In this document: positions 1-64,000 of the stretch, piece by piece
Position numbering within the stretch: position 1 is the stretch's first letter
Layout: every line of letters begins with the position of its first letter
DNA from: Alphaproteobacteria bacterium
Lineage (GTDB): Bacteria; Pseudomonadota; Alphaproteobacteria; Sphingomonadales; Sphingomonadaceae
Reading direction: 5' to 3'
DNA: 64,000 nucleotides
Assembly: GCA_019239415.1 (NCBI GenBank)
Contig: JAFAZW010000006.1
Coordinates: 1,959-65,958 of the forward strand
Translations under genes and position numbers: made by a program
Notes under the pieces: generated by a model
Databases searched by the model: none
What the model was told of the DNA's origin: nothing
The model's input: the letters and a program-made list of their open reading frames with translations, nothing else

Positions 1-101
1 AGCAGGAACAGCCCCGCCATCCAGAAGATGACGAAGATGACATGGCCGGCCTTGATCCAGACGTAGGTCAAGCTGAGGGCCGTCTGCAGCGCATAGATCA
101 C
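1..101 (-). CDS. hemJ: HemJ-type protoporphyrinogen IX oxidase, N-terminal fragment (continues beyond window edge)
   Basis: My own reverse-strand translation from GTG 101..99 gives IYALQTALSLTYVWIKAGHVIFVIFWMAGLFL. This is the first TM helix with the K-x-x-H ... W-M-A-G-L-F pattern of HemJ/UPF0093. The start forms a GTGA overlap with the hemE stop. It is absent from the ORF track because it runs off the edge. Confidence 0.5.
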   Translation of the reverse strand, partial: MIYALQTALSLTYVWIKAGHVIFVIFWMAGLFL

Positions 102-1123
102 CGGCGCACCAGGGTAAGCAGCTGCTCGACGTGCGCGATCGGCGTGTCCGGCAAGATTCCGTGCCCCAGGTTGAAGACGTGCGGGCGCTCCCGGAACACA
201 GATAGGATGCGGGCCACCGCGGTTTCAAGCGCAGCTCCACCGGCAATCAGCGCCAGAGGGTCGAGATTGCCCTGGACCGGGAGCCCGACGGGGAGCGCGG
301 CTTCAGCCCAGGCCGGGTCGACGGTCTCGTCGAGGCCGATCGCATCGACGGCGGTCTCCCGGGAATAAGCCGGCAGCTTGCCGCCGGCGCCCTTCGGAAA
401 GCCGATGATCGGCGTGCCCGGATGCCGCGCCCTGAGCTTGCCGACGATCGTCGCCGTCGGTGCGATCACCCAGCGTTCGAACTGCGCCGGCGATAGGCTC
501 CCCGCCCAGCTGTCGAACAATTGCACCGCTTCGACGCCGCGCGCGATTTGCGCGGAGAGGTACTCGACCGTCATCGCCGCGATCGCATCGATGATCGCTT
601 GGAAGGCGGCCGGATCCCGGTACGCGTAACGCCGCGCCTCCGCCTGCTCGCGGCTGCCCTGGCCCGCGATCATGTAGGTGGCGACCGTCCACGGGCTTCC
701 CGCAAAGCCCAGAAAAGCGGTTTGCGGAGGAAGCGCTGCGGCGACTTTCTCCACAGTGGCGAAAACCGGCTCGAGCCGAGTCGGCACGCGCGCCAGCGAG
801 TCGAGCGCCGCGTCCACCAAAGGCGGCGACAGGCGCGGGCCCTCGCCGGCCTCGAACCGCAGCTCCTGGCCGAGCGCCCACGGTACGATGAGGATGTCCG
901 AGAACAGGATCGCGCCGTCGAAGCCGAAGCGGCGGATCGGCTGGAGCGTCACCTCCGCCGCGGCTTCGGAATCGGTGGCGAGATCGAGAAACCCGCCCTT
1001 CTGCGCCCGCAACGCGCGGTACTCGGGAAGATAGCGCCCCGCCTGACGCATCAGCCAAACCGGTGTTTTTTCAGGTTTTTCGCCGGCGAGCGCGCGGAGC
1101 AGGAGCTTATCGGCAGAGGGCAT
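98..1123 (-). CDS. hemE: uroporphyrinogen decarboxylase
   Basis: 341-aa ORF with the URO-D signature PVWLMRQAGRYLPEYR near the N-terminus. The length is typical of the family. Confidence 0.95.
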   Translation of the reverse strand: MPSADKLLLRALAGEKPEKTPVWLMRQAGRYLPEYRALRAQKGGFLDLATDSEAAAEVTLQPIRRFGFDGAILFSDILIVPWALGQELRFEAGEGPRLSPPLVDAALDSLARVPTRLEPVFATVEKVAAALPPQTAFLGFAGSPWTVATYMIAGQGSREQAEARRYAYRDPAAFQAIIDAIAAMTVEYLSAQIARGVEAVQLFDSWAGSLSPAQFERWVIAPTATIVGKLRARHPGTPIIGFPKGAGGKLPAYSRETAVDAIGLDETVDPAWAEAALPVGLPVQGNLDPLALIAGGAALETAVARILSVFRERPHVFNLGHGILPDTPIAHVEQLLTLVRR

Positions 1124-1435
1124 GACCAGGAACGGGCTCCCCGCTCTTCTCTCTTTAAGAGTCTTATAGAAGAGGATTGAAGTAGGATGTTGGGCGGCGG
1201 ATGCCGGGGTTTATTGGCTTCGCCCGATTTTGCAAACAGGTTGACGTGCCCGAAAGCCGCGGAACCGCGCGGAGTCGCGAAAGCCTTCCCCGCAATCCAC
1301 AGGCGCGACGTAACGAAACGTCAACCTTTGCAACTCTGTGGATGGTTCGGCGGGTTGCGGGGACGGCGCTTCGCCTTGCAACCGCCCCGAGGGTTACGGT
1401 AGCGCTTCCCACATGCTTATCCACAGCGCGTTCTG
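1124..1435. other. candidate chromosomal replication origin (hemE-adjacent, Cori-type)
   Basis: Divergent 312-bp spacer. It has a perfect DnaA box TTATCCACA at 1417..1425 and two 7/9 boxes sharing ATCCACA (1293..1301 plus strand, 1337..1345 minus strand). A 34% GC tract lies at 1147..1190, and GANTC sites lie at 1159..1163 and 1272..1276. The flanking genes (hemE and the DUF299 gene) are the same as at Caulobacter Cori. Confidence 0.55.
1417..1425 (+). promoter_or_regulatory. consensus DnaA box TTATCCACA
   Basis: Exact 9/9 match read directly, 10 nt upstream of the start codon at 1436. Confidence 0.6.
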
Positions 1436-2269
1436 ATGCCGGAGCCGCTCCACCTCCACCTCCTCTCCGACTCGACCGGCGAGACGCTGGAGGTGATCGC
1501 CAAAGCCTGCCTCGCCCAGTTCGACCATGTCGAGGTGCTGCGGCATTTCTGGCCGATGGTGCGATCCGAGGGCCATCTCGACCGTGTGCTCGACGATATC
1601 GAGCGCCGGCCGGGCCTCGTTCTCTACACCTTGGTCAACAGCAACATCCGCCGCGAGCTCGAACAGAAGACGCGGCGGCGGGGCATCCATGCCGTGTCGG
1701 TGCTCGACCCGGTGACCCATGCTTTGTCGGCGGTGCTGGGGCAGGAAGCGAAGGGGCGGCCGGGACGCCAGCACGCGCTCGATGCCGCCTATTTCGCCCG
1801 CGTCGACGCGATCCAGTTCACCATCGCGCATGACGACGGCGTCGGGGTGGAGAATTGGGAGGAGGCGGACATCATCCTCGCCGGTGTCTCCCGCACCTCG
1901 AAGACGCCGACGTCGATCTACCTCGCCAATCGCGGCTACAAGGTCGCCAACATCCCGCTCGTTCCCGAATCGCCGCCGCCGCCGCAGCTCTTTTCGCTCC
2001 GCCATCCCCTGATCGTCGGCCTGACGACCAATCCGGAGCGCCTGATCCAGATCCGCCGCAACCGCCTGCTCGCGCTGAACCAGGCGCCGGAGACGGACTA
2101 TGTCGACCTGGAGGCGGTGAACGCCGAGCTCGGCTTCGCCCGCCGCATCTTCGCCGACCAGGGCTGGCCGGTCATCGACGTCACCCGCCGTTCGATCGAG
2201 GAGACCGCCTTCGCCATCGTCCGGCTGTGCAACGAGCGCATCGACGCGGCGCGGGAGCAGGCCCCATGA
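1436..2269 (+). CDS. putative pyruvate, phosphate dikinase regulatory protein (DUF299 kinase/pyrophosphorylase)
   Basis: 277-aa ORF. It has the HLHLLSDSTGETLE N-terminus and the GVSRTSKTPTSIYLA P-loop typical of the PpsR/PDRP family. Confidence 0.88.
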   Translation: MPEPLHLHLLSDSTGETLEVIAKACLAQFDHVEVLRHFWPMVRSEGHLDRVLDDIERRPGLVLYTLVNSNIRRELEQKTRRRGIHAVSVLDPVTHALSAVLGQEAKGRPGRQHALDAAYFARVDAIQFTIAHDDGVGVENWEEADIILAGVSRTSKTPTSIYLANRGYKVANIPLVPESPPPPQLFSLRHPLIVGLTTNPERLIQIRRNRLLALNQAPETDYVDLEAVNAELGFARRIFADQGWPVIDVTRRSIEETAFAIVRLCNERIDAAREQAP

Positions 2270-2859
2270 GGCTGCTGCTCGCCTCGAAAAGCAGCGCGCG
2301 CCGCGCGATGCTCGAGGCTGCCGACATTCCCTTCGGCCTCGTCGAGGCGGAGCTGGAGGAGGAGCAGGCGAAGGCCGGGCTGTGGGGCGCCGGCTTCGAT
2401 GCGCTCGGCGTCGCCGAGGAGCTGGCGCAACTCAAGGCGCTCTCCGCCAGCGGGAGCGAGGGCGACCTCATCCTCGGCGCCGACCAGACCCTCGAGCGCG
2501 GCGACGGCACGATGCTGTCGAAGCCCGCGTCGCGCGATGAGGCCCGGGGCCAGCTCCATTCGCTGCGCGGGACGACGCACCAGCTCCACACCGCGGCCGT
2601 CATCGCGGAGGACGGCCAGCCGGTTTGGTGGGGAAGCGAGCGCGTGCGCCTCACCATGCGTCATTTCAGCGACGCCTTCCTCGACGATTATCTGGCGCGC
2701 GAGTGGGAATCGATACGCTGGAGCGTCGGCGGCTATCGCATCGAGGGGCCGGGCGTGCAGCTGTTCGAGAAGATCGAGGGCAGCCACTTCGCGATCCTGG
2801 GCCTGCCGCTCCTGCCGCTTCTCGATTATCTGCGCCAGCGGGGGCTGGTGAGGGCGTGA
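2266..2859 (+). CDS. maf: Maf-like nucleoside triphosphate pyrophosphatase
   Basis: ATG 2266 overlaps the upstream stop (ATGA). MRLLLASKSSARRAMLEAADIPF and the rest of the protein match Maf/YhdE. Confidence 0.88.
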   Translation: MRLLLASKSSARRAMLEAADIPFGLVEAELEEEQAKAGLWGAGFDALGVAEELAQLKALSASGSEGDLILGADQTLERGDGTMLSKPASRDEARGQLHSLRGTTHQLHTAAVIAEDGQPVWWGSERVRLTMRHFSDAFLDDYLAREWESIRWSVGGYRIEGPGVQLFEKIEGSHFAILGLPLLPLLDYLRQRGLVRA

Positions 2860-3683
2860 CGACGCCGTACGCGGAGGTGGTCGGCGATCCGGTCGCCCAT
2901 TCGAAGTCGCCGCTGATCCACAAGTTCTGGCTCAAGCGGCTCGGCATCGAGGGGGATTACCGGTGCACCCGCGTCACGGCGAGCGAACTGCCGTCGTATT
3001 TAGCGGCGCGGCGGCGAGACCCTCATTGGCGGGGCTGCAACGTCACCATGCCCCTCAAGGAACTCGCTTTGGCCGCGGTGGACACGTGCAGCTCGGCCGC
3101 CGCCGGCGCCGGAGCGGCCAATTGCATCATCAGGGGAGAAGCGGGACTCGTTGGCGCCAACACCGACGTTGCAGGGGTCATCGGCGCGCTTCCGCACCTG
3201 CTAAGCCGCGAGGTCGCCGCGATCATCGGTGGCGGCGGCGCAGCCCGGGCGGCGGTGTACGCGCTTGGCCGGCACAGCCTCCACGATGTCCGCATCATCG
3301 CGCGTGACCCGGACCGCGCGCGGCGAAAACTCGGCTCGATCTCAGGGGACCTTCGCTTCTTCGCCGTCGAGGATGCGAGGCGGGGCATGGACTGCGCCGA
3401 GCGCATCATCCAGGCTTCCGCCGCCGGCATGGCGGGAAATCCTCCGCTGCCGCAGGCGGTCCTCGACGCGCTTGCCGACGCGCACCCCGACGCATTCTGC
3501 CTGGAGATGGTCTACGATCCGCCGCTCACCCCCTTCGTCCGGCGCGCGCGGGAATTGGGTTACGGATGGAATGACGGCATCGCGATGTTGATAGCGCAAG
3601 CCGAGGAAGCCTTTCGCCTCCTGTTCGGCGCGCCGGCGCCCCGCCGTTGCGACGCGGAGCTGAGGGAGCTTCTGCGCGCATGA
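2856..3683 (+). CDS. aroE: shikimate 5-dehydrogenase
   Basis: GTG 2856 overlaps the maf stop (GTGA). The motifs VVGDPVAHSKSPLIHKFW and NVTMPLKE are present. Confidence 0.9.
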   Translation: MTTPYAEVVGDPVAHSKSPLIHKFWLKRLGIEGDYRCTRVTASELPSYLAARRRDPHWRGCNVTMPLKELALAAVDTCSSAAAGAGAANCIIRGEAGLVGANTDVAGVIGALPHLLSREVAAIIGGGGAARAAVYALGRHSLHDVRIIARDPDRARRKLGSISGDLRFFAVEDARRGMDCAERIIQASAAGMAGNPPLPQAVLDALADAHPDAFCLEMVYDPPLTPFVRRARELGYGWNDGIAMLIAQAEEAFRLLFGAPAPRRCDAELRELLRA

Positions 3684-4273
3684 TCAGGCTCGGGCTCACC
3701 GGCTCCATCGGCATGGGAAAGTCGACCGTGGCCCAGATGTTCGCCGACGAAGGGGTGCCCGTCTTCGACGCCGACGCCGAGGTGCATCGGCTGCAGGGGC
3801 CCGCCGGCGCGCTGGTCGAGATGATTGAGATGCATTTCCCGGGCACGACGGGGCCGGAAGGGGTGGATCGCGGCGCGCTTGCCGAGCGGGTGCTGGGGGA
3901 GCCGGAGAAACTGCGCAGCCTCGAGATGCTGGTCCATCCGGCGGTCGCGCGGGAGCGGGAGCGCTTTCTCGCCGAACATGGGCACGTACCCCTCGTCCTG
4001 CTCGACATCCCGTTGTTGTTCGAAGCGGGCGGCGCGGCTGCCGTCGACAAGATCGCCGTCGTCTCCGCGCCGGAGGCTGTGCAGAGGGAGCGGGTGCTGG
4101 CGCGGCCCGGGATGACGGCCGACAAGCTCGAGCGTATCCTCGAGCGCCAGCTGCCGGATGCGAAGAAGAGGGCACGGGCCGATTTCGTCATCCCGACCGG
4201 CGGCAGCGTAGAGGAAACGCGACAAGCGGTTCGCCGCATCGTCGCTTGCCTGACGGATGCGCTGGATTCATAG
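3680..4273 (+). CDS. coaE: dephospho-CoA kinase
   Basis: ATG 3680 overlaps the aroE stop. The P-loop GLTGSIGMGKST is present and the length is ~197 aa. Confidence 0.9.
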   Translation: MIRLGLTGSIGMGKSTVAQMFADEGVPVFDADAEVHRLQGPAGALVEMIEMHFPGTTGPEGVDRGALAERVLGEPEKLRSLEMLVHPAVARERERFLAEHGHVPLVLLDIPLLFEAGGAAAVDKIAVVSAPEAVQRERVLARPGMTADKLERILERQLPDAKKRARADFVIPTGGSVEETRQAVRRIVACLTDALDS

Positions 4274-4281
4274 TCGCCGCC

Positions 4282-4986
4282 ATGCGGGAAATCGTTTTCG
4301 ACACCGAGACCACCGGCCTCAGTCCGCTCGCCGGCGATCGCATCGTCGAGATCGGCTGCGTCGAATTGTTCAACCGGGTCGAGACGGGCCGCACCTTCCA
4401 TTCCTATTTCAACCCCGAGCGACCGATGCCGGCCGGCGCGCAGGAAGTGCATGGCCTGTCGGATGCCTTCCTGGCGGACAAGCCGCGGTTCCACGACGTG
4501 GTCGAGGACCTCATCGAATTCCTCGGCGATTGCCCGCTGGTCGCGCACAATGCCGGCTTCGACTTCGGCTTCCTCAACCACGAGCTGGGCAATTGCGGCC
4601 GGCCGCTGGTCTGCCTGACGCGGATGGTGGACACGCTCCAGCTCGCCCGCGCCCGGCATCCCGGCGCCAAGCACAGCCTCGACGCGCTCTGCACCCGCTA
4701 CGGCGTCGACCGCAGCGTGCGCGTCAAGCACGGTGCGCTCATCGACGCGCAGCTGCTCGCCCAATGTTATGTCGAGCTGACCGGCGGGCGGCAGATCGGC
4801 TTCGGCCTCGATACGATCGTCGCGGAACCGATCGACCCGGAGTTCAGGGAGGCGGCGCCGGCGCCGATCCGGATCGAGGTGCGGCCGCCGCGTGCCCATG
4901 CGCCGAGCGCGGAGGAGCTTGCCGCGCACACCCACTTCCTGAGCGGGATCGTCGATCCCATATGGGCTCGACTGGACGGGCGCTGA
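4282..4986 (+). CDS. dnaQ: DNA polymerase III subunit epsilon (3'-5' exonuclease)
   Basis: DEDDh motifs are present: FDTETTGL, HNAGFDFGFL and HGALIDAQLLAQCY. The start is at the internal ATG (MREIVFD). Confidence 0.9.
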   Translation: MREIVFDTETTGLSPLAGDRIVEIGCVELFNRVETGRTFHSYFNPERPMPAGAQEVHGLSDAFLADKPRFHDVVEDLIEFLGDCPLVAHNAGFDFGFLNHELGNCGRPLVCLTRMVDTLQLARARHPGAKHSLDALCTRYGVDRSVRVKHGALIDAQLLAQCYVELTGGRQIGFGLDTIVAEPIDPEFREAAPAPIRIEVRPPRAHAPSAEELAAHTHFLSGIVDPIWARLDGR

Positions 4987-5034
4987 CCGGCGCCGACGCC
5001 GATCGGCGGTTCGCGGAGCTTTGCGGAGACTCTC

Positions 5035-5406
5035 ATGGACATAAGGGTTTCTGGTCATCAGGTCGAAGTCGGGGAGGCTCTGCGCGGCCATGCGGCCGAG
5101 GCCATTCGCGCGGCGGACGACAAATATCATATGCGCGCGACCTCGGCGCAGGTGACCTTCGGAAAGGGGCCGCACGACCACGGCTTCACCTGCGAGATCG
5201 TCGCCTACGCCCCGCCGGGACTCGTGCTCAAGGCGCTCGAGCGCGCCGCCGATGCCCGCCCGGCCTTCGAGGCGGCGCTGGACAAGGTCGCCAAGCAGAT
5301 GCGCCGCAACACCCGGCGCCAGAAGGACCGCAACGGTGCCGGCGGCCATGACGACGCGCCGGGCATGGGGCTCGAGCCGGCGGCGGAGCGACGAGGGGTC
5401 GGCTGA
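5035..5406 (+). CDS. hpf: ribosome hibernation promoting factor (RaiA/HPF family, short form)
   Basis: 123 aa. The MDIRVSGHQVEVGEALR N-terminus is typical of sigma-54 modulation/HPF proteins. Confidence 0.85.
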   Translation: MDIRVSGHQVEVGEALRGHAAEAIRAADDKYHMRATSAQVTFGKGPHDHGFTCEIVAYAPPGLVLKALERAADARPAFEAALDKVAKQMRRNTRRQKDRNGAGGHDDAPGMGLEPAAERRGVG

Positions 5407-5484
5407 TCGAAGGGTGCCGGGCCGCTTTCCGTCCCGGCTGAATCTTCCTGCCTGCGCCGCGTGCGCGTCCCCATCTGGTGAGCG

Positions 5485-5952
5485 ATGACCGACCTTAACG
5501 ACCTGCTGACGATCGACCGCGTGGACGCGGCGCTGAGCGTCGCCAACAAGAAGGCTCTCTTCCAGCAGCTCGGCGCCGTCGCCGGGCGCAAGCTCGGCCT
5601 CGCGCCCAAGCTCGTCGTGGGCGCGCTGTCGGAGCGTGAGAAGCTCGGCTCGACCGGGTTCGGCGGCGGTGCCGCCATTCCCCACGCCAAGCTCGAGGGG
5701 CTCGACCACGTCTTCGGCTATTTCGCGCGACTGGCCCATCCGGTCGAGTTCCACGCCGTCGACGGCCTTCCCGTCGACCTGGTCTTCCTCCTGCTGTCGC
5801 CGACGGACGCCGGCGCCGACCATCTGAAGGCACTCGCGAGCGTCAGCCGCGCCCTGCGCGACCGCGAGACGACGGCGAAGCTGCGCGGAGCACGATCGCG
5901 CGACGCGATCTTCGCCCTGCTCGCCGGCGTCGAAACCCTCAATGCCGCCTGA
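5485..5952 (+). CDS. ptsN: PTS IIA-like nitrogen regulatory protein (EIIA-Ntr)
   Basis: 155 aa with an EIIA fold and the phosphorylatable His in GFGGGAAIPHAKL. It follows hpf, as in rpoN-type clusters. Confidence 0.85.
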   Translation: MTDLNDLLTIDRVDAALSVANKKALFQQLGAVAGRKLGLAPKLVVGALSEREKLGSTGFGGGAAIPHAKLEGLDHVFGYFARLAHPVEFHAVDGLPVDLVFLLLSPTDAGADHLKALASVSRALRDRETTAKLRGARSRDAIFALLAGVETLNAA

Positions 5953-6394
5953 AGCGGGCGCCGCGGCCCATTTTCGGGCCCTCGAATCGCTCTATCGCCA
6001 CGCGCCGGTCAACGGCCTGTTCGAATCGCGGCTGGAGATCGTCGAGGAAGGATATGCGCGCATCGCCTTCGAGGTCAGCGAAGCCCATTTCCACGCCGCC
6101 GGAGCCGCGCACGGCACGCTCTACTTCAAGATGATGGACGACGCCGCCTTCTACGCCTGCAACAGCCTGGCGACCGACCGCTTCCTGCTCACGACCGCGT
6201 TCAACCTGCTGTTCACGAAGCCGTTGCGGCCGGGGCCAGCCACGGCCGAAGGCCGCTGGGCGAGCGGGCGCCGCCGCGTATTTGTCGGCGAGGCGCGAAT
6301 CATCGACGCGGCGGGGGAGGAAGCCGGGCGGGGCACCGGAACCTTCATGCGCAGCCACATCGCGCTGTCCGGCCTTCCGGGCTACCGGCCCTGA
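5942..6394 (+). CDS. PaaI-family hotdog-fold thioesterase
   Basis: 150 aa. The GAAHGTLYFKMMDDAAFYA core and the length fit PaaI/YigI-like thioesterases. It overlaps ptsN by 11 nt. Confidence 0.65.
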   Translation: MPPEAGAAAHFRALESLYRHAPVNGLFESRLEIVEEGYARIAFEVSEAHFHAAGAAHGTLYFKMMDDAAFYACNSLATDRFLLTTAFNLLFTKPLRPGPATAEGRWASGRRRVFVGEARIIDAAGEEAGRGTGTFMRSHIALSGLPGYRP

Positions 6395-6396
6395 GC

Positions 6397-6735
6397 ATGG
6401 CGCCGCGTCTCGCGAGCTCGGTGCTCGTCGGGGCCCTGCGGCGGCGGGCGGAACTGGAAGGCGGCTACGCGGCGGTCCTGGCGAAGGGCGATGCGACGGC
6501 GGGAGCGATCCTGGTGATCCTGGTCGAGCGAGTGGGGAGAACCGCGCTTTATGAGAGGACGCTGCAGCCGGACGGCTGCTATCGCTGGGCCCCTCACGAC
6601 CCGCCGCCCGACGCACCCGACGCAGTTCCCGCGTTCGTCGCGCGCCGAAGGCGGTCCGACCCGGATCTGTGGGTGCTGGAACTGCACGTCCCGTCCATCG
6701 AACGGTTCGCCGCTGGAATGAACGCCTTCGATTGA
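6397..6735 (+). CDS. DUF1491 family protein
   Basis: 112 aa. VGALRRRAELEGGYAAVLAKGDATAGAILVILVER ... DPDLWVLEL matches my recollection of DUF1491. Confidence 0.7.
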   Translation: MAPRLASSVLVGALRRRAELEGGYAAVLAKGDATAGAILVILVERVGRTALYERTLQPDGCYRWAPHDPPPDAPDAVPAFVARRRRSDPDLWVLELHVPSIERFAAGMNAFD

Positions 6736-6908
6736 CTCTGCTGCGCCGCACAAACTAGCCCCCGCCCCGCACTTTCGCGAGCAGCGGGAGGCTGGCCGAA
6801 CCGGGGTTTTGGGGAGGCGGCCTGCGCGAGACGGAAGGCTGTCACGGGCGCGATCCTCTTCATCGCAGCGCCCGCTTGCGACGGCCGGCCGCACTGATGA
6901 AATGTTGA

Positions 6909-7541
6909 ATGAGTCGCATGTCCGGTACCGCGGGTTTCGCCGCGGCCCTTGTCCTCGCCGTTTTCGGCACCTTCCACGCCACCCCGTCCAGGGCGTGGCA
7001 GATCAACCTTCCCGCGGCGATTCCCGCCGTCGTCACCACCCTTCCCGCGACCCCGGCTCCGGCCGTTCCGGCCGAGCGCGAACCGGCGCTCGAACAGCCG
7101 GTCCTGCCCCAGGACGAGGCGTCGGCGACCCGGCCCACGCTGTCCCGGATGGTCGCGGAGCGCGGCACCGGTTCCGCCGCCGGCGCGGAGCAGGCGTGCC
7201 TCGCCACTGCCGTCTATTTCGAGGCGAAGGGCGAGCCGCTGAAGGGCCAGCTCGGCGTCGCCCATGTCATCCTCAACCGCACCCGCTCCGGCCGCTTCCC
7301 GCGCTCCGTGTGCGGCGTCGTGCGGCAGCCGGGGCAGTTCTCGTTCGTGCACGGCGGCCGCCTGCCGGCGGTGTCGCATGGCGCGCAGTGGAAGACGGCC
7401 TTGGCCATCGCCGCGATCGCGCTCGCCGGCGAGGCGCCGGCGCCGGCGCCCAAGGCGTTGTTCTTCCACGCCCGCTCGGTGTCGCCGGGCTGGCACCTGA
7501 CGCGGGTGGCAGCGATCGGGAACCACGTCTTCTACCGCTAG
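6909..7541 (+). CDS. cell wall hydrolase, SleB family
   Basis: Signal peptide followed by a C-terminal Hydrolase_2 core: CLATAVYFEAKGEPLKGQLGVAHVILNR ... VVRQPGQFSF. Confidence 0.8.
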   Translation: MSRMSGTAGFAAALVLAVFGTFHATPSRAWQINLPAAIPAVVTTLPATPAPAVPAEREPALEQPVLPQDEASATRPTLSRMVAERGTGSAAGAEQACLATAVYFEAKGEPLKGQLGVAHVILNRTRSGRFPRSVCGVVRQPGQFSFVHGGRLPAVSHGAQWKTALAIAAIALAGEAPAPAPKALFFHARSVSPGWHLTRVAAIGNHVFYR

Positions 7542-7579
7542 GGCTTGCCTAGCGTTCCCTGTTCATTCTAGCTGGCGGG

Positions 7580-8077
7580 ATGGCCTCCTCTCCGAGTCTC
7601 CAGCCGCAGCTCTGCTTCACCGACGCCCCGCCCGTCGCTCAGGACGTGGCGCGCGGGGTGACCCGGCTCCTCTTCCATCGCGACAGCTTCGCGCTGTGCG
7701 AGGTGCCGCTGCCGAACGGGCGCCGCGCGGACATGATGGCGATCGACTCGGACGGGCTGATCACCATCGTCGAGATCAAGGTGTCCCGCGCGGACCTGAT
7801 GGGCGACTGCAAGTGGCTGGAATATCTCGGCTATTGCGATCGCTTCTTCTGGGCCGTGCCCGAAGGGTTCGACCTCGCGCCGTTCGCGACGGCCGGCTTC
7901 CATCCCGAATTGTGTGGGCTGCTCGTCGCCGACCGCTACGAGGCGGCGGTGCTCCGCGAGGCGCCGCTGCGCAAGCTGCCGCCGGCGCGGCGCAAGGCGG
8001 AGACGCTGCGCTTCGCCCGCCGTGCCGCGCGGCGGCTCGTCGGGGACCTCGACCCGTCGCTTGCGGGATTCGCCTAG
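7580..8077 (+). CDS. MmcB-family DNA repair protein (PD-(D/E)xK nuclease fold)
   Basis: 165 aa. RADMMAIDSDGLITIVEIKVSRADLMGDCKWLEYLGYCDRFFWAVP matches the MmcB family core. Confidence 0.72.
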   Translation: MASSPSLQPQLCFTDAPPVAQDVARGVTRLLFHRDSFALCEVPLPNGRRADMMAIDSDGLITIVEIKVSRADLMGDCKWLEYLGYCDRFFWAVPEGFDLAPFATAGFHPELCGLLVADRYEAAVLREAPLRKLPPARRKAETLRFARRAARRLVGDLDPSLAGFA

Positions 8078-8691
8078 GGCCTGGGCCCGGCCGCCGGTTT
8101 CGCCGGAGCCATTTTCTCGGTCATCGCCTTGACCATCGCGGTCGCCCGCGGGTCGCGCTTGGCATATTCGAGTGCCGAATAGCCGCTCACCCGGTCGCTC
8201 TTGTTCGGATTGGCCCCGTGGCTGAGAAGCAGCTGGACCATCGGCAGGTCGCGCCGCTGCACGGCGAGCATCAGCGGCGTTTCGCCGCGCTGGTTGCCGA
8301 GGTCGACCGAGGCGCCGCGGCTGAGGAGCAATTCGGCGCCCTCACGCCAGCCGATCTGGGTCGCCAGGCTGAGCGGAGTCTCGCCCTTGCTGTTCTGGAT
8401 GTCGGCGCGGGCGCCCTTGCCGAGCAGGAAGTTGAGCCAGACGATCTCCCGGTCGCGGGTGACGTAGTGAAGCGCGCCTTCGCCGTCGGCCTGGTCGCGG
8501 ATGTTGAGGACCACGTTGGCGGAGCTGGCGACCAGCTGGTTGACCTTGTCGGCGTCCTTCTCCCGCACCGCCTTGAGGAACAGGTAGCCGTCGGAGTAAC
8601 TCTGCGCGGCGGCCGGCGCGCCGACGGTCAGCGCGAGCGCGAGAGCTGCCGCCGCGATGCGGCCATATCGCTTGATCACCTCGATCCCCAT
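8074..8691 (-). CDS. periplasmic ankyrin-repeat protein
   Basis: Start taken at the internal M (MGIEVIKRYGRIAAAALALALTVGAPAAAQ, a signal peptide). At least 3 ANK repeats are visible (GETPL..A......LLLS.GA). Confidence 0.78.
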   Translation of the reverse strand: MGIEVIKRYGRIAAAALALALTVGAPAAAQSYSDGYLFLKAVREKDADKVNQLVASSANVVLNIRDQADGEGALHYVTRDREIVWLNFLLGKGARADIQNSKGETPLSLATQIGWREGAELLLSRGASVDLGNQRGETPLMLAVQRRDLPMVQLLLSHGANPNKSDRVSGYSALEYAKRDPRATAMVKAMTEKMAPAKPAAGPRP

Positions 8692-8738
8692 ATCTCGACT
8701 TCGAACGCCGTCTGTAGCAAAGCCCGCCTGCCTGCGCC

Positions 8739-9329
8739 ATGAACGAAACACCCGCCAAACGCCTCCTCCCGCTCATCCTTGCCCTGCTCCTCGCCGCCTG
8801 TTCGGGGGCCGCGGGGGAGCCGCCGCTCAAGGGCGCGCGGATCGGCGGCCCCTTCGCCCTTACCGACCAGGACGGCCGCACCGTCCGCGACGGCGATTTC
8901 GCGGGCAAGTACCGGATCGTCTATTTCGGCTACACCCATTGCCCGGACATCTGTCCGAACGACCTCGCCGTCATCGGCCAGGCGATGCGGCGGCTCGAGA
9001 AGCAGACGCCCACCCGCGCGGCCAAGATCCAGCCGCTCTTCATCACCGTCGACCCGGAGCGCGACACCCCGGCGGTGATGAAGGCCTATACCGCGGCCTT
9101 CCATCCCCGCCTCGTCGGCCTGACCGGAACGCCGCAGCAGGTCGCGGTCGCCGCCAAGGCTTATGCGGTCTGGTTCGCCAAGCAGCCGCCGCAGCCGGGC
9201 GGAGGCTATGCGGTCGATCACAGCCGGATGACGGTGCTGATGGGGCCGAAGGGCGAGCCGGTCGCGCTCCTTCCCGCGGATCAAGGCGCGGAGCAGGTCG
9301 CCGCCGAGCTCGGGAAATGGGTGTCGTGA
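8739..9329 (+). CDS. SCO1/SenC-family copper chaperone (lipoprotein)
   Basis: Lipobox LLAAC, a thioredoxin-like CPDIC motif, and the YFGYTHCPDICP signature. Confidence 0.85.
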   Translation: MNETPAKRLLPLILALLLAACSGAAGEPPLKGARIGGPFALTDQDGRTVRDGDFAGKYRIVYFGYTHCPDICPNDLAVIGQAMRRLEKQTPTRAAKIQPLFITVDPERDTPAVMKAYTAAFHPRLVGLTGTPQQVAVAAKAYAVWFAKQPPQPGGGYAVDHSRMTVLMGPKGEPVALLPADQGAEQVAAELGKWVS

Positions 9330-9757
9330 ATTTCTGGGAGAAGCCGCTGGCCGACCTCGACCGAGGCGAATGGGAGGCGCTGTGCGACGGCTGCGGCCGC
9401 TGCTGCCTGCACAAGCTCGAGGACGAGGAGACCGGTGTCATCCACCCGACCAACGTCGCCTGCAAGCTGCTCGACCTCAAGACCGCGCGCTGCTCCAATT
9501 ACCGGGGGCGGCGAGCCTTCGTTCCCGACTGCGTGCGGCTGACCGCGGCGGGCGTCGCGACCATCGACTGGCTGCCCGCGACCTGCGCCTACCGCCTGCG
9601 CGCCGAGGGCAAGCCGCTCTATGACTGGCACCCGCTCCTCTCGGGCGACCCGGAAAGCGTCCACCGCGCCGGCGTGTCGATCCGCGGCTGGACCGTATCC
9701 GAGCGCGACGCCGGCGACGACAATCTCGAAATGTATATCCTCGACGATGACCTCTGA
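9317..9757 (+). CDS. YcgN/UPF0260 cysteine-cluster protein
   Basis: WEALCDGCGRCCLHKLEDEETG ... WLPATCAYRL is characteristic of the family. The start is ATG 9317, with GTG 9326 as an alternative. Confidence 0.8.
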   Translation: MGVVNFWEKPLADLDRGEWEALCDGCGRCCLHKLEDEETGVIHPTNVACKLLDLKTARCSNYRGRRAFVPDCVRLTAAGVATIDWLPATCAYRLRAEGKPLYDWHPLLSGDPESVHRAGVSIRGWTVSERDAGDDNLEMYILDDDL

Positions 9758-10451
9758 GCTGCGTTTCGAGGGAGGCGGGCGCTCCGCCGCGCTGAAGCTC
9801 ATGGTCTCGCCGCGGGCGCGGGTGATGCGGCTGCGCGTCGATCGGCGCACCGGGGATGTCGTGCTCACCGTGCCGCGCCGGGTCTCGCAGCGCAAGGCGC
9901 TGGACTGGGCGTCGGGTCACCGCGCGTGGATCGAGGCGCAGCTCGCCAGCCTCGGCGCCGGGCAGCCGCTGGTGGCGGGAAGCGAGATCCCGCTGTTCGG
10001 CCTGCCGCACCGCGTCGACTGGGACCCGGCGCGCCCGCGCACGCCCCGTCTCGAGGGGCAACGGGTCGTCGCCGGCGGCCCGGCCGAGGGGCTGGAGGCG
10101 CGGCTCACGCGCTGGCTCGCGCGCACGGCCCGCGCGTTGCTGGAAGCGGAGACGCACGAATTCGCCGCCCGGGCCGGCGTCGCCGTCACCCGCGTCGCGG
10201 TCGGCGATCCCGTGTCGCGATGGGGAAGCTGCGCCGCATCCGGTGCGATCCGCTACAGCTGGCGGTTGATCCTCGCGCCCGACTGGGTGCGCCGGGCGAC
10301 GGTCGCCCACGAGGTCGCGCACCGGGTCCACATGAACCATGGCCCGGCCTTCCACGCGCTCGTCGCCGACCTGCTCGGCGCCGACCCGAAGCCGGCGCGC
10401 CTATGGCTGCGGCGCGAAGGTCCGCGGCTCCATCGCGTCGGGCGGCGGTAG
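9747..10451 (+). CDS. M48-family (YgjP/DUF45-like) metallopeptidase
   Basis: Internal ATG start (MTSELRF). The zinc motif HEVAHRVHMNH is near the C-terminus. Confidence 0.78.
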   Translation: MTSELRFEGGGRSAALKLMVSPRARVMRLRVDRRTGDVVLTVPRRVSQRKALDWASGHRAWIEAQLASLGAGQPLVAGSEIPLFGLPHRVDWDPARPRTPRLEGQRVVAGGPAEGLEARLTRWLARTARALLEAETHEFAARAGVAVTRVAVGDPVSRWGSCAASGAIRYSWRLILAPDWVRRATVAHEVAHRVHMNHGPAFHALVADLLGADPKPARLWLRREGPRLHRVGRR

Positions 10452-12509
10452 CGGACGCGGCCGGCGCCGTGGCGGCGGCGGGGGCGGCAAATCGTCCCGT
10501 CCGGTCGCGCGATCGAGCATCGACTGGTAGGCGCGGTCCTCGTCGCTCGGCGGCGGCGGGCGCATCCGCACCGGCGGCGCCGGCTGACGGTCCTCGGGCA
10601 GCGCGTTGCCGTCTGGATCCACGAACTGTCCCGCCCCCGGCGCCTGGCCGTTGTCGGGCAGCTGGCTCCACGCGTCCTGATCGGGCTCCTGCCAGTCCGG
10701 CGCCTTCACCTGCACGTCGAAATTCTCGACCGGCCGGTTGGCGACGGCCTTGATCATGAAGTCGTGGAAGGCACGGGCCGGCGCCGTTCCGCCCTGCAGG
10801 CCCGGCACGACCTTGTTGTCGTCGCGCCCCATCCACACGCCGGTGGTCAGGCCGCTCGAAAAGCCGAGGAACCAGCCGTCCTTGTTCAGGGTCGTGGTGC
10901 CGGTCTTGCCGGCGACGGGACGGCCGATCTGCGCGGCGCGGCCGGTGCCGGTCAGCACCGCGGTCTGCATGAGGTCGGTCATTTCCGCGGCGATCCACGG
11001 CGTGAACAGCGCCCGGTTGTCCGGCGGCTGCGCCTGGTAGAGCAATTCGCCCTTCGGCGTCGTCACCCGCTTGATGCCGTAGGGCACGACCGCGACGCCC
11101 TTCGCCGCGACCGCCGCATAGGCGCGGGTCATGTCGATCAGCCGCACCTCGGAGCTGCCCAGCGTGATCGACGGATGGGTGACCAGCTTCGAGGTGATGC
11201 CGAGCCGTTGCGCCATGTCCGCGACGGTGCGGAAGCCGACCTCCTGTCCCAGCCGGGCGGAGACGGTGTTGATCGATTGCGCGAACGCCTGGCGCAGGCT
11301 GATCATGCCCGAGACCGCGTGCCCGTTGTTGCGCGGGCTCCAGCCGTTGATGTTGATCGGGTCGGCGGAGACCAGCTGGTCCGGCTTGTAGCCCGCTTCG
11401 AGCGCGGCGAGGTAGACGAACAATTTGAACGAGGAGCCCGGCTGGCGGTTCGCCTGCGTCGCGCGGTTGTAGATCGAGTTGACGTAATCCTTGCCGCCGA
11501 CCATCGCCCGCACCGCGCCGTCGCGGTCGAGGGCGACGAGCGCGCCCTGCGCCCCGGCCGGGCTGTTGGCGTTGATCACCTGGTCCGCCAGCCGCTGCAT
11601 GTTGGGATCGAGCGTGGTCCAGACCTCGATCGGCTGGTTGTTGACGCTGATCAGCGTGTCGAGCTGGGGCAGCACCCAGTCGGTGAAATAGCGGACGCTG
11701 TTCTGCTTGGGCGTCGGCGCGATCTTGACGTCCGCCGGCTGGGCGGCGGCGGCCTCGGCCTGGGTGATGGCGCCGTTCTCCGCCATCAACCGGATGACCG
11801 TGGCGGCGCGGGCCTTGCCGGCCTCCGGATCCGCGCTCGGCGCATAGTTGGAGGGGGCCTTGACGAGGCCGGCGATGATCGCCGCCTCCGAGAGGCTCAG
11901 CGTGCGCGCCGAATGGCCGAAGAATTTGCGCGAGGCGGCGTCGATGCCGAAGGCGCCGCCGCCGAAATAGACGCGGTTCAGGTAGAGCTCGAGGATCTGG
12001 TCCTTCGAGAATTTGCGCTCGAGGGCCAGCGCGAGGATCATCTCGCGTCCCTTGCGAGCGTAGCTGCGGTTGTTGCTGAGGAAGATGTTGCGGGCGAGCT
12101 GCTGCGTAATCGTCGAGGTCGCGCTGACCCGGCGGCTGTTGATGAGGCCGGAGCCGACGGCGCGGACGAGGCCGAGCGGATCGACGCCGAGATGCGAACG
12201 GAAGCGCCTGTCCTCGACCGAGATCAGGGCGTCCTTCATGATCTTCGGGATCTCGTTGCTCGGCAGCCATTCCCCGAAGCTCGGGCCCATCGCGACCAGC
12301 ACCGAGCCGTCGGCGGCGTGGACGCGGATCGTCTGGCCGAGATCGTTGCGACGGACCAACTCGTCGTAGGTCGGCAGCGAGTTCATCGCCACGACCACCG
12401 CCACGGCGATGGCGATGAGGCCGATGAGCCCGGCGTAGAGCAGGCCCTTGAGGGTGGTGAGGATGCCCCGCTTGAGGCGCGAGGGCGGGGCGGACGCGTC
12501 ACTGGCCAT
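10401..12509 (-). CDS. penicillin-binding protein 1A family (bifunctional glycosyltransferase/transpeptidase)
   Basis: 702 aa with an N-terminal TM anchor. It has the GT51 motif EDRRFRSHLGVD, the transpeptidase motifs SSFK and KTGTT, and a Pro-rich tail. Confidence 0.9.
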   Translation of the reverse strand: MASDASAPPSRLKRGILTTLKGLLYAGLIGLIAIAVAVVVAMNSLPTYDELVRRNDLGQTIRVHAADGSVLVAMGPSFGEWLPSNEIPKIMKDALISVEDRRFRSHLGVDPLGLVRAVGSGLINSRRVSATSTITQQLARNIFLSNNRSYARKGREMILALALERKFSKDQILELYLNRVYFGGGAFGIDAASRKFFGHSARTLSLSEAAIIAGLVKAPSNYAPSADPEAGKARAATVIRLMAENGAITQAEAAAAQPADVKIAPTPKQNSVRYFTDWVLPQLDTLISVNNQPIEVWTTLDPNMQRLADQVINANSPAGAQGALVALDRDGAVRAMVGGKDYVNSIYNRATQANRQPGSSFKLFVYLAALEAGYKPDQLVSADPININGWSPRNNGHAVSGMISLRQAFAQSINTVSARLGQEVGFRTVADMAQRLGITSKLVTHPSITLGSSEVRLIDMTRAYAAVAAKGVAVVPYGIKRVTTPKGELLYQAQPPDNRALFTPWIAAEMTDLMQTAVLTGTGRAAQIGRPVAGKTGTTTLNKDGWFLGFSSGLTTGVWMGRDDNKVVPGLQGGTAPARAFHDFMIKAVANRPVENFDVQVKAPDWQEPDQDAWSQLPDNGQAPGAGQFVDPDGNALPEDRQPAPPVRMRPPPPSDEDRAYQSMLDRATGRDDLPPPPPPRRRPRPLPPPDAMEPRTFAPQP

Positions 12510-12637
12510 AGGCGGCGAACCTAGGGCGTGACGGCAAGCCTCACAAGCGGCCCCGCCTCATCGGCGAGCCGCACCCGCGAAGGCCGCGCCGGAAGCGCGG
12601 TCTCCGGGGATCCGGGCGCGGCCGGAGCCGCGCGGCC

Positions 12638-12769
12638 TCAGTGCATCGCGTTCGAGGTGGCGTTGGCAGTGGATTCGATGTCCTTGCCGGCGCCGCGCAC
12701 CGTGTTGCAGGCGACGATCGACACGATCGCGCCGGTGATGAGGACGAGGTTCATCGCCTTGCGAAACAT
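12638..12769 (-). CDS. entericidin A/B-family small lipoprotein
   Basis: 43-aa product MFRKAMNLVLITGAIVSIVACNTVRGAGKDIESTANATSNAMH. It has the lipobox IVAC and the start is taken at an internal ATG of the track ORF. Confidence 0.7.
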   Translation of the reverse strand: MFRKAMNLVLITGAIVSIVACNTVRGAGKDIESTANATSNAMH

Positions 12770-12890
12770 CTGGAACTCTCCCTTCGGGGCGCGCGCAACA
12801 GGCGGCGCCGCGGGGTCAATGCCGGGCGAAGCGGGGAGTTCCCGTTGCGACGCCGCAACTTTGCGCCGACAAGGCGCGGCGGAGGTGACC

Positions 12891-13331
12891 ATGCTCGCTT
12901 TTACCCTCGCCGCCCTGCTCGTCGCCGCGCCGAGCCCGGAAGCCGAAGCGCTCGGCCGCCGCCTCGCCGCCACCGGCACGCTCGAGACGCTGCTGCCGAC
13001 CGTCGCCGCGAAGGAGACGGAGGAGCTCATCGCCCAGCACCCGGAGCTCAGCGCCGCCGAGCGCGCGATGTTGCGCGACACCGGCCGCACGGTGGCCGCC
13101 GCGATTGCGGAGAAGATGGTCGCCGTTTTCGGACACGAATATGCCGCGACGCTCACCCTCGAGGATCTCCGCATGCTGGTCGCGTTCGCCGAAACGCCGG
13201 CCTCGCGCCGCTACCGCGAGGCGGTGCCGGGCGTCATGATGCGGGCGGTGACGAAGGTCGGCGGCGTCGATTTCGGCGGCGACCTGCGCAAGGCCTTCTG
13301 CGCAAAGACGGGCAAGCTCTGCCCGAAGTGA
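12891..13331 (+). CDS. DUF2059-domain periplasmic protein
   Basis: Internal ATG 12891 followed by a signal peptide. LTLEDLRMLVAFAETPASRRYREAVPGVM resembles DUF2059. Confidence 0.6.
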   Translation: MLAFTLAALLVAAPSPEAEALGRRLAATGTLETLLPTVAAKETEELIAQHPELSAAERAMLRDTGRTVAAAIAEKMVAVFGHEYAATLTLEDLRMLVAFAETPASRRYREAVPGVMMRAVTKVGGVDFGGDLRKAFCAKTGKLCPK

Positions 13332-13418
13332 TGGTGCGGTCGAGAAGACTCGAACTTCCACGGCCTTTCGGCCACAGCGACCTCAACGCTGCGCGTCTAC
13401 CAGTTCCGCCACGACCGC
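13332..13418 (-). tRNA. tRNA-Leu (anticodon GAG)
   Basis: Folded by hand. The acceptor stem is GCGGTCG/CGACCGC followed by ACCA. The anticodon arm is CAGCG-TTGAGGT-CGCTG, there is a long variable arm, and the T-loop is GTTCGAGTC. Total length is 87 nt with an encoded CCA. Confidence 0.9.
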
Positions 13419-13535
13419 ACGTGATGCCGCCGAAACAGGTCCGGCGCCGGTAGGAGCGCGGCCTCTAGCAAAGGGGTTTGGCGGGTGCAATGGGGTTGGC
13501 TTCGCGGGACCGGGAACTGGCGGGGCAGCAGCTCT

Positions 13536-13584
13536 CCCCAGTCCCCAGTCCCCAGTCCCCAGTCCCCAGTCCCCAGTCCCCAGT
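13536..13584. repeat. perfect heptanucleotide microsatellite (CCCCAGT)x7; (ACTGGGG)n on the minus strand
   Basis: Counted directly. There are seven identical head-to-tail units plus a partial unit that runs into the pfk stop codon. Confidence 0.95.
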
Positions 13585-13586
13585 CC

Positions 13587-14684
13587 CTAATACAGAAACA
13601 TCGGCATGCCCTCGACGCGCATCAGCTTGGCGCGGTAGGCGGCGCCGTCGTAGAGTCCCGACACGTCGACCGTCTTGCGGCCGTGGAGCAGCGTGTCGGC
13701 GGGGACGTGGCTGTAATTGCCGTCGGTGAGCGTCACCATCCGGCCGTGCTCGTGGCGCGCGAGGAGCTGGACGGCGAGGCCGCCGAAGGCGAGCCCGACC
13801 ATCCGGTCCATGGCGTCCGGCTCGCCGGCGCGCATCAGGTAGGCGAGCTCCTGATTGACGACGCCGCAGCCGAGGCGGGCCGAAATGGCGCGGCCGAGGC
13901 GGTGGCCGACGCCGACGTCGGCGCGCTCGCTCGCCGGGCGGGACAGCTGGTCTTCGCCCGCCTCGCCCCGGATCGCCGCCCCTTCTGAGACGACGCACAT
14001 CGCGTAGCGCGCCGGGTTGGTCGCCTTGTCCTCGGCGAGCAGCGGCAGGAGGATGTCGAGGTCGGCGGGGACCTCGGCGATGACGGTGCGGTCGACCTGG
14101 GCGAGGAAGCCGGCCAGTAAGGCGGTTTCGCCGCTTCGCCGCCCGAACAATTCGACGATCCCGATGCGCTCGTGGCTCTCGACGGTGGTGCGCAACGCAT
14201 TGATCGCCTCGACCGACCGGCTGACGGCGGTCGAGAAGCCGATGCAATAATCGGTGCCGTAGACGTCGTTGTCCATCGTCTTGGGGATCGAGACGATCGG
14301 CACGCCCTGTGCGGCGAGGTGGGCCGAGAACCGCAAGGTCCCGTCGCCGCCGAGCGTCACCATGGCGTCGATGCCGAGCGCCTCGAGCGTCGCGATCACC
14401 CGCCCCGTCTGGTCGCCGGCCTTCAGGGTGCGTGGATCGGTGCGCGACGTATGGAGGATCGTCCCGCCCATCCGGTCGAGGCCGCGAACGCCCTCGCGGG
14501 TCAGAGAAAGGCTGTTCGCGGCGACCGACGCCGCATCGGCCGGGTCGATGGCGAGGACGCCTTCCCAACCGCGCCGGAAACCGGTGACCGTCCAGCCGAG
14601 ATCGTCCGCGGAGAGGGTGATCGAGCGGATGCAGGGGTTGAGGCCGGGAACGTCGCCGCCGCCGGTGAGGATGCCGATCCGCAT
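13587..14684 (-). CDS. pfk: 6-phosphofructokinase (PfkA family, group III-like)
   Basis: 365 aa with the motifs GILTGGGDVPGLN, GGDGT and PKTMDND. The Gly in GGDG combined with the Lys in PKT is a mixed signature, so phosphoryl-donor specificity is not certain. Confidence 0.85.
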   Translation of the reverse strand: MRIGILTGGGDVPGLNPCIRSITLSADDLGWTVTGFRRGWEGVLAIDPADAASVAANSLSLTREGVRGLDRMGGTILHTSRTDPRTLKAGDQTGRVIATLEALGIDAMVTLGGDGTLRFSAHLAAQGVPIVSIPKTMDNDVYGTDYCIGFSTAVSRSVEAINALRTTVESHERIGIVELFGRRSGETALLAGFLAQVDRTVIAEVPADLDILLPLLAEDKATNPARYAMCVVSEGAAIRGEAGEDQLSRPASERADVGVGHRLGRAISARLGCGVVNQELAYLMRAGEPDAMDRMVGLAFGGLAVQLLARHEHGRMVTLTDGNYSHVPADTLLHGRKTVDVSGLYDGAAYRAKLMRVEGMPMFLY

Positions 14685-14688
14685 ACCG

Positions 14689-15468
14689 CTAGACGCTGGG
14701 GCCGAAGCTGAGGTGGAGCCGCTTGGCCGCCGGGGGTGCGTCGATTTCGGTGTTGCTGAAGGTGGCGCTCTGCCCTGGGGCGAGCTCGCTCACCGGCGCG
14801 GCGACCGACCAGCTCGAGACGGTGGCCCCTTGGGCGTCGAGCAGCTCGACCTTGATCGGCGGCACGCGCTGCGTCTTGCCGGCCGGGTTCCAGACGCGGC
14901 CGTTGACGGTGAGGAGAGAGTTGCCGCTGGCGAGTTGCTGGCGGGCGATGGTCCCCTCGATCCCCAGCGGGCTCGACGCCGCCGCGCCGGTCATCGCCCC
15001 GAGCCGCGGCGGGCCGATCAGGAAGATCGCCGCGACCGCGGCCAGCGCGACGACCGCGAAGGCGATGGCGAAGACGGTCCACAGCCGCGCCGGGTTGCGG
15101 CGGGGACGGAAGGGCGGCTGGTGGGCGAAGGCGTCGAAATCCTCCGGCTCCTCCACCGCCGGGCCGAGCAGCTCGCTCGCCGCCGGGCGGGTGGGGACCG
15201 GCACGGCCTCCGGCTCGGGCCGGCGGCGCGGCGCGGCGAAGGCCGGGGGCGCCTCGACCGGCGCGGGAGGCGGCGGTGGAGATGGTGGCGGTGGAGGCGG
15301 TGGCGGCGGGGGTGACGGCGCGGCCGCGGGCGGCGCGGCGCGCGGCGGCGGCGCGCTCTGGAACCAGCTGTGGCGGCAGGAGGCGCAGCGGACCTGCCGT
15401 CCCGCCGCTCCGATCGCGCTGTCCGGGACCACGTAGCGCGTCTTGCAGGCGGGGCAGCTGAGGATCAT
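14689..15468 (-). CDS. MJ0042-type zinc-ribbon membrane protein with poly-Pro linker
   Basis: [35 protein letters not shown] zinc ribbon, then a Pro-rich linker, one TM helix, and a DUF3426-like C-terminal domain. Confidence 0.7.
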
Positions 15469-15581
15469 CGGTGAGGAACGGGCTCCGGCGCGCGAATTTG
15501 GTTAAGACCAAGCACAGTTGCGCCCCGCCAGCAAGCAAATGCCGCCTTTTCGCGGGTTTGCGCGGGGCGCCGCCGCATGTC

Positions 15582-16337
15582 ATGGGATGGCGAGAGAAGC
15601 GAGGGCGAGCGGAGGCGGGTCTGGCCAGCGGCGGCAGCATCGTTCAGTTCGATAATGTCGGCCTGCGCTACGGCACCGGCGCCGAGACGCTGTCGGACCT
15701 CAGCTTCTCGCTGCAGGAGGGGGGATTCTACTTTCTCACCGGTCCTTCGGGCGCCGGCAAGACCTCGCTGCTCCGCCTCCTCTACCTTGCACAGCGTCCG
15801 AGCCGGGGGCTGATCCGCCTGTTCGGCGAGGACATCGTCACCATGCCCCGCCGGCGCCTGCCGGGATTCCGGCGGCGGATCGGCGTCGTCTTCCAGGATT
15901 TCCGCCTGGTCCCCCACCTGTCGGCGTTCGACAACGTGGCGCTGCCGCTCCGCGTCGCCGGCGTCGCCGACCGCGACCTCGAGAATCCGGTGAAGGAGAT
16001 GCTGGCCTGGGTGGGTCTCGGCCACCGCGCCAGCGCGCGGCCGGCGACCCTGTCGGGCGGCGAGCAGCAGCGCGTCGCCATCGCCCGCGCCGTCATCGCC
16101 CGGCCCGAGCTGCTGGTGGCCGATGAGCCGACCGGCAACGTCGATCCCGATATGGCCAAGCGCCTGCTCCACCTGTTCGACAGCTTGAACAAGCTCGGCA
16201 CCACGATCGTCGTCGCCACCCACGACCTGCACCTCATTTCGTCGATCGGCCGGGCGGAGATGCTGCGGCTCGATCGCGGCGAGCTGCTCGATCCGACCGG
16301 GGCGCTGCGCCATCCGCCGCGGCGGCCCGACGCATGA
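15582..16337 (+). CDS. ftsE: cell division ATP-binding protein FtsE
   Basis: Walker A GPSGAGKTS, signature LSGGEQQR and Walker B LLVADEP are present. The start is uncertain; ATG 15582 is the first plausible in-frame start. Confidence 0.85.
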   Translation: MGWREKRGRAEAGLASGGSIVQFDNVGLRYGTGAETLSDLSFSLQEGGFYFLTGPSGAGKTSLLRLLYLAQRPSRGLIRLFGEDIVTMPRRRLPGFRRRIGVVFQDFRLVPHLSAFDNVALPLRVAGVADRDLENPVKEMLAWVGLGHRASARPATLSGGEQQRVAIARAVIARPELLVADEPTGNVDPDMAKRLLHLFDSLNKLGTTIVVATHDLHLISSIGRAEMLRLDRGELLDPTGALRHPPRRPDA

Positions 16338-17230
16338 AGGCGGGCGCGCGCAAGTTCGGCGCCGCCGACCGGCGGCTGCTGCCGGAGGGGCGGATGGCGG
16401 GGCCGATGCCTTGGGTCATCGCCATCATGATGTTCCTGACCGTGCTCGCCGCGGCCGCTGGCCTCGGCCTCGGCAGCGCCGCCGGCAACCTCACCGCCGG
16501 GATGGCGAGCCGCCTCACCGTGCAGGTCATGGCCGCCAACCCGGACCGTCGTGAGGCGGAGGCGGCGGCCGCGCTCGCCGCGGCGGAGCGGCTGCCCGGC
16601 GTCGCGCGGGTCCACAGGCTGACCCAGGACGAGATGCAGAAGCTGCTCGAACCCTGGCTGGGGGGCGGCGCGCTCGATGCGGACCTGCCGATCCCCGCGA
16701 TGATCGACGTCGACCTCGCGCCCGGCGGCGGGGACCGGGTCGACACGGTCCGCGGCGCGATCGCGGCCGCGGCGCCCTCGGCGCGCGTCGACAGCAATGC
16801 CACCTGGCTGGCGCCGCTCGGCCGGCTGATCGCGGCGTTGCGCTGGCTCGCCGTCGCCTTGGTCCTGCTGATGATCGGCGCGACCGCCGCCACCGTCGTC
16901 CTCGCCGCGCGGGCCGCCCTCGACACCCACCGGGCGACGATCGAGGTGCTGCACCTGATGGGCGCGACGGATCTCCAGGTGGCGCGGCTTTTCCAGCGCC
17001 GGATCGCGCTCGATGCCTTGTTCGGAGGTTTGGTGGGGCTGGCGGCCGCGGCGCTGGTGCTGGTCCTGCTCGGCAGCCGGGCCGCGGCGCTCGGGTCGGA
17101 CCTCCTCGGATCGGTCGCGCTGCCGCCGCTGGCCTGGGTGCTGCTCATCGCTTTGCCCCTTTTGGGCGTCCTTCTGGCGATGCTGGTGGCGCGCACGACC
17201 ATACTTCGTGCATTGGGCAGGATGTTGTGA
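16334..17230 (+). CDS. ftsX: cell division permease FtsX
   Basis: ATGA overlap with ftsE. It has 4 predicted TM segments and an FtsX-like periplasmic loop. Confidence 0.82.
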   Translation: MKAGARKFGAADRRLLPEGRMAGPMPWVIAIMMFLTVLAAAAGLGLGSAAGNLTAGMASRLTVQVMAANPDRREAEAAAALAAAERLPGVARVHRLTQDEMQKLLEPWLGGGALDADLPIPAMIDVDLAPGGGDRVDTVRGAIAAAAPSARVDSNATWLAPLGRLIAALRWLAVALVLLMIGATAATVVLAARAALDTHRATIEVLHLMGATDLQVARLFQRRIALDALFGGLVGLAAAALVLVLLGSRAAALGSDLLGSVALPPLAWVLLIALPLLGVLLAMLVARTTILRALGRML

Positions 17231-17757
17231 TCTCGCGCTTTCTCGCCTTTCTCGGCCTCGCCTACCTGCTCGGCTACGCCGCCTTCGCGGTGCTGCTGCC
17301 CGAGCCGGGCGACGACCGCGCGACCGACGCCGTGGTCGTGCTGACCGGCGGGCCGAAGCGGATCGAGCGGGGGCTCGATCTCCTGGCCCGCCACCGGGCC
17401 CAACGGATGCTCGTCTCGGGGGTCGACGCGACGGTCGGCGCGCACGATCTCGCCGTCCAGTATCCGGCGAGCGCGCCGCTCTTCGCCTGCTGCATCGACC
17501 TCGGCCGCGAGGCGGTGGACACGCGCTCCAATGCCGACGAGGTCGCGCGTTGGGTGAAGCGGCGGCGGTTCAAGTCCGTGCGGCTGGTGACCACCGACTG
17601 GCACATGCCCCGCGCCGGCTTCGAGATCGTCCGCCAGGTGGGCGGCTCGGCCCAGGTCTACGAGGACGCGATCGAGAGCCACCCGCGCTTCCAGACACTG
17701 TTCCTCGAATATAACAAATATCTGCTGCGCCGGGCGGCGGTGCTGCTCGGCATCTGA
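17227..17757 (+). CDS. YdcF/DUF218 family protein
   Basis: 176 aa. AVVVLTGGPKRIERGLDLL ... VTTDWHMPRA is typical of DUF218. The start overlaps the ftsX stop. Confidence 0.75.
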   Translation: MISRFLAFLGLAYLLGYAAFAVLLPEPGDDRATDAVVVLTGGPKRIERGLDLLARHRAQRMLVSGVDATVGAHDLAVQYPASAPLFACCIDLGREAVDTRSNADEVARWVKRRRFKSVRLVTTDWHMPRAGFEIVRQVGGSAQVYEDAIESHPRFQTLFLEYNKYLLRRAAVLLGI

Positions 17758-18452
17758 TGGAGCGGCTGAGGACGCTCGCCTTCGCCCTCGTTTTCTACGG
17801 GGGGACGGTGGTGTGGGTCGCGGTGGCGGTGCTCGCTCTGTTGTTCGGGCGGCGGGCGGTGCAGGCGGTCGCCAACGGCTGGGCGCGGTACCACCGCTGG
17901 TGCGCCGCGGCGATCCTCGGCATCCGCACCCGGGTCGAGGGGGAGGTCCCGCAGGGCGCGGTGCTGGTCGCGGCCAAGCACCAGGCGATGTTCGAGACGC
18001 TGGAGATGGTGCCGGTCCTCGGCCTCCCGCAGGTGGTGATGAAGCGCGAGCTGGCGCGGCTCCCGGTCTGGGGCTGGCTCGCCCGGCGTTACGGCATGAT
18101 CGGCGTCGACCGCGCCGGCGGCGCGGCGGCGCTCCGGCGGCTGATGAAGGAGGCGGAGCGGGCGATCGCGGAAGGCCGGCCGATCGTCATATTCCCGGAG
18201 GGTACCCGGGTGGAACCCGGGCAGCGGCCGGCGCTGCAGCCGGGATTCGCCGGGCTTTACCGGGCGTTCAACCTGCCCGTCGTCCCGGTCGCGCTCGACA
18301 GCGGCCAGCTCTGGCCCCGGCGGGGACCGAAGCGGGCGGGAACCGTCACGTTCCGGTTCGGGCACCCCATCCCGCCCGGCCTTCCGCGGCGGGAGGTTGA
18401 GGCGCGGGTGCACGACGCGATCAACGCGCTGGAGCCTCCGCCAGCCACCTGA
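17757..18452 (+). CDS. 1-acyl-sn-glycerol-3-phosphate (lysophospholipid) acyltransferase
   Basis: It has an N-terminal TM segment, the acyltransferase block AAKHQAMFET (an H-x4-D/E variant), and IFPEGTR. Confidence 0.8.
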   Translation: MERLRTLAFALVFYGGTVVWVAVAVLALLFGRRAVQAVANGWARYHRWCAAAILGIRTRVEGEVPQGAVLVAAKHQAMFETLEMVPVLGLPQVVMKRELARLPVWGWLARRYGMIGVDRAGGAAALRRLMKEAERAIAEGRPIVIFPEGTRVEPGQRPALQPGFAGLYRAFNLPVVPVALDSGQLWPRRGPKRAGTVTFRFGHPIPPGLPRREVEARVHDAINALEPPPAT

Positions 18453-19473
18453 CCTCCCGCCCGTGCGGGTGGACCCAGGCGAGCAGCCGGTCCTCGCCGC
18501 CCGGCCACAGCCGGAGCCGGAGGCTGTATTTTTCCTCCTCAGGCCGCTTCTCCATCCGCAGCCAGGCGAGCGGTTCGCGCGCGCCCGCCGCTTCGATGGC
18601 CGCGGTCACCCGCGCCTGGGTCGCGGCGGGGAAATATTGGTATGCAACAGAGTGCATGATTATGCGTGCCGACCCCTCAGCAGCGGGCCTGGCGAGCTGC
18701 ATCTCTATCCATTCGGCCGCGTCGCCCCGGTCGCGCGGGGGCGGATCGCGCTTGAGCATGCCGATCGCGGCTGCGGCGGCCGCGAGGCGCTCGCGCTGGT
18801 CGGGCCAGACATAAGCGAGCAGGCGCTCCGGATCGTCGGGCGGGTCGAGGTCGACGCCGCGCCGCCCTGCGATCGGTACCTCCGCGTCCGGCGGAGGGGC
18901 GCCTTTCCAGGTTGGGCGCAGCTGAACCGGCGACGCCCGATCGCCGGTGGCGAGTCCGCCAAGGTCGTAGCCATAGCGGTCGAGGATCAGGTTGAGGCCG
19001 GCGCTGGCGCCGAGCTCGAGGAGATGGAGGGGCCGGCGCAATGCCCCGGCGGCCGCGAGCAGGCCGGCATAGAGGACGGCCGAGCGGCCGACCTCGTTGG
19101 TCTGGGGCGGGAGGTCGAGCCCGGCGGCAAGGTCGTCGCGGGCGAGCGCCGGCCGAAGCGCTTCGCGGAGCGCGGTCTCGCCGGGCATCGGAGCCGGCGG
19201 GTAGAGCGTCGCGAGCGCCGGCAACGCGCCCGCGCGGACGAGGGCGTGAAGGCCGCCGCAGAGCCGCAGGGCGAGGGCGCCGGCCCCCGAGGACGGGTCC
19301 CCCGGCCAGTCCAGGGCACGGCGGCCGGTCGGCGTCGCCCGGTCGAGCGTCTCCCCCAGCACCGCGCAGAGACGGGCGGTGAAGGGGGAGCCGAGCTTCG
19401 CGCACCAACCCGCCTGCTCGGCGAAGGCGGCGCGGACGCGCTCCTCGCGCGCGTCAGTCGCGGAGGCGGGCAC
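18421..19473 (-). CDS. DUF2332 family protein
   Basis: 350 aa. FAEQAGWCAKLGSPFTARLCAVLGETL and LLELGASAGLNL resemble DUF2332. Confidence 0.72.
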   Translation of the reverse strand: MPASATDAREERVRAAFAEQAGWCAKLGSPFTARLCAVLGETLDRATPTGRRALDWPGDPSSGAGALALRLCGGLHALVRAGALPALATLYPPAPMPGETALREALRPALARDDLAAGLDLPPQTNEVGRSAVLYAGLLAAAGALRRPLHLLELGASAGLNLILDRYGYDLGGLATGDRASPVQLRPTWKGAPPPDAEVPIAGRRGVDLDPPDDPERLLAYVWPDQRERLAAAAAAIGMLKRDPPPRDRGDAAEWIEMQLARPAAEGSARIIMHSVAYQYFPAATQARVTAAIEAAGAREPLAWLRMEKRPEEEKYSLRLRLWPGGEDRLLAWVHPHGREVRWLAEAPAR

Positions 19474-21829
19474 CGGCCTTGGCCGCGGCCGCGACGATGC
19501 GGTCGGCGATCGCCTTCAGCTGCTCCTCGGTGAAGCTCTTCTCCACCGGCTGGAGGAGGATCTCGAGCGCCAGCGATTTCTGCCCCTCCGGCACGCCGGC
19601 GCCGGTGAAGACGTCGAACAGGGAGACGTCGACCACTGCCTGCTTGTCGGCGCCACGGACGGCACGGAGCAGGGCGTCCGCCGGCAGGTCCTGAGGTACC
19701 AGGAAGGCGAAATCGCGGGTGACCGACTGCAGCGCCGGCGGGGCGTAGGCGTCGCGCGTCCGGCCGGAGGCGCGCTTCGCCGGGATCGCGTCGAGGTAGA
19801 TTTCCGCCGCGACCACCGGGCCGGCGAGGTCGAACGCCTTGAGGATCGCCGGGTGGAGCTCGCCGCATTCCGCAAGCACGTTCTTCGGACCGAGGCAGAG
19901 GCGCGCGGAGCGGCCGGGATGGTAGACGCCGGACGCGGGGCTCAGCGCCTGAAGGTTGTCGACCCGCGCGCCCACCGCGGCGAGCAGCGCCATGGCCTCC
20001 GCCTTGGCGTCGAAAGCGTCGAAACCGCCCGGCTTGCCGCGGCGCCAGTCGCGCGCGCCCCGCTCGCCGGCGAGGACCAGGCCGAGCGTCGGCCGCTCGC
20101 CGTCCGCCAGGTAGCGCCGGCCAATCTCGAACAACCGGACGCTCGCCGCGCCGCGCGCGAGGTTGCGCCGCGCGGCGGCGAGGAGGCCGGGGAGGAGCGA
20201 GGGGCGCATCGCCTTCATGTCCTCGCTGATCGGATTGTCGAGCGCGAAGGCCGCGCCGCCGAACGGCGCCGCCTCGGCCTCGGCGATGAAGCTCCACGTC
20301 ACCGCTTCGTTCAGGCCCCGCGCCGCCGCGCTGCGCCGGACGCGCCGTTCGGCAAGCTGCTCCGGCGTCGCCGTGGATGTCGCGACCCCCGCCGCGCGCG
20401 GCAGGGGCGCGGAGGCGATGCGGTCATAGCCCTCGATTCGCACGATCTCCTCGACGATGTCGGCGGACCCATCGACGTCGCGGCGCCACGAGGGCGCGGT
20501 CACTTGCCACGTCTCGCCGTCGCGCACCTGGAAGCCGAGACGGCGCAGGATGTCCTTCTGCCGTTGTTCCGGCACCTCGACACCGCCCAGCTCCCGCGTC
20601 CGCTGCGGCCGGTAGTCCACCATCGTCCCGACGTCCGGCGGGCGCCCCACGCAGACGGTCGTCGACGCTTCGCCGCCGGCAAGCGCGACGGCCAGTGCCG
20701 TGGCAATCTCGATTCCGGGCAGAAGGAAGGCCGGGTCGACGCCGCGCTCGAACCGGCTGCGCGCGTCGGAAGTGAGGCCGAGCTTCTGGCCCGTCCGCGC
20801 GATCGACGCCGGATCGAACCAGGCGCATTCGATGAGGATGTCCCTCGTCGCCTCGGTGACGCCCGAATGCTCCCCGCCCATGATGCCGCCGATGTCGTGG
20901 ACGCCCGCGTCGTCGGCGATCACCGTCATCGTGCTGTCGAGCCGGTAGGTCTTGCCGTTGAGGGCGAGCACCTCCTCGCCGTCCCGCGCCTTGCGGGCGA
21001 CGATGGCGCCGCTGAGCTTCGCGAGGTCGTAGACGTGGAGCGGCCGGCCGTAGCTCAGCATGACGTAGTTCGTCATGTCGACCAGCGCGCTGATCGGCCG
21101 CTGGCCCACTGCCTTCAGCCGCTGCTGCAGCCAGGCGGGCGACGGGCCGTTGCGCACGCCGCGAAGGACGCGGCCGGCGAAGGCCGGGCACCCTTGCGCA
21201 TCTTCGATGCGGATCTCGATCGGCATGTCGAAGCGGGGCACGACCGGCTCCACCGCGATGTCCCGCAGCCTCCCGAGGCCGGCCGCGGCGAGGTCGCGGG
21301 CGATGCCGTGGACGCCCATGCAATCCTGGCGGTTGGGGGTGACGGCGACGTCGATGACCGGATCGTCGAGGCCAGCCCACGGCGCGAAGGCGGCGCCCAC
21401 CGGCGCGTCGGCCGGCAGCTCGATGATGCCGTCATGCTCGTCGCCGAGCTGGAGCTCACGCACCGAGCACATCATGCCGCGGCTCTCGACGCCGCGGATC
21501 GCCGCGACCTTCAGCGTCATGTCGCTTCCCGGCACGTAGGCGCCGGGCGCGCCGAACACGCCGACGAGGCCGGCCCGCGCATTGGGCGCGCCGCAGACCA
21601 CCTGGATCGGCTCGCCGGCCCCGGCATCGACGCTCAGCACCTGGAGCTTGTCGGCCTGCGGATGCCGCTCGGCGGTGAGCACCCTGGCGATGGTGAACGG
21701 CGCGAGCGCCTCGGCGGGGTTCTCGACGCCTTCGACCTCGAGGCCGATGCGGGTCAGCGTCTCGACGATCGTCGCGAGCGGCGCGTCGGTGTCGAGATGG
21801 TCCTTGAGCCAGGAGAGGGTGAATTTCAT
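19454..21829 (-). CDS. pheT: phenylalanine--tRNA ligase beta subunit
   Basis: Start at the internal ATG ([14 protein letters not shown]), 791 aa. ATGA overlap with the pheS stop. Confidence 0.95.
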
Positions 21830-22917
21830 CCGCCCACGCCCCCGCTCAGCGTCGGGACGTCGAAGGCGGAGAAGCCGTAGTGACGAAGCCAGCGAAGATC
21901 CCCGTCGAAGAAGGCCCTGAGGTCGTCCATCCCGTATTTGAGCATGGCGAGGCGGTCGACGCCGGTGCCGAAGGCGAAGCCCTGCCACTCGTCCGGGTCG
22001 AGCCCGCAGGCGCGGATGACGTTCGGATGGACCATGCCGGAGCCGAGCACCTCCATCCACCCGTCCGCGCCGCCGACGACGCGGCGGCCTTTCTCCCAGG
22101 AATAGCCGACGTCGACCTCCGCCGACGGCTCGGTGAACGGGAAGTAGCTGGGGCGGAGGCGCAGGACGATGTCGTCCCGCTCGAAGAAGGCCTTGAGGAA
22201 GGTCTCCAGCGTCCACTTGAGGTGCCCCATGTGGATGCCGCGGTCGATCACCAGCCCTTCGATCTGGTGGAACATCGGCGTGTGGGTCGCGTCGCTGTCG
22301 GAGCGATACACGCGGCCCGGCGCGATGATGTAGAGCGGCGGCTGCCGCGCCTGCATGGTGCGGATCTGCACCGGCGAGGTGTGGGTGCGCAGCAGGTGCC
22401 GCATCGCGCCCTCGGCGAAGCCCGGGTCGAGCTCGCCTTTCTGCGGGAAATAGAAGGTGTCGTGCATCGCCCGCGCCGGATGCGTCTCGGGGATGTTGAG
22501 CGCGGTGAAATTGTGCCAGTCGTCCTCGATCTCCGGGCCGGTGGCGACGGAGAAGCCGAGGTCGGCGAAAATCTCCGCGAGCTCGTCCATGACCTGGCTG
22601 ACCGGATGGACGCTGCCCTGCGGACCGGGGGACACCGGAAGCGTCATGTCCACCGTCTCGGTGGCGAGCCTCTTCTCCAGCACCGCCGCCTCGAGCGCCG
22701 CCTTGCGCGCGGCGATCGCGTCGCTCACCTGCTCGCGCAGCGCGTGGATGCGCGGCCCTTCGACCTGGCGCTGCTCGGGCGTCATCGCGCCGAGCGTCTT
22801 CAAAAGCTGGGTGATCGCGCCCTGCTTCCCCAGCGCCGCCACCCGCTCCGCCTCCAGCGCCGGGAGGTCGGCGGCGGCGGCGATCCGCGCCAGCATGTCC
22901 TGTGTCTCGCTTGCCAT
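21826..22917 (-). CDS. pheS: phenylalanine--tRNA ligase alpha subunit
   Basis: Start at [12 protein letters not shown], 363 aa. Class II motifs are present, including [11 protein letters not shown] and [12 protein letters not shown]. Confidence 0.95.
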
Positions 22918-22968
22918 CGCCCGCGCCGTAGCCGAACCTGCCCCGAAAATGGAAGGGAGGAGCCGTTC

Positions 22969-23898
22969 ATGGCCTGGCCCGAGCTCGACGCCGAGCGCGA
23001 CGGCGGTACGATCGCGACGCTCCATCTGGCGAGCCAGCTCGTCGGCAAGGCGGCGGTCGCGTTGCTGCCGTGGCGGAACCACGGGTGGCACGTCACGCTC
23101 CATCTCCACCCGCGTGGGCTCAGGACGGAGCCGCTTCATGCGCCGGAGGGCGTATTCGAGCTGGGGCTGGACCTGGTCGACGGCACCATCGCCTATGAGG
23201 ACGCCCGCGGTCGGCGCGCGGTCTCCCTCGCCGGAAAGACGATTGCGGAAGTCCATGCGGCGACGCTGACGATGCTCCGGGACGCCGGCCGCGAGGTGCG
23301 CCTCCACCCGGCGCCGAACGAGATCGATCCGGTCATTCCGTTCGCCGAGGACCGGCGGCCGCGCGACTTCGATCCCGACGCCGCGCACCGGCTGCTCGGA
23401 GTGCTCCTGGAGAGCGACAGGGTCTTCCGGCTTTTCCGCTCTTCCTTCCTCGGCAAGGCGAGCCCGGTCCATTTCTTCTGGGGCAGCTTCGACCTTGCGG
23501 TAACGCGCTTTTCCGGTCGGCGTGCGCCGCGCCACCCGGGCGGGGTGCCGCACCTCCCGGACGCGGTGACGCGCGAGGCCTATAGCCACGAAGTCTCCAG
23601 CGCCGGCTTCTGGCCGGGTGGCGCCGGCGCACCCGGCGGGCCGTTTTTCTATTCCTACGCCTATCCGGCGCCGGGAGGCTTCGCGGAGGCCAAGGTGGCG
23701 CCGGAGGAGGCGCGGTTCGATACCGGCCTGGGTGAGTTCGTGCTCGACTATGAGGCGGTCCGAGCCGCCGCCGAGCCCGACGCGGCGCTGCTCGCTTTTC
23801 TCCGATCGACCTACGCCGCAGCCGCCGAGCTGGCGGCCTGGGACCGCACAGCGCTGGAGTGCGACGAAGGCCGGCCTCGCCGACCGCGCCGCGTCTGA
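22969..23898 (+). CDS. DUF5996 family protein
   Basis: ATG 22969 is preceded by [41 protein letters not shown] matches my recollection of DUF5996. Confidence 0.65.
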
Positions 23899-23905
23899 TC
23901 GCGTC

Positions 23906-24475
23906 TCAGTCGAATCGCAGCGCCGCTTTGGCGAAGGCGCCGGCCCGCGCCTCGTTGCACCGCTCGGCAGCGGGGAGAAAGAACTTGTCCTCGCCGACGA
24001 TGCGGCCGCTCCCCTGAATGGCCGTCGCGAATTCCGTGAGGACGGGGTGAGCGGCCATGATGCGGCGCATCTCCTCTTCCTGCGCCGGCGTCGAAGCTTC
24101 GCCCTTCTGCGCGAGCGCCTCGATCGCGTCGAGGCGACGGGCTTCGTCGCTTCGGTAGAAGGCGATGAGCTCCCGAACCTTTTCCGCGCCGAGGCCGCGC
24201 CCGGCGATGCGCAGCGTGCGGCGGGTCGTGGCGGCAACCACGCCGGCGATGCAGCGGGCATGCGCGGCGAGGATCGGCGTCACGTCCTGCTCACGCCCCG
24301 GATTGAGCGCGCCGATCCTAGCAATCTCCGCGGGGTTGGCCTTCGCTTCCGTTCCCCACTCCTCCTGGTGCGGAAGCGACGACAGCAATTCGTCCAGCAG
24401 CGAGTCCGCAACCGCCGGCTGGGAGAGCGCGGGCGCCGCGGCGAGCAAGGCGGCAAGGATGAGAGCGGCTTTCAT
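23906..24475 (-). CDS. hypothetical secreted protein
   Basis: 189 aa with a clear signal peptide ([20 protein letters not shown]). GC3-rich codon usage resembles the neighbouring genes. No family recognised. Confidence 0.5.
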
Positions 24476-24536
24476 GGCGGGCTCCTGTGCATGACCAGCA
24501 TCGGGCTTATGCTGCCGCCTGTCCAGTAGACACCAA

Positions 24537-24568
24537 AAAGGCGCGGCGACCGTAGTCGCCGCGCCTTT
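24537..24568 (-). terminator. rho-independent terminator of rpmI-rplT
   Basis: Perfect 14-bp stem AAAGGCGCGGCGAC / GTCGCCGCGCCTTT with a 4-nt loop. A U-run follows on the minus strand, 21 nt after the rplT stop. Confidence 0.75.
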
Positions 24569-24589
24569 CCTGGTTCGCTCGAAGCGGGC

Positions 24590-24955
24590 TCAGCCCTGCG
24601 CGGGCAGGGCCGCTCTCGCCTGGGCGACGATGGCGCCGAACGCCTCGCCCTCGTGCATGGCGATGTCGGCCAGCACCTTGCGGTCGAGGTCGACGCCGGC
24701 GAGCTTCAGGCCGTGCATGAACTGCCCGTAGGTCAGGCCCTCGGCCCGCACCGCGGCGTTGATGCGCTGGATCCAGAGCGCGCGGAACGAGCGCTTCTTC
24801 ACCTTGCGGTCGCGATAGGCGTACTGGCCGGCCTTCTCGACGGCCTGCCTGGCGATGCGGATCGTGTTCTTGCGGCGGCCGTAATAGCCCTTCGCCTGCT
24901 CCAGGATCCTCTTGTGGCGGGCCTTGGTGGTGGTCCCGCGCTTGACGCGTGCCAT
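24590..24955 (-). CDS. rplT: 50S ribosomal protein L20
   Basis: [30 protein letters not shown] is a canonical L20 N-terminus. Confidence 0.97.
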
Positions 24956-24967
24956 GGCGGTTCCTCC

Positions 24968-25171
24968 TTATTTCAGGCCGTAGGGCGCCCAGGCCTTCAC
25001 CCGCGCCGTATCGGCGTCGGCGAGCACCTCGGTACCGCGATTCTGACGGATATACTTGGCGTTGTGGCTGATCAGCCGGTGGCGCTTGCCCGCGACCCCG
25101 TGCTTGATCTTGCCGGTCGCCGTGAGCTTGAAGCGCTTCTTGACGCCGCTCTTGGTCTTCAGCTTGGGCAT
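24968..25171 (-). CDS. rpmI: 50S ribosomal protein L35
   Basis: Internal ATG. MPKLKTKSGVKKRFKLTATGKIKH is a canonical L35 N-terminus, 67 aa. Confidence 0.95.
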   Translation of the reverse strand: MPKLKTKSGVKKRFKLTATGKIKHGVAGKRHRLISHNAKYIRQNRGTEVLADADTARVKAWAPYGLK

Positions 25172-25308
25172 TTTCGTCTCCTTGTGCGCAACGAAGCGCG
25201 ACGGTTTTGAACAGCCACGGCAGCCCTTGTGGCCGGGCCGTTCGGTCTCTTCCAAAGGTGGAAAGAAGCGGCGCCTATAGAGGGGAGAGGCCGCAGAGGC
25301 AAGTGCCC

Positions 25309-25388
25309 GTCATCCCGGCGCAAGCCGGGATCTCCGTGAGACCCGACGTGACCTTTCTCCACGAGATCCCGGCTTGCGCCGGGATGAC
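25309..25388. repeat. family-A nested-hairpin inverted-repeat element, copy A1 (80 bp)
   Basis: The arms are GTCATCCCGGCGCAAGCCGGGATCTC (25309..25334) and GAGATCCCGGCTTGCGCCGGGATGAC (25363..25388). Each arm is itself a hairpin. Related copies lie at 51755 and 62336. Confidence 0.85.
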
Positions 25389-25395
25389 GGCTACC

Positions 25396-25415
25396 CCCTC
25401 CCTCCCTCCCTCCCT
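25396..25415. repeat. tetranucleotide microsatellite (CCCT)x5; (AGGG)n on the minus strand
   Basis: Counted directly. The last unit overlaps the prs TAG stop (25414..25416). Confidence 0.9.
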
Positions 25416-26349
25416 AGTCGAACAGGCTCGAGACCGACGTCTCGTCGGCGATGCGCTTGATCGCCTCGCCGAGCAGGGGGGCGATGGTGAGGATGCGGAT
25501 CTTGGCCGACGCGGCCGCGGCTTCGGAGGCCTGGATCGAATCGGTGATGACGAGCTCGGTCAGCACCGACCGGTCGACGCGGGGCACGGCGGCGCCGGAG
25601 AGGACGCCGTGGGTGCAATAGGCGACGACTCCCTCCGCGCCGGCTTCGACGAGCGCCCCGGCGGCGTTGCACAGGGTGCCGGCCGAATCGACGATGTCGT
25701 CGATGAGGATGCAGAAGCGGCCCTGGACGTCGCCGATGATGTTCATCACCTCCGACTCGCCGGGGCGCTCGCGGCGCTTGTCGACGATGGCGAGGGGGGC
25801 GTTGTCGAGCCTTTTGGCCAGCGCCCGCGCGCGGACGACGCCGCCGACATCGGGCGAGACGACGGTGATCGGGCGGCCGCGAAAATGGGTCTTGATGTCC
25901 TCGGCCATGACCGGCGCGGCCCACAGATTGTCGGTCGGGATGTCGAAGAAACCCTGGATCTGGCCGGCGTGGAGATCGACGGAGAGGACGCGGCTGGCGC
26001 CGGCGACGGTGATCAGGTTGGCGACCAGCTTCGCCGAGATCGGCGTGCGCGGCCCGGGTTTGCGGTCCTGCCGGGCATAGCCGAAATAGGGCAGGACGGC
26101 GGTGATCCGCTTCGCCGACGCGCGGCGCAGCGCATCGATGCAGATCAACAGCTCCATCAGATTGTCGTTGGCCGGGAAGGAGGTCGACTGGACGACGAAC
26201 ACGTCCTCGCCGCGGACATTCTCGTTGATCTCGACGAACACCTCCTCGTCGGCGAAGCGGCGGACCGAGGTGTCGGTGACCGGCATTTCGAGATAGGCGG
26301 CGATGGCGCGGACCAGCGGCAGGTTCGCATTGCCGGACATGAGTTTCAT
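25414..26349 (-). CDS. prs: ribose-phosphate pyrophosphokinase
   Basis: Start at [17 protein letters not shown], 311 aa. The motifs [10 protein letters not shown] and DDIVDSAGT are present. Confidence 0.95.
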
Positions 26350-26445
26350 GGCGAACCGTCCCTCCGCCGCCCATCCCTTAAGGATGGAGCAGGCGATGGC
26401 AAGCCGTCGTTGCTCCCCCGCCGCCCGCGCCGTAGAGGCGCCGGC

Positions 26446-27771
26446 ATGCGCGTCGTCACCCGCTTCGCTCCCGCCCCGACCGGCCGGCTCCACGTCGGCA
26501 ACATGCGGACGGCGATCCATAACTGGCTGTGGGCCAAGAAGCATGGCGGCCGCTTCATCCTGCGGCTCGACGACACCGACCGGGAGCGGTCGCGGGAGGA
26601 TCATGTCGAGGCGATCCGGGCCGATCTCGCCTGGCTGGGCCTCGCGCCGGACGAGGAGCATCGCCAGTCGGCGCGGTTCGACCGCTACGACGCGGCGCTG
26701 GAGCGGTTGAAGGCGGCGGGGCGGGTCTATCCCGCCTACGAGACGGCGCAGGAGCTGGACCTGAAGCGCAAGGTGCAGCTCGGCCGCGGCAAGCCGCCGG
26801 TCTACGACCGCGCCGCGCTGAGCCTCACCGAGGCGGAGCGGGCGACGCTCGAGGCGGAGGGGCGGCGGCCGCACTGGCGCTTCCGGCTCGACCATGCGGC
26901 GCCGATCGGCTGGGACGACCTCGTCCGCGGCCCGCAGCATTTCGATCCGGCCCTGCTCTCCGATCCCGTGGTGCGGCGCGAGGACGGCAGCTGGCTCTAC
27001 ATGCTGCCGAGCGCCCTCGACGACATCGAGCTCGGCGTCACGCACGTCGTGCGGGGCGAGGACCATGTCGCCAACACGGCGCTCCAGGTGCAGATGTTCG
27101 AAGCCCTGGGCGCGCCGGCCCCGGCCTTCGCCCACGAGGCCTTGCTCGTCGGTGCGGAGGGCAAGCTGTCGAAGCGGCTCGGCTCGCTCGGGGTCGAGGC
27201 GCTGCGCGCGGAGGGGATCGAGCCGGCGGCCCTGGTGGCGAAGCTGGCGCGGATCGGCACCAGCCTGCCCGTCGAGCCGTTCGTCGAGCCGGGACCGCTG
27301 ATCGAGACGTTCGACTTCGCCACCTTCGGCCGGGCGCCGGCGCGGTTCGACCTGGCCGAGCTCGCCGGGCTCAATGCGCGCATCGTCCATCTTCTGCCCT
27401 ATGAGAAGGTGCGCGCGCGCCTGCCCGAGGGGATGAGCGAGGCCGACTGGCTCGCGGTGCGGCCGAACCTGCGCACCGTCGCCGAAGCCGCGGAGTGGTG
27501 GGATATCCTCCACGGCCATGTCGCGGCGCCTCCCGCTGCGGACGACGCGGGCTTCCTCCGCGAAGCCGCCGCCGCCGCGGCCGCGGTCGACTGGAGCGCC
27601 GATCCGTGGCGCCAGCTGGTCGATCTGCTCAAGGCGCGTACCGGCCGGACCGGCAAGGCGCTGTTCCACCCGTTGCGCGGCGCGCTGACCGGCCGCGACA
27701 GCGGTCCCGAAATGGCGGTCCTCCTGCCGCTGATCGGGCGCGAGGAAGCGATCGCCCGGCTCGGCGGGTGA
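26446..27771 (+). CDS. gltX: glutamate--tRNA ligase
   Basis: Internal ATG 26446. HIGH-type motif PTGRLHVGN and KMSKS-type motif KLSKR are present, 441 aa. Confidence 0.9.
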
Positions 27772-27832
27772 GGGAAAGCCGGCGTTCAGCTGCGCCTGCG
27801 TAACGACTCGCGGTTCATTCCGGAGGAAGAGC

Positions 27833-28207
27833 ATGCGCCTGCGCGATCTCACCGCCTGCCTCGCCGTCGCCGCCCTCGCCGTCGCGGCGGCTCCGCCGCC
27901 CAAGGCGCGAAGGATCAGCGACGCCGAGCTGGTCCGCTACGCCGCCTCGAAGTTCGACGCGCGCAAGTGGATGTTCCAGCGCGAGGTGGTGGGCCTCCAC
28001 CGCGGCACCCTCGTCGTCGCCGATTATCACTGCGGCGACGTCTGCCCACACTATACGCGCCGCATCATCCACTATGACGTGACGCCGGCCGACTGCGCGC
28101 GCGTCGGCGGCGTGGTGGCGTCGGAGCTGGTCGTGCGCGGCATCGGTGTCCGGAAGCTGGAAATCTGCAAGCCCGCGGTGCTGGCGAAAGCCGTTTCCGC
28201 CCGCTGA
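27833..28207 (+). CDS. hypothetical secreted protein
   Basis: 124 aa with a signal peptide and conserved-looking Cys pairs. No family recognised. Confidence 0.45.
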
Positions 28208-28252
28208 TCTCGCGGAAATCAGGCGCGGGAACAAAGCCCCTTCTCCTGCTTT

Positions 28253-28287
28253 ACGATATGTTGTAACATCATGTTATAAGATATCGT
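28253..28287. promoter_or_regulatory. 35-bp AT-rich palindrome, candidate operator upstream of the TonB-family gene
   Basis: ACGATATGTTGTAACAT-C-ATGTTATAAGATATCGT has 15/17 symmetric positions. It lies ~40 nt upstream of the start at 28328, in an otherwise GC-rich context. Confidence 0.45.
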
Positions 28288-28327
28288 TCCAGAGTCGCGC
28301 GAAGCGGCCGAAGCGAGAAGGAGAAGG

Positions 28328-29017
28328 GTGATGGTGCAAGCAGGATTCTACCAGCGCCGGAAGACGAACCCCGGTGCGGTCGCGGCGGTCGTGCTCCTCC
28401 ACGGAGCCGTGCTGACCGCCCTCGTCCTGGCCAAGGAAGGCAATTATATCGTCGAGCGCCTGCGGCCGACCCGGATCATCGACGTCCCGCTCGACAAGCC
28501 GCCGCCCGAGACGCCCAAGCCGCCGCAGCGCGAGCCGCGTCAGCAGGACAGGATCACGACGGTCCGCATCCCGGACCCGCTGCCGCCGCCGCCGACCTGG
28601 ACGCCGACCCAGCCGCCGGAATTCCCCACCGATCGGGCCCTCACGGCCGGCAGCGATACGCTGAAGGGCCCGCCGATCGCCGACCCGCTGCCGCCCCCGC
28701 CGCCGCCGCCGGAGGTGAAGCTGCAGCCGGCGCGGGCGAAAGCGAATCTCGGCTCCTACGTCTCCGACGCCGACTATCCGTCCGACGCGGTCCGGCGGGA
28801 GGAGCAGGGCGCGACCCGCTTCCGCCTCGCCGTCGGGCCGGACGGCCGGGTCACCGGCTGCACGGTCACCGCGTCGTCCGGCTCGGCGGCCCTCGACTCG
28901 GCGACGTGCCGGCTGATGAAGAGCCGCGCCCGCTTCGCACCGGCGCGCGACTCGACCGGCAACGCCGTCGCCGACGCGGTGACCAGCACGATCGTCTGGC
29001 GCTTGCCCGCCGGCTGA
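28328..29017 (+). CDS. energy transducer TonB-family protein
   Basis: N-terminal TM anchor, Pro-rich spacer, and a C-terminal TonB domain (YPSDAVRREEQGATRFRLAVGPDGRVTGCTV). ATG 28331 is an alternative start. Confidence 0.8.
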   Translation: MMVQAGFYQRRKTNPGAVAAVVLLHGAVLTALVLAKEGNYIVERLRPTRIIDVPLDKPPPETPKPPQREPRQQDRITTVRIPDPLPPPPTWTPTQPPEFPTDRALTAGSDTLKGPPIADPLPPPPPPPEVKLQPARAKANLGSYVSDADYPSDAVRREEQGATRFRLAVGPDGRVTGCTVTASSGSAALDSATCRLMKSRARFAPARDSTGNAVADAVTSTIVWRLPAG

Positions 29018-29054
29018 CTCTCTGGCGCGGGGGCCGGGCAGCGCCTATCTTGGC

Positions 29055-29387
29055 GTGATGCCCTGGTTCCCGCGCCCCGCCACCCCCAAGGCCCTGATCG
29101 CCGACCTCCGGCTGTTCGCCTCGCAGCGCAGCCCGTACCAATGGGCCGGCCTCGCTGTCGCCATCATCATGCCGGTGCTGATCATTGCCGGCTTCTGGCA
29201 CGACGCCTCCCACGGCATCCAGCCCGGCCCGCAGCTCATCTACGTCGACTCGTGGCCCGCGAGCCGCACCGACGCCGAGATCAAGGCCCAGCAGAAGGTC
29301 GATCAGGCGAAGCGCGAGGCGGCGCTCAAGGAGCGCCAGCGCCAGTATCAGAAGCTCGACCGGGAATTGAAGAAGGTCGGCATTTGA
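29055..29387 (+). CDS. hypothetical small membrane protein
   Basis: 110 aa with one TM helix (WAGLAVAIIMPVLIIAGFW) and a charged coiled C-terminus. It is coupled to ribD through overlapping stop and start codons. Confidence 0.5.
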   Translation: MMPWFPRPATPKALIADLRLFASQRSPYQWAGLAVAIIMPVLIIAGFWHDASHGIQPGPQLIYVDSWPASRTDAEIKAQQKVDQAKREAALKERQRQYQKLDRELKKVGI

Positions 29388-30355
29388 ACGAGGCGGCGCG
29401 CTGGATGGCGGCGGCCGTCGCGCTCGGCGAGCGCGGCCGCGGCCGCTCGGCGCCCAACCCCAATGTCGGCTGCATCCTCGTCCGGGAGGGCGTGGTCGTC
29501 GGCCGCGGCTGGACCCAGCGCGGCGGCCGCCCGCATGCGGAGGCGATGGCGCTCGAAGAGGCGGGTGCGGCGGCGCGGGGGGCCGAGGTCTTCGTGACCC
29601 TGGAGCCGTGCGCGCACGAGAGTTCGCGCGGCCCCGCCTGCGCCGACCTGCTGGTGGCGGCGCGACCCTCGAAGGTGGTCGTGGCCCTCCAGGATCCGGA
29701 CGCGCGGATCGACGGACGCGGTATCGAGCGGCTCCGCGCGGCCGGTATCGCCGTCGACACCGGCGTCGGCGCCGAGGCGGCGGCGCGGTCGATGGCCGGC
29801 TTCCTCACCCGCCAGCGCCTCGGCCGGCCCTGGATCACGTTGAAGCTCGCCATGTCGCTCGACGGCAAGATCGCGCTGCCCTCGGGCGAGAGCCGCTGGA
29901 TCACCGGCGAGGATGCCCGTGCCCACGTCCATCTGGAGCGGGCGCGCGCCGACATGATCCTCGTCGGCCGCGGCACCTACGACGCGGACAAGCCCGCGCT
30001 CGACGTCCGCCTGCCGGGCCTCGAGGCGGAGGGCCCGCGCCGCGCCCTGCTCACCCGCGGCAACGGCGTCGACGGCTGGGAGCGGCTGGGCAGCCCGGAC
30101 GAGGTCTTCCGCCTCGAGGGCGTCAACGACCTGCTCGTCGAGGGCGGCTCCGCGACCGCTTCCGCCTTCCTCACCGCCGACCTGGTCGATCGCCTGCTCA
30201 TCTACCGCGCGCCGATCCTGATCGGCGAGGGCCGCTCGTCGATCGGCTATATCGGCCTCACCAGCCTCGCCGACGCCCATCGCCGGTGGCGCCTCGCCGA
30301 CGAGCGGCGGCTTGGAATCGACCGCCTCGAAGTCTACGAGCGCGTGCGGGACTGA
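29384..30355 (+). CDS. ribD: bifunctional diaminohydroxyphosphoribosylaminopyrimidine deaminase / 5-amino-6-(5-phosphoribosylamino)uracil reductase
   Basis: Deaminase zinc motifs HAE ... PCxxxxxxxC (HAEAMALEE, TLEPCAHESSRGPACADLL) plus a reductase domain. The start is TTG 29384 or ATG 29405. Confidence 0.9.
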   Translation: MNEAARWMAAAVALGERGRGRSAPNPNVGCILVREGVVVGRGWTQRGGRPHAEAMALEEAGAAARGAEVFVTLEPCAHESSRGPACADLLVAARPSKVVVALQDPDARIDGRGIERLRAAGIAVDTGVGAEAAARSMAGFLTRQRLGRPWITLKLAMSLDGKIALPSGESRWITGEDARAHVHLERARADMILVGRGTYDADKPALDVRLPGLEAEGPRRALLTRGNGVDGWERLGSPDEVFRLEGVNDLLVEGGSATASAFLTADLVDRLLIYRAPILIGEGRSSIGYIGLTSLADAHRRWRLADERRLGIDRLEVYERVRD

Positions 30356-30357
30356 TC

Positions 30358-30963
30358 ATGTTCACGGGCATCATCACGGACGTCGGGCGGATCGTCGCGG
30401 CCGAGCAGCGGGGCGACCTGCGTCTCAGGATCGCGTGCGGCTACGACATGAGCACCGTCGACCTCGGCGCCTCGATCGCCTGCTCCGGCGTCTGCCTCAC
30501 CGTTGTCGACAGGGGACCCGACTGGTTCGAGGTGGACCTTTCGGGGGAGACGGTGTCGCGTTCGGCGCCCGGCATGTGGGAGGCGGGGCGCCGCCTCAAC
30601 CTCGAGCGTTCGCTGCGGCTCGGCGACGAGCTCGGCGGCCATATCGTCACCGGTCATGTCGACGGCATCGGCACGATTTCCTTCGTCGTGGCGAAAGGCG
30701 GCTCGCTGCAGATGGAAATCGACGTCCCCGACGCGCTCGCGCGGTTCATCGCGGCCAAGGGATCGATCGCCGTCGACGGCGTGTCGCTGACCGTCAACGA
30801 GACCTGGCGCCGCGACGGGAAGACGCAGGGCTTCACCGTCAACGTCATCCCCCACACGGCGGAATTCACGACCCTCGGCGAGGCGCAGCCCGACCGTCAC
30901 GTCAACCTCGAGATCGACATCCTCGCCCGCTATATCGGCCGCATGCTGGAGCTGCGGGGCTGA
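30358..30963 (+). CDS. ribE: riboflavin synthase
   Basis: MFTGIITDVGRIV N-terminus and a duplicated lumazine-binding repeat, 201 aa. Confidence 0.9.
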   Translation: MFTGIITDVGRIVAAEQRGDLRLRIACGYDMSTVDLGASIACSGVCLTVVDRGPDWFEVDLSGETVSRSAPGMWEAGRRLNLERSLRLGDELGGHIVTGHVDGIGTISFVVAKGGSLQMEIDVPDALARFIAAKGSIAVDGVSLTVNETWRRDGKTQGFTVNVIPHTAEFTTLGEAQPDRHVNLEIDILARYIGRMLELRG

Positions 30964-32084
30964 TGGCGACCCTGTCGAGCCTCGAGCGCGGCTTCCTCTC
31001 CTCGCCCGAGGAGCTGATCGACGAGGCGCGCAACGGCCGCATGTTCATCCTCGTCGACGACGAGGATCGGGAGAATGAGGGCGACCTCGTCATTCCCGCC
31101 CAGATGGCGACGCCCGACGCGATCAACTTCATGGCGACCCACGGCAAGGGCCTGATCTGCCTCGCCATGACCAAGGCGCGGATCGACCAGCTCGGCCTGC
31201 CGCTGATGAGCCGCCACAACGGCACCCGCCACGAGACCGCCTTCACCATCTCGATCGAGGCGAAGGAGGGGGTGACGACCGGCATCTCCGCCGCCGACCG
31301 CGCCCGCACCGTCTCGGTCGCGATCGACGCGTCCAAGGGGCGCGAGGACATCGTCACCCCCGGCCACGTCTTCCCGCTCGTCGCGCGCGACGGCGGCGTG
31401 CTGATCCGCGCCGGCCACACCGAAGCCGGGGTCGACGTGTCGCGCCTCGCCGGCCTCAATCCCTCCGCCGTCATCTGCGAGATCATGCGCGAGGACGGGA
31501 CGATGGCGCGGATGGACGATCTCGTCGCCTTCGCCCAGCGCCACGGTCTCAGGATCGGCACGATCCGCGACCTCATCGCCTATCGCCTCAAGAAGGACCA
31601 CCTCGTCGAGCAGCGGGCGGAGGCCCAGTTCGAGAGCCGCTGGGGCGGGACCTGGACCGCCAAGGCCTTCCTCAACAAGGCGCTCGGCACCGAGACGGTG
31701 GCCCTGGTCAAGGGAATTATCGACCCGTCGCAGCCGACCCTGGTGCGCATGCACCAGCTCAGCCTGTTCTCGGATGCGCTGGGCGAAGCGAATGCGCGCG
31801 CCGGCCTGCTCGCCGGCGCGATGCAGGCGATCGCCGCGGAAGGCGCCGGCGTCATCGTCTGCCTCGACCGGCAGGCGCCCTTCTCCGACATCCTCAACGC
31901 CCGTTCCGGCAAGGGCAGCCGCGACATGGACCAGCTGCGCGATTATGGCGGCGGCGCGCAGATCCTCTCCGCGCTCGGCATCCACGACATGGTGCTCCTC
32001 ACCAACACCCACCACACCCCGGTCGCGCTCGAAGGCTACGGCCTCAAGATCGTCGCCGAGCGCCCGATCCCGACGGAGGGCTGA
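30963..32084 (+). CDS. ribB: 3,4-dihydroxy-2-butanone-4-phosphate synthase fused to a degenerate GTP cyclohydrolase II-like domain (RibBX type)
   Basis: The N-terminal domain has [11 protein letters not shown] and GHTEA. The C-terminal domain aligns to RibA but I see no zinc-binding Cys cluster (region [17 protein letters not shown]). Confidence 0.85.
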
Positions 32085-32086
32085 GC

Positions 32087-32509
32087 ATGGCGCGGCTGCT
32101 GATCGTCGAGGCGCGTTTCTACGAGCATCTGAACGACCTGCTGCTCGCGGGAGCCCGCGCGGCGATCGAAGCGGCCGGCCACCGCCACGAGACGGTGACG
32201 GTTCCCGGTGCGCTCGAAGTGCCGGCGGCGATCGCGATGGCGGCCGAGACGGGCCGCTACGACGCTTTCGTCGCGCTCGGCGTGGTGATCCGCGGCGAGA
32301 CCTACCATTTCGAGGTGGTGTCGAACGAGAGCGCCCGCGGCATCATGGCGCTGACGCTCGACGGCCTCGCCATCGGCAACGGCATCCTTACCGTCGAGGA
32401 CGAGGCGCAGGCCCTCGCCCGCGCACGCCCCGACGACAAGGACAAAGGCGGCGAAGCGGCCAAGGCCGCGCTCGCCATGCTCGCGCTGAAGGAGAGGTTC
32501 ATAGCGTAG
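32087..32509 (+). CDS. ribH: 6,7-dimethyl-8-ribityllumazine synthase
   Basis: 140 aa. VPGALEVP and [12 protein letters not shown] are characteristic. Confidence 0.92.
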
Positions 32510-32511
32510 CT

Positions 32512-32632
32512 CCCCTCCCGGGAAGGGAGGGGCCGGGGGTGGGTCCGCCGAAGGCGGGCAAAACACCGGGTCAGCAGAAGGCCTCGCTACGCTCGCCTAC
32601 CCACCCCTGACCCCTCCCTGCCAGGGAGGGGG
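32512..32632. repeat. family-C inverted-repeat element, copy C1 (121 bp)
   Basis: The left terminal inverted repeat (TIR) is CCCCTCCCGGGAAGGGAGGGGCCGGGGGTGGGT (32512..32544). Its inverted partner is ACCCACCCCTGACCCCTCCCTGCCAGGGAGGGGG (32599..32632). The element fills the ribH / transporter convergent spacer. Confidence 0.85.
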
Positions 32633-32633
32633 A

Positions 32634-33587
32634 TCAGCGCCGCAGCCACCTTCGCCGTGCGAACCACGCCAAAACCACGGCTCCCACCACGACGCAGAAC
32701 GCACACACCGCCCAGAACGCCCATGGCTCGTGCGAGAAGGGAATGCCCTCGACGTTCATGCCGAGCAGGCCGGTGATGAAGGTCAAGGGGAGGAAGATGA
32801 AGGCGACGATCGAGATGAGCAGCGAGCGCTGGTCGATCTCCTCGCCGCGAAGGTCGGTCAATTGCTCGTGGAGCAAGGCCGAGCGCTCGCGCACCGCCTC
32901 CAGTTCCTCGGCCATGCGGGCGAAGCGGTCGGCGGCCTCGCGGATGTGGAGGCGGTCGTCCTCGGCCAGCCAGTCGAAATCCTGCAGCGCCAGGGTCTGC
33001 AGCGCGTCGCGGTTCGGCGCGACGAAGCGGCGGAAGGCGATCGCCTCCGCGCGGATCGCGGCGATGTTGCTCCTGAGGCGATAGATGTTGCGCGATTCGA
33101 GATCGGTCTCGCAATCGTCGAGCGTGTCGCCCAGTTCGGCGACCCGAGGGTCGAGCTCCGAGCTGATTTCGCGGGCGAAGGCGGCGACGAGGTCGCCCGG
33201 GTCGACCACCTTCCCCGCCGTCATCGCCTCGAGGACGGCGCCCGTGGCGAGCAGCGGGCGGCGGGTCAGCGAATTGACCTTGCCCCGCCGCACCCACATC
33301 CGGATCGAGACGAGCCGGTCCGACGTATCGACCTCACCTTGGGCCGGTCCACGCAGGTTCAATATGGCTCCCTGCTCGATGCGGTCGCAACGCGGCCGGG
33401 TCTCGGTGGCGACGAGGGCGTTGGCGGCGACGTCCGGAATGTCGGCGCCGGCGATCATCGCCAGCTCCGGCGCATCGACGCTGTCGACGTGGATCCAGAC
33501 GAAGCCCGGACCGTGATAGGCGGCCGCTTCCCCCGCCGTGACGTGCCGGGGCGGCCCGTCGCCGACGAGGACGGCGTCGCAGCTCAT
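32634..33587 (-). CDS. CorA/ZntB-family divalent metal transporter
   Basis: Start at MSCDAVL, overlapping the galU stop. Two C-terminal TM helices carry the GMN motif (LLGMNVEG). Confidence 0.8.
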   Translation of the reverse strand: MSCDAVLVGDGPPRHVTAGEAAAYHGPGFVWIHVDSVDAPELAMIAGADIPDVAANALVATETRPRCDRIEQGAILNLRGPAQGEVDTSDRLVSIRMWVRRGKVNSLTRRPLLATGAVLEAMTAGKVVDPGDLVAAFAREISSELDPRVAELGDTLDDCETDLESRNIYRLRSNIAAIRAEAIAFRRFVAPNRDALQTLALQDFDWLAEDDRLHIREAADRFARMAEELEAVRERSALLHEQLTDLRGEEIDQRSLLISIVAFIFLPLTFITGLLGMNVEGIPFSHEPWAFWAVCAFCVVVGAVVLAWFARRRWLRR

Positions 33588-34444
33588 GCGATGTCTTGAA
33601 GGAAGGCGCGGATCGCCGGCGCCACGTCGTCGCGCTTCAACGCGAGCGCGAGATTGGCCTTCACGAAGCCGACCTTGTCGCCGCAATCGTGGCGTTCGGC
33701 GTCGACGGTGAGGCCGTGGAAGGGCTGGTCGCCGATCAGCTTGGCCATGGCATCGGTCAGCTGGATCTCGCCGCCGGCGCCTTTCTCCTTCGCGTCGAGG
33801 ATGCCCATGACCTCCGGCTGGAGGATATAGCGGCCGACGATCCCCAGGTTGGACGGCGCCTCCTCCGGCTTCGGCTTTTCGACCAGGCCCCTGACCTCGG
33901 TGAGCCGTCCGTCGCGGACCCCGGGGGTGACGATGCCGTAGCTCGCGGTGCGCTCGTGAGGCACCTCCTCGGTACAGACGATATTGCCGCCGACCTGCTC
34001 ATAGGCCGCCACCATCTGGGCGAGGCAGCCGGGCGTGCCGACCATCAGATCGTCGGGGAGCAGGACGGCGAACGGCTCGTCGCCGACCAGCTCGCGCGCG
34101 CACCAGACGGCGTGGCCGAGGCCGAGCGGCTCCTGCTGGCGCACCGAGGCGATGCTGCCGGCGGGCAGGCGCGTCGATTCCAGCACCGCGAGCGACTTGC
34201 CGCGCCCGCGCATCGTCGCCTCCAGCTCGTAGGCGACGTCGAAATGGTCCTCGAGCGCGGTCTTGTTGCGGCCGGTGACGAAGATCATCTGCTCGATCCC
34301 CGCCTCGAGCGCCTCCTCGACGGCATATTGGATGAGCGGCCGGTCGACGACGGTCAGCATCTCCTTCGGCATCGCCTTGGTGGCCGGCAGGAAACGGGTG
34401 CCGAGGCCGGCGACGGGGAACACCGCCTTGCGAACTCTCTTCAT
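33584..34444 (-). CDS. galU: UTP--glucose-1-phosphate uridylyltransferase
   Basis: Start at MKRVRKAVFPVAGLGTRFLPATKAMPKEML, the canonical GalU N-terminus. Confidence 0.9.
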   Translation of the reverse strand: MKRVRKAVFPVAGLGTRFLPATKAMPKEMLTVVDRPLIQYAVEEALEAGIEQMIFVTGRNKTALEDHFDVAYELEATMRGRGKSLAVLESTRLPAGSIASVRQQEPLGLGHAVWCARELVGDEPFAVLLPDDLMVGTPGCLAQMVAAYEQVGGNIVCTEEVPHERTASYGIVTPGVRDGRLTEVRGLVEKPKPEEAPSNLGIVGRYILQPEVMGILDAKEKGAGGEIQLTDAMAKLIGDQPFHGLTVDAERHDCGDKVGFVKANLALALKRDDVAPAIRAFLQDIA

Positions 34445-34476
34445 CTGGGCTCCGGGAGGAATAAGCGCCGCCGCGG

Positions 34477-34731
34477 TCAGCGCGTCGGCGGGAGGTCGAA
34501 CGGATCGTCCTTGCGCGGCTCGGACTTCTGCAGCCCCTCGTCCTGGCGGAGCGGGCGGGTGAGCGGCGCGGGCTTCAGCATCTCCTCGGTCGTCGGCGCC
34601 CGCGCCGCCATCGCCGGCTTGGGCGGCGCGCGGTCGGCCGACACCGGACGCAGCGCCTCCTTGCTGCCGCAGGCGGCGAGCAAAGCGGCGAGGCCGAGGA
34701 GAGCGGGGACGCGTCGCATCGCCGGCGCCAT
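34477..34731 (-). CDS. hypothetical small lipoprotein
   Basis: Lipobox LLAAC after a signal peptide. The mature part is low-complexity and Pro/Ala-rich, so coding status is only moderately supported. Confidence 0.4.
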   Translation of the reverse strand: MAPAMRRVPALLGLAALLAACGSKEALRPVSADRAPPKPAMAARAPTTEEMLKPAPLTRPLRQDEGLQKSEPRKDDPFDLPPTR

Positions 34732-34808
34732 AGCGTAACCGCGCGGGGGCGGTCACCCCCGAAAAGCGGCCGCTTGCGCGCCGCCGGACGCGATCCTACC
34801 GGAACGCG

Positions 34809-35351
34809 ATGCGCACTTCCGTCCTGCTCCTGCTCGCCGCCCTCGCCGCCTGCCAGAAGCCGGCGCCGGACGCCAACGCCGTCGCCAGCGCCGCCGCGCC
34901 GGCTTCGGCCAAGCTCGACCGGAGCCACGCCGGCCGCCCCGCCCCGGCCACCGAGTTCGAGGGACCCGACGGGGAACCGCGCAACCTCCCCGCCTTCGGT
35001 GGCAAGCCGGTGCTGGTCAACCTCTGGGCGACCTGGTGCGCGCCGTGCAAGAAGGAGCTGCCGACCCTCGACCGCCTCGCCGCGGCGCAGGGCGACCGGC
35101 TGCGGGTGGTGACGATCGCCGAGGACCAGCCGGACAAGGCGCGCGCCTGGCTGAAGCAGGCGGGGCTGGCGCGGCTGCAGGGCTGGGCCGATCCGAAGCT
35201 CGGCATGACCGATTCGCTCCAGGTCGCCGACCTCCCGACCACCATTCTGTTCGACGCCGAGGGCCGCGAGCTCTGGCGCTATCGCGGCGACCGCGACTGG
35301 CAGGCCGCCGATTCGCAGGCCCTCATCGCCGAGGCGTTCCGGAAGGGATGA
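34809..35351 (+). CDS. TlpA-family thiol:disulfide oxidoreductase (lipoprotein)
   Basis: Lipobox LAAC and the thioredoxin motif WATWCAPCKKE. Confidence 0.8.
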   Translation: MRTSVLLLLAALAACQKPAPDANAVASAAAPASAKLDRSHAGRPAPATEFEGPDGEPRNLPAFGGKPVLVNLWATWCAPCKKELPTLDRLAAAQGDRLRVVTIAEDQPDKARAWLKQAGLARLQGWADPKLGMTDSLQVADLPTTILFDAEGRELWRYRGDRDWQAADSQALIAEAFRKG

Positions 35352-35423
35352 GAAGTTCGTGGCGTGGCGTTCGGCGGGCTACTGCCTCGGCTTGGGAGGA
35401 GGAGCCGTGTTCCCTTCCTCTCC

Positions 35424-36245
35424 TCAGTCCCGCAGCAGCTCGTTGATGCTGGTCTTGGCGCGGGTGCGGGCGTCGACGCGCTTGACGATGACGGCGCAGG
35501 CGAGGCTCGGGCCGCCGTCCTTGGCCGGCAGGGTGCCGGGAACGACCACCGAATAAGCCGGGACCCGGCCCATGAAGGTCTCGCCGGTGGCGCGGTCGAC
35601 GATCTTGGTCGAGGCGCCGAGGAACACGCCCATCGACAGCACCGCGCCCTGTTCCACGACGACGCCTTCGGCCACTTCCGAGCGGGCGCCGACGAAGCAA
35701 TCGTCCTCGACGATCACCGGCCCCGCCTGCAGCGGCTCGAGCACCCCGCCGATGCCGGCGCCGCCCGAGATGTGGACGTTGCGGCCGATCTGGGCGCAGC
35801 TGCCGACCGTCGCCCAGGTGTCGACCATCGTCCCCTCGCCGACATGGGCGCCGATGTTGACGAAGCTCGGCATCAGCACCGCGTTCCGGCCGATGAAGGC
35901 GCCGCGGCGGACGATCGCACCCGGCACCGCCCGGAAGCCGGCCTCGGCGAAACGGGACGCGTCCCACCCGGCGAATTTCGAGGGCACCTTGTCCCACCAG
36001 CAGGCACCGCCGGGGCCGCCGGCGATCGTCTCCATCGGCGTCAGCCGGAAGGAGAGCAGCACGGCCTTCTTCAGCCACTGATTGACGTGCCACCCGTCCG
36101 GCCCGGGCTCCGCCACCCGCGCCGCGCCGGCATCGAGCAGGGCGATCGCGCCCGCCACGGCCTCGGCGACGTCGCGGTCGTCCGTCCCGAGCGAGTCGCG
36201 CCGCTCCCACGCCTCGTCGATCCGCTGCTGCAAAGTGGCCGTCAT
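35424..36245 (-). CDS. dapD: 2,3,4,5-tetrahydropyridine-2,6-dicarboxylate N-succinyltransferase
   Basis: Start at [16 protein letters not shown], 273 aa. Hexapeptide-repeat core; the ATG overlaps the upstream stop. Confidence 0.92.
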
Positions 36246-36916
36246 GCGCTTTCCCCGGTGATCTCGGTGAGCCAGTCGCCGATATCGGTGATGCGGTAAT
36301 CGATAAAGGCCGGATCGGCCTCTGCCTCGGCCTGCTCCGAGCCGTTGTCGATCCACACCGTCGTCATGCCGAGCGCCTTGGCGGGCTTGAGGTTGCGGGC
36401 CATGTCCTCGACGAAGAGCGCGCGTGCCGGGTCGACTTCGTAACCGTCGCAGAGCGCGGCATAGGCCGCCGGATCGGGCTTGGGCACATAATTCATGGCG
36501 TGGATGTCGTGCAGCCCGTGGAAGGCGTTGCCCAGCCCGAGCCGCTCCAGCACGCGACGCGCGTAGCTTTCGTCGCCATTGGTGAAGACCAGCTTGCGCC
36601 CCGGCAGCCGGTCGAGCGCCGCGACCAGCCGCGGGTCGGCGGCGATCCGCGCCAGCTCGATGTCGTGGACGAAGCCGAGGAATTCGTAGGGATCGACGCC
36701 ATGCTCGCGCATCAGCCCGGCCAAGGTCGTGCCGTGGTCGCGGAAATAGCCCTTCTGGACCCGGAACGCTTGTTCCGCGTCGCAGCCGAGCCGCTGCTGG
36801 ATATAGAGGGTCATCCGTCGGTCGATCAGCGCGAACAGGTCCGCCGAGGCCGGGTAGAGGCTGTTGTCGAGATCGAAGATCCAGCAATCGATGTGGCGAA
36901 GGGCCTCGGGAAGCAT
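36242..36916 (-). CDS. pyrimidine 5'-nucleotidase (HAD superfamily)
   Basis: [11 protein letters not shown] (DxD motif) and the FTNGDESYA and FVEDMARNL blocks are present. Confidence 0.78.
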
Positions 36917-37022
36917 GCCCGCGCCCTAGCCCAAACAAATTTCTTCAGCAAAACGAAAGCTTTGGTAGGCTAGGGGTTGCCAGAATTCCTCAAGAAGCAG
37001 AAACGTTTAGGCGGAGGGTCGA

Positions 37023-39344
37023 ATGAGCCCCAAGCAGCGCAGGTCCGCCCTGGTCCTCTCCGTGTGCGTGTTCGCCGTGGCCCTGGGCGGCTGCGGCGGC
37101 GGCGGCACCGGCGTGCCGAGTCCGGATCCGATCGTCTCCGTCCCCACCCCATCGCCGCCGCCGCCTCCCCCGCCCGCGCCGCCACCGCCGCCCCCACCGC
37201 CGCCGAGCTCCAGCTACGACGATGCGGAATATCGCCGGTCGGCCGGCAGCGTGCACGGCGCGATCACCGCCTACGAGTCCGGCAGCACCGGCCAGGGCGT
37301 GAAGATCGCCGTCATCGATACCGGCCTCAACCCCGGCCTCCACGAATTCACCGGGCGGGTCGATCCGGCGAGCCAGGACGTGGTCGCCAGTCGCGGCGTC
37401 AGCGACAGCGACGGGCACGGCACCGCGGTCGCCGCGACCGCCGTGGCCAACCGCGACGGCGGCCGCATGGAGGGCGTCGCCTTCGGCGCCATGGTCCTCT
37501 CGCTCGACACCGAGAATCCGAACGATTGCAAAGGCTCGGACGGCTGCACCCACAGCAGCACCGACATCGCCAAGGCGATCGACATCGCCCGCCAGAACGG
37601 CGCCAAGGTCATCAACATCTCGCTCGGCGGCACCGACCCCAGCAACTCGGTCAACCAGGCGCTGGCGCGGGCCGCGGCGGCGGGGATCGTGGTCGTCATG
37701 TCGGCCGGCAATTCGGGCGACAAGCCGGAAGGCGCGAACCCGGAAGGCTTCGCGCTGAGCGCGAGTGCGGCGGGCAACGTCATCATCGCCGGCTCGGTGG
37801 GCGTGCCGGTGAACGGCGATCCGGCCTTCGGCATCGACTACAAGCAATTGTCGACCTTCTCGAACCGGGCGGGCAGCGGCGCGGCCAATTACCTCGCCGC
37901 GGTCGGCTATCGCGTCCTCGCCCCGGACAATAGCGGCACCTACTTCCTCTGGTCCGGCACCTCCTTCTCGGCCCCGGTCATCTCGGGCGCGGCGGCGCTC
38001 CTCGCCAGCGCCTTCCCGAACCTCACCGGCGCCCAGATCATCGACATCCTCTATCGCTCGGCGGACGACGGCGGCGCGGCCGGCACCGACGCCATATTCG
38101 GCCGCGGCATCCTCAACATCAGCCGCGCCTTCGCGCCGCTCGGCACGCTCGCCCTTCCGGACGGCAAGACGCCGGTGGCGACGATCACCGGCAGCACCTC
38201 CACGCCGATGGGCGACGCCTCGCCGCGCGTCGCGGGGATGGTTGCGCTCGACTCCTACGGCCGCGCCTACGCGCTCGACTACCAGCAGATGCTGCGCCGC
38301 GCCCCGCAGGAGCAGCCGCTGGCGATGGGGCTGCAGATCGGGCTCGACACGGCCACCGCCGCGCGCGGCCGCACGGCCGTCTCGATCACCGTCGACCGCA
38401 ACATGTTCGGCCAGCCCGCGGTCGGCCTGGCCCAGCTCGGCCTCACCTACGAGGACGCGCGCAAGGCGCGGGTCCTGTCGGGCCTCGCCATCAGCCGGCT
38501 GACGAAGCGGACGACGCTCGCCCTCGGCCTGTCCGAGAGCGGCCGGACGCTGCAGCAGCGGCTCGCCGGCGCGGAAGGGGCCGCCTTTCTCGTGGCGCGC
38601 GATCCGATGACCAGGACGGGCTTTTACGGCGACTCCGCGGCCAGCATCGGCGTTCGCCAGCAGCTCGGCCGCTTCGGCCTCACCGCGACCGCGGAGCGCG
38701 GCCGCGTCTGGCAGCCGGGGCTGAACCGGGCGCTGCTGGAGCCGGCTTATACGGTCGGCAGCCTCGGTCTCGATCGCGGCATCGGGCCCCTCCGCGTGAC
38801 CGTCGGCGGTACCCGGCTTACGGAGCAGCGCACGGTGCTCGGCGCCGGCTTCTCCGACGCCCTGGGTGGCGGCGGGGCGACCAGCTGGTTCGCCGACGCC
38901 GGCGCCGCGCTCCGTCTCGGCGGGGGCTGGAGCGCGACGGCGGGCTACCGCCGCGGCTGGACCTCGCTCGCCGGCGCGGCCGGCCTGGCGCGGGCCGGCC
39001 GGCTCGTCACCGACGCTTGGAGCTTCGACATCGCCAAGTCCGGCGTGTTCCGGCCCGGCGACCGGTTCGCGCTGCGCCTGATGCAGCCGCTTCGGGTGGC
39101 GTCGGGCGGCTTCACCCTGTCGGTGCCCGTCTCCTACGATTATGGAACGCTCCAGGCCGGCTATGGCGACCGCTTCTTCAACCTGGCGCCGACGGGACGC
39201 GAGATCGACCTCGAGGCGGCGTACGGCGTGCCGCTGCTCGGCGGCCAATTGACCGCCAACGCCTTCGCCCGCCGCCAGCCGGGCAATATCGCTGCGCTCG
39301 CCCCCGACCTCGGCGGTGCGCTCCGGTTCAGCCGGGGCTTCTGA
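37023..39344 (+). CDS. S8 (subtilisin-like) serine protease autotransporter with lipoprotein signal
   Basis: Lipobox ALGGC and a poly-Pro linker. The catalytic D/H/S triad lies in VIDTG, DGHGT and GTSFSAP. The ~300-aa C-terminal beta-domain ends in ...RFSRGF (terminal aromatic residue). Confidence 0.85.
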   Translation: MSPKQRRSALVLSVCVFAVALGGCGGGGTGVPSPDPIVSVPTPSPPPPPPPAPPPPPPPPPSSSYDDAEYRRSAGSVHGAITAYESGSTGQGVKIAVIDTGLNPGLHEFTGRVDPASQDVVASRGVSDSDGHGTAVAATAVANRDGGRMEGVAFGAMVLSLDTENPNDCKGSDGCTHSSTDIAKAIDIARQNGAKVINISLGGTDPSNSVNQALARAAAAGIVVVMSAGNSGDKPEGANPEGFALSASAAGNVIIAGSVGVPVNGDPAFGIDYKQLSTFSNRAGSGAANYLAAVGYRVLAPDNSGTYFLWSGTSFSAPVISGAAALLASAFPNLTGAQIIDILYRSADDGGAAGTDAIFGRGILNISRAFAPLGTLALPDGKTPVATITGSTSTPMGDASPRVAGMVALDSYGRAYALDYQQMLRRAPQEQPLAMGLQIGLDTATAARGRTAVSITVDRNMFGQPAVGLAQLGLTYEDARKARVLSGLAISRLTKRTTLALGLSESGRTLQQRLAGAEGAAFLVARDPMTRTGFYGDSAASIGVRQQLGRFGLTATAERGRVWQPGLNRALLEPAYTVGSLGLDRGIGPLRVTVGGTRLTEQRTVLGAGFSDALGGGGATSWFADAGAALRLGGGWSATAGYRRGWTSLAGAAGLARAGRLVTDAWSFDIAKSGVFRPGDRFALRLMQPLRVASGGFTLSVPVSYDYGTLQAGYGDRFFNLAPTGREIDLEAAYGVPLLGGQLTANAFARRQPGNIAALAPDLGGALRFSRGF

Positions 39345-39434
39345 CCGCCGGTCCCACACCCGGGTTCGAGGCCGACTCGCCGAACAGTCTCGGTCGGCGA
39401 GCGCGGCGTTTCGGTAACGGTCCCGCCGAGCGGC

Positions 39435-39704
39435 TCAGTTGATCGTCACGACCCCGTCGACCGCGCGCCATTCGGCCGGGCGGATGAGGTGCTGGTGGGC
39501 GACGCGGACGGAATGGATCGCCGCCTCGACGTTGACCCGCCAATGATCGAGGAAGCGGTGCAGCTCCGGGAAGCGCGGCGCGACGTCGTAATGCTGCCAG
39601 ACGAACAGCTGGAGCAGGGCCGGATGGTCGGGCATGTAATAGCTGATCTCGGCCGTCATCAGGCCGTAGCCCTCGAGCTGGAGCCGGAAATCGCGATCCA
39701 TCAC
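39435..39704 (-). CDS. Usg family protein
   Basis: 89 aa. LEGYGLMTAEISYYMPDHPALLQLFVWQHYDVAPRFPEL ... HSVRVAH matches the Usg family. Confidence 0.8.
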   Translation of the reverse strand: MMDRDFRLQLEGYGLMTAEISYYMPDHPALLQLFVWQHYDVAPRFPELHRFLDHWRVNVEAAIHSVRVAHQHLIRPAEWRAVDGVVTIN

Positions 39705-39816
39705 GCCTTCTCCTCCTGACCGGCCGGAGGATAGAGGCCAAAGCTTAACGCGACGCTAACCATGACGCCTCCGTCCCCTGCCGTCACCGTACCGGCGGGG
39801 AGGGAAGAATCGCCAG

Positions 39817-39839
39817 GGCGGCGGATTCGTTCCGCCGCC
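39817..39839 (-). terminator. candidate terminator hairpin at the end of the suf operon
   Basis: Perfect 9-bp stem GGCGGCGGA / TCCGCCGCC with a 5-nt loop, 8 nt after the stop at 39848. The downstream U-tract is weak. Confidence 0.35.
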
Positions 39840-39847
39840 GTGTCGCG

Positions 39848-40120
39848 TCACTCGGTGATGTAGGCGCCCGGGCGGAAGATGTCGGCGAGGAAGTCCTGCC
39901 CGCCGGGCGAGGCGTTGACCTGCTGCAGGAACTGGATCGTCCGCAGCGCCGCGTCGCCGAAGCGCCAGCCGCAGCTGTCGAAGGTGCAGCGGTCGAACTG
40001 CGGATGCGCGCCGCCGCGATAGACGAGCGTCACGGCGTCGAAGCGGCAGTCGGCCAAGGCGTTGCCGTCGGTCTCGACCTCGGCGCCGGCGGCGAAATTC
40101 TGGTTGGCGTAGTCGGTCAA
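39848..40120 (-). CDS. hypothetical 90-aa protein, last gene of the suf cluster
   Basis: Starts 10 nt after the upstream gene and has good GC3 bias. Three Cys are present (CRFD, RCTFDSC). No family recognised. Confidence 0.5.
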   Translation of the reverse strand: MTDYANQNFAAGAEVETDGNALADCRFDAVTLVYRGGAHPQFDRCTFDSCGWRFGDAALRTIQFLQQVNASPGGQDFLADIFRPGAYITE

Positions 40121-40130
40121 CGCGGTCTCC

Positions 40131-40502
40131 TCAGACGGTGAAGCTCTCGCCGCAGCCGCAGCTGCCCTTGGCGTTGGGATTGTCGAACACGAAGCCGGCG
40201 GTGAAGTCGTCCTCGCGCCAGTCCATCGTCGAGCCGATCAGGTAGAGGATCGAGGCCGCGTCGATGAAGAAGGGGCCGGCCGGCGTCTCGATCCGCTCGT
40301 CGCGCGGGTCGGCCTCGGCGACGAAGCCGACCGAGTAAGCGAGGCCCGAGCAGCCGCGGCGCGGCGTCGACAGCTTGACGCCCACCGTGCCGTCCGGCGC
40401 CTTGGCCATCAGCGCGGCGACGCGCGCCTCGGCGGCGGGGGTGAGCGTCACCGCCGCGGGGCGGGGGCGGCGGGTCCGTGTCTCGGTCTTCGTCTTCGTC
40501 AT
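40131..40502 (-). CDS. iron-sulfur cluster assembly accessory protein (HesB/IscA/SufA A-type carrier)
   Basis: C-terminal CGCGESF motif plus an upstream Cys (RRGCSGLAY). The N-terminal Thr/Arg-rich extension may reflect an alternative GTG start. Confidence 0.88.
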   Translation of the reverse strand: MTKTKTETRTRRPRPAAVTLTPAAEARVAALMAKAPDGTVGVKLSTPRRGCSGLAYSVGFVAEADPRDERIETPAGPFFIDAASILYLIGSTMDWREDDFTAGFVFDNPNAKGSCGCGESFTV

Positions 40503-40517
40503 CTCTCTCTTTCTCCG

Positions 40518-40609
40518 CCCCTCCCTGGAAGGGAGGGGTCGGGGGTGGGTAGCCCGAAGGGCTCGCTTCGCTCGCGACCCACCCCTCGCCCCTCCCTTCC
40601 AGGGAGGGG
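40518..40609. repeat. family-C inverted-repeat element, copy C2 (92 bp)
   Basis: The left terminal inverted repeat is CCCCTCCCTGGAAGGGAGGGGTCGGGGGTGGGT (40518..40550). Its inverted partner is ACCCACCCCTCGCCCCTCCCTTCCAGGGAGGGG (40577..40609). Confidence 0.85.
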
Positions 40610-40614
40610 AGTTG

Positions 40615-41070
40615 TCACAGCATGCCCAGCTCCAGCCTCGCCTCGTCGCTCATCTTGGCGGGGTCCCAGGGCGGGTCCCAGACGAGCTCGACCTCGGCGT
40701 CGCCGATGCCGGGGACCGAGCCGACGCGCAGCTCGACCTCGCCGGGCATCGATTCGGCGACGGGGCAGTGCGGCGTGGTCAGCGTCATCTTGATCTTCGC
40801 GTGGCGCTCGGGCGTGATGGCGACATCGTAGATGAGGCCGAGATCGTAGATGTTGACCGGGATCTCCGGATCGTAAATGTCCTTCAGCGCCTCGATCACC
40901 GCCTCGTAAAGGTCGCCGCCGGGCGCCTCGGCCCCGCTTTCGGGCGGCGTCGCCTTGAGGAAACCTTCGAGATAGTCGCGCTTGCGCTCGAACACGTCCG
41001 AGACGCGCGCCTTGGGGGGCGGCGCGACGCCGTCGACCTCTTCGATCTCGATCCTGCGTTCCTCGTTCAC
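40615..41070 (-). CDS. sufT: SUF system Fe-S assembly protein SufT (DUF59/MIP18 family)
   Basis: IYDPEIPVNIYDLGLIY ... TTPHCP motif. The GTG start overlaps the sufS stop. Confidence 0.85.
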   Translation of the reverse strand: MNEERRIEIEEVDGVAPPPKARVSDVFERKRDYLEGFLKATPPESGAEAPGGDLYEAVIEALKDIYDPEIPVNIYDLGLIYDVAITPERHAKIKMTLTTPHCPVAESMPGEVELRVGSVPGIGDAEVELVWDPPWDPAKMSDEARLELGML

Positions 41071-42344
41071 CCGAAGATCCTCCGAACCCGATCCAGCCCC
41101 GCGACGAGCGCGTCGATGTCGCGCGGACCGTTATAGACGCCGAAGCTGGCGCGGGCGGTCGCGTCGACGCCCAATCGCGCCATCAGCGGCTGCGCGCAAT
41201 GATGGCCGGCGCGGATGGCGACGCGGCTCTCGTCCAATATGGTGCCGACGTCGTGCGGATGCACCCCCTCGACGGCGAAGCTGACGATGCCGGCGCTGTC
41301 CTCGGGGCCGAACAGGCGGACGCTGTTGAGGCCGCGCAGCGCATCCCGCGCCTGCCCCACCAGCGCATCCTCGTGGGCCGCGATCGCCTCGAGGCCGATC
41401 CCTTGCACATAGTCAATGGCGGCGGCGAGGCCGAGAACGCCGACGACGTGCGGCGTGCCGGCCTCGAAGCGCGCCGGCGGCGCGGCGTAGGTCGTCCTTT
41501 CGAAGGTGACCCTGTCGATCATCGCGCCGCCGCCCTGCACCGGCGGCATGGCCGCGAGCAGGTCGCCGCGGCCCCACAGCACGCCGATGCCGGTCGGGCC
41601 GTACAGCTTGTGGGCGGAGAAGACGTAGAAGTCGCAGCCGAGCGCCGCGACGTCGACCGGCATGCGCGGCACCGCCTGGCACCCGTCGAGGAGAAGGAGC
41701 GCGCCGACCTTGTGCGCGATCGCGGCGGCGCGCCGGGCGTCGAGGACCGAGCCGAGCACGTTCGAGACGTGGGCGAGGGCGACGAGCTTGTGCCGCTCCG
41801 TGAGCATCGCTTCGGCCGCCTCGAGGTCGATGCGGCCGTCCTGCGTCAGCGGCGCCACGTCGATGACGGCGCCCGTGCGCTCGGCGACGAGCTGCCAGGG
41901 CACGATGTTGGAATGATGCTCGAGGACCGAGAGAAGGATGCGGTCGCCGGGCTTCAGGAAAGTCCCGCCCCAGCTCTGCGCGACGAGGTTGATCCCTTCC
42001 GTCGCGCCGCGGACGAAGACGATCTCCTCCGGCGCCGGTGCGCCGAGAAAGGCCGCTACCTTGCGCCGCGCGGCTTCGAAGGCGAGCGTCATCTCCGCCG
42101 AGCGCTGGTACACGCCGCGGTGGACGGTGGCGTAGGTCTCGGCATAACCGGCGGTGATGGCGTCGATCACGGGCCGCGGCTTCTGGGCGGTGGCGGCGGT
42201 GTCGAGATAGGCCCAGCCGTCGGGGATGGCGGGGAAGTCGGCGAGGAGGTCGAGGGGGGCGACGTCGATCCCTCTCCCTTTGCGGGAGAGGGTATTCTTC
42301 GCGTCAGCGAAGGGGGGGTGAGGGGACGAGATCGCAGAATCCAT
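41067..42344 (-). CDS. sufS: cysteine desulfurase SufS
   Basis: YLDTAATAQKP, the PLP-Lys context SAHKLYGPTGIG, and RAGHHCAQP are present. The only plausible start is ATG 42344, which lies inside repeat C4 and gives a ~25-aa N-terminal extension. Confidence 0.9.
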   Translation of the reverse strand: MDSAISSPHPPFADAKNTLSRKGRGIDVAPLDLLADFPAIPDGWAYLDTAATAQKPRPVIDAITAGYAETYATVHRGVYQRSAEMTLAFEAARRKVAAFLGAPAPEEIVFVRGATEGINLVAQSWGGTFLKPGDRILLSVLEHHSNIVPWQLVAERTGAVIDVAPLTQDGRIDLEAAEAMLTERHKLVALAHVSNVLGSVLDARRAAAIAHKVGALLLLDGCQAVPRMPVDVAALGCDFYVFSAHKLYGPTGIGVLWGRGDLLAAMPPVQGGGAMIDRVTFERTTYAAPPARFEAGTPHVVGVLGLAAAIDYVQGIGLEAIAAHEDALVGQARDALRGLNSVRLFGPEDSAGIVSFAVEGVHPHDVGTILDESRVAIRAGHHCAQPLMARLGVDATARASFGVYNGPRDIDALVAGLDRVRRIFG

Positions 42345-42404
42345 TGCCCTCACCCTCCCACCGCTTCGCGGCGGGCCCCTCCCTCTCTCGCAAGGGGAGA
42401 GGGG
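42270..42404. repeat. family-C-related inverted-repeat element, copy C4 (135 bp), overlapping the sufD 3' and sufS 5' coding ends
   Basis: The left arm is CCCTCTCCCTTTGCGGGAGAGGG...GGGGGGGTGAGGGG. The right arm is CCCTCACCCTCCCACC...CCCCTCCCTCTCTCGCAAGGGGAGAGGGG. It is an imperfect inverted repeat with hairpin termini. Confidence 0.7.
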
Positions 42405-43486
42405 TTCAGGAACCAGTCCTCCGCATCCGCCTCGAAGGCTTCCCGCACCGCCTCCTCGCCGATCCGCGCGAGCGCGTCGGCGACGAAGGCGCGGGTGAGG
42501 AGGGCCTTGGCCTCCGCCTCCGGCACGCCGCGCGAGCGCAGGTAGAAGAGCGCGTCGCGGTCGAGTTCGCCGACCGTGGCGCCGTGGGCGCATTTGACGT
42601 CGTCGGCGAAGATCTCGAGCTCGGGCTTGGCGTTGATCGTGGCGCCGCGGTCGAGGAGCAGGCCCTTGAGCGACTGGGCGGCGTCGGTCTTCTGGGCGGC
42701 GCGGGCCACTTCGACGCGGGCGGCGACCGAGCAGGCGGCGCGATCGCTTGCCACCGAGCGCCACACCTGGCGGCTCATGCCCGAAGGCAGATCGTGCGCG
42801 ACGACGAGGTTCGCGTCGTGGCGCTGGCGGGCCCGGGCGAGGAGGGCGCCGCCGGCCTCGGCGTAGGCGCCCTCGCCGGCAAGCCGGATCGTCGCGTCGA
42901 GCCGCGTGTCGGCGCCGCCGCCGGCCAGAGCGGTCGCGACGAGGCTCGCGCCTTCGCCGACCGTGGCGCGATCGGTCAGGCTGACGAAGCCGGCGGCGGC
43001 GAGCACGCGCCGGGCGAGCATCAGCCGCGCGCCGCGGAACAGGATTATGCCGCTCAAGCGGTTCGCCCAGCCGTCGCCCACGAAGGTCTCGACGACCGAT
43101 GCCTGCGCGTCCTCGTCGAGGACGATCTCGGCGGCGAGATGGTCGGCGCCGCCGCTGGCGACGTGGACGATCTGCACGAGGCCTTGCGGGGCATGGTCGC
43201 GGCCGAGGCGGAGGCGCCAGCCTTCGCGCCCGGCGAGGCGGCCGAGGGCGTGGCCGCCCGGATCGACGCCGGCAGGGCCGACCGCGACGACGCCCGGGTC
43301 GCTCCGCTCGGCGACGAAGCGGCCGTCCACGAACAGCAGCCGCGGGCCGGGCAGCGCGCAATCGATCCACGGCAAGGCTTCGGGGATCGTTCCCAGGCCT
43401 TGGCGGGCGGCGATCTCGGGCAGTGCCGAGACGTCGCTCCACCGCCAGGCCTCGTCGCGATTCGAGGGGAGAAGGAGCGCCGTCAC
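42350..43486 (-). CDS. sufD: Fe-S cluster assembly protein SufD
   Basis: 378 aa with a GTG start. The C-terminal block KPELEIFADDVKCAHGATVGELD is typical of SufD. Confidence 0.9.
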   Translation of the reverse strand: MTALLLPSNRDEAWRWSDVSALPEIAARQGLGTIPEALPWIDCALPGPRLLFVDGRFVAERSDPGVVAVGPAGVDPGGHALGRLAGREGWRLRLGRDHAPQGLVQIVHVASGGADHLAAEIVLDEDAQASVVETFVGDGWANRLSGIILFRGARLMLARRVLAAAGFVSLTDRATVGEGASLVATALAGGGADTRLDATIRLAGEGAYAEAGGALLARARQRHDANLVVAHDLPSGMSRQVWRSVASDRAACSVAARVEVARAAQKTDAAQSLKGLLLDRGATINAKPELEIFADDVKCAHGATVGELDRDALFYLRSRGVPEAEAKALLTRAFVADALARIGEEAVREAFEADAEDWFLNPSPLAREGGARREAVGG

Positions 43487-43504
43487 GGCCGCGCTCCGAC
43501 CCAG

Positions 43505-43598
43505 CGAACAGCGACAGATGCGCGCGGAAGGTGCGAAAGGTTCGGCTTACGTTGGGTGAGAAGTGGCGGCGGAACCTTTCGAACTGTCGCTGTTGCGC
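43505..43598. repeat. 94-nt long imperfect hairpin in the sufC-sufD spacer
   Basis: The outer stem is GCGAACAGCGACAG / CTGTCGCTGTT(G)CGC. The inner stem is a perfect CGAAAGGTTC / GAACCTTTCG. Confidence 0.6.
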
Positions 43599-43611
43599 GA
43601 CGGCAGTCGTA

Positions 43612-43774
43612 CGCCCTCGCTCCTCCCCGGAACGGGGAGGGGGACCGCGACGCGGAGCGGCGCGGTGGAGCGGGCTCGGACTCCGATGCGGCGGAGAGGC
43701 CGGCCCCCGCCACCAGCCCCCGCCTTCGGCTACGTCCGGTTCCCCTCCCCGTGCCGGGGAGGAGCAAGGGGGCG
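43612..43774. repeat. inverted-repeat element C5 (163 bp) in the sufC-sufD spacer
   Basis: ~36-bp terminal inverted repeats. The left one is CGCCCTCGCTCCTCCCCGGAACGGGGAGGGGGACCG. The reverse complement of the right one is CGCCCCCTTGCTCCTCCCCGGCACGGGGAGGGGAACCG. Confidence 0.75.
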
Positions 43775-43781
43775 GTGCCGG

Positions 43782-44607
<826 letters not shown>

Positions 44608-44621
<14 letters not shown>

Positions 44622-45104
44622 TCGACTCGGTCCTAAGCCCCTCCCCTTCAGGGGAGGGGTTGGGGTGGGGCTTGTTCCATCGGCGGGGCGTTTGACCCAG
44701 CACGATAAGAAGGTGCCGCAGCACCCCGTCCAGGTTTCGCATTACATCACCGTTCGTGATGCGCACGATTCGGTAGCCACGGCAGCCGAGGATGTCGTCG
44801 CGGATCCGATCTTTGGTCTCGTCGTGGGTGTCGCCGTCCACCTCGACGATCAGCGCCCGTTGGGGGCAGAGGAAATCAGCGATGAAGCAGCCAATGACCG
44901 ACTGACGGCGGAACTCATGGCCGCCGAGCTGCCCGTTGGAGAGGTTTCTCCAAAGGCGCTTCTCCGGCTCCGTCGGGTTTCGGCGCATTTCGGCGGCGAG
45001 CGCGTGGAGGCGGCGGAGCTGCTCGACGGACAGGCCCCACCCCAAACCCCTCCCCTGAAGGGGAGGGGCTTCCTTACGCCAGCCCTTGTCCTCGTAGGGA
45101 CCGT

Positions 45105-45108
<4 letters not shown>
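44608..45108 (-). CDS. DUF559 endonuclease-domain protein (Vsr/restriction-endonuclease-like fold)
   Basis: The core is [17 protein letters not shown]...[35 protein letters not shown]...[20 protein letters not shown]. The ATG overlaps the sufB stop (ATGA) and the stop lies 12 nt inside sufC. GC3 is visibly lower than in the neighbours. Both ends of the ORF are encoded by the terminal repeats, so the true start may be internal. Confidence 0.78.
44638..45068. mobile_element. 431-bp element: DUF559 gene bracketed by ~34-bp family-C-type terminal inverted repeats (copy C3)
   Basis: The left terminal inverted repeat is CCCCTCCCCTTCAGGGGAGGGGTTGGGGTGGGG (44638..44670). The reverse complement of the right one (45035..45068) is CCCCTCCCCTTCAGGGGAGGGGTTTGGGGTGGGG. 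They are identical except for one extra T. Mobility is inferred, not shown. Confidence 0.5.
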
Positions 45109-46573
<1,465 letters not shown>

Positions 46574-46577
<4 letters not shown>

Positions 46578-46984
46578 GACGGCACCCGCGCCAGCTGTTC
46601 GAGGCTGACCGCCTGGAGCGCGCCGCGCACCGCGCCGTTGACCACGCCCATGTGCGGGCGGACGGCGCAGGCGCGCTCCAGGGCGCAGTCGTGGCGGCCG
46701 TGGTCGACGCAATTGGTCATCGCGATCGGCCCTTCGACCGCCTCCACGATGTCGGCGAGGCTGATCGCCTGCGCTCCCCGGGCAAGGCGGAAGCCGCCGC
46801 CGGCGCCGCGCGCCGTCGCCAGCAGGCCCGCCGCGGCGAGGCGGCCGGTCAGCTTCTGCGCGGTCGGCAGCGGGATGCCGGTCTCGGTCGCGAGCAAGGT
46901 GGCGCTGAGCCACGCGCCGGCCGGGTAGCGGGCAGCGGCGGCGAGGAGCACGACCGCATAGTCGGAAAGGGAGGTCAGGCGCAT
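46574..46984 (-). CDS. Rrf2-family transcriptional regulator of the suf operon (IscR/SufR-like)
   Basis: [19 protein letters not shown]-terminus and a wHTH domain. There is a Cys cluster ([16 protein letters not shown]) for an Fe-S ligand. The stop overlaps the sufB start. Confidence 0.85.
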
Positions 46985-47007
46985 AATCGGATCGATTCAG
47001 TCCGATT
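46985..47007. promoter_or_regulatory. inverted repeat AATCGGA-N9-TCCGATT abutting the Rrf2 regulator start codon
   Basis: Perfect 7-bp arms read directly. The position fits an autoregulatory operator, but I cannot match the motif to a known consensus from memory. Confidence 0.3.
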
Positions 47008-47102
47008 GCGCATGTGGCTGCTCGCGGCCGGTGATTCAAGCGCTTTATGCCTCGCCACGAGCTTCGCTCGCAGGGAGGCAGAAAGTGCGGCATAGCCGGG
47101 CT

Positions 47103-48137
47103 GTGAACGTCTACCCCTTTCTCCGCCCGATAATCTTCGCGCTCGACGCCGAGCGGGCGCATCGGCTCACCCTCGCCGCGCTGAAGCTCTGGCCCGCGCG
47201 CACGGCGCCTGAGCCGGACCCGATGCTCGCCACCACCGTCGCCGGCCTCGCCTTCCCCAACCCGGTCGGCCTCGCCGCCGGGTTCGACAAGGACGCGGAG
47301 GTCTTCGCGCCGATGCTCGGGTTCGGATTCGGGTTCGTCGAGGTGGGGACGCTGACGCCGCGACCGCAGGCGGGGAACCCGAAGCCGCGCCTGTTCCGGC
47401 TGCCCGAGGACCGGGCGGTGATCAACCGGATGGGGTTCAACAATGGCGGGCAGGCGGCGGCGCGGGCGCGGCTGGCGCGGCGTGGGCGCGGCATCGTCGG
47501 GGTGAACGTCGGTGCCAACAAGGATTCGGAGAATCGGGTCGCCGATTATGCCGGGGGCGTGCGGGCGATGGCGGACGTGGCCGACTATCTGACCGTCAAC
47601 GTTTCGTCGCCCAACACGCCGGGCCTCAGGGCGCTGCAGGGTCGGCGGGCGCTCGACGACTTGCTGCGAGCCGTGCTCGTGGCGCGCGGGCGCGACGGCC
47701 CGCCCATCTTCCTCAAGGTGGCGCCCGATCTGGAACGGGGGGACGTGGAGGACATCGCCGAGGTGAGCCTCGCGCGCGGCATCGACGCGCTGATCGTCGC
47801 CAACACGACGGTTTCCCGGCCGCCGCTCCGCTCTCGCCACGCGGCGGAGGGGGGAGGCTTGTCGGGGGCGCCGCTCAAGGCGCTGGCGCTGGAGCGGCTT
47901 GTCGATTTCCGCCGCGCGACCCGCGGCAGGCTGCCGCTCGTCGCGGCGGGCGGGATCGCGAGCGGGGCCGATGCCTATGAACGAATCCGGGCGGGGGCGA
48001 GCCTCGTCCAGCTCTACACGGCCCTCGTTTATGAGGGGCCGGGCCTGGCGCGGCGGATCTGCCGGGAGCTCAAGGCCCTGCTGGCGCGCGACGGATTCGC
48101 CAGGCTGGACGAAGCGGTCGGCAGCGCGGGCGCTTAG
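47103..48137 (+). CDS. pyrD: dihydroorotate dehydrogenase (quinone), class 2
   Basis: [20 protein letters not shown] and [11 protein letters not shown] are present. The start is uncertain (GTG 47103 or GTG 47085). Confidence 0.88.
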
Positions 48138-48176
48138 CGCTTGCCCCGCAGGCGAAGCCGATTAGTGTCGCGCGCG

Positions 48177-49937
48177 ATGCTGAACCGGCTTTCAACTTCG
48201 CGCGTCGCCTTCCTTCTCGCTTTCTGCACCCTCCCCGCCCTGGCCGAGGCGCGGCCCGCGCACCGCGTCGTGCGCGGCGAGCCGGGGATGGTCTCCGCGG
48301 CGGACCCGCGCGCCGCCGCGGCGGGCGTCGAGATCCTGCGCAAGGGCGGCAGCGCGACGGACGCGGCGATCGCGACGATGCTGGCGCTGAACGTCGTCGA
48401 ACCGCAAAGCTCCGGGATCGGCGGCGGCGCCTTCTTCGTGCGCCACGCGGCGGCGACCGGCCGCACCGACACGATCGACGGCCGCGAGGCGGCGCCGAAG
48501 GCGGCCGACCCGCGCTGGTTCTACCGGCCGGACGGCACGCCGCTCGGCCATGCCGAGGCCATCCCCGGCGGCCGCAGCGTCGGCGTGCCGGGGACCATCC
48601 GGGCGATGGCGCTGGCGCACCGGAGCGGCGGTCGCCTTTCCTGGGCTGCCCTGTTCCAGCCGGCGATCCGCCTCGCGCGGGGCGGGTGGACCCTGACGCC
48701 GCGCTTCATCACGATGACACGGATGGCGCCTGGGCTGCTCGACGCGGGCGCGGCGAAGATCTTCCTGGGGGCGGACGGAACGCCGCTTCCGGCGGGAACG
48801 CGAGTGCGCAACCCGGCGCAGGCGGCTCTGTTCGAGCGGATCGCCCGCGCCGGGCCGGAGGCATTCTACGCCGGCGAGGCGGCGAAGATCGTCGCGACGG
48901 TCAACGGCGCGGCGCGCAATCCCTCGCGGATGACCGTCGCCGACCTCGCCGCCTACCGCGCCAAGGACAGGCCGCCGGTCTGCGCGACCTATCGCGTCTA
49001 CCGGGTATGCGGCATGGGCCCGCCGTCCTCCGGCGGCATCGCGGTGCTGATGATCCTGAAGCAGCTCGAGCGGTTCGACATGGCGGGGCTTGGACCGAGG
49101 TCGCCGGTCGCCTGGCACCTGTTCGCCGAATCCTCGCGTCTCGCTTATGCCGACCGCGACCTCTATGTCGGCGATCCCGACTTCGTGCACGTGCCGGTCG
49201 CCGGGCTGCTCGACCCCGCCTATCTCGCCTCGCGCTCCGCTTCGATCTCGCCGGAGCGGGCGATGGCGCATGCGTCGGCGGGGACCCCGCCGGGGGCGCC
49301 GAGGCGCCTGCCGGTTCCCGCAGGGGAGCGGGCGGGCACCACCGACCTCGTCGTCGCCGACCGGGCGGGCAACGTGGTCGAGGTGACGACGACGATCGAG
49401 AGCGTGTTCGGCTCGGGCCTGTCGGTCGACGGGACGATGCTCAACAACGAATTGACCGATTTCGACATCGTGCCGGAGAAGGACGGCTTCCTCGCCGCCA
49501 ACCGGGTGGAAGGCGGGAAGCGGCCGCGCAGCTCGATGGCGCCGACCATCGTCTACGGGCCCGACGGGAAGGTGCGGATCGCGCTCGGTGCCGCCGGCGG
49601 GTCGACGATCATCGCCCAGGTGGCGAAGGCGCTGGTGGCGGTGCTCGACTGGAAGATGAGCGCGCAGGACGCGATCGGCCTCGGCCTCGTCTATGCGCCG
49701 GGCGACACGGTGGTGGCCGAGAAGGGGACGCAGGCGGAGGCGCTGGCGCCGGCGCTGCGGGCGCTGGGCCAGCGGGTGCAGGTGGCGCCGCTCGGCCTCA
49801 AGGCGAATGCGATCGAGCGGGTGAACGGGCGCTGGGCCGGCGCCGCCGACCCGCGCAGCGAAGGCGTGGCGATGCGCGAGACGGGGGAAGTCAGCGCCAT
49901 CGTCCGCGCGGGGGAGCAACCGCGACCGCCGGAATAA
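48177..49937 (+). CDS. ggt: gamma-glutamyltransferase
   Basis: Signal peptide from the internal ATG 48177. The autoprocessing site context is AGTTDLVVADRAGNVV, and the GGGAFF block is present. Confidence 0.88.
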   Translation: MLNRLSTSRVAFLLAFCTLPALAEARPAHRVVRGEPGMVSAADPRAAAAGVEILRKGGSATDAAIATMLALNVVEPQSSGIGGGAFFVRHAAATGRTDTIDGREAAPKAADPRWFYRPDGTPLGHAEAIPGGRSVGVPGTIRAMALAHRSGGRLSWAALFQPAIRLARGGWTLTPRFITMTRMAPGLLDAGAAKIFLGADGTPLPAGTRVRNPAQAALFERIARAGPEAFYAGEAAKIVATVNGAARNPSRMTVADLAAYRAKDRPPVCATYRVYRVCGMGPPSSGGIAVLMILKQLERFDMAGLGPRSPVAWHLFAESSRLAYADRDLYVGDPDFVHVPVAGLLDPAYLASRSASISPERAMAHASAGTPPGAPRRLPVPAGERAGTTDLVVADRAGNVVEVTTTIESVFGSGLSVDGTMLNNELTDFDIVPEKDGFLAANRVEGGKRPRSSMAPTIVYGPDGKVRIALGAAGGSTIIAQVAKALVAVLDWKMSAQDAIGLGLVYAPGDTVVAEKGTQAEALAPALRALGQRVQVAPLGLKANAIERVNGRWAGAADPRSEGVAMRETGEVSAIVRAGEQPRPPE

Positions 49938-49955
49938 GGCGGCGCCGGGGGAGGA

Positions 49956-51752
49956 TTGACGATGCGGCGGTTCGAGCATTTCCCGAACCTCGTCACCATG
50001 TTCTTCGCGCGCGCCGCGGAGAAAGGCGACGCGCCCTTCCTGTGGGCGAAGCAGGGCGGCGCCTGGCGGCCGACCAGCTGGCGCGAGGCGGCGGAGACGG
50101 TATCGCGGCTCGCCCAGGCACTGGCGCGGCTGGGCCTGAAGCGCGGCGACCTCGTCATGCTGGTCAGCGAGAACCGGCCGGAATGGTGCATCGCCGACCT
50201 CGCCATCATGGCGGCGGGCTGCGTGACGGTGCCGACCTACACGACCAACACCGAGCGCGACCACCAGCATATCCTCGACGACAGCGGCGCGCGCGCCGTG
50301 ATCGTCTCGTCGCAGAAGCTGATGAAGACGGTGCTGCCGGCGGCGCAGCGCACCTCGGGCTGCGAGCATGTCATCGGCATCGAGGCGCTCCCCGCCGGGC
50401 AGACGAGCAACGTCCAGTTCCACGACTGGTCCGCGCTGATCGCGGCCGAGACGGCGGACGTCGCGGCGACCGCGGCGGCGGCGGACTTCGCCCGCTCCGA
50501 CCTCGCCTGCCTCATCTACACGTCCGGCACGGGCGGCGCCCCGCGCGGGGTGATGCAGCCGCACGGCGCGATCCTCCACAATGTGGAAGGCTGCGTCGAG
50601 GTGATCGCCGAGGATTTCGGCTGGAGCGACGAGGTGTTCCTCTCCTTCCTCCCCGCCAGCCACGCCTACGAGCATACCGGCGGGCAGATGTTCCCGATCG
50701 GGCTCGGCGCGCAGATCTACTATTCCGAAGGGCTGGAGAAGCTCGCCTCGAACATCGAGGAGACCAGGCCGACGATCATGGTCGTGGTGCCGCGGCTGTT
50801 CGAGGTGCTGCGCGCGCGGATCCTCAAGCAGATCGAGAAGCAGGGGAAGCTCAGCCAATATCTCTTGAAACGCGCGCTCGACATCGGCGCCAAGGAGCTG
50901 GCGGGCGGCATCCCGGTCTGGGACCGGCCGATGGACTTCCTGCTCGGGCGGACGCTCCGGCCGAAGGTCGGCGCGCGCTTCGGCGGGCGGATCAAGGCGA
51001 TGGTCTCCGGCGGCGCACCGATGAACCCGGAAGTCGGCATCTTCTTCCACGCCCTCGGCCTCACCTTCCTCCAGGGCTACGGCCAGACCGAGGCGGCGCC
51101 GGTGATCAGCTGCAACCGGCCCAAGGCCGGCATCAAGCTCGACACGGTGGGACCGCCGCTCAGGAACACCGAGGTGAGGATCGCCGAGGACGGCGAGATC
51201 CTGGTGCGCGGCGAGCTCGTCATGAAGGGCTATTGGCGCAACCCGGGCCTCACCGAGAAGACGGTGGTCGGCGGCTGGCTGCACACCGGCGACGTCGGCC
51301 ATGTCGACGCCAGGGGCCGCATCGTCATCACCGACCGCAAGAAGGACCTCATCATCCTCGACAAGGGCGACAATGTCGCGCCGCAGCGGGTCGAGGGGAT
51401 GCTGACGCTGCAGGCGGAGATCGCCCAGGCGATGGTGTCGGGGGACCGGCGGCCGTACCTGGTCGGGCTGATCGTCCCGGAGGCGGACTGGATGGCCGAG
51501 TGGGCGAAGGCGAACGGGAGGCCGTACGATTATGCGGCGCTGCGCGAGGACGCGGCCTTCCACCGCGCGCTCGCGGTCGCGGTCGACCGGGTCAACGGCG
51601 AGCTGTCGGTGATCGAGAAGGTGCGCCGCTTCATCGTCGCCGACGCGCCCTTCACGGTCGAGAACGAGCAGCTGACGCCGTCGGTCAAGATCCGGCGGCA
51701 TGTGCTCAAGGCGGTCTACGGGGAACGGTTGGACGCGTTGTATAAAAGGTGA
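49956..51752 (+). CDS. long-chain acyl-CoA synthetase (AMP-dependent ligase)
   Basis: AMP-binding motif IYTSGTGGAPRG, plus GYGQTE and TGDVG...ITDRKKD blocks, 598 aa. Confidence 0.85.
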   Translation: MTMRRFEHFPNLVTMFFARAAEKGDAPFLWAKQGGAWRPTSWREAAETVSRLAQALARLGLKRGDLVMLVSENRPEWCIADLAIMAAGCVTVPTYTTNTERDHQHILDDSGARAVIVSSQKLMKTVLPAAQRTSGCEHVIGIEALPAGQTSNVQFHDWSALIAAETADVAATAAAADFARSDLACLIYTSGTGGAPRGVMQPHGAILHNVEGCVEVIAEDFGWSDEVFLSFLPASHAYEHTGGQMFPIGLGAQIYYSEGLEKLASNIEETRPTIMVVVPRLFEVLRARILKQIEKQGKLSQYLLKRALDIGAKELAGGIPVWDRPMDFLLGRTLRPKVGARFGGRIKAMVSGGAPMNPEVGIFFHALGLTFLQGYGQTEAAPVISCNRPKAGIKLDTVGPPLRNTEVRIAEDGEILVRGELVMKGYWRNPGLTEKTVVGGWLHTGDVGHVDARGRIVITDRKKDLIILDKGDNVAPQRVEGMLTLQAEIAQAMVSGDRRPYLVGLIVPEADWMAEWAKANGRPYDYAALREDAAFHRALAVAVDRVNGELSVIEKVRRFIVADAPFTVENEQLTPSVKIRRHVLKAVYGERLDALYKR

Positions 51753-51754
51753 CC

Positions 51755-51839
51755 GTCACCCCGGCGGAAGCCGGGGTCTCGGCGCGGAAGGGCGCTGATG
51801 CCTTCCACCCGACGAGATCCCGGCTTTCGCCGGGATGAC
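51755..51839. repeat. family-A nested-hairpin inverted-repeat element, copy A2 (85 bp)
   Basis: The arms are GTCACCCCGGCGGAAGCCGGGGTCTC (51755..51780) and GAGATCCCGGCTTTCGCCGGGATGAC (51814..51839). It begins 2 nt after the ligase stop. Confidence 0.85.
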
Positions 51840-51864
51840 GTGTTCTGCCGCCCCACCCTTTCGG

Positions 51865-52296
51865 CTACCGCCCCACCCGCTTGTACGGCACGAACTCGCC
51901 GAGGCCGCAGCCGCCGTAGGTGATGCGGGCGACCGGATCGAAGACGTCGGCGATGTCGCCGCGGCAGAGCGCGCCGACGCTGGTGCGGGTGACGAGAGCA
52001 CGGCCGAAGTCGAGCGAGGGGCAGCCGCCCGGCGGCCGGTTCACGTAGAGCGTGCCGCTGGTCTGGCCGTCGAACACGATCGCGTCGCCGGCCGAGCGGT
52101 TGCCGCGCAGGTCGCGCAGCTGGACGCAGGATTGCGGCGGCCCGGACTGGGCGTAACCGGCGAGCGCGCGCGACAGCTGCTCGGCCCCGGCCTGGGCGAC
52201 GCGCGGGTCGGGGGGACCTTCGGCCGTGCAGGCGGCGGTCGCGAGACCGAGGCCGACGCCCAGGCCGCCGGCGACCAGCAACAGGATCGTGCGCAT
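51865..52296 (-). CDS. hypothetical lipoprotein
   Basis: 143 aa with the lipobox LATAAC and several conserved-looking Cys. No family recognised. Confidence 0.5.
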   Translation of the reverse strand: MRTILLLVAGGLGVGLGLATAACTAEGPPDPRVAQAGAEQLSRALAGYAQSGPPQSCVQLRDLRGNRSAGDAIVFDGQTSGTLYVNRPPGGCPSLDFGRALVTRTSVGALCRGDIADVFDPVARITYGGCGLGEFVPYKRVGR

Positions 52297-52344
52297 CCTA
52301 CTCCTCCTTCGCCCGCCGAACGCGCAGGCGTCGCGACTCGCCCC

Positions 52345-53070
52345 TCAGCCGCGGAAATTATCCTTCGCCAGCCGCAGCGCCGCAAGCGCCTCGGCGGAGG
52401 GCGCGCGCATGAACGGGTTGGTGTCGCGCTCGAGGGCGATGGTCGTCGGCACCGTCGCCTCGCCGGCGGCGCGTGCGGCGGCGACCGCGGCGAGCCGATC
52501 GGCGATCGCCGCGTTGTCCGGTTCGGCGGTGACGGCGAAGCGGCCGTTCGCAAGCGTATATTCGTGGGCGCAATAGACGCGCGTGTCGGGCGGCAGAGTT
52601 GAAAGCCGGTTCATGTTGGCGTGCATCTGCGCGGCCGTGCCCTCGAACAGCCGTCCGCAGCCCATGGCGAACAGGGTGTCGCCGATGAACAGCGCATGCT
52701 CAGACGCGAAATGGTAGGCGATGTGGCCGGCGGTGTGGGCGGGCACTTCGAGTATGGTCGCTGCGATCGCGCCAAGGCGGACCGTGTCGCCTTCGCCGAC
52801 GGTGCGGTCCAGGGTCGGAATGCGCGCCGCCTCGGCGGCGGGCCCGGTGACGCGGGCACCGGTCGCCGCCTTGATCGCCGCGTTGCCGCCGGTGTGGTCG
52901 GGGTGCCAGTGGGTGTTCCAGATCTGCGCGATCCGCCAGCCGCGCCGCTCCGCTTCGGCGAGGACCGGCGCGGATTCGGCGGGGTCGACGACCATCGTCT
53001 CGCCGCTCACCGGCTCGTGGACGAGCCAGATGTAATTGTCGCTGAGCGCGGGGATGCGGACGATCTCCAT
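52345..53070 (-). CDS. gloB: hydroxyacylglutathione hydrolase (glyoxalase II)
   Basis: Metallo-beta-lactamase motif THWHPDHTGG and the C-terminal HEYTLAN block are present. Confidence 0.9.
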   Translation of the reverse strand: MEIVRIPALSDNYIWLVHEPVSGETMVVDPAESAPVLAEAERRGWRIAQIWNTHWHPDHTGGNAAIKAATGARVTGPAAEAARIPTLDRTVGEGDTVRLGAIAATILEVPAHTAGHIAYHFASEHALFIGDTLFAMGCGRLFEGTAAQMHANMNRLSTLPPDTRVYCAHEYTLANGRFAVTAEPDNAAIADRLAAVAAARAAGEATVPTTIALERDTNPFMRAPSAEALAALRLAKDNFRG

Positions 53071-53080
53071 CCGCCCCCTC

Positions 53081-54484
53081 TTAGACGGTGTAGAAGGCGG
53101 TGGCGATGGTCAGCAGGGCGAAGGCGTTGGCGGCGACCATCAGCAGGACCGCGAGCTTGGCTCTGTCACCCCCATCGGCGCCCCGGGTGACGGCGAGGCC
53201 GACGACCGGGAGGAGCGGCAGGAAATAGCGGCCCTGGAGGCCGTCGATCAAAGGCCCGCCGAGCGGCGTCCCGGCGAGATAGAGGGCGGTGGCGATCGCG
53301 CCGGCGATGGCCAGGGCCAGGAGCCAAGCCCACCAGGCCCAGGCGCGCGGCAAGGCGGGGCTGCTCGCGCTCCCCCGCCGCATGCCGACGACCAGAGCGG
53401 CGAGGGCGAGCAAAGCCGCGCCGAAGGACGGCCCGACCGTCATCCAGGCGAAGGAGAAATTGGAGAGGAGCATCCAGGGGCCGCGCGCGACGAGGGTGCG
53501 GGCGAGGGTGGCGGCGAAACCGAGCGGGTGGGCGAGGATGAAGGCGAGCTGCGCGCCCGGGTCGGCGGCGCCGGGCAGCATGCGCACCGCCTCGCCTGCC
53601 GTGGCGTGCAGCCACAGGGCGCCGAGGAGCAGGGCGGCGGCGGCGATGGCGAGCGGCGAGGCCGCCCAGGCGGTCCGCCCCCGCGCCGGCAGTGGCAGCA
53701 GCGCCAGCGCGAGCAGGGGCAGGTAGATGAACTTGGTGAGGGCGAGGATCGCGGCGAACAGGGCGAGCAAGGCGAGGTCGCGCGCCGTCCAGCGGCCGGC
53801 GAGGCGGGCGCGGACGGCCAGGGCCGCGAGGATCGCGCAGCTGCCGAGGACGAGGCCGTCCTGGCCGAGCGAGGCGGCCGACGCCGCCGTCATCGGCATC
53901 AATGCCGTGAGCGGCACGGTGATCCGCCCGACCGGCAGCAGCGCCAGGGCGAGCGCGAACAGGCCGAGGGCGAGGGCCGCGTTGAGGATGCGGCCGGTGC
54001 GCACGATCGTCTCGACCGAGGCGCCGCTCGCCTCGCCGATCCAGACGGCGGCGATTTGCGGACCGTAGCCGACGGGGCTGTAGCGGACGGCGCCGAGGAA
54101 GTCGGTGAAGCTCTTGTCCTGCGTGTCGGAGACGGGCGTCGCCCGGGCGAAGGCCGCCGCCAGTGGGCGCTTCGGCACCGGCCGGACCGCGTGCGGCGCG
54201 GCGGAGCCGATCTCGGCCGCGGCGGCCCGCGACAGGCCGACCGGGAGCATCGTCCCCGCGGCCTCGCCGCGCCGCTCCCCGTAAAGCTGGAAGTGGGCGA
54301 GCTGCCAGGCGCGGAACAGATGCTGGTGCTCGTCCGGCGCCTGGAAGGGCGGCGTCACCAGCGCATAGAGGAGGAAGATCAGCCCGCCGGCGGCAAGCAG
54401 CGTCCGCGCCAGCCAGCCCTGCGCTGCCGGGGCGGCGCGCGCGGGCGCGTCCGGCGCTGGCGCCTCGACGGCGATCGTCGTCAT
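53081..54484 (-). CDS. polytopic membrane protein, DUF2142-like
   Basis: 467 aa with more than 10 hydrophobic segments and an N-terminal PFQAPDEHQH motif. The family assignment is from memory and only moderate. Confidence 0.55.
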   Translation of the reverse strand: MTTIAVEAPAPDAPARAAPAAQGWLARTLLAAGGLIFLLYALVTPPFQAPDEHQHLFRAWQLAHFQLYGERRGEAAGTMLPVGLSRAAAAEIGSAAPHAVRPVPKRPLAAAFARATPVSDTQDKSFTDFLGAVRYSPVGYGPQIAAVWIGEASGASVETIVRTGRILNAALALGLFALALALLPVGRITVPLTALMPMTAASAASLGQDGLVLGSCAILAALAVRARLAGRWTARDLALLALFAAILALTKFIYLPLLALALLPLPARGRTAWAASPLAIAAAALLLGALWLHATAGEAVRMLPGAADPGAQLAFILAHPLGFAATLARTLVARGPWMLLSNFSFAWMTVGPSFGAALLALAALVVGMRRGSASSPALPRAWAWWAWLLALAIAGAIATALYLAGTPLGGPLIDGLQGRYFLPLLPVVGLAVTRGADGGDRAKLAVLLMVAANAFALLTIATAFYTV

Positions 54485-54532
54485 CCCCTCCTCGCTCCTC
54501 CGGTACCCTTTCGGGGCCCTAGCGCGAGAAGG

Positions 54533-55612
54533 TCAAGAAGTGGTTGTGCCGCCGCCGAGCCGGGCCAGCGCGGCCAGTGCGTCCCGAGCGAGGCGGCGGG
54601 TGAGAACCTCGGCCGGCTCGGAGCGCGCGAGCGATGCCGCCTGCCCCGCCCACATCGGGCCGAACCCGAACTCGCCTTGGGCCTCGGCCGCCTTGCGGAG
54701 CGGCGCGAGCGCGGCCGCGGCGAGCGGGTAGGGCGGGACCTCGGGACGAATCGGACCGAGGTCGCGCATCAATCGGCCGGGAACGCCGCGGGCGAGGCCG
54801 CCGGTGAAGAGGTTGGTGAAGACGCTCCGCCCGGCAGCGAGGGCGGCGCGATGGGCGTCGGAGATGCCGCTTTCCGGGCAGGCGAGGTACGCGGTGCCGA
54901 TCTGGACGGCGCTCGCGCCGAGCGCGAAGGCGGCGGCGATGCCCCGCCCGTCGGCGATGCCGCCCGCCGCGATCACCGGCACGGTGACCGCATCCGCGAC
55001 CAGCGGGACGAGAGCGAAGAGGCCGAGCGCCTCCTCCTGCCGGCCGGCGAGGAAGCGCCCGGTATGGCCGCCGGCTTCGAAACCCTGCGCGATCACCGCG
55101 TCGACGCCGCGCTCCGCCAGCCAAATCGCCTCATCGGGCGTGGTCGCGTTGCCGAGGACCTTGGCGCCGGTCGCGCGGACCCGCTCGAGCAGGGCCGGGG
55201 CGGGAAGGCCGAAATGGAAGCTGACCAGCTCCGGCCGCACCTCCTCGACCGCCGCGCACATGCGCGCGTCGAACGGCAGGCGCATCGCACTCCCATCATC
55301 CTCGTGAACGCCGTACTCTGCGTAATACGGTGCGAGCAGCGCGCGCCAGGCGCCGTCGTCCACATCCTCGGGCAAAGCGTGGCAGAAGAAGTTGAGGTTG
55401 AGAGGACCCTCGGCCGCGGCGCGGACGGCGGCGACCTGGGCGCGGACTTCGTCGGGCGTCAGCATTCCGCAGGGCAAGGATCCGACCGCCCCGCCCCGGA
55501 TCGCACCGATGGCCAGATCGATTCCGCCCGCGCCGGCCATCGGCGCCTGGATGACGGGACAAGCAGCGCCGGACAGCGCGAGGAAGCGCGAGTCCGGCCA
55601 GCCGCCGCTCAC
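54533..55612 (-). CDS. nitronate monooxygenase (NMO/2-nitropropane dioxygenase family)
   Basis: PVIQAPMAGAGG, GFEAGGHTG and PVIAAGGIADGRG are present. The GTG start overlaps the gloA stop (GTGA). Confidence 0.82.
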   Translation of the reverse strand: MSGGWPDSRFLALSGAACPVIQAPMAGAGGIDLAIGAIRGGAVGSLPCGMLTPDEVRAQVAAVRAAAEGPLNLNFFCHALPEDVDDGAWRALLAPYYAEYGVHEDDGSAMRLPFDARMCAAVEEVRPELVSFHFGLPAPALLERVRATGAKVLGNATTPDEAIWLAERGVDAVIAQGFEAGGHTGRFLAGRQEEALGLFALVPLVADAVTVPVIAAGGIADGRGIAAAFALGASAVQIGTAYLACPESGISDAHRAALAAGRSVFTNLFTGGLARGVPGRLMRDLGPIRPEVPPYPLAAAALAPLRKAAEAQGEFGFGPMWAGQAASLARSEPAEVLTRRLARDALAALARLGGGTTTS

Positions 55613-56025
55613 CAATGGCCCGTGTTCGGCATCGAGGCCCAGGGCTCGGCCGGCGGCAGCGCGTCCCCCGCCTGGAGCAGCTCGATCGAGATATTGTCGG
55701 GGGTGCGGACGAAGGCCATGCGGCCGTCGCGCGGCGGGCGGTTGATGGTGACGCCGCCGTCCAGGAGGCGCCGGCAGCTCTCGTAGATATCGTCGACGCG
55801 GTAGGCGAGGTGGCCGAAATTGCGGCCCTCGCCATAGCCTCGCTCGTCCCAATTGTGGGTGAGCTCGACCTGGGGGTCCTCGTCGCCCGGCGCGGCGAGG
55901 AAGATGAGTGTGAAGCGGCCGGCTTCATTGTCCATCCGGCGGATCTCGCGGAGGCCGAGGAGATGAAAGAAGCGGAGCGTCGCCTCCGGGTCGGAGACGC
56001 GGATCATGGTGTGCAGGTATTTCAT
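55609..56025 (-). CDS. gloA: lactoylglutathione lyase (glyoxalase I, VOC family)
   Basis: MKYLHTMIRVSDPEATLRFF ... VELTHNWD ... GHLAY is a typical GloA pattern. Confidence 0.88.
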   Translation of the reverse strand: MKYLHTMIRVSDPEATLRFFHLLGLREIRRMDNEAGRFTLIFLAAPGDEDPQVELTHNWDERGYGEGRNFGHLAYRVDDIYESCRRLLDGGVTINRPPRDGRMAFVRTPDNISIELLQAGDALPPAEPWASMPNTGHW

Positions 56026-56088
56026 GGGCGGCGCCTATACGCGCCGTCGTCCGTTGATGCGAGGGGCGGAGCGGATTAGCGTCGGGCC

Positions 56089-57114
56089 ATGAAAGCCGCG
56101 CTCGCAGCCGCCCTCCTCGCCGCGCTCGCGGCGCCGCCGGCGGCGCGGTGGGACTGGGGCGACGTCAAGGACGATTACGGCATGGAGGCGTCGAAGGCGC
56201 TGTGCCGGCAGCTCAGGAACCGGGAGCCGCCCGCCTCCGACCGGCCGACTGCGCAGCAGGCCGCGGCGCTGAAGGGCTGCGATTCGGAGAAGCTCTATTA
56301 CGGCATCGGCATGCCGGCCGACCCGGCGAAGGCGCGGCAATGCGCCTTCCTCGAGGCCGACAAGGGCGACGAGAGCGTGTTCGGCGGCCGCACGATGCTG
56401 ATGATGATCTATGCCAACGGCAAGGGCGCGCGGCAGGATTACGACGTCGCCATCCACCTCGCCTGCGGCATCGAGGGCGCGCCGGCCCAATCGGACGGGC
56501 GGGTGCGCGACCTCGCCGAGCGCAGGAAGCGCGGCGAAAAGGGGGGCGACTTCGACTATTGCGACGGCATCACCAGCGGCCTCGCCGCCGGCTATTGCGC
56601 CAGCCATGCCGCGAGCATCGAGGGCGCGAAACGCGACGCGGTCTGGGCGCGCCTCACCGCCGGCTGGCCGGCCGCGGACAAGCAGGCGCTGGCGAAGCTC
56701 AAGGCGGCCCACAAGGCGTTCGCCGAGGCCCATGCGGGCGGCGAGCTCGACCTCAGCGGCACGCTCCGGGGGGCGATCTCGATCGGGGCCGAAGAGGATC
56801 TCGCCAAGGCGCTGCTGGCGATGGTGGAGCGGCTCGAGAGCGGCAAGGCTCCGGCCTACACGCACGCCCAATACCTCGCCGCCGACGCGGCGCTCAACGC
56901 CCGCTACCGCAAGGCGCTGGCGGAGGTCGAGCCGAACGGCGGGCCGGGCGCGGTGACGCCCGAGGGGATCAGGAGCGCGCAGCGGGCGTGGCTCGCCTAT
57001 CGCGACGCCTTCCTCGCCTTCGCGGCGCTGCGCTACCCCAAGCTGCCGCGCGACAGCCTCGCCGCCTGGCTCACCGCCGAGCGCACGAAGATGTGGGACC
57101 AGCCCGAAGGCTGA
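56089..57114 (+). CDS. DUF1311 (LprI-like) domain secreted protein
   Basis: Signal peptide. The C-terminal part has LNARYRKAL ... QRAWLAYRDAF, the DUF1311 signature. Confidence 0.62.
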   Translation: MKAALAAALLAALAAPPAARWDWGDVKDDYGMEASKALCRQLRNREPPASDRPTAQQAAALKGCDSEKLYYGIGMPADPAKARQCAFLEADKGDESVFGGRTMLMMIYANGKGARQDYDVAIHLACGIEGAPAQSDGRVRDLAERRKRGEKGGDFDYCDGITSGLAAGYCASHAASIEGAKRDAVWARLTAGWPAADKQALAKLKAAHKAFAEAHAGGELDLSGTLRGAISIGAEEDLAKALLAMVERLESGKAPAYTHAQYLAADAALNARYRKALAEVEPNGGPGAVTPEGIRSAQRAWLAYRDAFLAFAALRYPKLPRDSLAAWLTAERTKMWDQPEG

Positions 57115-57116
57115 GC

Positions 57117-57878
57117 TCAGCGCGGCGGCGGCTCGGCATTGGCCGCGAGCGCGGCGGCCGCCGCCTTGCCGGCCTCGCCGGTCGGATCGGCCTTGGCCGC
57201 GCGCTCGAAGAAGCCGCGCGCGGCCTCGACGTCGCCGCCCGAGCCGGCGATGTTGCCCGCCTCGAGCAGCAGCTGCGGCTCCGCGGGCGCGAGCGCGAGC
57301 GCCTTGCCGATGTCGGCCTTCGCGCGCGGCAGGTCGTTCTGGCGGCGGGCGAGGGCGGCGGAGAGGTACCAGGCGAAGGGGTCCTGCGGGACGAGCACGA
57401 GGGCCTTGTCGATGTCGACCCGCGCGCCGGCCGCGTCGCCCGCCGCGGCGGAGGCGCGGGCCCGGTCGAGATGGACCTCACCCGCCAGCCTGGCCGGCAG
57501 CGTGCCGGCGGCGAGCGCCGTGTCGAAATCCTTGCGCGCCTTGGCGGCGTCGCCGGCGGCGAGCCAGGCATTGCCGCCCTGCACCCAATAATCCGCCGCG
57601 CGCAGGTCGCGCAGGCGGGCGGCTTCGAGCGCCGCGCCTTCGAAGGCGACCGCCGCCTCGCTCCAGCGCTCCAGCGCCGCGAGCGCCAGCGCGCCGCATT
57701 GCGCCGCGTCGAGCCCGCCGCCCTTCCTGCGCCAGTCGTCGGCGCGGGTCGCAGCCCTCGCGGGATCGGCGCGGACGAGATCGATGCAGGTCTTCGCCTG
57801 CGCCGTCGGCGCGGGCGCGTGGGCGGCTGGCAGCGGCGGCGCGGCGAGGAGCAGGGCGGCGGGGAGGAGGGGAATCAC
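57117..57878 (-). CDS. tetratricopeptide-repeat periplasmic protein
   Basis: The GTG start overlaps the upstream stop. Signal peptide followed by Ala-rich TPR-like repeats. Confidence 0.68.
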   Translation of the reverse strand: MIPLLPAALLLAAPPLPAAHAPAPTAQAKTCIDLVRADPARAATRADDWRRKGGGLDAAQCGALALAALERWSEAAVAFEGAALEAARLRDLRAADYWVQGGNAWLAAGDAAKARKDFDTALAAGTLPARLAGEVHLDRARASAAAGDAAGARVDIDKALVLVPQDPFAWYLSAALARRQNDLPRAKADIGKALALAPAEPQLLLEAGNIAGSGGDVEAARGFFERAAKADPTGEAGKAAAAALAANAEPPPR

Positions 57879-58618
57879 AGGCTCTCCAGCAAGGCGGCGA
57901 CAATGCCGGTCAGCAGGGCGAGGTCGCCGGGGCGCGACAGGCGGTGGTCGCCATTCTTGACGAGGATCGTCTGCACGTCGGCTGAACGCAGCCGTTCGGC
58001 GATGTCGAGGGCGAGGCGCCACGGCACCTCGGCATCGTCGAGGCCGTGGAGGAGGCGGACGGGCCCGTCGAAGCCGATCGCGTCGCCGAGCAGGCGCAGC
58101 CCCTCGCCGCTCTCCCAGAAGGCGCGGGTGGTGACGGTCGGCGCGTCGCCATAGGGATTCTCCGCGACGAGCCGGCCCTCGTCGCGGATCGCGCGCTTCT
58201 GCTTGTTGGTGTAGCCCCAATGGGTGAAGTCCGGCGCCGCGGCGATGCCGACCAGCCCCTTCACCTCTTCCGGCCGGGCGAGCGCGGCGAGCAGCATCAG
58301 CCAGCCGCCCATCGACGAGCCGACGAGCAGGACCGGCCCCGCGACGAGATCGATCATCGCCAGCGCATCGTCCCGCCAGCTGGCAAGCGTCTCGTCCTCG
58401 AACGCCCCCTCGCTGGCGCCGCACCCGCCATAGTCGAAGCGCAGCATCGCGCGCCCCTCGGCGGCGGCCCAGGCGTCGAGGGCCGTCGCCTTGGAGCCGG
58501 CCATGTCCGAGGCGTAGCCGGGGAGGAAGACGAGCGTCGGCCCGCGGCCGGTGCGGTGGCGGTAGGCGAGGCGGCGGGCGCCGCGGGAGAGGAAAGCAAG
58601 GGTCACAAGGTTCGGCAC
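57875..58618 (-). CDS. alpha/beta hydrolase
   Basis: Nucleophile elbow GSSMGG, and a C-terminal D/H in HGLDD and GDHRL. Confidence 0.8.
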   Translation of the reverse strand: MPNLVTLAFLSRGARRLAYRHRTGRGPTLVFLPGYASDMAGSKATALDAWAAAEGRAMLRFDYGGCGASEGAFEDETLASWRDDALAMIDLVAGPVLLVGSSMGGWLMLLAALARPEEVKGLVGIAAAPDFTHWGYTNKQKRAIRDEGRLVAENPYGDAPTVTTRAFWESGEGLRLLGDAIGFDGPVRLLHGLDDAEVPWRLALDIAERLRSADVQTILVKNGDHRLSRPGDLALLTGIVAALLESL

Positions 58619-58642
58619 CGGTCGTGCGAGGGTCTATCTCCC

Positions 58643-59563
58643 TTAGCCGTCCACGAGGAATGCCTCCAGCGCGGCGCGGAACGCCGCCGGCTGGTCGAGC
58701 ATCACGAAATGTCCCGCCTCGGCGATGGGCACGAACCGCACGTTGGGCGCGCCGGCATATTGGGCAGCGTAGAAGGCGAGCGTGCGGTCCTTGCCGAACC
58801 CTGCCGCCGTCCACGGCACGACGACGGTGATCGGCGCGGCGATTCCCGGCAGCGCGGGCCGCAGGTCGCTCGTCATATCCTCGTAAATGGCCTGGCCGGC
58901 CACCCGCGCGTCGGCGCGCGCCGACCAGGCGCGCATGCGCGTCCGCGCCGCCGGGGTCAGCGCCAGCGAGTCCACGCCCGTGGCGATCTCCGCTTGCGTC
59001 ATCGTCCTGCCGTAGCGCGCGGCGGTCGCGGTGCGCAGGGTCGCGGCCATGGCTTCGATCTGCGCCGAGCCCGGCATCGGCCCGCCGCGGGCCAGCAGGA
59101 CGGCGAAATCGGGAAGCGCGTCGACGATCATCAGCCGGTCGACCTGGTCTCGGTGGACGCTGGCGAACTTCAGCGCGAGAAGCCCGCCCATCGAATGGCC
59201 GACAAAGCGCACCGGTCCCGCGCGGTCGGCGACGAGGGCGGCGGAGAGATCGGCGACCACCCCGTCGAGCAGGCCGGAGGCGAGGTTGGCGCCAGGGGCG
59301 TCGCCGCCGAAGCCGTTGACCTGGACGAGATAGACGCGGTGGCTCCGCGCGAGATCGGCGGCGACTCCGTCCCACACGTCGCGGGGGCTGGCGAGACCGG
59401 GGACGAGGACCACCGGGCTGCCCCTGCCGAGCGCGACGATCGAGATGTGCGCGAGACGGGTTTCGGCCGGGGCACGCGCCGCGGCGGCGGCCGGGCGCGG
59501 CCCGAGCAGGACGAGGCCCGCGAGGGCGGTGAGAGCGAGGCGGAGGGCTAATCTGCGGATCAT
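58643..59563 (-). CDS. alpha/beta hydrolase (secreted)
   Basis: Internal ATG (MIRRLALRLAL, a signal peptide). Nucleophile elbow GHSMGG and the C-terminal AGHFV block are present. Confidence 0.8.
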   Translation of the reverse strand: MIRRLALRLALTALAGLVLLGPRPAAAAARAPAETRLAHISIVALGRGSPVVLVPGLASPRDVWDGVAADLARSHRVYLVQVNGFGGDAPGANLASGLLDGVVADLSAALVADRAGPVRFVGHSMGGLLALKFASVHRDQVDRLMIVDALPDFAVLLARGGPMPGSAQIEAMAATLRTATAARYGRTMTQAEIATGVDSLALTPAARTRMRAWSARADARVAGQAIYEDMTSDLRPALPGIAAPITVVVPWTAAGFGKDRTLAFYAAQYAGAPNVRFVPIAEAGHFVMLDQPAAFRAALEAFLVDG

Positions 59564-59769
59564 GGCCGGTCTTCCCTTGAGGGGCTGGTGAAAATCTCTT
59601 CGATGGCGAGGCCGAACAGCTCGGCGATGCGGAAGGCGAGCGGCAGCGAGGGGTCGTACTTGCCGGTCTCGATCGCGTTGACGCTCTGGCGCGAGACCTG
59701 AAGCCGGTCGGCGAGGTCGCTTTGGCTCCAGTCGCGCTCGGCGCGGAGCACCTTGAGGCGGTTCCTCAT
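59560..59769 (-). CDS. XRE-family helix-turn-helix transcriptional regulator (69 aa)
   Basis: [52 protein letters not shown] is a canonical short Cro/C1-type HTH. Confidence 0.85.
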   Translation of the reverse strand: MRNRLKVLRAERDWSQSDLADRLQVSRQSVNAIETGKYDPSLPLAFRIAELFGLAIEEIFTSPSREDRP

Positions 59770-60176
59770 CAGCAGCCGCCCTCGCCGAGGGTGAGCTTGT
59801 TGACGACCCCGCCGATGCCAAGCCCGAAGAACCAGACGACCACGACATAATAGCCGTCGACGCGGCCGATCAGCTCGAAGCTTTCGAGGAAGCCCCAGAT
59901 CGTCGCCGCGCTCAGCGAGAAACCGCTCGCCCAGAGCGTCTGGCGGACCATCAGCATGCGGACATATTCGTCCTCTTCCTCGACCAGATAGCGGCCGATC
60001 GCGCCGATGATCCCGATGACGGGGAGCGCCGGCAGGATCGCGACGCCATAGGCACACACGCCCGAGACATAATGGTGCCTGAAGCCGAGCGCCGCGCCGA
60101 TCAGAAAGACGGCGTAGGCGAGGCTCAGCCACACCACCCGCCAGTTGTACCGTTTCCACGCGGGAGTCCGCAGCAT
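59769..60176 (-). CDS. hypothetical 4-TM membrane protein co-transcribed with the XRE regulator
   Basis: 135 aa with four hydrophobic helices. Its stop overlaps the XRE start by 1 nt. Confidence 0.6.
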
Positions 60177-60197
60177 GTCAAGGTCCCTCCTCTGTTG

Positions 60198-60213
60198 GTA
60201 AAGCGTCCTTTAC
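60198..60213. promoter_or_regulatory. inverted repeat GTAAAG-N4-CTTTAC upstream of the membrane/XRE cassette
   Basis: Perfect 6-bp arms, 22 nt upstream of the start at 60176. A third CCTTTACA half-site lies at 60240..60247. Confidence 0.3.
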
Positions 60214-60331
60214 ACACCGAGTCGCGCCGAGTCAAGTGACCTTTACAGGAGGCAGCGGCAGCCCGGCCCGGGCCTTCTCTTCCTCCCCGGGGGTGGAGGA
60301 AGTGCATGGGTGTTGTTACATGCCCCCCATC

Positions 60332-62332
60332 ATGACCAAGCCGTTCAACATCCGCCTGCCCGATGGTTCCGTGCGCGAGGTCGCGCCGGGGACGACGCCC
60401 GCCGATATCGCGGCGGCGATCGGGCCTGGGCTCGCCAAGGCGGCGCTGGCGGCGCGGGTGGACGGCGAGGTGCGCGACATCATGCGGCCGCTCGAGGGCG
60501 ACGCGGAGCTCGCGCTGATCACGGCGCGCGACGAGAAGGAAGCGCTCGAGCTCGTCCGCCACGATTATGCGCACGTGCTCGCCGAGGCGGTGCAGAACCT
60601 GTTTCCGGGAACGCAGATCACCTTCGGGCCCGCGACCGACGACGGCTTCTATTACGATTTCGCGCCGACGGCGGAGCACGGCCCCTTCACCGAGGAGGAG
60701 CTGCCGCAGATCGAGGAGGAGATGCGGCGGATCATCGCGCGCGACGAGAAGCTCGTGCGCGAAGTGTGGTCGCGCGACGAGGTCCGCGCCTTCTTCGAAA
60801 GCCAGGGCGAGGCGTTCAAGGCCGAGTGGGTGATGGAGCTGCCCGCCGACGAGACGATCACCATGTACCGCTCGGGCGAATGGGTCGACCTGTGCCGGGG
60901 CCCGCACCTCGCCTCGACGGGCAAGCTCGACCCGCAAGCGTTCAAGCTGACGCGGGTGTCGGGCGCCTATTGGCGCGGCGACCAGAAGAACGCGATGCTC
61001 TCGCGCATCTACGGCACCGGCTGGCTCAACCGGAAGCAGCTCCAGGAGCATCTGACGCGGCTCGAGGAGGCGGCGAAGCGCGATCATCGCAAGATCGGCC
61101 AGGAGATGGACCTGTTCCACCTCCAGCAGGAGGCGCAGGGGTCCGTCTTCTGGCACCCGAAGGGCTATCTCATCTGGCGCGTGCTCGAAGCCTATATGCG
61201 CCGCAAGCTCGATGCCGCCGGCTATGACGAGGTCAAGAGCCCGCAGCTGATGGACGCACGGCTGTGGGAAGCCTCGGGCCACTGGGGCAAATATCGCGAG
61301 AACATGTTCGTCGTGCCGGACGAGGTGCCGAACACCGAGGCGGAAGGGCCGGTGATCACCGGCGAGGGCGACTGGATGGCGCTCAAGCCGATGAACTGCC
61401 CGGCGCACGTCCAGATCTTCCGCCAGGGGATCAAGTCGTACCGCGACCTGCCCTTGAGGATGGCCGAGTTCGGCTGCTGCCACCGGAACGAGCCGCATGG
61501 CGCGCTGCACGGGATCATGCGCGTCAGGCAGTTCACCCAGGACGACGCCCACATCTTCTGCCGCGCCGACCAGGTCGTCGAGGAGGTGCGGGTGTTCTGC
61601 GACCTGCTCGACGGCATCTACCGCGACCTCGGCTTCGCGACATATGAGATCAAGCTGGCGCTGCGGCCGGAGCAAAGGTTCGGCAGCGACGCGGATTGGG
61701 ACCGCGCCGAGCAGGAGCTGCGCGATGCGGTGGCGCTCGCCGGGCGGGCGACGGCCGACTATGGCTGGGAGGAGCTGCCGGGCGAAGGCGCCTTCTATGC
61801 GCCGAAGCTCGAATTCCACCTCAAGGACGCGATCGGGCGGACCTGGCAGGTGGGGACGATCCAGGCCGACACGGTGCTGCCGGACCGGCTCGACGCCACC
61901 TATGTCGGCGAGGACGGGCAGAAGCACCGGCCGGTGATGCTCCACCGCGCGATCCTCGGGACGTTCGAGCGCTTCATCGGCATCCTGATCGAGCATCATG
62001 CCGGCCGCTTCCCGCTCTGGCTGGCGCCGGTGCAGGCGGTGGTCGCGACGATCGTCTCCGATGCCGACGTTTATGCGCGCGAGGTGCACGCGGCGCTGAC
62101 CGCGGCCGGCATCCGGGCCGAGCTCGACCTCAGGAACGAGAAGATCAACTACAAGGTGCGCGAGCACAGCCTCGCCCACGTCCCCAACCTCCTCGTGCTC
62201 GGCAAGCGCGAGGCGGAGGAGCGGGCGGTGGCGCTGCGGCCGCTGGGCGAGGGCGCGCGGCAGGAGGTGCTGGGGCTCGAGGACGCGGTCGCGCGGCTCC
62301 AGGCGGAGGCGAAGGCGCCGGACCTTCGTTAG
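60332..62332 (+). CDS. thrS: threonine--tRNA ligase
   Basis: TGS domain N-terminus ([13 protein letters not shown]) and class II core ([26 protein letters not shown]). ATG 60320 is an alternative start. Confidence 0.95.
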
Positions 62333-62335
62333 GCC

Positions 62336-62416
62336 GTCATCCCGGCGGAAGCCGGGATCTCCTGGAGACCGGCCGCGGCCTTTCCGGATGGAGATCCCGG
62401 CGTTCGCCGGGATGAC
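62336..62416. repeat. family-A nested-hairpin inverted-repeat element, copy A3 (81 bp)
   Basis: The arms are GTCATCCCGGCGGAAGCCGGGATCTC (62336..62361) and GAGATCCCGGCGTTCGCCGGGATGAC (62391..62416). It begins 3 nt after the thrS stop. Confidence 0.85.
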
Positions 62417-62547
62417 GGGGTGCTCCTCCCGCAACAGCCTGACGGAAAACCGCCGCGGCCGCCGCCGCCGTCTTTCATTCGGGCCGCCGACTCACTAGGT
62501 AGAGGGTCGCAAAGTCACGTTCAGGAGATCGAGCTATACGTCCGCCC

Positions 62548-63078
62548 ATGACCCGGCGCCCCATGGCGCCGCCGCTTAACGGCCCCCGCTTCAATGAATT
62601 CATCTCCGTGCCCCGGGTGCGCGTGATCGATGAGAATGGCGAGAATCTGGGGGTGATGCTGACAGCCGAAGCGATCGAGCAGGCCGCGGACGTCGGGCTC
62701 GATCTGGTCGAGGTCTCTCCCAATGCCGACCCGCCGGTGTGCAAGTTCCTCGACGTCGGCAAGTTCAAGTACGAGGCGCAGAAAAAGGCGAACCTCGCCC
62801 GCAAGACCCAGAAGACGCAGGAGATCAAAGAGATCAAGATGCGTCCCAACATCGACGATCACGATTACGACACCAAGATGAAGAAGGTGCACGACTTCAT
62901 CGGCGAGGGCGACAAGGTGAAGATCACCCTGCGCTTCCGCGGCCGCGAGCTCGCCCACGGCCGGCTCGGCATGGAGCTGCTCCAGCGCGTCCAGGAGAAT
63001 GTCGCGGCGATCGCCAAGGTGGAGCAGCATCCGCGGATGGAAGGCCGGCAGATGCTGATGGTGCTGGCGCCCAAATAA
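62548..63078 (+). CDS. infC: translation initiation factor IF-3
   Basis: [23 protein letters not shown] ... [19 protein letters not shown] is present. The true start may be a non-canonical codon upstream, as in other bacteria. Confidence 0.9.
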
Positions 63079-63173
63079 GCGTCGCCGTGCGCCCACCGCT
63101 GAAAGGCGGTGGTGCGGCGGCCGCCTCGGCCTTTCCGTAGCGGAAAGCGCAAAACGCACCGGATCGGTTAGGT

Positions 63174-63211
63174 TTCATTGCGCAACGGGATTGTTGCACA
63201 AATGCAATGAA
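63174..63211. promoter_or_regulatory. nested palindrome upstream of the TonB-dependent receptor
   Basis: TTCATTGC-GCAAC-gggatt-GTTGC-acaaat-GCAATGAA has outer 8-bp and inner 5-bp inverted repeats. It lies ~100 nt upstream of ATG 63314. Confidence 0.3.
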
Positions 63212-63313
63212 CCTGCCGCGACACGCGGGAATCCGCGCAAATTCGCTAGGCGGCTGACATCCTTTTCAGTAGCCTTGGCCCCAAAGAGCACAAGCTTTGG
63301 GGAGGGTTTCGAA

Positions 63314-64000
63314 ATGCGCAAATCGATGTGGCTGATGTCGGCCGGCCTGGTGGCCCTCGCGACTCCCGCCGCCGCCCAGAACAACACGCCGCCCGCGCAG
63401 CCCGCGCCGCAGCAGGACGCGACGACCGCCGCCAACGCGGCGGTCCAGAAGGACAGCCCGACCAGCGGCGCCGCCGACGCCGCGACCGCCGCGGACCAGG
63501 GGAACGGCAACGGCACCATCATCATCACCGCCACCCGCCGGGCCAGCCCGCTGTCCGACGTGCCGATCGCGGTCAGTGCGGTCACCGCGGAATCGCTCCA
63601 GAATACCGGCGCCAACGACATCCGCGCCCTCAACCAGCTGGCGCCGTCGCTGCTCGTCTCCTCGACCGGCACCGAGGCGAACGGCTCGGCCCGTATCCGC
63701 GGCATCGGCACGGTCGGCGACAATCCCGGCCTCGAAAGCTCGGTCGCGGTGTTCATCGACGGCGTCTACCGGTCGCGGACCGGCGTCGGCCTGAACGAGC
63801 TCGGCGAGGTCGAGCGGATCGAAGTGCTGCGCGGCCCGCAGGGCACGCTGTTCGGCCGCAACGCCTCGGCCGGCCTCATCAACATCGTCACCAAGAAGCC
63901 GAGCTTCACCATGGGCGGCGGCGGCGAGCTGACCTATGGCAATTACAATTACGTCCGCGCCGCGGCCGGCATCACCGGCCCGCTTTCGGACAGCGTCGCC
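63314..64000 (+). CDS. TonB-dependent receptor, N-terminal part (continues beyond window)
   Basis: My own translation gives MRKSMWLMSAGLVALATPAAAQ (signal peptide). It continues IIITATRRASPLSDVPIAVSAV ... RIEVLRGPQGTLFGRNASAGLINIVTK (plug domain). ATG 63314 is preceded by GGGGAGGG. It is open to the window end, so it is absent from the ORF track. Confidence 0.85.
   Translation, partial: MRKSMWLMSAGLVALATPAAAQNNTPPAQPAPQQDATTAANAAVQKDSPTSGAADAATAADQGNGNGTIIITATRRASPLSDVPIAVSAVTAESLQNTGANDIRALNQLAPSLLVSSTGTEANGSARIRGIGTVGDNPGLESSVAVFIDGVYRSRTGVGLNELGEVERIEVLRGPQGTLFGRNASAGLINIVTKKPSFTMGGGGELTYGNYNYVRAAAGITGPLSDSVA

Follow-up and report, generated by a model that had tools for sequence, protein, structure and literature searches.

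A dispersed palindromic repeat across the sufD-sufS junction, probably tolerated in both reading frames

The suf locus and its palindrome

The sufD and sufS genes described here lie next to each other on the minus strand of the window, that is, the whole 64-kb stretch of DNA that was analysed, and the coordinates of their features are given in Table 1. SufD matched the Pfam family SUFBD_core (PF01458, 1.2e-54) and the PDB entries 1VH4, 2ZU0 and 5AWF at about 2e-29, the 1VH4 alignment stopping at query residue 353; the translated ORF ends in ...DWFLN-PSPLAREGGARREAVGG*. SufS matched the aminotransferase class V fold (PF00266, 2e-141) and SufS/CsdB structures of the PDB at 1e-119 to 1e-123, and its neighbours sufB, sufC, sufD, a PF01883 gene and a PF01521 gene place it in a suf operon. 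Its N-terminus, read from ATG 42344, is MDSAISSPHPPFADAKNTLSRKGRG-IDVAPLDLLADFP. Alignment confirmed the unusual length claimed for this region in an earlier, sequence-only reading of the locus: 35 residues precede the DFP motif, compared with 10 in E. coli and 14 in element-free relatives. The sufS ATG (42344-42342) is separated from the sufD stop by 5 nt (GGGCA), as had been read, and GGUGGGAGGGUGAGGGCAA does precede the AUG, the G-rich Shine-Dalgarno-like box belonging to the right arm of the palindrome described below. Exact look-up of the window SufD sequence returned no record. The independent metagenome contig L081 carries a called SufS product with exactly the same sequence; it is near-identical to the window (99.76%, with two sufD substitutions) and is uninformative on the evolution of the element. 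The sequencing runs that matched were DNA metagenomes only (root, rock and soil), with no RNA runs among them.

Table 1 Features of the sufD-sufS junction and related features of the window
Feature	Position	Strand	Remarks
sufD	43486..42350	minus	378 aa, GTG start as listed; from the ORF list
sufD last 18 codons, NPSPLAREGGARREAVGG	42404-42353	minus	within right arm of repeat
sufD stop TGA	42352-42350	minus	within right arm of repeat
sufS	42344..41067	minus	425 aa from ATG 42344; type II cysteine desulfurase
Right arm (A-arm) of repeat	42347..42404	minus	encodes the end of sufD including the stop
G-box GGGAGGGTGAGGG	42359-42347	minus	contains Shine-Dalgarno-like GGGAGG and the sufD stop
Centre (loop) CAATGGATTCTGCGATCTCGTC	42325..42346	minus	sufS ATG and codons 1-7 (MDSAISS)
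Left arm, degenerate inverted copy of the A-arm	42270..42324	minus	encodes SufS residues 8-25, PHPPFADAKNTLSRKGRG
Further solo arm	~32580-32633		within the 64-kb window
DUF559 ORF	45108-44608		PF04480, 2e-28; related arms on both sides

The boundary between the two genes is spanned by a nested palindrome of 134 nt (42270-42404). Its outer hairpins, 42270-42292 and 42381-42403, have a complementarity of 91%, and its inner stem, formed by 42306-42324 with 42347-42365, is 84% complementary and encloses 22 nt. The predicted RNA fold of the region reaches -89 kcal/mol, compared with -63 +/- 4 kcal/mol in shuffled sequences (z = -6.1), and was matched by 0/200 shuffles. Read 5' to 3' on the minus strand, the A-arm consists of the hairpin CCCCTCTCCCC-TTGCG-AGAGAGGG, the segment AGGGGCCC, a small hairpin GCCGC-GAA-GCGGT and the G-box, and the left arm of a C-box CCCCTCACCCCCCC, a small hairpin TTCGC-TGAC-GCGAA, GAATA and the hairpin CCCTCTCCC-GCAAA-GGGAGAGGG. 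Both reading frames stay open across the arms. A misassembly or artificial frameshift within the right arm was rejected, since L081, assembled independently, has the same sequence there and the frame of the SufD tail recurs in 23 relatives. A promoter scan found none at the locus, and scanning 39.5-48.5 kb against Rfam with a permissive E-value gave only sub-threshold eukaryotic miRNA-hairpin noise and no known RNA family. The terminator scan gave a single terminator-like site, on the plus strand and antisense to suf; the element therefore does not represent an intrinsic terminator between the two genes.

A BLAST search with the 135-nt unit found no second full copy in the 64-kb window, so that membership in a repeat family had to be established from external data. 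The 15-mer GAGAGGGAGGGGCCC of the right arm was present in at least 120 metagenome loci in unrelated contexts, and many of the matched arms are the same as the window arm over about 40 nt; the sufD-sufS junction does not occur among the matches listed. Among these, 113 arms showed the full architecture (50 solo, 54 doublets, 5 at contig ends), and the doublet centres were 16-149 nt long, centres of about 17-23 nt being also a standard doublet form elsewhere in the family. The family arm, about 57 nt long, consists of a hairpin CCCCTCTCCC-loop-GGGAGAGGG, the segment AGGGGCCC, a small hairpin and then the G-box, with the signature CCCCTCTCCC..GGGAGAGGGAGGGGCCC..GGGAGGGTGAGGG. The small hairpin is hypervariable yet paired, with at least four pairs in 67 of 89 distinct variants compared with a shuffled mean of 6.8. 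Three forms of the family were found: single arms, inverted doublets with non-conserved centres, and inverted arms flanking DUF559 genes. The sufD-sufS palindrome is one copy of this family, which is very abundant in Alphaproteobacteria and similar to MITEs and REPs. Coordinates agree with the original proposal that the last ~18 codons of sufD (18 residues) lie in the right arm of a repeat element, and the external copies show this palindromic repeat to be genuinely dispersed.

Junction states and the sufS start

Among the 120 closest relatives of SufD and of SufS, roughly one in three has the straddling arrangement, with 40 arm-derived and 45 short SufS heads and with 41 arm-derived and 41 short SufD tails. 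It is present in L082, L083, L085, L208 and L209, and the sites of L211, L001, L003 and L006 are empty. Element-free junctions have a stop/start overlap, TAATG or ATGA: ATGA in L001, L003 and L006, and ..TGGCTGCGGTAATGGACATGGCCGTCTCCACCCGCCCGCTCGAC in L211, whose SufS is 84% identical. Alignment of orthologues, the check proposed with the sequence-only reading, showed both extensions to be lineage-specific; L211, L001 and L003 are without them, their SufD ending in W plus 1-6 residues and their SufS beginning M-D-M-A-V-S-T-R-P-L-D. Other relatives carry a whole element before, after or between sufD and sufS. At least five junction states occur in related genomes (empty, before the start, inside the sufD tail, inside the sufS head, and straddling), and the suf operon and its sufD-sufS junction receive such elements in many lineages. 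A quick NJ tree built from 120 SufS cores shows the straddling and other types interleaved, the tree being crude and unable to tell repeated gain from loss or recombination of the straddling type. An ascertainment bias arises from some of the loci, which came from gene calls that already presume the central ATG.

Both arms occur together in 8/8 loci or contig pairs examined, with no single-arm intermediates among them. An origin from one whole upstream and one whole downstream element was discarded, as the junction-side arm orientations would be reversed. Co-occurring arms with standard centres of about 17-23 nt also fit an insertion in one piece, the centre later gaining the stop and the start.

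The sequence-only reading had taken ATG 42344 as the only usable sufS start. Strictly this does not hold within the window, where GTG 42353 (42353..42351, minus strand), three codons upstream within the G-box and overlapping the sufD stop as GTGA, is also in frame; in relatives this GTG is not in the sufS frame, and for that reason it was rejected as the real start. Downstream, the next canonical in-frame start is GTG 42170, 58 codons in and beyond the conserved DFP and YLDTAATAQKP. An in-frame ATG is present in 6/6 straddling centres compared, and its distance to CCTCAC in these six loci, counted by hand, is 15, 15, 21, 21, 21 and 27 nt, each divisible by 3. The gene caller chose a later internal Met in L209, where the ATGs further upstream are nevertheless in frame. 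We infer that the central ATG is the start used in vivo.

The centre of the straddling relatives keeps TGATG (TGATGGAC) or ATGA, usually plus 'MD'; the non-arm nucleotides total 30-45 nt compared with 38 nt in the empty site (hand count), and ATGGA[CT] was found in 0/37 short centres of non-suf copies. Because the overlap and the MD are kept, the length is that of an empty site and the motif is absent from the 37 non-suf centres, the sufS ATG and its first ~7 codons are probably the ancestral 5' end of sufS enclosed by the arms, and not element sequence. This speaks against the claim that the element supplies the sufS start codon. It also narrows the claim that the first 25 SufS residues are encoded by centre and left arm: the layout stands and residues ~8-25 are arm-encoded, while the first ~7 codons are likely ancestral.

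The pairwise identity of the A-arm is 89.5%, against 65-72% at third codon positions of the flanking sufD and sufS and 49% in the centre, and conservation of the arms extends to each of the three codon positions. On this nucleotide comparison, the arms are conserved as DNA, not as codons. Such strong arm conservation could mean a selected RNA or DNA function, rather than gene conversion among copies or a recent insertion. At the protein level, the SufD arm is translated in two frames (23 of the 120 relatives end in ..GEGGARREAVGG and 16 in ..GEREGPAAAGGGRVRA), and the SufS head differs among relatives in length and sequence. Residues 1-27 of SufS were predicted to be unstructured, with a pLDDT below 50 in an AF2 model built on a shallow alignment of 55 close sequences. 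The arm-derived peptides thus look like disordered appendages that are tolerated rather than selected.

Weighing the explanations

We consider it reasonably likely, and the best explanation of the whole, that a palindromic repeat is tolerated around an ancestral sufD-stop/sufS-start junction. In a Sphingomonas-like lineage, two arms would have come to flank the old stop/start overlap. The sufD frame would now extend 18 codons into the right arm and terminate at the TGA in the G-box; sufS would start at the likely ancestral ATG, which has become the palindrome's loop, and would read 18 additional codons of the left arm before it rejoins the conserved ..PLDxxADFP.. N-terminus. Selection would act only to keep both frames open and the stop and start adjacent, and the locus fits selfish DNA that is tolerated and kept in frame by purifying selection on sufD and sufS.

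The G-box would supply the Shine-Dalgarno sequence, its GGGAGG lying 9 nt upstream of the sufS ATG, and would pair with the C-box to form a highly stable hairpin in the mRNA. The computed energy to open positions -16 to +5 is 23-32 kcal/mol in straddling loci compared with 9-17 kcal/mol in empty sites, and the sufD stop and sufS start are 5 nt apart in the window and form TGATG, ATGA or TAATG in relatives. With its Shine-Dalgarno sequence buried in a stable hairpin, sufS initiation probably relies on sufD translation: ribosomes finishing sufD may melt the hairpin and allow sufS initiation by termination-reinitiation coupling.

The sequence-only reading had instead proposed an exaptation into two coding sequences and an initiation region. 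In its full form, an insertion in one piece would have supplied the sufD C-terminus, the ribosome-binding site, the sufS start and the first 25 residues, all now functionally required, which we regard as unlikely. Short-centre doublets are indeed the normal form of the repeat family, the arms always co-occur at the sufD-sufS junction, the sequence downstream of the element lacks a canonical start, the G-box does provide GGGAGG at a distance of 9 nt, and the arrangement persists in relatives whose SufS differs by up to ~20%. However, the TGATG/ATGA and 'MD' of the centre resemble the empty-site junction and are absent from the 37 non-suf centres, the non-arm sequence has about the empty-site length, and the close relative L211 is without the element. 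Exaptation itself is left unsupported by the two frames of the SufD tail, by the variable head of SufS with its predicted disorder, and by a conservation that extends over all codon positions and is of nucleotides rather than codons.

It is quite unlikely that the palindrome is kept as a cis-regulatory structure of the suf mRNA or DNA, which would fix the SufD:SufS stoichiometry by making coupling obligatory or act as a site of double-strand RNase processing or stability, with the peptides as by-products. The excess of arm identity over that at synonymous sites of the flanking genes (89.5% compared with 65-72%), the very stable structure sequestering the Shine-Dalgarno sequence and the AUG, a stop-start distance that stays at 0-5 nt in both SufD frames, and the attraction of such elements to the suf operon and this junction in many lineages are all in its favour. 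The arms are, however, equally conserved in hundreds of unrelated contexts, so that family-wide homogenisation or recent spread suffices without a local function; in close relatives the site is empty or the element is placed differently, and the Rfam scan gave no matching family.

That SufS starts beyond the element at a non-canonical codon, for example ATC 42269, with the left arm as an untranslated leader and the 25-residue head as an annotation artefact, is very improbable: this codon lies directly behind AAAGGGAGAGGG and gene callers disagree in relatives (P0010 and P0030 versus P0002), but in the six loci it reads ATC, ATC, GTT, GTT, ATA and GTT with no conserved start, no spacer separates the G-run from the ATC, the central ATG stays in frame through 6- and 12-nt indels in all six centres, and so do the upstream ATGs of L209 despite the internal Met call.

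If the repeat is tolerated around the ancestral junction, a high-copy palindromic repeat can settle where an essential operon is most constrained, at a translationally coupled junction, and leave both genes intact. A large group of soil Sphingomonadaceae would then carry apparently meaningless lineage-specific tails on two Fe-S assembly proteins. For annotation, the SufS start is called inconsistently at the element and SufD ends vary by frame. The range of junction states offers a natural experiment on tolerated N- and C-terminal junk and on coupling enforced by a repeat hairpin.

Known repeats and the DUF559 gene

Rickettsia palindromic elements (RPEs) were reportedly described within host ORFs by Ogata and colleagues in 2000. 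The sufD-sufS repeat is, like them, a short dispersed palindrome in essential housekeeping ORFs that keeps the frame and adds a lineage-specific peptide compatible with function; unlike them, it belongs to an unrelated family, sequence and taxon (Sphingomonadaceae-like). RPEs sit in one ORF and encode a family-conserved peptide, whereas here a stop/start junction is spanned and each arm extends a different protein. Intragenic MITEs including RPEs form in-frame fusions with host ORFs (PMC10969869), and the sufD-sufS case belongs to this known class of in-frame MITE/RPE-type insertions. With its SufD arm read in two frames and its variable SufS head, it has neither the peptide nor the homology of an RPE. 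The element works like an RPE and is not a member of that family.

REPINs are inverted doublets of REP units. The present hairpin units likewise occur singly and as inverted doublets, flank one enzyme gene, reach a very high copy number and show compensatory variation in their hairpin stems. REP units fall into super-families, carry a GTAG or CGTC tag and flank a RAYT gene (PMC3733652). The present arms, by contrast, begin CCCC.. without a GTAG or CGTC end tag and flank a DUF559 gene (PD-(D/E)XK, Vsr-like; PF04480), not an IS200/IS605-type Y1 transposase; their units are longer (~57 nt, two hairpins and a G-box), and many copies lie inside coding sequence.

Neisseria Correia and ERIC/BOX elements act mainly intergenically, through promoters, RNase III sites and mRNA stability. 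Palindromic repeats of these types change the expression of neighbouring genes (PMC10969869). The sufD-sufS palindrome resembles them in lying in a host transcript, in its long predicted RNA hairpin and in its ability to supply a Shine-Dalgarno signal, and differs in its position inside two coding sequences at a point of translational coupling. Overlapping stop and start codons (ATGA, TGATG) couple translation in operons, and the ancestral and most derived sufD-sufS junctions keep such pairs as TGATG, ATGA or TAATG. Unlike usual overlaps, the sufD-sufS site sits in the loop that the repeat arms enclose when they pair into a hairpin of about -89 kcal/mol, a placement that would be expected to make the coupling obligatory.

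A DUF559 homologue directly adjoins an arm in 9/120 loci among the matches listed, and in L106, L145 and L163 it is enclosed by two inverted arms. The DUF559-flanking form is probably the autonomous form of the repeat, and DUF559 may have a role in arm mobility. No mechanism is known to us by which two arms could come to lie on both sides of host DNA in a single step. As a tentative and rather speculative proposal, the arms may be the ends of an undescribed class of mobile elements driven by the Vsr-like PD-(D/E)XK endonuclease DUF559 and functionally analogous to the REP/RAYT system, whose non-autonomous doublets would install themselves around short host DNA, the sufD-sufS copy being retained for a hairpin-enforced dependence of SufS on SufD translation. 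Such an installation would account for the position of the ancestral stop/start overlap in the palindrome's loop. If the arms are indeed mobilised by DUF559, this very common domain of unknown function would acquire a role. For a target-site duplication, comparison of L211 with L085, L208 and the window revealed no clear direct repeat at the arm borders. The host sequence beside the insertion points resembles the G-box and the C-box.

Palindromic repeat over the sufD-sufS boundary

A nested palindrome covers the boundary of sufD and sufS in the window, with the sufS ATG located in its 22-nt centre. SufD ends in ...EADAEDWFLN-PSPLAREGGARREAVGG before the TGA at 42352-42350, and SufS, read from ATG 42344, begins with MDSAISSPHPPFADAKNTLSRKGRG-IDVAPLDLLADFP. 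The sequence-only reading had reported a 5-nt gap between the two genes and a long SufS head; both were found again, with GGGCA separating stop from start and 35 residues preceding the DFP motif by alignment, compared to 10 in E. coli SufS. The source organism is Sphingomonas- or Allosphingosinicella-like. The junction is not an assembly error, because L081, an independent metagenome contig 99.76% identical over 14.5 kb, carries exactly the same one. In the 3' region of sufB, at the end of this contig, 36 of the 38 differences from the window fall within 140 nt (L081:35-174, window 45363-45502), a pattern pointing to a recombination tract or to a chimeric assembly involving another strain.

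The RNA fold of 42270-42404 exhibited an energy of -89 kcal/mol (z = -6.1 against shuffles); the element matched no family in an Rfam search, and a terminator scan showed no intrinsic terminator on the suf strand. The outer hairpin at 42270-42292, when read on the plus strand (antisense to suf) with TATTCTTC after it, scored as terminator-like, which may be due to chance (one site against 0.4 expected).

Positions of suf genes, palindromes and related features along the window
Feature	Position	Strand	Characteristics
sufD	43486..42350	minus	378 aa; PF01458, 1e-54
sufS	42344..41067	minus	425 aa; PF00266, 2e-141; best solved relatives SufS/CsdB
Outer hairpins	42270-42292 and 42381-42403		91% complementary
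Inner stem	42306-42324 paired with 42347-42365		84% complementary
DUF559 ORF	45108-44608	minus	166 aa; PF04480, 2e-28; Pfam domain is residues 34-136 only
DUF559-flanking arms	~45065-45030 and ~44672-44640	minus	CCCCTCCCCTTCAGGGGAGGGG-TT-TGGGGTGGGG ... CCCCACCCC-AA-CCCCTCCCCTGAAGGGGAGGGG
sufC	43782-44621	minus	
Palindrome in sufC	44334-44434		100 nt; CCCCGGACTTGATCCGGGG..; arms 83% complementary
Element in sufC-sufD gap	43614-43770		C-rich/G-rich style; arms 34 nt, 91% complementary
Element between PF01883 gene and PF01521 (sufA-like) gene	40518-40609		C-rich/G-rich style; arms 36 nt, 89% complementary
Solo arm	~32580-32633		C-rich/G-rich style
Third repeat family	25307-25390, 62334-62418, possibly 4096-4207		CCGTCATCCCGGCG.AAGCCGGGATCTCC..; arms 91-93% complementary

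The 64-kb window holds no second copy of the whole 134-nt unit; a 15-mer of the right arm (the A-arm) matched at least 120 metagenome contigs, and it is these that establish the element as the genuine repeat that had been proposed from the sequence, and as a very widespread one. Among the matches listed, 113 cases shared the arm architecture (hairpin CCCCTCTCCC-loop-GGGAGAGGG, then AGGGGCCC, a small hairpin and the G-box GGGAGGGTGAGGG), the arms were often identical to that of the window across ~40 nt, and none of the loci was a sufD-sufS junction. Within the same matches, 50 arms were solo, 54 had an inverted partner and 5 lay at contig ends; the centres of the doublets (54 arms) measured 16-149 nt with no conserved sequence. 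The small hairpin is hypervariable, with 7-23 nt and 89 distinct sequences in the 113 arms listed (L086-L205), and is flanked by two almost invariant arm blocks. Its pairing is kept, at least 4 pairs being found in 67 of the 89 variants against 6.8 expected from shuffles, with a stem nearly always of 4-6 bp, making it an unusually clean case of covariation within a mobile repeat.

Junction states in relatives and origin of the sufS start codon

Five states of the junction were found among relatives. The site is empty in L211, a relative with 84% identical SufS (..GGGTGGCTGCGGTAATGGACATGGCCGTCTCCACCCGCCCGCTCGAC, SufD ending ..EGWLR and SufS starting MDMAVSTRPLD), and in L001, L003 and L006, with an ATGA overlap. 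The whole element lies between the sufD stop and the sufS ATG in L002, L004 and L005, within the sufD tail just upstream of the ATG in L084, L206 and L207, and in frame in the sufS head, after codon 8, in L210. The straddling form of the window, with one arm on each side of the sufS ATG, is present in L082, L083, L085, L208 and L209. Over the 120 closest relatives for each protein, the SufS head was short native (MDxxxSTRPLD) in 45, straddling-arm in 40 and otherwise repeat-derived in most of the remaining 35 (~14 with the whole element in frame); the SufD tail was short native in 41, straddling-arm in 41, otherwise repeat-derived in 24 and miscellaneous in 14. From these states and frequencies, the junction is an insertion hot spot and the state of the window is common, not unique. 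The last ~18 SufD codons do come from the right arm, and relatives of the L211 type lack both tail and head, so the extensions differ by lineage. Comparison of the empty site L211:2456-2545 with window 42404-42415 and 42258-42269 showed that the host flanks of both insertion points resemble element boxes, GAAGGGTGGCTG (Trp codon region) being similar to the G-box and TCTCCACCCGCCCGCT (codons STRP) to the C-box CCTCACCCGCCC of the left arm; this could be target preference, insertion microhomology or chance at 70% G+C.

The sequence-only reading had the element supplying the start codon, the Shine-Dalgarno sequence and the first 25 residues of SufS. The Shine-Dalgarno sequence and residues 8-25 are repeat-derived, but the ATG is probably ancestral. 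In L082, L083 and L085 the centre is GGGTGAGGG-CCTGATGGAC, with the same TGATG overlap and 'MD' as in short-head genes, and the centres of L208 and L209 contain ATGA and ATGATG, respectively. Downstream of the left arm, several relatives continue with the canonical residues ..(I/D)STRPLD, and the post-arm DNA of L208 (ATCCACCCGCCCGCTCGA) is identical to the empty site at every base. By our own count, 30-45 nt of non-arm bases separate the conserved Trp codon from the PLD codons in straddling junctions compared to 38 nt in empty ones, so loss of host sequence is not required. Among 37 short centres of non-suf doublets, ATGGA[CT] was absent and TGATG or ATGA occurred in only 2; such centres often extend the palindrome, whereas suf centres never do. 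That the element itself brought the start codon, which is probably not the case, would agree with the presence of both arms together in 8/8 loci or contig pairs at this junction and with doublets of ~17-23-nt centre being an ordinary form of the family. Nor do we know of a mechanism by which both arms could come to enclose host sequence in a single step, which counts against an ancestral ATG.

Translation of SufS and the arm-encoded peptides

The only canonical starts in the sufS frame near the 5' end are ATG 42344 and GTG 42353, three codons upstream and overlapping the sufD stop as GTGA; the next, GTG 42170, is 58 codons in, past the conserved DFP and YLDTAATAQKP motifs. An in-frame ATG was present in all six straddling junctions, including L209, for which the gene caller picked an internal Met, at 15, 15, 21, 21, 21 and 27 nt from the C-box, all multiples of three, and the codon right after the element (ATC, ATC, GTT, GTT, ATA, GTT) showed no conserved start. 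GTG 42353 was rejected because in relatives it falls outside the sufS frame. The best-supported start is therefore ATG 42344, from which, judging by these sequences, SufS is probably translated; the earlier view of it as the sole usable start overlooked that GTG 42353 is also in frame in the window.

GGGAGG, the Shine-Dalgarno-like sequence that had been noticed in the G-rich arm, belongs to the G-box and precedes the AUG by 9 nt. In the predicted fold the G-box pairs with the C-box downstream of the AUG, and the computed energy for opening -16 to +5 is 23-32 kcal/mol in straddling junctions compared to 9-17 kcal/mol in empty ones. Ribosomes translating sufD would have to unwind the right arm and, in both SufD frames, would terminate 0-5 nt from the sufS AUG, which makes termination-reinitiation coupling a plausible route to SufS synthesis.

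SufD reads the right arm in two different frames: 23 relatives including the window end in ..NPSPxxGEGGARREAVGG at a TGA in the G-box, and 16 in ..TPLPAGEREGPAAAGGGRVRA at TGATG/ATGA. Some tails change frame inside the small hairpin, and the window has its frame because this hairpin is 2 nt shorter than in L083. The SufS head of relatives has 24-29 residues before PLD, of variable sequence and with two left-arm subtypes; AlphaFold gave pLDDT < 50 at residues 1-27, with a shallow alignment. Across six genomes, A-arm identity was 89.5%, with stems invariant at every codon position, compared to third-position identities of 65% (sufD) and 72% (sufS) in the flanking 100 codons; identity of the centre was only 49%. 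Conservation is thus at the DNA/RNA level, common to the whole repeat family, and not at the peptide level. The exaptation initially proposed found no support: in the simplest reading the element is tolerated selfish DNA, selection only keeping both frames open and the stop adjacent to the start. Alternatively, the hairpin may have a local regulatory role, in stoichiometry or RNase processing.

DUF559 association and other palindromes

A DUF559 homologue directly adjoins the arm in 9/120 loci among the matches listed and is enclosed by two inverted arms in three metagenome loci (L106, L145 and L163). The window has a DUF559 ORF of its own, placed exactly between sufB and sufC with related inverted arms on both sides; as called, it spans both arms, overlaps the sufB stop (ATGA) and extends into the sufC start. 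The short junction elements of L206, L207 and L005 have ends as in this copy and centres that likewise start CCTGTC.. and finish ..ACAAG, which suggests, by sequence likeness, that they are internal-deletion derivatives of the DUF559 form. With DUF559 beside or between arms, the short copies thus have the appearance of non-autonomous forms derived from an element that carries DUF559. Among the papers listed from the open literature that mention DUF559, no title or abstract concerned dispersed repeats.

In its effect the suf element resembles intragenic MITEs that form in-frame fusions, Rickettsia palindromic elements among them (PMC10969869), but it has no sequence relation to the Rickettsia elements and no conserved peptide. 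The architecture is similar to that of a RAYT gene with REP/REPIN units on either side (PMC3733652), but the arms carry neither a GTAG nor a CGTC tag, and the gene associated with them encodes DUF559 instead of a Y1 transposase. New here are one doublet across a stop/start overlap with each arm extending a different essential protein, a SufD arm read in two frames across lineages, and a repeat family associated with DUF559.

Of the five C-rich/G-rich-style copies in the 64-kb window, four lie within the 8-kb suf operon, namely the DUF559 copy, the sufD-sufS copy and the elements in the sufC-sufD gap and between the PF01883 and PF01521 genes, and the solo arm is the remaining one; the third repeat family is unrelated to the suf elements. 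The sufC palindrome, of a different family, is in frame, adds ~32 residues (..FAVPRHAGLDPASTLSSGAEEGRWTPDQVRGDEEW..) and interrupts the ABC_tran Pfam match; SufC has 247 aa in L084, L085, L207, L209 and L211, and 278-282 aa in the window, L082, L206 and L208.

Follow-up and report, generated by a model that had tools for sequence, protein, structure and literature searches.

A DUF559 nuclease gene between inverted hairpin repeats at the sufB-sufC junction of Sphingomonadales: a candidate member of a REPIN/RAYT-like system

A 64,000-nt stretch of DNA from a member of the Sphingomonadaceae (the whole of which is referred to here as the window) contains, between sufB and sufC on the minus strand, a unit of ~430 bp composed of a gene encoding a DUF559 nuclease and the inverted repeats that bracket it. 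By analogy with known systems, the balance of evidence tips towards this unit being the nuclease-bearing member of a REPIN/RAYT-like system, in which a DUF559 enzyme (Vsr/EDxHD-like, of the PD-(D/E)XK type) takes the place of the HUH transposase. The case for this reading is a discrete, promoterless DUF559 gene accompanied, at many operon junctions, by terminal inverted repeats of ~40 nt in which a spacer of 2-3 nt separates hairpin and G-tract. An earlier note, made from the sequence of the window, had pointed to the look of a REPIN/RAYT system; this likeness has been borne out in part, as the gene and its termini form a discrete unit at several unrelated loci and the repeat is dispersed.

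All suf genes of the window lie on the minus strand. The features distinguished at the junction are as follows:

44608..45108, minus strand: DUF559 ORF, 166 aa (Pfam and ORF reading)
45036..45071, minus strand: 5′ terminal inverted repeat (coding orientation), AAGCCCCTCCCCTTCAGGGGAGGGGTTTGGGGTGGGG; hairpin, TTT spacer and G-tract; translated (12 aa)
44635..44670, minus strand: 3′ terminal inverted repeat (coding orientation), CCCCACCCCAACCCCTCCCCTGAAGGGGAGGGGCTT; translated (12 aa)
44701..45009, minus strand: predicted DUF559/Vsr-like PD-(D/E)XK nuclease domain, aa 34-136 (Pfam, E=2e-28)
45072..45108, minus strand: leader from the sufB stop to the 5′ repeat, 37 nt, translated (13 aa)
45105..46580, minus strand: sufB, upstream host gene (3′ part shown); same context in loci L001 and L002
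43782..44621, minus strand: sufC, downstream host gene, with its ATG at 44621

The ORF was described earlier as stitched into the operon, and this is the case: its ATG (45108..45106) and the sufB stop codon (45107..45105) overlap as ATGA, and it ends at 44608, 14 nt into sufC, with a stop codon that starts at nucleotide 12 of that gene. The presence of a gene between inverted termini was likewise confirmed. The two arms (44635-44670 and 45036-45071) are 36 nt each and 92% complementary; in the window they differ, as noted before, by one extra T, with TT at one end and TTT at the other. Each arm is built of a 9-10-bp hairpin with a 4-nt loop (CCCCTCCCC-TTCA/TGAA-GGGGAGGGG) followed by TT(T)GGGGTGGGG. 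In the 64-kb window this hairpin pattern was counted nine times against 0.16 expected, and none of 100 shuffles reached that number. That only one gene lies between the termini holds for the DUF559 domain but not for the ends of the ORF, which, as drawn, runs through both repeats and encodes repeat-derived peptides at both ends. The lower GC3 reported for the gene was found again (0.78-0.81 versus 0.89-0.92 in sufB, sufC and sufD). At a non-suf locus (L026), the unit has brought along about 25 nt of the leader. The sufC gene itself contains an in-frame palindromic insert at ~44337-44432. No Rfam family reached the gathering score anywhere in the window.

The encoded protein was assigned to Pfam DUF559 (PF04480) with 98.8 bits (cut-off 20.6). 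Pfam recognized no further domain in it, i.e. neither a NUMOD/HTH module nor a transposase domain, and only ~30 residues precede the DUF559 domain. The acidic core claimed to be intact is present: the 22 homologues of alignment A1 do not vary at E49, D78, D91, H95, D100 and D104, and the acidic and histidine residues predicted to be equivalent to D51, H69 and D97 of Vsr are conserved. In a comparison of the family profile with the PDB, the solved DUF559 structure 3HRL was matched at E=1e-21, and 3R3P, the catalytic domain of I-Bth0305I, weakly at E=0.007; D78 aligns in the profile alignment with the mutated D196 position of 3R3P (PMC3239194). The AlphaFold model, built from a shallow alignment, is of low confidence (mean pLDDT 53.8). 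I-Bth0305I is a Vsr-like enzyme that introduces double-strand breaks beside its intron insertion site (PMC3239194), and a survey of PD-(D/E)XK proteins places VSR, DUF559 and I-Bth0305I in one group (PMC3424549). The earlier view of DUF559 as a family lacking an assigned role thus overlooked a published link to a characterised homing endonuclease, whereas no paper linking DUF559 to repeats was found in the open-access literature.

A protein identical to that of the window (P0001) is deposited in NCBI as an “endonuclease domain-containing protein” of an Alphaproteobacteria MAG. Of the 1,831 relatives that the protein search yielded, the best 120 have identities of 67-100%, and many of these span the full ORF together with its repeat-encoded ends. 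An exhaustive search (E<=1e-3) distinguished 20,356 DUF559 clusters at 50% identity. The C-terminus of SufB is, in many genomes, repeated at the end of the DUF559 ORF, and this copy is maintained by selection. Across 58 aligned units, dN/dS is ~0.18 and median pS 0.68 (near saturation), and conservation within the coding core shows three-base periodicity; as judged from this alignment, purifying selection acts on the nuclease.

In the same 58 units, conservation of the two termini is at least 90% at each base and shows no three-base periodicity, even though synonymous sites are near saturation. The termini are thus constrained as nucleic acid rather than as codons. Each arm is predicted to fold into a 10-12-bp hairpin. 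For the mRNA, a stem of ~37 bp between the two arms is also predicted, with the ORF in its loop (MFE -255 kcal/mol, z = -6.5). The G-rich half, GGGGAGGGGTTTGGGGTGGGG, has the four tracts of a canonical G-quadruplex motif, which was present in both termini, on opposite strands, in 58/58 units. When quadruplexes were included in ViennaRNA (RNA parameters), the quadruplex was favored over the hairpin (-44.6 versus -26.9 kcal/mol). The termini begin with (A)AGCCCCTCCCC, and the GTAG/CGTC tag is absent from them.

A scan of one genome per species revealed the unit at 80 loci, all but two of which are labelled Sphingomonadales or unclassified Alphaproteobacteria/Proteobacteria. Loci assigned to a genus come from Sphingomonas, Novosphingobium, Sphingobium, Sphingopyxis, Sphingorhabdus, Stakelama, Allosphingosinicella and Hankyongella. 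Most of the 80 loci retain the same termini. Seventy copies are located at sufB|sufC and ten elsewhere, i.e. three between an acetolactate-synthase-like gene and the next gene, three at yebC|ruvC, two between ATP-grasp and alpha-E genes, one at prfA|prmC and one at a further site. The non-suf units occupy a short gap between co-oriented genes and have inverted repeats of 36-41 nt, which are perfect in L068, L075, L077 and L079; at the L068, L075 and L078 junctions the DUF559 ORF has its own ATG just within the first repeat. The unit is usually co-oriented with the operon and often adopts the overlapping stop/start of the upstream gene. Sphingomonas sp. YR710 carries the unit twice, at suf and at yebC|ruvC.

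Empty sufB-sufC junctions in relatives had been proposed earlier as a means of defining the insertion boundaries and target duplications; an empty allele was found at another of the sites. The ATP-grasp and alpha-E genes of S. parapaucimobilis directly overlap (TGATG) and represent this empty allele, while the unit lies between them in L046 and L049; this is a genuine presence/absence difference. The comparison with the empty allele shows at most a possible repeat of ATG, and no consistent target-site duplication was found at the ten non-suf junctions. Mobility of the unit at sufB|sufC itself has no empty allele in its favor, as a pattern scan of metagenomes turned up none in Sphingomonadales. 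The scan did return 86 empty sufB|sufC junctions, and all were rejected as outgroups on the basis of SufC identity (<=60% versus >=64%). For yebC|ruvC, the plasmid collection gave no Sphingomonadales match with an empty junction. The prfA|prmC junction of S. parapaucimobilis is occupied by a different inverted-repeat element.

In a neighbour-joining tree the copies group mainly by site, with a few jumps: L026 is nested in a suf clade, L046 and L049 fall in the Novosphingobium suf clade, and L077 (prfA) belongs to the ruvC clade. Among 30 close suf loci, the DUF559 distances correlate with those of SufD as well as the distances of host proteins correlate with each other (Spearman 0.56 versus 0.48-0.55). 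For all 53 suf loci, the correlation of DUF559 with SufB and SufC drops to 0.14-0.17, compared with 0.47 between SufB and SufC. We read these values as pointing to mostly vertical descent of the suf copies with occasional replacement. Replacement at the suf locus is directly visible as a second, tandem DUF559 gene at eight suf loci. The seven second copies that were translated and aligned have intact ORFs (~35% identical); H95 is lost in them, and in some D91 as well. No DNA inverted repeats accompany them; the peptide APxLQKxGRGW, which they retain, is homologous to the translation of the first repeat. The possibility that these copies carry a repeat family of their own was ruled out, since they lack inverted repeats and, according to the alignment, catalytic residues. 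The termini are thus lost where the nuclease is, by its predicted active site, dead. The copy in the window is an old, intact and largely vertically inherited resident of sufB|sufC, and a recent insertion is disfavored.

Two short gene-less elements, the only ones within the 64-kb window, had been proposed as partners of the unit:

32512..32631, no strand assigned: C1, a doublet of hairpin and G-tail termini (CCCCTCCC-N5-GGGAGGGG-N2-GGGGGTGGGT); folds as a long palindrome (z = -4.5)
40518..40609, no strand assigned: C2, of the same sister subfamily as C1; fold z = -9.7

In both, the stem is 8 bp and the loop 5 nt long, the tail reads GGGGGTGGGT, and the interior is conserved and shared with an element of L004. 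They do have the architecture of the unit termini, as was claimed, but not their sequence; by this comparison, C1 and C2 constitute a sister subfamily and are not exact partners of the DUF559 gene of the window. The proposed partnership between the unit and short elements therefore stands only in another form: doublets with the exact termini of the unit exist in related genomes, while C1 and C2 are not cognate and the centres are unrelated to the unit.

Within the fetched loci, 11 such short elements (89-115 bp) were identified. They have the same two termini as the unit, its inner CYTGTC extension included, and a centre of 19-46 nt. The centres show no relationship to each other or to the inner ends of the unit (<=5-6 nt shared), so the elements are not simple deletion derivatives, and their origin by internal deletion of the unit was rejected. 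Orthologous short elements at sufD|sufS keep perfect termini while their centres drift, so the termini are maintained independently of recent insertion. Three short elements lie in frame inside sufC, at codon ~64.

It had been predicted that each DUF559 paralogue would have termini matching a distinct repeat subfamily. This pairing was found in S. parapaucimobilis YK209, the only genome examined for it, which was deposited as “plasmids” that appear to be the whole genome. Three DUF559 paralogues are present there, at sufB|sufC, gatB/yqeY|dnaG and pntAA|pntAB, and each is flanked by a different, dispersed hairpin type (CCCCTCCCC-TTCA-GGGGAGGGG, CCCCTCCCGC-N4-GCGGGAGGGG and CCTCCCCG-N3-CGGGGAGG). 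Types 1 and 3 are followed by a G-rich tail, which in type 3 lies further off, after a small second hairpin. BLAST detected ~90-140 places per repeat type, numbers that are inflated by cross-matches between families; strict patterns applied to 100 kb of the genome gave counts of 2, 5 and ~4 for the three types, the elements lying at different loci.

Whether other DUF559 genes have flanking repeats was asked of 18 distant loci (32-60% identical). Inverted-repeat scores of 20-98 were obtained at 11 of them, against a maximum of 17.5 and a median of 9.5 for 72 shifted windows from the same loci. Flanking repeats of 56 nt were found in Deinococcus, of ~90 nt in Pseudanabaena and of 66 nt in Novosphingobium THN1, and the 35-nt flanks in Qipengyuania have the family-C architecture, i.e. 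that of the hairpin and G-tail termini described above. Among the same 18 loci, no flanking repeats were detected at E. coli YcjD, in Neisseria and Photobacterium, and at some copies of Azospirillum and Sinorhizobium. In addition, 42 cluster representatives (40-60% identical) were hand-picked from matches reaching the query termini, and most of them encode hairpin-type peptides (PxPxxGEG, PPLxGGG and similar) flanking the domain.

The DUF559 gene of S. meliloti has 108-nt arms that are 95% identical, and the arm recurs at no fewer than 40 places in that genome. Its hairpin-plus-G-tail core was present in 285 records of Rhizobium, Sinorhizobium and Azospirillum. These arms can be likened, by description and not by sequence, to the Rhizobium-specific intergenic mosaic elements, dispersed orphan repeats reportedly described by Osteras in 1995. 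To our knowledge, no enzyme has been assigned to these or to similar orphan repeats.

If the REPIN/RAYT-like reading is correct, the nuclease would recognize the folded termini (as hairpin, cruciform or G-quadruplex) and nick there. Nicking might either mobilize or copy units and doublets, or drive repair that keeps the copies alike, and host replication, repair and ligation would finish the reaction. The steps that lead from “flanked by” to “acts on” we infer from sequence. The reading is favored because a single-copy nuclease is flanked by a dispersed repeat, the repeat types are paralogue-specific, the gene has persisted vertically over a long period, and the termini appear to be lost together with nuclease activity. 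Against it, a complete transposition mechanism is missing, as PD-(D/E)XK enzymes cut DNA and we know of none that performs strand transfer or acts as a stand-alone transposase. The doublet centres are not derived from the unit, the doublets of the window belong to a sister subfamily, no target-site duplication is consistent, and several DUF559 genes are devoid of flanking repeats.

Some of these points would fit a free-standing homing endonuclease gene that cuts doublets or empty junctions and is copied in by homologous repair. Doublet halves or conserved flanks would then serve as homology arms, and something else would mobilize the repeats. The relationship of the domain to the EDxHD enzyme I-Bth0305I (PMC3239194) is in line with this explanation, as are the apparently repeated invasion of sufB|sufC, with seemingly old inactive copies beside new active ones, and the finding that distantly related taxa use the same junction (prfA|prmC, in Sphingomonas L077 as well as Azospirillum). 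Unrelated centres are what would be expected if the gene had inserted into a doublet, the poor tracking of SufB and SufC over the 53 suf loci suggests replacement, and IS elements that target REPs are known (PMC8450116). The single-copy habit and the vertical persistence fit less well: a genome usually contains a single copy for each repeat type, although tens to hundreds of doublets could serve as targets, and the gene has been under long-term purifying selection and is inherited largely vertically within clades, tracking SufD at the level of a host gene. Moreover, the protein has no counterpart of the N-terminal DNA-binding modules of I-Bth0305I, and there is no obvious reason why the termini of a passive target should stay invariant in gene-less doublets. 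We therefore regard homing as unlikely.

Two further explanations are less likely than homing. The repeats could be MITE-like and moved in trans by an unidentified conventional transposase, the DUF559 gene having been trapped between them and kept for a host function (e.g. repair). Terminal inverted repeats and short doublets do resemble a MITE family, PD-(D/E)XK enzymes are not known to us as transposases on their own, and several DUF559 genes have no flanking repeats. Such a capture, however, would have had to recur independently with different repeats (three types in one genome of Sphingomonadales, and others in Deinococcus, cyanobacteria and Rhizobiales), no transposase-like ORF was found within or beside the units examined, a consistent target-site duplication was not seen, and the termini seem to decay where the nuclease is inactive; these points make a trapped passenger very improbable. 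It is also quite improbable that the repeats serve the suf operon as structural elements in RNA or DNA (processing, stability, translational coupling), with DUF559 as a domesticated repair nuclease and the mobile look a matter of history. The predicted pairing of the repeats in the mRNA, the retention of the suf copy across the order under purifying selection, and the maintained SufB C-terminus at the end of many ORFs would agree with a host function. The same unit is nevertheless found in unrelated operons, gene-less doublets with its termini are present at many loci, some of them in frame within genes, and a suf-specific role leaves the paralogue-specific repeat families unexplained.

A wider proposal, which we make tentatively and consider rather doubtful, is that DUF559 may be the catalytic partner of widespread, so far unrecognised minimal selfish replicators, whose ends would be structured DNA copied or homogenized through PD-(D/E)XK nicking and not through a transposase chemistry known so far. 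The sizes involved would be ~430-700 bp for gene-bearing units and 90-120 bp for gene-less doublets, and the family, among the larger ones in bacteria to which no role has been assigned, counts >20,000 clusters at 50% identity. Many REP-like repeats are without an enzyme; a systematic, paralogue-specific pairing with DUF559 gives both a testable function. If true, the principle of REPIN/RAYT, a vertically inherited nuclease that maintains short replicators, would extend to an unrelated enzyme fold, and orphan REP-like families of Alphaproteobacteria, Deinococcus and cyanobacteria would gain their missing enzyme. The “PSPxGEG”-rich hypothetical proteins of GC-rich genomes would be explained as well, and junctions in operons of essential genes (suf, ruvC, prfA, dnaG, pnt) would be habitual landing sites. 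Termini acting as hairpin/G-quadruplex switches would offer a natural model for structure-specific DNA recognition. The kinship with homing endonucleases was known before (PMC3239194, PMC3424549); a link of DUF559 to repeats is not reported in the open-access literature searched.

Among known systems, MITEs with an autonomous partner, Correia and Rickettsia palindromic elements and REP inserts in ORFs (PMC3733652) are also short, dispersed terminal-repeat elements, some of them in frame in essential genes. The DUF559 system shares with MITEs a longer, gene-bearing version with the same ends. Unlike in MITEs, the centres of the short elements do not derive from the long unit, and there is neither a DDE transposase nor a clear target-site duplication.

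The EDxHD homing endonucleases (I-Bth0305I, 3R3P; PMC3239194) have in common with DUF559 the Vsr-like domain, as seen in the weak profile match, the conserved acidic and histidine residues, and a selfish-gene context next to highly conserved genes. They possess N-terminal NUMOD/HTH modules, which the protein of the window lacks, and they reside in group I introns or inteins or stand free in phages and cut alleles devoid of the gene, whereas the gene of the window occupies a chromosomal operon junction, is bounded by inverted repeats and is found at several unrelated sites.

The closest parallel is provided by the REP/REPIN-RAYT systems, or REPtrons (Nunvar 2010, Bertels & Rainey 2011), surveyed in PMC3733652 and PMC5581495; many REP-like hairpin families have no known enzyme (PMC3733652). 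The RAYT enzyme is a HUH Y1 tyrosine transposase (IS200/IS605-like), whereas that of the unit is a PD-(D/E)XK Vsr-like DUF559 protein, and a search with RayT gave no Sphingomonas among the matches listed. REPIN/RAYT repeats carry the GTAG/CGTC tag that the DUF559 termini lack; unlike REPs, these termini combine a hairpin with a G-tract, which together form a G-quadruplex motif. The DUF559 gene is, unlike RAYT genes, embedded in host operons, co-oriented and translationally coupled. Both systems comprise a small, usually single-copy nuclease gene between inverted copies of a dispersed hairpin repeat, which also occurs as singlets and doublets, and in both each paralogue has its own repeat family. 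They further share long-term, largely vertical inheritance and a location at operon 3′ ends and junctions, occasionally inside ORFs.

The DUF559 nuclease gene and the inverted repeats bracketing it at the sufB-sufC junction (family-C unit) have duplicated gene sequence beside them at a number of suf loci fetched from other genomes, mostly of Sphingomonadales (L-numbers). At nine of these the DUF559 ORF runs on into a duplicate of the final 16-17 sufB codons, joined in every case 6 nt past the 3′ repeat; the window's DUF559 ORF carries no SufB tail. Besides complete sufC, partial duplicates of its 5′ end (22-51 codons) adjoin the unit. At sufB-sufC, seven species possess a tandem second DUF559 paralogue, approximately 35% identical, with an intact ORF.

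L002 4478-4531; also L013, L014, L022, L023, L039, L053, L057, L059: SufB-tail copy
L014 4921-4986; L020 4855-4986; L018 1323-1463; also L017, L045, L069, L070: partial sufC 5′-end duplicates
L042 5465-5938; L047 5471-5965; also L058, L073, L055, L056, L067: tandem second DUF559 paralogue

The original and second sufB tails differ at 3-16 of 51 nucleotides, with only 0-1 amino acid changed, and between species the second copy shows synonymous differences only. The peptide is therefore either under selection or restored time and again by conversion from the original tail. Downstream of the sufB-tail copies there are small unrelated ORFs, whose starts overlap as TGATG or ATGA. The partial sufC duplicates adjoining the unit suggest that sequence has been rearranged or acquired here more than once. 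In the seven species the tandem second paralogues lack the catalytic His, some also the Asp, and no inverted repeats were found around them; they may represent exapted inactive copies. Sphingomonadales-type suf operons with the unit (77-78% identity) are also present on two MAG contigs assigned to unrelated taxa, L011 to Beijerinckiaceae and L018 to Gemmataceae, probably through a binning error.

The G-rich half of each unit terminus, GGGGAGGGGTT(T)GGGGTGGGG, constitutes a canonical G-quadruplex motif in all 58 aligned units. An upstream C-tract hairpin is predicted to sequester half of this motif; when quadruplex formation is allowed, the prediction rates the quadruplex as the more stable of the two structures.

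Window 45036-45060 and 44646-44670: G-quadruplex motif (sequence motif)

Palindromic elements were also identified within sufC and at the sufD-sufS junction. The window sufC contains an in-frame insert of ~96 nt at codon ~64, of a repeat type different from family C, while three other species carry in-frame family-C doublets (gene-less pairs of termini) at this codon, which is a shared hot spot for palindromic elements within an essential gene. The window sufD-sufS junction is occupied by another hairpin doublet, through which both predicted ORF ends run; in other species family-C doublets are found there, their right edge supplying the sufD stop codon that overlaps the sufS ATG.

Window about 44337-44432: palindromic insert in sufC, GCCGGACTTGATCCGGC hairpins
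L035 1464-1577; L040 5908-6003; L059 6257-6363: family-C doublets in sufC
Window 42271-42404: hairpin doublet at sufD-sufS, CCTCTCCC...GGGAGAGG with GGGGGGGTGAGGGG
L012 7652; L020 7964; L024 8245: family-C doublets at sufD-sufS

The window's sister-subfamily doublets C1 and C2 share with one L004 element a conserved interior, GGGTGGGT-A/C-G-G/C-CGAGCG-T/A-AGCGAG, whereas the centres of family-C doublets are mutually unrelated.

Window 32560-32600 and 40550-40577; L004 9590-9610: conserved C1/C2-type interior

The prfA-prmC junction is likewise occupied. The 177-nt gap of S. parapaucimobilis contains no DUF559 gene and holds a different inverted-repeat element, GCGCGGAGACGCGGAGACGCGGAGG ... CCTCCGCGCCTCCGCGC. 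A family-C unit is located at this junction in a Sphingomonas MAG (L077); in Azospirillum brasilense the junction holds a DUF559 gene (45% identical) in the opposite orientation.

L187 390-520: inverted-repeat element, S. parapaucimobilis prfA-prmC
NZ_CP032346.1 about 1331806-1332823 (H108/H109): Azospirillum brasilense DUF559 locus
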